DNA of 22,692 nucleotides from Paramoeba atlantica. Its lineage: Eukaryota; Protista; Discosea. Where the stretch lies: positions 1-22,692 of the forward strand of contig CDRNVI010000107.1 in the NCBI GenBank assembly GCA_977017575.1. The letters run 5' to 3'. Under the pieces are notes generated by a model, which saw nothing but the letters and a program-made list of their open reading frames with translations, was not told the origin of the DNA and did not search any database. Below, piece after piece: positions 1-22,692 of the stretch (positions are counted from its first letter, which is position 1; each line of letters opens with the position of its first letter). Made by a program: the position numbers and the translations under genes.

Positions 1-22
1 AGAGAGAGAGAGAGAGAGAGAG
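1..22. repeat. (AG)n microsatellite, truncated by window start
   Basis: 11 AG. Confidence 0.97.
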
Positions 23-104
23 GGAGATACGGAACGTAAAAAATAGGTAGCCTCAATTGTGGTCCCGGTGAGGCCCCGGAGTTGCGAGAAGCCTCCATAC
101 CCCA

Positions 105-180
105 CAACTACCACCTTCCCCCCCTATTTAGCGGGGGTCGCGCAAGCGACCCCTGATAAATGGGGGGAAGGTGGTAGTTG
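105..180. repeat. Long inverted repeat / hairpin with GCAA loop (unit 1)
   Basis: CAACTACCACCTTCCCCCC(CT)ATTTA-GCGGGGGTCGC-GCAA-GCGACCCCTGA-TAAATGGGGGGAAGGTGGTAGTTG. Confidence 0.93.
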
Positions 181-501
181 TTTTGGGGGAAATGAGAGGC
201 CGAACGCACGGAAGGGCCGGCCGGGCCATTGAGTCACGTCAAAGTGTGACGCTGAGTTCGTGGGAAGCAATTTGCGAAGCCCTAGGTGATGCTCAGTTGT
301 ATTGGGCGACACCGAGACAAACCACGGAAATCCCAGATACGACAAGGTCTAGATATCATAAAGAGAGAAAAAACCGGAGCTGTAGACGCGAAAAAGAATG
401 ACAGAGATATAACAATGCGATATGCGACCGATGAGTTGAGTCGATGCGTGTGCTGACTCTACCTTCCACCGTCATTCACAGAAAATTAACAAAAAATGTA
501 T

Positions 502-709
502 TATGACAGATAAGGGTGCAGTATGACAGATAAGGGTGCGGCTTATATGACAGATAAGGGTGCAGTATGACAGATAAGGGTGCATTATGACAGATAAGGG
601 TGCAGTATGACAGATAAGGGTGCAGTATGACAGATAAGGGTGCAGTATGACAGATAAGGGTGCATTATGACAGATAAGGGTGCGAGTTTCTATGACAGAT
701 AAGGGTGCG
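502..709. repeat. 20-bp minisatellite (TATGACAGATAAGGGTGCAK), 10 copies (unit 1)
   Basis: Invariant 18-nt core TATGACAGATAAGGGTGC with linkers AG or AT, and two longer linkers GGCTTA and GAGTTTC. Confidence 0.97.
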
Positions 710-1312
710 GGTGCCCCGGCTTCGAATACGCGGAACGCTTCTGACCACACCTTTGTCTGCGGGGGAAAACCTCCGAATGCGTTGTGGGTCGATCAGTAAA
801 CGGAAATCTTCCTTAGATGGGAGCTTACGTGTGTTAGGCTATCTGTTCGATACACCGCAGCAGCGAGGTGACACCTCTCGATGCCAGAGGATTCCGCTTC
901 CTTGGTTTGCAGACGTTACATCCATCCCACCACCTGCTCCAGTAGCGTGGCACCGCACTTCCTGACGGGGAGTATGGGGATGTAAAGGCACCTATGCCAT
1001 ATCGATACTCCACAGAGTATCGACCGTTCAGCGACCAGGCACTTTCCTCCAAGTTTCCCTGCTTTCTCAGGGGAGGCGACATCATTGAACAAGGGTAACC
1101 GCCTGTTTTACATACATTCATACATACAAAGGCATCTATGCGCCCTGTATTATAAAGCCGTACGTAAAAATCACAGCGTCCCGAGGACTCAATGCCGATT
1201 CGAAACGCAACTAGGCCCTTGAGGTGAGAGAGGCAAAGACGACATTGAAGAAAATCTCGTGAAACGTCGTGAAAGGTCGTCGAAACCTCACCACCTGATT
1301 CCTCTTGCATTT

Positions 1313-1317
1313 AAAAA
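1313..1317 (-). terminator. Pol III oligo-T terminator of 5S (present in every unit)
   Basis: TTTTT on the minus strand at and immediately after the 5S 3' end. Confidence 0.85.
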
Positions 1318-1435
1318 GAGTACAACACTCAGGGTTCCCGAGCGATCGCTCACCTCAGTACTAACTGAGCCTGACGGTGCTTAACTTCACAAAGCGAACG
1401 GGATGTGGTGTTTTCACCGTAGTATGGTCGTACCC
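1317..1435 (-). rRNA. 5S rRNA (unit 1)
   Basis: Minus strand reads GGGTACGACCATACTACGGTGAAAACACCACATCCCGTTCGCTTTGTGAAGTTAAGCACCGTCAGGCTCAGTTAGTACTGAGGTGAGCGATCGCTCGGGAACCCTGAGTGTTGTACTCT, 119 nt. Helix I (GGGTACGAC/GTTGTACTC), GAAGTTAAGC, GTTAGTAC and GGGAAC hallmarks are present, the ends resemble kinetoplastid 5S, and an oligo-T follows. Confidence 0.97.
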
Positions 1436-1534
1436 GGCGTAACTTGTGAAATCCCCACTATGAAAGAAATATTTTCCACGACAATCTGCCTCATCCTGAG
1501 TGTCCCACAGAGGCGCTACTCACCATGTTTACGC

Positions 1535-1545
1535 TAGCGCAGTGG
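1535..1545 (+). promoter_or_regulatory. Pol III A box pointing away from 5S, starting 100 bp from the 5S +1 (unit 1; repeated in all units)
   Basis: TAGCGCAGTGG fully matches TRGCNNAGYGG; 1535-1435=100. Confidence 0.6.
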
Positions 1546-1585
1546 CTTCCGGGGTTTTTATCATTCGAAAAGGTCACACGGGCTG

Positions 1586-1597
1586 AGGATCGAACCT
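1586..1597. promoter_or_regulatory. Quasi-palindromic Pol III B box (unit 1; repeated in all units)
   Basis: GATCGAACC on + and GTTCGATCC on - both fit GWTCRANNC; lies 41 nt after the + strand A box. Confidence 0.55.
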
Positions 1598-1656
1598 CCG
1601 TGCAAGTGTTTTGACATTCAGCACATGGCTACAGTTTGCCACGTGTTGCGAAAATT

Positions 1657-1732
1657 GACGGGGCGGGAATCGAACCAGGAGTTTGGTTCGTCAGTCTCAG
1701 AAAAGCACGCCCTGCCACTAGACAAGTTTCCA
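1657..1732 (-). promoter_or_regulatory. tRNA-like element with A box (1725-1715) and B box (1676-1666), divergent from the SL gene (unit 1)
   Basis: Minus strand TGGAAAC-TTGTCTAGTGG-CAGGGCG...CCT-GGTTCGATTCC-CGCCCCGTC. The B box is perfect, the A box is good, and the 38-nt gap is tRNA-like. Acceptor, anticodon and T stems do not pair, so it is not a functional tRNA. The A box starts 100 bp from the SL +1 (1825). Confidence 0.7.
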
Positions 1733-1824
1733 GGTTGCATTTTGGGCTAAGACTCGTGGAACAACAAGTTCATCAGTTTGACAAAAGCGAACAATGAGCT
1801 CTGGTGGTTGGTAAAGCCCTTGTT

Positions 1825-1933
1825 AACTTTAACGATAAAGATACAGTTTCTGTACCTTGTTGGTATGAGAAGCTTCGAACTCTAAGTTCGCTTGAAGGCC
1901 CCGGTTCCCGAGAAGGGAACTGGGGCTTATTTG
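1825..1933 (+). ncRNA. Spliced-leader (SL / mini-exon) RNA gene, euglenozoan type (unit 1); exon ~1825-1862, donor GT at 1863; 3' end uncertain
   Basis: AACT start, conserved ACAGTTTCTGTAC core and TTG|GTATGAGAAGC donor junction as in kinetoplastid/diplonemid SL RNAs. Stem-loop I (GTTTCTGTAC with GTATGAGAAGC) is intact. Further hairpins: CGAACT-CTA-AGTTCG (1876-1890) and a 12-bp stem GCCCCGGTTCCC-GAGAA-GGGAACTGGGGC (1898-1926). Confidence 0.88.
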
Positions 1934-2515
1934 CGTTACAATAACTCTGTCACCAGGCAGTCTGACTCGCAAAATCGGACTCCACCGATAAATAGGCAGG
2001 ATGGCATGTTCATTAACGTCTGAAAATCTGCGGCACCGCAATTTAAATCTGCACCCATCCTAACACATCACACAATATATCAACCAATCTTCTCGGTCAT
2101 CCGCAATCCCGGTCAATGCCTCCTACAAAGATCTCAACGACACCTATAATCAGGCCAGCAATCGTGGAAAATTTGTGCAAATCCAATATATGCATGAACA
2201 CCCTCACGGGTGGACCTTGTTTATCATACGCTCATTGGCGCAGAGATATTCCCCTTAATGCGACGGTCGATATCATCGGCACATGATCCGCCCACAACGG
2301 ATGTCGCACCAAGGGGCATTTGGAACGATAACACGAGGCAGAGTCACGCACAGCGGTACTCAAGGGGAAGTCTCAAGGGAAAAAAGCTCACTCAAAGAGT
2401 GAGCCGGGGAGGGGTAATGGGAAGCGCGTCCCCTGCTTCACCGAAGAAAGAGGGGCAGTTTCGCCCTTACTGCCGGCCGGCAACGGGCATGTAACAGTAA
2501 GACTCTTCCCGGTGC

Positions 2516-2518
<3 letters not shown>

Positions 2519-2578
<60 letters not shown>
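2519..2578. repeat. (AG)30 microsatellite
   Basis: Pure AG run. Confidence 0.97.
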
Positions 2579-2582
<4 letters not shown>

Positions 2583-2659
2583 TACGGAACGTAAAAAATA
2601 GGTAGCCTCAATTGTGGTCCCGGTGAGGCCCCGGAGTTGCGAGAAGCCTCCATACCCCA

Positions 2660-2735
2660 CAACTACCACCTTCCCCCCCTATTTAGCGGGGGTCGCGCAA
2701 GCGACCCCTGATAAATGGGGGGAAGGTGGTAGTTG
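2660..2735. repeat. Long inverted repeat (unit 2)
   Basis: As 105-180. Confidence 0.93.
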
Positions 2736-3056
2736 TTTTGGGGGAAATGAGAGGCCGAACGCACGGAAGGGCCGGCCGGGCCATTGAGTCACGTCAAAGT
2801 GTGACGCTGAGTTCGTGGGAAGCAATTTGCGAAGCCCTAGGTGATGCTCAGTTGTATTGGGCGACACCGAGACAAACCACGGAAATCCCAGATACGACAA
2901 GGTCTAGATATCATAAAGAGAGAAAAAACCGGAGCTGTAGACGCGAAAAAGAATGACAGAGATATAACAATGCGATATGCGACCGATGAGTTGAGTCGAT
3001 GCGTGTGCTGACTCTACCTTCCACCGTCATTCACAGAAAATTAACAAAAAATGTAT

Positions 3057-3264
3057 TATGACAGATAAGGGTGCAGTATGACAGATAAGGGTGCGGCTTA
3101 TATGACAGATAAGGGTGCAGTATGACAGATAAGGGTGCATTATGACAGATAAGGGTGCAGTATGACAGATAAGGGTGCAGTATGACAGATAAGGGTGCAG
3201 TATGACAGATAAGGGTGCATTATGACAGATAAGGGTGCGAGTTTCTATGACAGATAAGGGTGCG
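3057..3264. repeat. 20-bp minisatellite, 10 copies (unit 2)
   Basis: As unit 1. Confidence 0.97.
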
Positions 3265-3871
3265 GGTGCCCCGGCTTCGAATACGCGGAACGCTTCTGAC
3301 CACACCTTTGTCTGCGGGGGAAAACCTCCGAATGCGTTGTGGGTCGATCAGTAAACGGAAATCTTCCTTAGATGGGAGCTTACGTGTGTTAGGCTATCTG
3401 TTCGATACACCGCAGCAGCGAGGTGACACCTCTCGATGCCAGAGGATTCCGCTTCCTTGGTTTGCAGACGTTACATCCATCCCACCACCTGCTCCAGTAG
3501 CGTGGCACCGCACTTCCTGACGGGGAGTATGGGGATGTAAAGGCACCTATGCCATATCGATACTCCACAGAGTATCGACCGTTCAGCGACCAGGCACTTT
3601 CCTCCAAGTTTCCCTGCTTTCTCAGGGGAGGCGACATCATTGAACAAGGGTAACCGCCTGTTTTACATACATTCATACATACAAAGGCATCTATGCGCCC
3701 TGTATTATAAAGCCGTACGTAAAAATCACAGCGTCCCGAGGACTCAATGCCGATTCGAAACGCAACTAGGCCCTTGAGGTGAGAGAGGCAAAGACGACAT
3801 TGAAGAAAATCTCGTGAAACGTCGTGAAAGGTCGTCGAAACCTCACCACCTGATTCCTCTTGCATTTAAAA

Positions 3872-3990
3872 AGAGTACAACACTCAGGGTTCCCGAGCGA
3901 TCGCTCACCTCAGTACTAACTGAGCCTGACGGTGCTTAACTTCACAAAGCGAACGGGATGTGGTGTTTTCACCGTAGTATGGTCGTACCC
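3872..3990 (-). rRNA. 5S rRNA (unit 2)
   Basis: Identical to unit 1 copy. Confidence 0.97.
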
Positions 3991-4089
3991 GGCGTAACTT
4001 GTGAAATCCCCACTATGAAAGAAATATTTTCCACGACAATCTGCCTCATCCTGAGTGTCCCACAGAGGCGCTACTCACCATGTTTACGC

Positions 4090-4280
4090 TAGCGCAGTGG
4101 CTTCCGGGGTTTTTATCATTCGAAAAGGTCACACGGGCTGAGGATCGAACCTCCGTGCAAGTGTTTTGACATTCAGCACATGGCTACAGTTTGCCACGTG
4201 TTGCGAAAATTGACGGGGCGGGAATCGAACCAGGAGTTTGGTTCGTCAGTCTCAGAAAAGCACGCCCTGCCACTAGACAA
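4090..4280. promoter_or_regulatory. Bidirectional A/B-box cassette between 5S and SL (unit 2)
   Basis: Same sequence as 1535-1725. Confidence 0.6.
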
Positions 4281-4379
4281 GTTTCCAGGTTGCATTTTGG
4301 GCTAAGACTCGTGGAACAACAAGTTCATCAGTTTGACAAAAGCGAACAATGAGCTCTGGTGGTTGGTAAAGCCCTTGTT

Positions 4380-4488
4380 AACTTTAACGATAAAGATACA
4401 GTTTCTGTACCTTGTTGGTATGAGAAGCTTCGAACTCTAAGTTCGCTTGAAGGCCCCGGTTCCCGAGAAGGGAACTGGGGCTTATTTG
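4380..4488 (+). ncRNA. SL RNA gene (unit 2)
   Basis: Same sequence as unit 1 copy. Confidence 0.88.
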
Positions 4489-5070
4489 CGTTACAATAAC
4501 TCTGTCACCAGGCAGTCTGACTCGCAAAATCGGACTCCACCGATAAATAGGCAGGATGGCATGTTCATTAACGTCTGAAAATCTGCGGCACCGCAATTTA
4601 AATCTGCACCCATCCTAACACATCACACAATATATCAACCAATCTTCTCGGTCATCCGCAATCCCGGTCAATGCCTCCTACAAAGATCTCAACGACACCT
4701 ATAATCAGGCCAGCAATCGTGGAAAATTTGTGCAAATCCAATATATGCATGAACACCCTCACGGGTGGACCTTGTTTATCATACGCTCATTGGCGCAGAG
4801 ATATTCCCCTTAATGCGACGGTCGATATCATCGGCACATGATCCGCCCACAACGGATGTCGCACCAAGGGGCATTTGGAACGATAACACGAGGCAGAGTC
4901 ACGCACAGCGGTACTCAAGGGGAAGTCTCAAGGGAAAAAAGCTCACTCAAAGAGTGAGCCGGGGAGGGGTAATGGGAAGCGCGTCCCCTGCTTCACCGAA
5001 GAAAGAGGGGCAGTTTCGCCCTTACTGCCGGCCGGCAACGGGCATGTAACAGTAAGACTCTTCCCGGTGC

Positions 5071-5073
<3 letters not shown>

Positions 5074-5133
<60 letters not shown>
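5074..5133. repeat. (AG)30 microsatellite
   Basis: Pure AG run. Confidence 0.97.
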
Positions 5134-5139
<6 letters not shown>

Positions 5140-5216
5140 TACGGAACGTAAAAAATAGGTAGCCTCAATTGTGGTCCCGGTGAGGCCCCGGAGTTGCGAG
5201 AAGCCTCCATACCCCA

Positions 5217-5292
5217 CAACTACCACCTTCCCCCCCTATTTAGCGGGGGTCGCGCAAGCGACCCCTGATAAATGGGGGGAAGGTGGTAGTTG
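5217..5292. repeat. Long inverted repeat (unit 3)
   Basis: As 105-180. Confidence 0.93.
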
Positions 5293-5613
5293 TTTTGGGG
5301 GAAATGAGAGGCCGAACGCACGGAAGGGCCGGCCGGGCCATTGAGTCACGTCAAAGTGTGACGCTGAGTTCGTGGGAAGCAATTTGCGAAGCCCTAGGTG
5401 ATGCTCAGTTGTATTGGGCGACACCGAGACAAACCACGGAAATCCCAGATACGACAAGGTCTAGATATCATAAAGAGAGAAAAAACCGGAGCTGTAGACG
5501 CGAAAAAGAATGACAGAGATATAACAATGCGATATGCGACCGATGAGTTGAGTCGATGCGTGTGCTGACTCTACCTTCCACCGTCATTCACAGAAAATTA
5601 ACAAAAAATGTAT

Positions 5614-5821
5614 TATGACAGATAAGGGTGCAGTATGACAGATAAGGGTGCGGCTTATATGACAGATAAGGGTGCAGTATGACAGATAAGGGTGCATTAT
5701 GACAGATAAGGGTGCAGTATGACAGATAAGGGTGCAGTATGACAGATAAGGGTGCAGTATGACAGATAAGGGTGCATTATGACAGATAAGGGTGCGAGTT
5801 TCTATGACAGATAAGGGTGCG
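5614..5821. repeat. 20-bp minisatellite, 10 copies (unit 3)
   Basis: As unit 1. Confidence 0.97.
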
Positions 5822-6428
5822 GGTGCCCCGGCTTCGAATACGCGGAACGCTTCTGACCACACCTTTGTCTGCGGGGGAAAACCTCCGAATGCGTTGTGGG
5901 TCGATCAGTAAACGGAAATCTTCCTTAGATGGGAGCTTACGTGTGTTAGGCTATCTGTTCGATACACCGCAGCAGCGAGGTGACACCTCTCGATGCCAGA
6001 GGATTCCGCTTCCTTGGTTTGCAGACGTTACATCCATCCCACCACCTGCTCCAGTAGCGTGGCACCGCACTTCCTGACGGGGAGTATGGGGATGTAAAGG
6101 CACCTATGCCATATCGATACTCCACAGAGTATCGACCGTTCAGCGACCAGGCACTTTCCTCCAAGTTTCCCTGCTTTCTCAGGGGAGGCGACATCATTGA
6201 ACAAGGGTAACCGCCTGTTTTACATACATTCATACATACAAAGGCATCTATGCGCCCTGTATTATAAAGCCGTACGTAAAAATCACAGCGTCCCGAGGAC
6301 TCAATGCCGATTCGAAACGCAACTAGGCCCTTGAGGTGAGAGAGGCAAAGACGACATTGAAGAAAATCTCGTGAAACGTCGTGAAAGGTCGTCGAAACCT
6401 CACCACCTGATTCCTCTTGCATTTAAAA

Positions 6429-6547
6429 AGAGTACAACACTCAGGGTTCCCGAGCGATCGCTCACCTCAGTACTAACTGAGCCTGACGGTGCTTAACTTC
6501 ACAAAGCGAACGGGATGTGGTGTTTTCACCGTAGTATGGTCGTACCC
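6429..6547 (-). rRNA. 5S rRNA (unit 3)
   Basis: Identical to unit 1 copy. Confidence 0.97.
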
Positions 6548-6646
6548 GGCGTAACTTGTGAAATCCCCACTATGAAAGAAATATTTTCCACGACAATCTG
6601 CCTCATCCTGAGTGTCCCACAGAGGCGCTACTCACCATGTTTACGC

Positions 6647-6837
6647 TAGCGCAGTGGCTTCCGGGGTTTTTATCATTCGAAAAGGTCACACGGGCTGAGG
6701 ATCGAACCTCCGTGCAAGTGTTTTGACATTCAGCACATGGCTACAGTTTGCCACGTGTTGCGAAAATTGACGGGGCGGGAATCGAACCAGGAGTTTGGTT
6801 CGTCAGTCTCAGAAAAGCACGCCCTGCCACTAGACAA
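6647..6837. promoter_or_regulatory. Bidirectional A/B-box cassette (unit 3)
   Basis: Same sequence as 1535-1725. Confidence 0.6.
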
Positions 6838-6936
6838 GTTTCCAGGTTGCATTTTGGGCTAAGACTCGTGGAACAACAAGTTCATCAGTTTGACAAAAGC
6901 GAACAATGAGCTCTGGTGGTTGGTAAAGCCCTTGTT

Positions 6937-7045
6937 AACTTTAACGATAAAGATACAGTTTCTGTACCTTGTTGGTATGAGAAGCTTCGAACTCTAAGTT
7001 CGCTTGAAGGCCCCGGTTCCCGAGAAGGGAACTGGGGCTTATTTG
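6937..7045 (+). ncRNA. SL RNA gene (unit 3)
   Basis: Same sequence as unit 1 copy. Confidence 0.88.
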
Positions 7046-7627
7046 CGTTACAATAACTCTGTCACCAGGCAGTCTGACTCGCAAAATCGGACTCCACCGA
7101 TAAATAGGCAGGATGGCATGTTCATTAACGTCTGAAAATCTGCGGCACCGCAATTTAAATCTGCACCCATCCTAACACATCACACAATATATCAACCAAT
7201 CTTCTCGGTCATCCGCAATCCCGGTCAATGCCTCCTACAAAGATCTCAACGACACCTATAATCAGGCCAGCAATCGTGGAAAATTTGTGCAAATCCAATA
7301 TATGCATGAACACCCTCACGGGTGGACCTTGTTTATCATACGCTCATTGGCGCAGAGATATTCCCCTTAATGCGACGGTCGATATCATCGGCACATGATC
7401 CGCCCACAACGGATGTCGCACCAAGGGGCATTTGGAACGATAACACGAGGCAGAGTCACGCACAGCGGTACTCAAGGGGAAGTCTCAAGGGAAAAAAGCT
7501 CACTCAAAGAGTGAGCCGGGGAGGGGTAATGGGAAGCGCGTCCCCTGCTTCACCGAAGAAAGAGGGGCAGTTTCGCCCTTACTGCCGGCCGGCAACGGGC
7601 ATGTAACAGTAAGACTCTTCCCGGTGC

Positions 7628-7630
<3 letters not shown>

Positions 7631-7692
<62 letters not shown>
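7631..7692. repeat. (AG)31 microsatellite
   Basis: Pure AG run. Confidence 0.97.
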
Positions 7693-7696
<4 letters not shown>

Positions 7697-7773
7697 TACG
7701 GAACGTAAAAAATAGGTAGCCTCAATTGTGGTCCCGGTGAGGCCCCGGAGTTGCGAGAAGCCTCCATACCCCA

Positions 7774-7849
7774 CAACTACCACCTTCCCCCCCTATTTAG
7801 CGGGGGTCGCGCAAGCGACCCCTGATAAATGGGGGGAAGGTGGTAGTTG
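7774..7849. repeat. Long inverted repeat (unit 4)
   Basis: As 105-180. Confidence 0.93.
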
Positions 7850-8170
7850 TTTTGGGGGAAATGAGAGGCCGAACGCACGGAAGGGCCGGCCGGGCCATTG
7901 AGTCACGTCAAAGTGTGACGCTGAGTTCGTGGGAAGCAATTTGCGAAGCCCTAGGTGATGCTCAGTTGTATTGGGCGACACCGAGACAAACCACGGAAAT
8001 CCCAGATACGACAAGGTCTAGATATCATAAAGAGAGAAAAAACCGGAGCTGTAGACGCGAAAAAGAATGACAGAGATATAACAATGCGATATGCGACCGA
8101 TGAGTTGAGTCGATGCGTGTGCTGACTCTACCTTCCACCGTCATTCACAGAAAATTAACAAAAAATGTAT

Positions 8171-8378
8171 TATGACAGATAAGGGTGCAGTATGACAGAT
8201 AAGGGTGCGGCTTATATGACAGATAAGGGTGCAGTATGACAGATAAGGGTGCATTATGACAGATAAGGGTGCAGTATGACAGATAAGGGTGCAGTATGAC
8301 AGATAAGGGTGCAGTATGACAGATAAGGGTGCATTATGACAGATAAGGGTGCGAGTTTCTATGACAGATAAGGGTGCG
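8171..8378. repeat. 20-bp minisatellite, 10 copies (unit 4)
   Basis: As unit 1. Confidence 0.97.
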
Positions 8379-8985
8379 GGTGCCCCGGCTTCGAATACGC
8401 GGAACGCTTCTGACCACACCTTTGTCTGCGGGGGAAAACCTCCGAATGCGTTGTGGGTCGATCAGTAAACGGAAATCTTCCTTAGATGGGAGCTTACGTG
8501 TGTTAGGCTATCTGTTCGATACACCGCAGCAGCGAGGTGACACCTCTCGATGCCAGAGGATTCCGCTTCCTTGGTTTGCAGACGTTACATCCATCCCACC
8601 ACCTGCTCCAGTAGCGTGGCACCGCACTTCCTGACGGGGAGTATGGGGATGTAAAGGCACCTATGCCATATCGATACTCCACAGAGTATCGACCGTTCAG
8701 CGACCAGGCACTTTCCTCCAAGTTTCCCTGCTTTCTCAGGGGAGGCGACATCATTGAACAAGGGTAACCGCCTGTTTTACATACATTCATACATACAAAG
8801 GCATCTATGCGCCCTGTATTATAAAGCCGTACGTAAAAATCACAGCGTCCCGAGGACTCAATGCCGATTCGAAACGCAACTAGGCCCTTGAGGTGAGAGA
8901 GGCAAAGACGACATTGAAGAAAATCTCGTGAAACGTCGTGAAAGGTCGTCGAAACCTCACCACCTGATTCCTCTTGCATTTAAAA

Positions 8986-9104
8986 AGAGTACAACACTCA
9001 GGGTTCCCGAGCGATCGCTCACCTCAGTACTAACTGAGCCTGACGGTGCTTAACTTCACAAAGCGAACGGGATGTGGTGTTTTCACCGTAGTATGGTCGT
9101 ACCC
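8986..9104 (-). rRNA. 5S rRNA (unit 4)
   Basis: Identical to unit 1 copy. Confidence 0.97.
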
Positions 9105-9203
9105 GGCGTAACTTGTGAAATCCCCACTATGAAAGAAATATTTTCCACGACAATCTGCCTCATCCTGAGTGTCCCACAGAGGCGCTACTCACCATGTTTA
9201 CGC

Positions 9204-9394
9204 TAGCGCAGTGGCTTCCGGGGTTTTTATCATTCGAAAAGGTCACACGGGCTGAGGATCGAACCTCCGTGCAAGTGTTTTGACATTCAGCACATGGCTA
9301 CAGTTTGCCACGTGTTGCGAAAATTGACGGGGCGGGAATCGAACCAGGAGTTTGGTTCGTCAGTCTCAGAAAAGCACGCCCTGCCACTAGACAA
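9204..9394. promoter_or_regulatory. Bidirectional A/B-box cassette (unit 4)
   Basis: Same sequence as 1535-1725. Confidence 0.6.
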
Positions 9395-9493
9395 GTTTCC
9401 AGGTTGCATTTTGGGCTAAGACTCGTGGAACAACAAGTTCATCAGTTTGACAAAAGCGAACAATGAGCTCTGGTGGTTGGTAAAGCCCTTGTT

Positions 9494-9602
9494 AACTTTA
9501 ACGATAAAGATACAGTTTCTGTACCTTGTTGGTATGAGAAGCTTCGAACTCTAAGTTCGCTTGAAGGCCCCGGTTCCCGAGAAGGGAACTGGGGCTTATT
9601 TG
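9494..9602 (+). ncRNA. SL RNA gene (unit 4)
   Basis: Same sequence as unit 1 copy. Confidence 0.88.
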
Positions 9603-10184
9603 CGTTACAATAACTCTGTCACCAGGCAGTCTGACTCGCAAAATCGGACTCCACCGATAAATAGGCAGGATGGCATGTTCATTAACGTCTGAAAATCTGC
9701 GGCACCGCAATTTAAATCTGCACCCATCCTAACACATCACACAATATATCAACCAATCTTCTCGGTCATCCGCAATCCCGGTCAATGCCTCCTACAAAGA
9801 TCTCAACGACACCTATAATCAGGCCAGCAATCGTGGAAAATTTGTGCAAATCCAATATATGCATGAACACCCTCACGGGTGGACCTTGTTTATCATACGC
9901 TCATTGGCGCAGAGATATTCCCCTTAATGCGACGGTCGATATCATCGGCACATGATCCGCCCACAACGGATGTCGCACCAAGGGGCATTTGGAACGATAA
10001 CACGAGGCAGAGTCACGCACAGCGGTACTCAAGGGGAAGTCTCAAGGGAAAAAAGCTCACTCAAAGAGTGAGCCGGGGAGGGGTAATGGGAAGCGCGTCC
10101 CCTGCTTCACCGAAGAAAGAGGGGCAGTTTCGCCCTTACTGCCGGCCGGCAACGGGCATGTAACAGTAAGACTCTTCCCGGTGC

Positions 10185-10187
<3 letters not shown>

Positions 10188-10245
<58 letters not shown>
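10188..10245. repeat. (AG)29 microsatellite
   Basis: Pure AG run. Confidence 0.97.
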
Positions 10246-10250
<5 letters not shown>

Positions 10251-10327
10251 TACGGAACGTAAAAAATAGGTAGCCTCAATTGTGGTCCCGGTGAGGCCCC
10301 GGAGTTGCGAGAAGCCTCCATACCCCA

Positions 10328-10403
10328 CAACTACCACCTTCCCCCCCTATTTAGCGGGGGTCGCGCAAGCGACCCCTGATAAATGGGGGGAAGGTGGTAG
10401 TTG
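10328..10403. repeat. Long inverted repeat (unit 5)
   Basis: As 105-180. Confidence 0.93.
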
Positions 10404-10724
10404 TTTTGGGGGAAATGAGAGGCCGAACGCACGGAAGGGCCGGCCGGGCCATTGAGTCACGTCAAAGTGTGACGCTGAGTTCGTGGGAAGCAATTTGCGA
10501 AGCCCTAGGTGATGCTCAGTTGTATTGGGCGACACCGAGACAAACCACGGAAATCCCAGATACGACAAGGTCTAGATATCATAAAGAGAGAAAAAACCGG
10601 AGCTGTAGACGCGAAAAAGAATGACAGAGATATAACAATGCGATATGCGACCGATGAGTTGAGTCGATGCGTGTGCTGACTCTACCTTCCACCGTCATTC
10701 ACAGAAAATTAACAAAAAATGTAT

Positions 10725-10932
10725 TATGACAGATAAGGGTGCAGTATGACAGATAAGGGTGCGGCTTATATGACAGATAAGGGTGCAGTATGACAGATAA
10801 GGGTGCATTATGACAGATAAGGGTGCAGTATGACAGATAAGGGTGCAGTATGACAGATAAGGGTGCAGTATGACAGATAAGGGTGCATTATGACAGATAA
10901 GGGTGCGAGTTTCTATGACAGATAAGGGTGCG
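10725..10932. repeat. 20-bp minisatellite, 10 copies (unit 5)
   Basis: As unit 1. Confidence 0.97.
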
Positions 10933-11539
10933 GGTGCCCCGGCTTCGAATACGCGGAACGCTTCTGACCACACCTTTGTCTGCGGGGGAAAACCTCCGAA
11001 TGCGTTGTGGGTCGATCAGTAAACGGAAATCTTCCTTAGATGGGAGCTTACGTGTGTTAGGCTATCTGTTCGATACACCGCAGCAGCGAGGTGACACCTC
11101 TCGATGCCAGAGGATTCCGCTTCCTTGGTTTGCAGACGTTACATCCATCCCACCACCTGCTCCAGTAGCGTGGCACCGCACTTCCTGACGGGGAGTATGG
11201 GGATGTAAAGGCACCTATGCCATATCGATACTCCACAGAGTATCGACCGTTCAGCGACCAGGCACTTTCCTCCAAGTTTCCCTGCTTTCTCAGGGGAGGC
11301 GACATCATTGAACAAGGGTAACCGCCTGTTTTACATACATTCATACATACAAAGGCATCTATGCGCCCTGTATTATAAAGCCGTACGTAAAAATCACAGC
11401 GTCCCGAGGACTCAATGCCGATTCGAAACGCAACTAGGCCCTTGAGGTGAGAGAGGCAAAGACGACATTGAAGAAAATCTCGTGAAACGTCGTGAAAGGT
11501 CGTCGAAACCTCACCACCTGATTCCTCTTGCATTTAAAA

Positions 11540-11658
11540 AGAGTACAACACTCAGGGTTCCCGAGCGATCGCTCACCTCAGTACTAACTGAGCCTGACGG
11601 TGCTTAACTTCACAAAGCGAACGGGATGTGGTGTTTTCACCGTAGTATGGTCGTACCC
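11540..11658 (-). rRNA. 5S rRNA (unit 5)
   Basis: Identical to unit 1 copy. Confidence 0.97.
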
Positions 11659-11757
11659 GGCGTAACTTGTGAAATCCCCACTATGAAAGAAATATTTTCC
11701 ACGACAATCTGCCTCATCCTGAGTGTCCCACAGAGGCGCTACTCACCATGTTTACGC

Positions 11758-11948
11758 TAGCGCAGTGGCTTCCGGGGTTTTTATCATTCGAAAAGGTCAC
11801 ACGGGCTGAGGATCGAACCTCCGTGCAAGTGTTTTGACATTCAGCACATGGCTACAGTTTGCCACGTGTTGCGAAAATTGACGGGGCGGGAATCGAACCA
11901 GGAGTTTGGTTCGTCAGTCTCAGAAAAGCACGCCCTGCCACTAGACAA
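11758..11948. promoter_or_regulatory. Bidirectional A/B-box cassette (unit 5)
   Basis: Same sequence as 1535-1725. Confidence 0.6.
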
Positions 11949-12047
11949 GTTTCCAGGTTGCATTTTGGGCTAAGACTCGTGGAACAACAAGTTCATCAGT
12001 TTGACAAAAGCGAACAATGAGCTCTGGTGGTTGGTAAAGCCCTTGTT

Positions 12048-12156
12048 AACTTTAACGATAAAGATACAGTTTCTGTACCTTGTTGGTATGAGAAGCTTCG
12101 AACTCTAAGTTCGCTTGAAGGCCCCGGTTCCCGAGAAGGGAACTGGGGCTTATTTG
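12048..12156 (+). ncRNA. SL RNA gene (unit 5)
   Basis: Same sequence as unit 1 copy. Confidence 0.88.
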
Positions 12157-12738
12157 CGTTACAATAACTCTGTCACCAGGCAGTCTGACTCGCAAAATCG
12201 GACTCCACCGATAAATAGGCAGGATGGCATGTTCATTAACGTCTGAAAATCTGCGGCACCGCAATTTAAATCTGCACCCATCCTAACACATCACACAATA
12301 TATCAACCAATCTTCTCGGTCATCCGCAATCCCGGTCAATGCCTCCTACAAAGATCTCAACGACACCTATAATCAGGCCAGCAATCGTGGAAAATTTGTG
12401 CAAATCCAATATATGCATGAACACCCTCACGGGTGGACCTTGTTTATCATACGCTCATTGGCGCAGAGATATTCCCCTTAATGCGACGGTCGATATCATC
12501 GGCACATGATCCGCCCACAACGGATGTCGCACCAAGGGGCATTTGGAACGATAACACGAGGCAGAGTCACGCACAGCGGTACTCAAGGGGAAGTCTCAAG
12601 GGAAAAAAGCTCACTCAAAGAGTGAGCCGGGGAGGGGTAATGGGAAGCGCGTCCCCTGCTTCACCGAAGAAAGAGGGGCAGTTTCGCCCTTACTGCCGGC
12701 CGGCAACGGGCATGTAACAGTAAGACTCTTCCCGGTGC

Positions 12739-12741
<3 letters not shown>

Positions 12742-12817
<76 letters not shown>
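12742..12817. repeat. (AG)38 microsatellite
   Basis: Pure AG run. Confidence 0.97.
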
Positions 12818-12822
<5 letters not shown>

Positions 12823-12899
12823 TACGGAACGTAAAAAATAGGTAGCCTCAATTGTGGTCCCGGTGAGGCCCCGGAGTTGCGAGAAGCCTCCATACCCCA

Positions 12900-12973
12900 C
12901 AACTACCACCTTCCCCCTATTTAGCGGGGGTCGCGCAAGCGACCCCTGATAAATGGGGGGAAGGTGGTAGTTG
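12900..12973. repeat. Long inverted repeat, C5 allele (unit 6)
   Basis: C7 run reduced to C5. Confidence 0.93.
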
Positions 12974-13294
12974 TTTTGGGGGAAATGAGAGGCCGAACGC
13001 ACGGAAGGGCCGGCCGGGCCATTGAGTCACGTCAAAGTGTGACGCTGAGTTCGTGGGAAGCAATTTGCGAAGCCCTAGGTGATGCTCAGTTGTATTGGGC
13101 GACACCGAGACAAACCACGGAAATCCCAGATACGACAAGGTCTAGATATCATAAAGAGAGAAAAAACCGGAGCTGTAGACGCGAAAAAGAATGACAGAGA
13201 TATAACAATGCGATATGCGACCGATGAGTTGAGTCGATGCGTGTGCTGACTCTACCTTCCACCGTCATTCACAGAAAATTAACAAAAAATGTAT

Positions 13295-13582
13295 TATGAC
13301 AGATAAGGGTGCAGTATGACAGATAAGGGTGCGGCTTATATGACAGATAAGGGTGCAGTATGACAGATAAGGGTGCATTATGACAGATAAGGGTGCAGTA
13401 TGACAGATAAGGGTGCAGTATGACAGATAAGGGTGCAGTATGACAGATAAGGGTGCATTATGACAGATAAGGGTGCATTATGACAGATAAGGGTGCAGTA
13501 TGACAGATAAGGGTGCAGTATGACAGATAAGGGTGCATTATGACAGATAAGGGTGCGAGTTTCTATGACAGATAAGGGTGCG
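13295..13582. repeat. 20-bp minisatellite, 14 copies (unit 6)
   Basis: 80 bp longer than the other units. Confidence 0.97.
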
Positions 13583-14189
13583 GGTGCCCCGGCTTCGAAT
13601 ACGCGGAACGCTTCTGACCACACCTTTGTCTGCGGGGGAAAACCTCCGAATGCGTTGTGGGTCGATCAGTAAACGGAAATCTTCCTTAGATGGGAGCTTA
13701 CGTGTGTTAGGCTATCTGTTCGATACACCGCAGCAGCAAGGTGACACCTCTCGATGCCAGAGGATTCCGCTTCCTTGGTATGCAGACGTTACATCCATCC
13801 CACCACCTGCTCCAGTAGCGTGGCACCGCACTTCCTGACGGGGAGTATGGGGATGTAAAGGCACCTATGCCATATCGATACTCCACAGAGTATCGACCGT
13901 TCAGCGACCAGGCACTTTCCTCCAAGTTTCCCTGCTTTCTCAGGGGAGGCGACATCATTGAACAAGGGTAACCGCCTGTTTTACATACATTCATACATAC
14001 AAAGGCATCTATGCGCCCTGTATTATAAAGCCGTACGTAAAAATCACAGCGTCCCGAGGACTCAATGCCGATTCGAAACGCAACTAGGCCCTTGAGGTGA
14101 GAGAGGCAAAGACGACATTGAAGAAAATCTCGTGAAACGTCGTGAAAGGTCGTCGAAACCTCACCACCTGATTCCTCTTGCATTTAAAA

Positions 14190-14308
14190 AGAGTACAACA
14201 CTCAGGGTTCCCGAGCGATCGCTCACCTCAGTACTAACTGAGTCTGACGGTGCTTAACTTCACAAAGCGAACGGGATGTGGTGTTTTCACCGTAGTATGG
14301 TCGTACCC
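14190..14308 (-). rRNA. 5S rRNA (unit 6), G66A variant
   Basis: As unit 1 except C>T at 14243 on the + strand (G66A in the RNA). Confidence 0.97.
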
Positions 14309-14407
14309 GGCGTAACTTGTGAAATCTCCACTATGAAAGAAATATTTTCCACGACAATCTGCCTCATCCTGAGTGTCCCACAGAGGCGCTACTCACCATG
14401 TTTACGC

Positions 14408-14598
14408 TAGCGCAGTGGCTTCCGGGGTTTTTATCATTCGAAAAGGTCACACGGGCTGAGGATCGAACCTCCGTGCAAGTGTTTTGACATTCAGCACATG
14501 GCTACAGTTTGCCACGTGTTGCGAAAATTGACGGGGCGGGAATCGAACCAGGAGTTTGGTTCGTCAGTCTCAGAAAAGCACGCCCTGCCACTAGACAA
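14408..14598. promoter_or_regulatory. Bidirectional A/B-box cassette (unit 6)
   Basis: Same sequence as 1535-1725. Confidence 0.6.
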
Positions 14599-14697
14599 GT
14601 TTCCAGGTTGCATTTTGGGCTAAGACTCGTGGAACAACAAGTTCATCAGTTTGACAAAAGCGAACAATGAGCTCTGGTGGTTGGTAAAGCCCTTGTT

Positions 14698-14806
14698 AAC
14701 TTTAACGATAAAGATACAGTTTCTGTACCTTGTTGGTATGAGAAGCTTCGAACTCTAAGTTCGCTTGAAGGCCCCGGTTCCCGAGAAGGGAACTGGGGCT
14801 TATTTG
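14698..14806 (+). ncRNA. SL RNA gene (unit 6)
   Basis: Same sequence as unit 1 copy. Confidence 0.88.
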
Positions 14807-15388
14807 CGTTACAATAACTCTGTCACCAGGCAGTCTGACTCGCAAAATCGGACTCCACCGATAAATAGGCAGGATGGCATGTTCATTAACGTCTGAAAAT
14901 CTGCGGCACCGCAATTTAAATCTGCACCCATCCTAACACATCACACAATATATCAACCAATCTTCTCGGTCATCCGCAATCCCGGTCAATGCCTCCTACA
15001 AAGATCTCAACGACACCTATAATCAGGCCAGCAATCGTGGAAAATTTGTGCAAATCCAATATATGCATGAACACCCTCACGGGTGGACCTTGTTTATCAT
15101 ACGCTCATTGGCGCAGAGATATTCCCCTTAATGCGACGGTCGATATCATCGGCACATGATCCGCCCACAACGGATGTCGCACCAAGGGGCATTTGGAACG
15201 ATAACACGAGGCAGAGTCACGCACAGCGGTACTCAAGGGGAAGTCTCAAGGGAAAAAAGCTCACTCAAAGAGTGAGCCGGGGAGGGGTAATGGGAAGCGC
15301 GTCCCCTGCTTCACCGAAGAAAGAGGGGCAGTTTCGCCCTTACTGCCGGCCGGCAACGGGCATGTAACAGTAAGACTCTTCCCGGTGC

Positions 15389-15391
<3 letters not shown>

Positions 15392-15473
<82 letters not shown>
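15392..15473. repeat. (AG)41 microsatellite
   Basis: Pure AG run. Confidence 0.97.
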
Positions 15474-15478
<5 letters not shown>

Positions 15479-15555
15479 TACGGAACGTAAAAAATAGGTA
15501 GCCTCAATTGTGGTCCCGGTGAGGCCCCGGAGTTGCGAGAAGCCTCCATACCCCA

Positions 15556-15629
15556 CAACTACCACCTTCCCCCTATTTAGCGGGGGTCGCGCAAGCGACC
15601 CCTGATAAATGGGGGGAAGGTGGTAGTTG
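15556..15629. repeat. Long inverted repeat, C5 allele (unit 7)
   Basis: C7 run reduced to C5. Confidence 0.93.
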
Positions 15630-15950
15630 TTTTGGGGGAAATGAGAGGCCGAACGCACGGAAGGGCCGGCCGGGCCATTGAGTCACGTCAAAGTGTGACG
15701 CTGAGTTCGTGGGAAGCAATTTGCGAAGCCCTAGGTGATGCTCAGTTGTATTGGGCGACACCGAGACAAACCACGGAAATCCCAGATACGACAAGGTCTA
15801 GATATCATAAAGAGAGAAAAAACCGGAGCTGTAGACGCGAAAAAGAATGACAGAGATATAACAATGCGATATGCGACCGATGAGTTGAGTCGATGCGTGT
15901 GCTGACTCTACCTTCCACCGTCATTCACAGAAAATTAACAAAAAATGTAT

Positions 15951-16158
15951 TATGACAGATAAGGGTGCAGTATGACAGATAAGGGTGCGGCTTATATGAC
16001 AGATAAGGGTGCAGTATGACAGATAAGGGTGCATTATGACAGATAAGGGTGCATTATGACAGATAAGGGTGCAGTATGACAGATAAGGGTGCAGTATGAC
16101 AGATAAGGGTGCATTATGACAGATAAGGGTGCGAGTTTCTATGACAGATAAGGGTGCG
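15951..16158. repeat. 20-bp minisatellite, 10 copies, variant linker order (unit 7)
   Basis: Fifth linker is AT instead of AG. Confidence 0.97.
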
Positions 16159-16765
16159 GGTGCCCCGGCTTCGAATACGCGGAACGCTTCTGACCACACC
16201 TTTGTCTGCGGGGGAAAACCTCCGAATGCGTTGTGGGTCGATCAGTAAACGGAAATCTTCCTTAGATGGGAGCTTACGTGTGTTAGGCTATCTGTTCGAT
16301 ACACCGCAGCAGCAAGGTGACACCTCTCGATGCCAGAGGATTCCGCTTCCTTGGTATGCAGACGTTACATCCATCCCACCACCTGCTCCAGTAGCGTGGC
16401 ACCGCACTTCCTGACGGGGAGTATGGGGATGTAAAGGCACCTATGCCATATCGATACTCCACAGAGTATCGACCGTTCAGCGACCAGGCACTTTCCTCCA
16501 AGTTTCCCTGCTTTCTCAGGGGAGGCGACATCATTGAACAAGGGTAACCGCCTGTTTTACATACATTCATACATACAAAGGCATCTATGCGCCCTGTATT
16601 ATAAAGCCGTACGTAAAAATCACAGCGTCCCGAGGACTCAATGCCGATTCGAAACGCAACTAGGCCCTTGAGGTGAGAGAGGCAAAGACGACATTGAAGA
16701 AAATCTCGTGAAACGTCGTGAAAGGTCGTCGAAACCTCACCACCTGATTCCTCTTGCATTTAAAA

Positions 16766-16884
16766 AGAGTACAACACTCAGGGTTCCCGAGCGATCGCTC
16801 ACCTCAGTACTAACTGAGTCTGACGGTGCTTAACTTCACAAAGCGAACGGGATGTGGTGTTTTCACCGTAGTATGGTCGTACCC
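16766..16884 (-). rRNA. 5S rRNA (unit 7), G66A variant
   Basis: As unit 1 except C>T at 16819 on the + strand (G66A in the RNA). Confidence 0.97.
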
Positions 16885-16983
16885 GGCGTAACTTGTGAAA
16901 TCCCCACTATGAAAGAAATATTTTCCACGACAATCTGCCTCATCCTGAGTGTCCCACAGAGGCGCTACTCACCATGTTTACGC

Positions 16984-17174
16984 TAGCGCAGTGGCTTCCG
17001 GGGTTTTTATCATTCGAAAAGGTCACACGGGCTGAGGATCGAACCTCCGTGCAAGTGTTTTGACATTCAGCACATGGCTACAGTTTGCCACGTGTTGCGA
17101 AAATTGACGGGGCGGGAATCGAACCAGGAGTTTGGTTCGTCAGTCTCAGAAAAGCACGCCCTGCCACTAGACAA
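16984..17174. promoter_or_regulatory. Bidirectional A/B-box cassette (unit 7)
   Basis: Same sequence as 1535-1725. Confidence 0.6.
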
Positions 17175-17273
17175 GTTTCCAGGTTGCATTTTGGGCTAAG
17201 ACTCGTGGAACAACAAGTTCATCAGTTTGACAAAAGCGAACAATGAGCTCTGGTGGTTGGTAAAGCCCTTGTT

Positions 17274-17382
17274 AACTTTAACGATAAAGATACAGTTTCT
17301 GTACCTTGTTGGTATGAGAAGCTTCGAACTCTAAGTTCGCTTGAAGGCCCCGGTTCCCGAGAAGGGAACTGGGGCTTATTTG
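17274..17382 (+). ncRNA. SL RNA gene (unit 7)
   Basis: Same sequence as unit 1 copy. Confidence 0.88.
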
Positions 17383-17964
17383 CGTTACAATAACTCTGTC
17401 ACCAGGCAGTCTGACTCGCAAAATCGGACTCCACCGATAAATAGGCAGGATGGCATGTTCATTAACGTCTGAAAATCTGCGGCACCGCAATTTAAATCTG
17501 CACCCATCCTAACACATCACACAATATATCAACCAATCTTCTCGGTCATCCGCAATCCCGGTCAATGCCTCCTACAAAGATCTCAACGACACCTATAATC
17601 AGGCCAGCAATCGTGGAAAATTTGTGCAAATCCAATATATGCATGAACACCCTCACGGGTGGACCTTGTTTATCATACGCTCATTGGCGCAGAGATATTC
17701 CCCTTAATGCGACGGTCGATATCATCGGCACATGATCCGCCCACAACGGATGTCGCACCAAGGGGCATTTGGAACGATAACACGAGGCAGAGTCACGCAC
17801 AGCGGTACTCAAGGGGAAGTCTCAAGGGAAAAAAGCTCACTCAAAGAGTGAGCCGGGGAGGGGTAATGGGAAGCGCGTCCCCTGCTTCACCGAAGAAAGA
17901 GGGGCAGTTTCGCCCTTACTGCCGGCCGGCAACGGGCATGTAACAGTAAGACTCTTCCCGGTGC

Positions 17965-17967
<3 letters not shown>

Positions 17968-18035
<68 letters not shown>
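17968..18035. repeat. (AG)34 microsatellite
   Basis: Pure AG run. Confidence 0.97.
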
Positions 18036-18040
<5 letters not shown>

Positions 18041-18117
18041 TACGGAACGTAAAAAATAGGTAGCCTCAATTGTGGTCCCGGTGAGGCCCCGGAGTTGCGA
18101 GAAGCCTCCATACCCCA

Positions 18118-18191
18118 CAACTACCACCTTCCCCCTATTTAGCGGGGGTCGCGCAAGCGACCCCTGATAAATGGGGGGAAGGTGGTAGTTG
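18118..18191. repeat. Long inverted repeat, C5 allele (unit 8)
   Basis: C7 run reduced to C5. Confidence 0.93.
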
Positions 18192-18512
18192 TTTTGGGGG
18201 AAATGAGAGGCCGAACGCACGGAAGGGCCGGCCGGGCCATTGAGTCACGTCAAAGTGTGACGCTGAGTTCGTGGGAAGCAATTTGCGAAGCCCTAGGTGA
18301 TGCTCAGTTGTATTGGGCGACACCGAGACAAACCACGGAAATCCCAGATACGACAAGGTCTAGATATCATAAAGAGAGAAAAAACCGGAGCTGTAGACGC
18401 GAAAAAGAATGACAGAGATATAACAATGCGATATGCGACCGATGAGTTGAGTCGATGCGTGTGCTGACTCTACCTTCCACCGTCATTCACAGAAAATTAA
18501 CAAAAAATGTAT

Positions 18513-18720
18513 TATGACAGATAAGGGTGCAGTATGACAGATAAGGGTGCGGCTTATATGACAGATAAGGGTGCAGTATGACAGATAAGGGTGCATTATG
18601 ACAGATAAGGGTGCAGTATGACAGATAAGGGTGCAGTATGACAGATAAGGGTGCAGTATGACAGATAAGGGTGCATTATGACAGATAAGGGTGCGAGTTT
18701 CTATGACAGATAAGGGTGCG
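18513..18720. repeat. 20-bp minisatellite, 10 copies (unit 8)
   Basis: As unit 1. Confidence 0.97.
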
Positions 18721-19327
18721 GGTGCCCCGGCTTCGAATACGCGGAACGCTTCTGACCACACCTTTGTCTGCGGGGGAAAACCTCCGAATGCGTTGTGGGT
18801 CGATCAGTAAACGGAAATCTTCCTTAGATGGGAGCTTACGTGTGTTAGGCTATCTGTTCGATACACCGCAGCAGCGAGGTGACACCTCTCGATGCCAGAG
18901 GATTCCGCTTCCTTGGTTTGCAGACGTTACATCCATCCCACCACCTGCTCCAGTAGCGTGGCACCGCACTTCCTGACGGGGAGTATGGGGATGTAAAGGC
19001 ACCTATGCCATATCGATACTCCACAGAGTATCGACCGTTCAGCGACCAGGCACTTTCCTCCAAGTTTCCCTGCTTTCTCAGGGGAGGCGACATCATTGAA
19101 CAAGGGTAACCGCCTGTTTTACATACATTCATACATACAAAGGCATCTATGCGCCCTGTATTATAAAGCCGTACGTAAAAATCACAGCGTCCCGAGGACT
19201 CAATGCCGATTCGAAACGCAACTAGGCCCTTGAGGTGAGAGAGGCAAAGACGACATTGAAGAAAATCTCGTGAAACGTCGTGAAAGGTCGTCGAAACCTC
19301 ACCACCTGATTCCTCTTGCATTTAAAA

Positions 19328-19446
19328 AGAGTACAACACTCAGGGTTCCCGAGCGATCGCTCACCTCAGTACTAACTGAGCCTGACGGTGCTTAACTTCA
19401 CAAAGCGAACGGGATGTGGTGTTTTCACCGTAGTATGGTCGTACCC
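19328..19446 (-). rRNA. 5S rRNA (unit 8)
   Basis: Identical to unit 1 copy. Confidence 0.97.
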
Positions 19447-19545
19447 GGCGTAACTTGTGAAATCCCCACTATGAAAGAAATATTTTCCACGACAATCTGC
19501 CTCATCCTGAGTGTCCCACAGAGGCGCTACTCACCATGTTTACGC

Positions 19546-19736
19546 TAGCGCAGTGGCTTCCGGGGTTTTTATCATTCGAAAAGGTCACACGGGCTGAGGA
19601 TCGAACCTCCGTGCAAGTGTTTTGACATTCAGCACATGGCTACAGTTTGCCACGTGTTGCGAAAATTGACGGGGCGGGAATCGAACCAGGAGTTTGGTTC
19701 GTCAGTCTCAGAAAAGCACGCCCTGCCACTAGACAA
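19546..19736. promoter_or_regulatory. Bidirectional A/B-box cassette (unit 8)
   Basis: Same sequence as 1535-1725. Confidence 0.6.
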
Positions 19737-19835
19737 GTTTCCAGGTTGCATTTTGGGCTAAGACTCGTGGAACAACAAGTTCATCAGTTTGACAAAAGCG
19801 AACAATGAGCTCTGGTGGTTGGTAAAGCCCTTGTT

Positions 19836-19944
19836 AACTTTAACGATAAAGATACAGTTTCTGTACCTTGTTGGTATGAGAAGCTTCGAACTCTAAGTTC
19901 GCTTGAAGGCCCCGGTTCCCGAGAAGGGAACTGGGGCTTATTTG
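19836..19944 (+). ncRNA. SL RNA gene (unit 8)
   Basis: Same sequence as unit 1 copy. Confidence 0.88.
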
Positions 19945-20526
19945 CGTTACAATAACTCTGTCACCAGGCAGTCTGACTCGCAAAATCGGACTCCACCGAT
20001 AAATAGGCAGGATGGCATGTTCATTAACGTCTGAAAATCTGCGGCACCGCAATTTAAATCTGCACCCATCCTAACACATCACACAATATATCAACCAATC
20101 TTCTCGGTCATCCGCAATCCCGGTCAATGCCTCCTACAAAGATCTCAACGACACCTATAATCAGGCCAGCAATCGTGGAAAATTTGTGCAAATCCAATAT
20201 ATGCATGAACACCCTCACGGGTGGACCTTGTTTATCATACGCTCATTGGCGCAGAGATATTCCCCTTAATGCGACGGTCGATATCATCGGCACATGATCC
20301 GCCCACAACGGATGTCGCACCAAGGGGCATTTGGAACGATAACACGAGGCAGAGTCACGCACAGCGGTACTCAAGGGGAAGTCTCAAGGGAAAAAAGCTC
20401 ACTCAAAGAGTGAGCCGGGGAGGGGTAATGGGAAGCGCGTCCCCTGCTTCACCGAAGAAAGAGGGGCAGTTTCGCCCTTACTGCCGGCCGGCAACGGGCA
20501 TGTAACAGTAAGACTCTTCCCGGTGC

Positions 20527-20529
<3 letters not shown>

Positions 20530-20585
<56 letters not shown>
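20530..20585. repeat. (AG)28 microsatellite
   Basis: Pure AG run. Confidence 0.97.
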
Positions 20586-20590
<5 letters not shown>

Positions 20591-20667
20591 TACGGAACGT
20601 AAAAAATAGGTAGCCTCAATTGTGGTCCCGGTGAGGCCCCGGAGTTGCGAGAAGCCTCCATACCCCA

Positions 20668-20743
20668 CAACTACCACCTTCCCCCCCTATTTAGCGGGGG
20701 TCGCGCAAGCGACCCCTGATAAATGGGGGGAAGGTGGTAGTTG
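20668..20743. repeat. Long inverted repeat (unit 9)
   Basis: As 105-180. Confidence 0.93.
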
Positions 20744-21063
20744 TTTTGGGGAAATGAGAGGCCGAACGCACGGAGGGGCCGGCCGGGCCATTGAGTCACG
20801 TCAAAGTGTGACGCTGAGTTCGTGGGAAGCAATTTGCGAAGCCCTAGGTGATGCTCAGTTGTATTGGGCGACACCGAGACAAACCACGGAAATCCCAGAT
20901 ACGACAAGGTCTAGATATCATAAAGAGAGAAAAAACCGGAGCTGTAGACGCGAAAAAGAATGACAGAGATATAACAATGCGATATGCGACCGATGAGTTG
21001 AGTCGATGCGTGTGCTGACTCTACCTTCCACCGTCATTCACAGAAAATTAACAAAAAATGTAT

Positions 21064-21274
21064 TATGACAGATAAGGGTGCAGTATGACAGATAAGGGTG
21101 CGGCTTATATGACAGATAAGGGTGCAGTATGACAGATAAGGGTGCATTATGACAGATAAGGGTGCAGTATGACAGATAAGGGTGCAGTATGACAGATAAG
21201 GGGTGCAGTATGACAGATAAGGGTGCATTATGACAGATAAGGGTGCGAGTTTCTATGACAGATATAAGGGTGCG
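21064..21274. repeat. 20-bp minisatellite, 10 copies with small insertions (unit 9)
   Basis: As unit 1 plus an extra G in one copy and an extra AT in the last copy. Confidence 0.95.
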
Positions 21275-21881
21275 GGTGCCCCGGCTTCGAATACGCGGAA
21301 CGCTTCTGACCACACCTTTGTCTGCGGGGGAAAACCTCCGAATGCGTTGTGGGTCGATCAGTAAACGGAAATCTTCCTTAGATGGGAGCTTACGTGTGTT
21401 AGGCTATCTGTTCGATACACCGCAGCAGCAAGGTGACACCTCTCGATGCCAGAGGATTCCGCTTCCTTGGTTTGCAGACGTTACATCCATCCCACCACCT
21501 GCTCCAGTAGCGTGGCACCGCACTTCCTGACGGGGAGTATGGGGATGTAAAGGCACCTATGCCATATCGATACTCCACAGAGTATCGACCGTTCAGCGAC
21601 CAGGCACTTTCCTCCAAGTTTCCCTGCTTTCTCAGGGGAGGCGACATCATTGAACAAGGGTAACCGCCTGTTTTACATACATTCATACATACAAAGGCAT
21701 CTATGCGCCCTGTATTATAAAGCCGTACGTAAAAATCACAGCGTCCCGAGGACTCAATGCCGATTCGAAACGCAACTAGGCCCTTGAGGTGAGAGAGGCA
21801 AAGACGACATTGAAGAAAATCTCGTGAAACGTCGTGAAAGGTCGTCGAAACCTCACCACCTGATTCCTCTTGCATTTAAAA

Positions 21882-22000
21882 AGAGTACAACACTCAGGGT
21901 TCCCGAGCGATCGCTCACCTCAGTACTAACTGAGCCTGACGGTGCTTAACTTCACAAAGCGAACGGGATGTGGTGTTTTCACCGTAGTATGGTCGTACCC
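21882..22000 (-). rRNA. 5S rRNA (unit 9)
   Basis: Identical to unit 1 copy. Confidence 0.97.
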
Positions 22001-22099
22001 GGCGTAACTTGTGAAATCCCCACTATGAAAGAAATATTTTCCACGACAATCTGCCTCATCCTGAGTGTCCCACAGAGGCGCTACTCACCATGTTTACGC

Positions 22100-22290
22100 T
22101 AGCGCAGTGGCTTCCGGGGTTTTTATCATTCGAAAAGGTCACACGGGCTGAGGATCGAACCTCCGTGCAAGTGTTTTGACATTCAGCACATGGCTACAGT
22201 TTGCCACGTGTTGCGAAAATTGACGGGGCGGGAATCGAACCAGGAGTTTGGTTCGTCAGTCTCAGAAAAGCACGCCCTGCCACTAGACAA
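22100..22290. promoter_or_regulatory. Bidirectional A/B-box cassette (unit 9)
   Basis: Same sequence as 1535-1725. Confidence 0.6.
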
Positions 22291-22389
22291 GTTTCCAGGT
22301 TGCATTTTGGGCTAAGACTCGTGGAACAACAAGTTCATCAGTTTGACAAAAGCGAACAATGAGCTCTGGTGGTTGGTAAAGCCCTTGTT

Positions 22390-22498
22390 AACTTTAACGA
22401 TAAAGATACAGTTTCTGTACCTTGTTGGTATGAGAAGCTTCGAACTCTAAGTTCGCTTGAAGGCCCCGGTTCCCGAGAAGGGAACTGGGGCTTATTTG
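22390..22498 (+). ncRNA. SL RNA gene (unit 9)
   Basis: Same sequence as unit 1 copy. Confidence 0.88.
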
Positions 22499-22692
22499 CG
22501 TTACAATAACTCTGTCACCAGGCAGTCTGACTCGCAAAATCGGACTCCACCGATAAATAGGCAGGATGGCATGTTCATTAACGTCTGAAAATCTGCGGCA
22601 CCGCAATTTAAATCTGCACCCATCCTAAACACATCACACAATATATCAACCAATCTTCTCGGTCATCCGCAATCCCGGTCAATGCCTCCTAC

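Follow-up and report, generated by a model that had tools for sequence, protein, structure and literature searches.

[quoted passage not shown] The A box keeps a nearly invariant distance of about 104 bp to the snRNA start and drifts in sequence, while the B box stays near-perfect (PMC4950102). The tRNA-like elements at the U2 and U4 genes are themselves transcribed, and an indirect role for the boxes, acting through chromatin, has been proposed (PMC4950102, PMC2784804). TFIIIC (Tau95) occupies the trypanosomatid U2 promoter; Tau95 is low at the SL promoter and was not detected at T. brucei 5S genes, SNAP50 participates at trypanosomatid Pol III loci, and no TFIIIA is known from this group (PMC10781861).

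5S and SL genes share one repeat unit in Euglena, Diplonema, Papus and bodonids (PMC2784804, PMC10161547, PMC7859406), as they do at the locus studied here; unlike this locus, the other linked loci of our survey are without A/B elements, even where 5S and SL diverge. In L. major, the 5S genes are always associated with tRNA genes and so adjoin A/B-box sequence, as here; those tRNA genes are intact, there is no link to SL, and the accessible part of the report gives no fixed 100-bp divergent rule (PMC2695483). The dicistronic tRNA-5S genes of Yarrowia lipolytica, as far as the accessible part of their description goes, likewise provide a tRNA-type promoter for 5S without TFIIIA, with the tRNA upstream, on the same strand and co-transcribed, whereas the element here is on the opposite strand and decayed (PMC2566860).

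Here we analyse a 22,692-nt stretch of DNA (the window), the Paramoeba atlantica contig CDRNVI010000107.1, in which divergent 5S and SL RNA genes flank two A/B-box pairs. A sequence-only reading had proposed that a trypanosomatid-like extragenic promoter drives both genes from one compact bidirectional cassette. Judged by sequence features, the promoter type of trypanosomatid U2, U6 and 7SL genes probably extends to the 5S gene of this lineage; its extension to SL RNA is a reading that we favour by a little.

A repeat unit with divergent 5S and SL RNA genes

The window comprises nine tandem units of about 2,555 bp (2.55 kb). Every unit carries one complete 5S rRNA gene, read on the minus strand, together with a 20-bp minisatellite, a GA microsatellite and an SL RNA gene on the plus strand. 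In unit 1, the two genes diverge from starts that lie 390 bp apart (Table 1). The layout 5S<-A>B...B<A->SL recurs in all nine units, as the sequence-only reading had it. Across 690 positions spanning the cassette, at most 2 vary among the units; they are therefore one observation rather than nine, and we rejected their use as replication. The 5S start (+1 at 1435 in unit 1) follows from the full-length Rfam match. By sequence, the 5S gene is a Pol III unit, full length and with a T-run terminator, both in the window and in L022, a relative found among 66 SL loci that a pattern scan of metagenomes returned.

The minisatellite TATGACAGATAAGGGTGCAG (20 bp, 9-14 copies per unit; 502-708 and its equivalents) and the GA repeat (31-44 copies per unit) explain most of the length variation among units. 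A 5S variant with one substitution, at the equivalent of 1370, is found in the adjacent units 6 and 7 (5S at 14190-14308 and 16766-16884).

Table 1. Positions of genes, promoter-like elements and spacers at the first 5S-SL gene pair and downstream of its SL gene
Feature	Position	Strand	Remarks
5S rRNA gene	1317-1435	-	Rfam RF00001, 99.2 bits, full length; T5 Pol III terminator 1317-1313 (minus strand)
Spacer 5' of 5S	1436-1534	.	99 nt; length kept in L022 (~100 nt), sequence not (p=0.21)
tRNA-like element 1, divergent from 5S	1528-1612	+	A box (A1) 1535-1545, B box (B1) 1587-1597
T-runs of element 1	1555-1559; 1609-1612	+	internal T5; T4 beginning 11 nt after the B box
TTTGCCACG motif, between elements 1 and 2	1635-1643	+	identical in L022; single copy per unit
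tRNA-like element 2, divergent from SL	1651-1732	-	A box (A2) 1725-1715, perfect B box (B2) 1676-1666
T-runs of element 2	1704-1701; 1654-1651	-	internal T4; T4 beginning 11 nt after the B box
Spacer 5' of SL	1726-1824	.	99 nt; length kept in L022 (100 nt), sequence not (p=0.67)
SL exon	1825-1862	+	38 nt from AAC at 1825; donor GT at 1863; exon identical in L022
Conserved part of SL intron	1863-1941	+	two hairpins; fold z -6.0; conserved tail
Long hairpin, then TTTT (2736-2739)	2658-2739	+	first T4 downstream of the SL start; fold z -11.8

Two tRNA-like elements lie tail to tail between the genes

All four boxes that the earlier reading had named were recovered at their coordinates and on their strands (Table 1). 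In 9/9 units, the offsets are 100 from the 5S start to A1, 52 from A1 to B1, 49 from A2 to B2 and 100 from A2 to the SL start. The earlier wording that each A box lies exactly 100 bp from a gene start thus agrees with the measured values on both sides, with a margin of 1-2 bases on the SL side, where the start at 1825 is set by homology (an AAC start, with L022 identity from 1824). The single bidirectional cassette of that reading is better described as two separate tRNA-derived elements, convergent and tail to tail between the divergent genes, one per gene.

Position-weight matrices for A and B boxes were built from 101 tRNAs in the collected euglenozoan loci. With these matrices, the two A/B pairs are the top scorers of the whole 2,555-bp unit, one per strand (24.3 and 25.6), and the best pair made with any other B box of the unit scores 6.4. 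In dinucleotide shuffles of the spacer (n=2,000), an equal pair arose anywhere in one case for the plus-strand pair and in none for the minus-strand pair (p <=0.0005 per pair). Element 1 carries the caveat that its B box, B1, is a near-palindrome whose minus-strand score (15.5) exceeds its plus-strand score (10.9).

B1 lies within a small hairpin (1576-1606 of the window), and its minus-strand reading, GGTTCGATCCT, is the better B box. By analogy with the tRNA-Ala B box at the L. major U2 gene, this minus-strand reading could be a second B box for SL.

ARAGORN called 0 tRNA genes in the window or in L022, and Rfam together with ARAGORN placed neither a tRNA nor any other family in the 5S-SL spacer. 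Calls made by ARAGORN under relaxed settings were inconsistent across strands and species and were discarded. The elements fold no better than shuffles (z -0.29 and -0.75), with no cloverleaf with an anticodon arm. In 4/4 elements, two from the window and two from L022, the distance from the B box to the first base of a T4-5 run is exactly 11 nt, corresponding to tRNA position 74, and a run of T3-5 lies 20-23 nt after the A-box start. For element 2 of L022, the alignment to tRNA-Val(CAC) outscored every one of 200 shuffles in which the boxes were held fixed; the same isotype alignment gave no match for elements 1 and 2 of the window or for element 1 of L022 (p 0.4-0.9). The T-run at the distance of a tRNA-gene end, the tRNA-Val alignment and the conservation in L022 together indicate that the elements are decayed tRNA genes. 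Selection accordingly acts on promoter boxes, terminators and distance to the neighbouring genes, and not on the structure of an element RNA.

Boxes and spacing are kept in a relative while the flanks turned over

The relative L022 has an identical SL exon, a 5S gene with one difference (99% identical) and the same divergent layout, with the two genes 387 bp apart. Its A boxes lie at 101 on the 5S side and 101 on the SL side, and its A-to-B distances are 52 and 51. On the SL side, the A box TGGTCTACTGG, 101 bp from the SL start, is followed by a perfect B box 51 nt on; on the 5S side, a perfect B box at 153 accompanies a degenerate A box at 101 (score 3.0). The SL-side A box is accordingly the better conserved of the two. 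In contrast to this fixed geometry, the gene-proximal stretches of about 99 nt align between window and L022 no better than shuffles on either side (Table 1), with 30/100 ungapped identity in the SL-proximal spacer. The central block does align (p <=0.001), including the segment between the B boxes (p=0.001); the segment borders were placed at the boxes, a design that favours both box-containing segments. The bodies of the elements are strongly diverged.

Thus, the comparison with relatives that the sequence-only reading had proposed as a check comes out in its favour: L022 keeps both boxes and spacing amid flanks that have turned over. The cassette is real and conserved. Its conservation rests on one independent relative, L022, and pattern scans of viral and prokaryotic genome collections returned no further relatives.

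A third relative appears in run X5, a marine metagenome, with an identical SL exon (window 1824-1880) and 217 nt of upstream flank; its last bases upstream of SL (ACGTAGT) agree with L022 and not with the window.

Survey of other euglenozoan loci

A divergent pair scoring >=10 with its A box 90-115 bp away was found in 0/42 other 5S flanks and 0/62 other SL flanks, a survey of 104 distinct sequences, many of them from related lineages. The negatives include the nearest 5S relatives (L012, L013 and L032) and loci with divergent 5S and SL genes. Given this absence, the layout is lineage-specific and probably derived, on a 5S tree that is short and weakly supported. That tree contains no named reference sequences; neither the window nor L022 belongs in it to a 16-row clade of AACTAACGCT/AACTTACGCT-type SL loci (98/92), or to the clade taken as diplonemid from its SL. 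The lineage carrying the cassette is probably prokinetoplastid, hence early-branching among kinetoplastids, and possibly Perkinsela-like. The Perkinsela mini-exon, at 38 bp, has the same length as the SL exon of the window (PMC5601477 supplement). The SL primer published for strain CCAP1560/4, however, does not match the exon here, and for this reason the 468-bp SL intron described from Perkinsela has no assignable place on the window.

Other arrangements seen in the survey include head-to-head SL pairs, with starts 114-116 bp apart in one group (L012, L013, L028, L032, L039 and L051) and 162-176 bp apart in a second (L009, L052 and L053). Such pairs imply a common bidirectional SL promoter without A/B boxes. 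In the L012-type group, whose 5S is closest to that of the window, the distance from the outer SL to 5S is 392-405 bp, near the 390 of the window. At six loci (L058, L037, L021, L029, L046 and L011), SL genes of diplonemid type, some with 5S, lie in or beside dense tRNA clusters, with 45 tRNA genes in 7.4 kb at L058 and 38 in 7.1 kb at L037. Clusters of this kind are a possible ancestral setting for the capture of tRNA-derived promoters.

The SL RNA gene is active and its conserved part lacks T4 runs

The SL exon is trans-spliced: RNA contigs from run X6, whose species label is that of the window, agree with 1827-1862 and beyond that point turn into mRNA sequence of unrelated origin. As assembled contigs, they show junctions and not RNA ends, strand or level. 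With its conserved exon core, GT donor and exon on mRNAs, the SL gene is of the kinetoplastid type. Window and L022 share 90.7% identity across 1825-1941 and are unalignable beyond.

The conserved SL region has no AT4-6G Sm site between the intron hairpins. The motif TTATTTG (1927-1933), in the conserved tail, is a candidate Sm site (ATTTG, after the last hairpin) or weak terminator. There is no T4+ within 1825-1941 or in the L022 counterpart; for comparison, 47/57 distinct SL genes have a T4 <=120 nt from the donor, mostly as the mid-RNA Sm site. A canonical Pol III terminator is likewise missing near the conserved SL 3' end, where the nearest match is TTATTT (1927-1932). The first T4+ after the SL start comes at +912 in the window (none within 900 nt) and at +380 in L022 (T6). 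A mid-RNA T4 Sm site would stop Pol III, and we count the T4-free conserved SL RNA in favour of Pol III transcription. The loss of Sm proteins offers an alternative explanation for the missing T-run Sm site, since Perkinsela lacks SmD3 and SmF (PMC7859406).

Across about 80 bp upstream of SL, no element common to window and L022 was found, and control pairs of other kinetoplastids are often equally unconserved. The argument from this that the SNAPc site is missing was dropped after those controls.

Part of the SL exon near its 5' end (1830-1839; TAACG, ATAA) is predicted to pair with the 3' tail (1928-1938; TTAT, CGTTA), a pairing that would make the 117-nt SL RNA a single closed domain. L022 has the same sequence in both arms, with no covariation, and its minimum-energy fold differs. 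The last SL hairpin (1896-1928) shows one two-sided change between window and L022 (T-A to G-C) and one one-sided change, which supports the stem.

In some contigs a poly(A) tail stands directly upstream of the SL exon, with the junction at 1827 (run X1); in others the junction is at 1830, with one recurring foreign sequence (runs X1, X4 and X6). These joins look like insertions of SL-targeting retrotransposons (CRE/SLACS-like) elsewhere in the genome.

Proposed extragenic Pol III promoters for 5S and SL RNA

We read the two decayed tRNA genes as extragenic type-2 Pol III promoters that have both of their neighbours transcribed by Pol III, an interpretation with somewhat better than even chances. 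TFIIIC would bind each A/B pair and, from an A box about 100 bp away, recruit TFIIIB and Pol III to the first base of its divergent neighbour, the mode of action established for the trypanosomatid U1, U2, U3, U4, U6 and 7SL genes. Element 1 would serve 5S, by a route that possibly has no need of TFIIIA. Element 2 would serve the SL RNA gene, whose RNA would then be made by Pol III and capped in the way in which the lineage caps its Pol III-made snRNAs. Capping would be no obstacle, since trypanosomatid U2 is a Pol III transcript with a methylguanosine cap. Pol III on the SL gene would need a weak terminator or yield a long RNA. Perkinsela is reported to have an SL intron of 468 bp and intron copies dispersed in its genome, and long SL transcripts have on this account already been proposed in the group. 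We infer factor binding, the polymerase and the assignment of each element to its gene from the features described above.

The trypanosomatid precedent that the earlier reading had invoked is apt: the geometry matches that of the divergent A box about 104 bp from snRNA starts (PMC4950102). As in the promoters of the trypanosomatid U1, U2, U3, U4, U6 and 7SL genes (PMC4950102, PMC2784804), divergent A and B boxes, an A box at about 100 bp, a near-perfect B box, a drifting A box and no cloverleaf occur together. The A box lies at 100-101 here versus 104-106 in trypanosomatids, and the A-to-B distance is 49-52 versus 30-44, figures for which the papers may count other box edges. The trypanosomatid class also has an intragenic element in the first 21 nt, which here is inseparable from conservation at the RNA level. 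Two differences concern the genes themselves: the neighbours here are 5S and SL, neither of which has been reported with such a promoter, and two tail-to-tail elements stand between two genes. By all the sequence features compared, the cassette appears to fit the trypanosomatid extragenic Pol III promoter, the SL terminator excepted.

The SL gene resembles those of trypanosomatids (Pol II, with SNAPc/TBP/TFIIA, TFIIB, TFIIH, Mediator and TFL; PMC5829719) in being tandem, individually transcribed and the source of a trans-spliced exon, and differs from them in its tRNA-like element at -100, the absence of an AT4-6G Sm site and the absence of a T tract after the gene.

For 5S, the step is modest because the gene, which ends in a T5 terminator, belongs to Pol III already and no trypanosomatid TFIIIA is known, although Tau95 was undetected at T. 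brucei 5S. The 5S half of the interpretation, taken alone, is probable, and likelier than both halves together. For SL, the step is large, since trypanosomatid SL genes use a Pol II complex and have no C82. The geometry kept in L022 despite unalignable proximal spacers counts for Pol III promoters, as do the tRNA-gene features of the elements (T-runs and tRNA-Val alignment), the absence of the layout from the other flanks surveyed and the trypanosomatid pattern of a near-invariant A-box position, a drifting A box and a near-perfect B box; the conserved 100-base geometry suggests that the cap-donor SL RNA is made by Pol III here, versus Pol II in trypanosomes. Pol II transcription of SL, the absence of C82 and the low Tau95 in trypanosomatids count against the interpretation, as do the single independent relative and the weak 5S-side A box of L022. 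The earlier proposal of an extragenic promoter for both genes is thus upheld in its geometry and its conservation in L022, and weakened by the lack of a T4+ terminator within 900 nt of the SL start.

The missing terminator near the SL 3' end counts specifically against Pol III on SL and speaks for an arrangement in which element 1 drives 5S by Pol III and SL stays with Pol II. Element 2 would then bind TFIIIC and have an indirect effect, through exclusion of nucleosomes from the SL promoter, recruitment of TBP/SNAPc or insulation of the Pol II gene from the Pol III gene. We consider this arrangement possible but rather unlikely. The SL gene is transcribed by Pol II in every kinetoplastid tested, SNAP50 acts at trypanosomatid Pol III loci, and the indirect chromatin role of the boxes has precedent as a proposal (PMC4950102, PMC2784804); yet a barrier needs no fixed distance, and of the two A boxes it is the one on the SL side, at 100 in the window and 101 in L022, that is better conserved. 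A T-free SL RNA is, moreover, a requirement of Pol III, and a T tract is also the usual end of kinetoplastid SL genes transcribed by Pol II, which makes its absence here unexpected whichever polymerase is at work.

The elements could also be independent of their neighbours, as small tRNA-like RNA genes (like trypanosome sRNA-76) or as boundary sites, which seems improbable to us. Terminators exactly at tRNA position 74 in 4/4 elements, conservation of the central block beyond the boxes and the transcription of the tRNA-like elements at trypanosomatid U2 and U4 are in keeping with such genes, but the bodies are strongly diverged between species and fold no better than shuffles, and the T-run 20-23 nt after each A-box start would abort most transcripts. 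The fixed 100-bp distance to both genes would also be left unexplained. That the pairs arose by chance, or are neutral remains of two tRNA genes trapped in the repeat, is very improbable and already largely refuted: euglenozoan SL and 5S genes do often lie among tRNA genes and concerted evolution copies the contents of a unit, but boxes, terminators and both 100-bp distances are kept amid saturated sequence, and equal pairs are very rare in the shuffles.

Returning to Pol III promoters for both genes, the promoter type itself is already known, and what would be new is which genes use it. That the architecture was not known to be described, as the earlier reading had put it, agrees with our literature search, which covered few subscription papers and found no description of the cassette, the SL sequence in no relevant context and no link of Perkinsela with Pol III promoters. 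We see about even chances that the lineage moved SL from Pol II and SNAPc, and 5S from an internal TFIIIA-type promoter, to a tRNA-like Pol III promoter. Polymerase switches of small RNA genes have precedents in plant U3 and, as far as the accessible part of the source describes it (PMC2943599), in T. brucei tRNA-Sec. If the interpretation is true, all small structural RNAs would run on one TFIIIC-TFIIIB system and the source of every mRNA cap would be an RNA made by Pol III; the cap-supplying gene would have undergone a natural polymerase switch. The one well-defined kinetoplastid Pol II promoter might then be dispensable, and SNAPc/TFIIA-type factors are predicted to be open to reduction or loss. 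The 5S half would give a concrete answer, for this lineage, to how kinetoplastid 5S is transcribed without a known TFIIIA.

Sequences downstream of the SL gene

Just 3' of the GA microsatellite lies a near-perfect hairpin of about 80 nt (2658-2739), which was not found in L022. Together with its TTTT, it may mark where a long Pol III transcript stops. Parts of 2217-2494, downstream of SL, are matched by diverged contigs with loose ends; these matches suggest dispersed copies of the SL 3' flank, perhaps derived from long SL transcripts.
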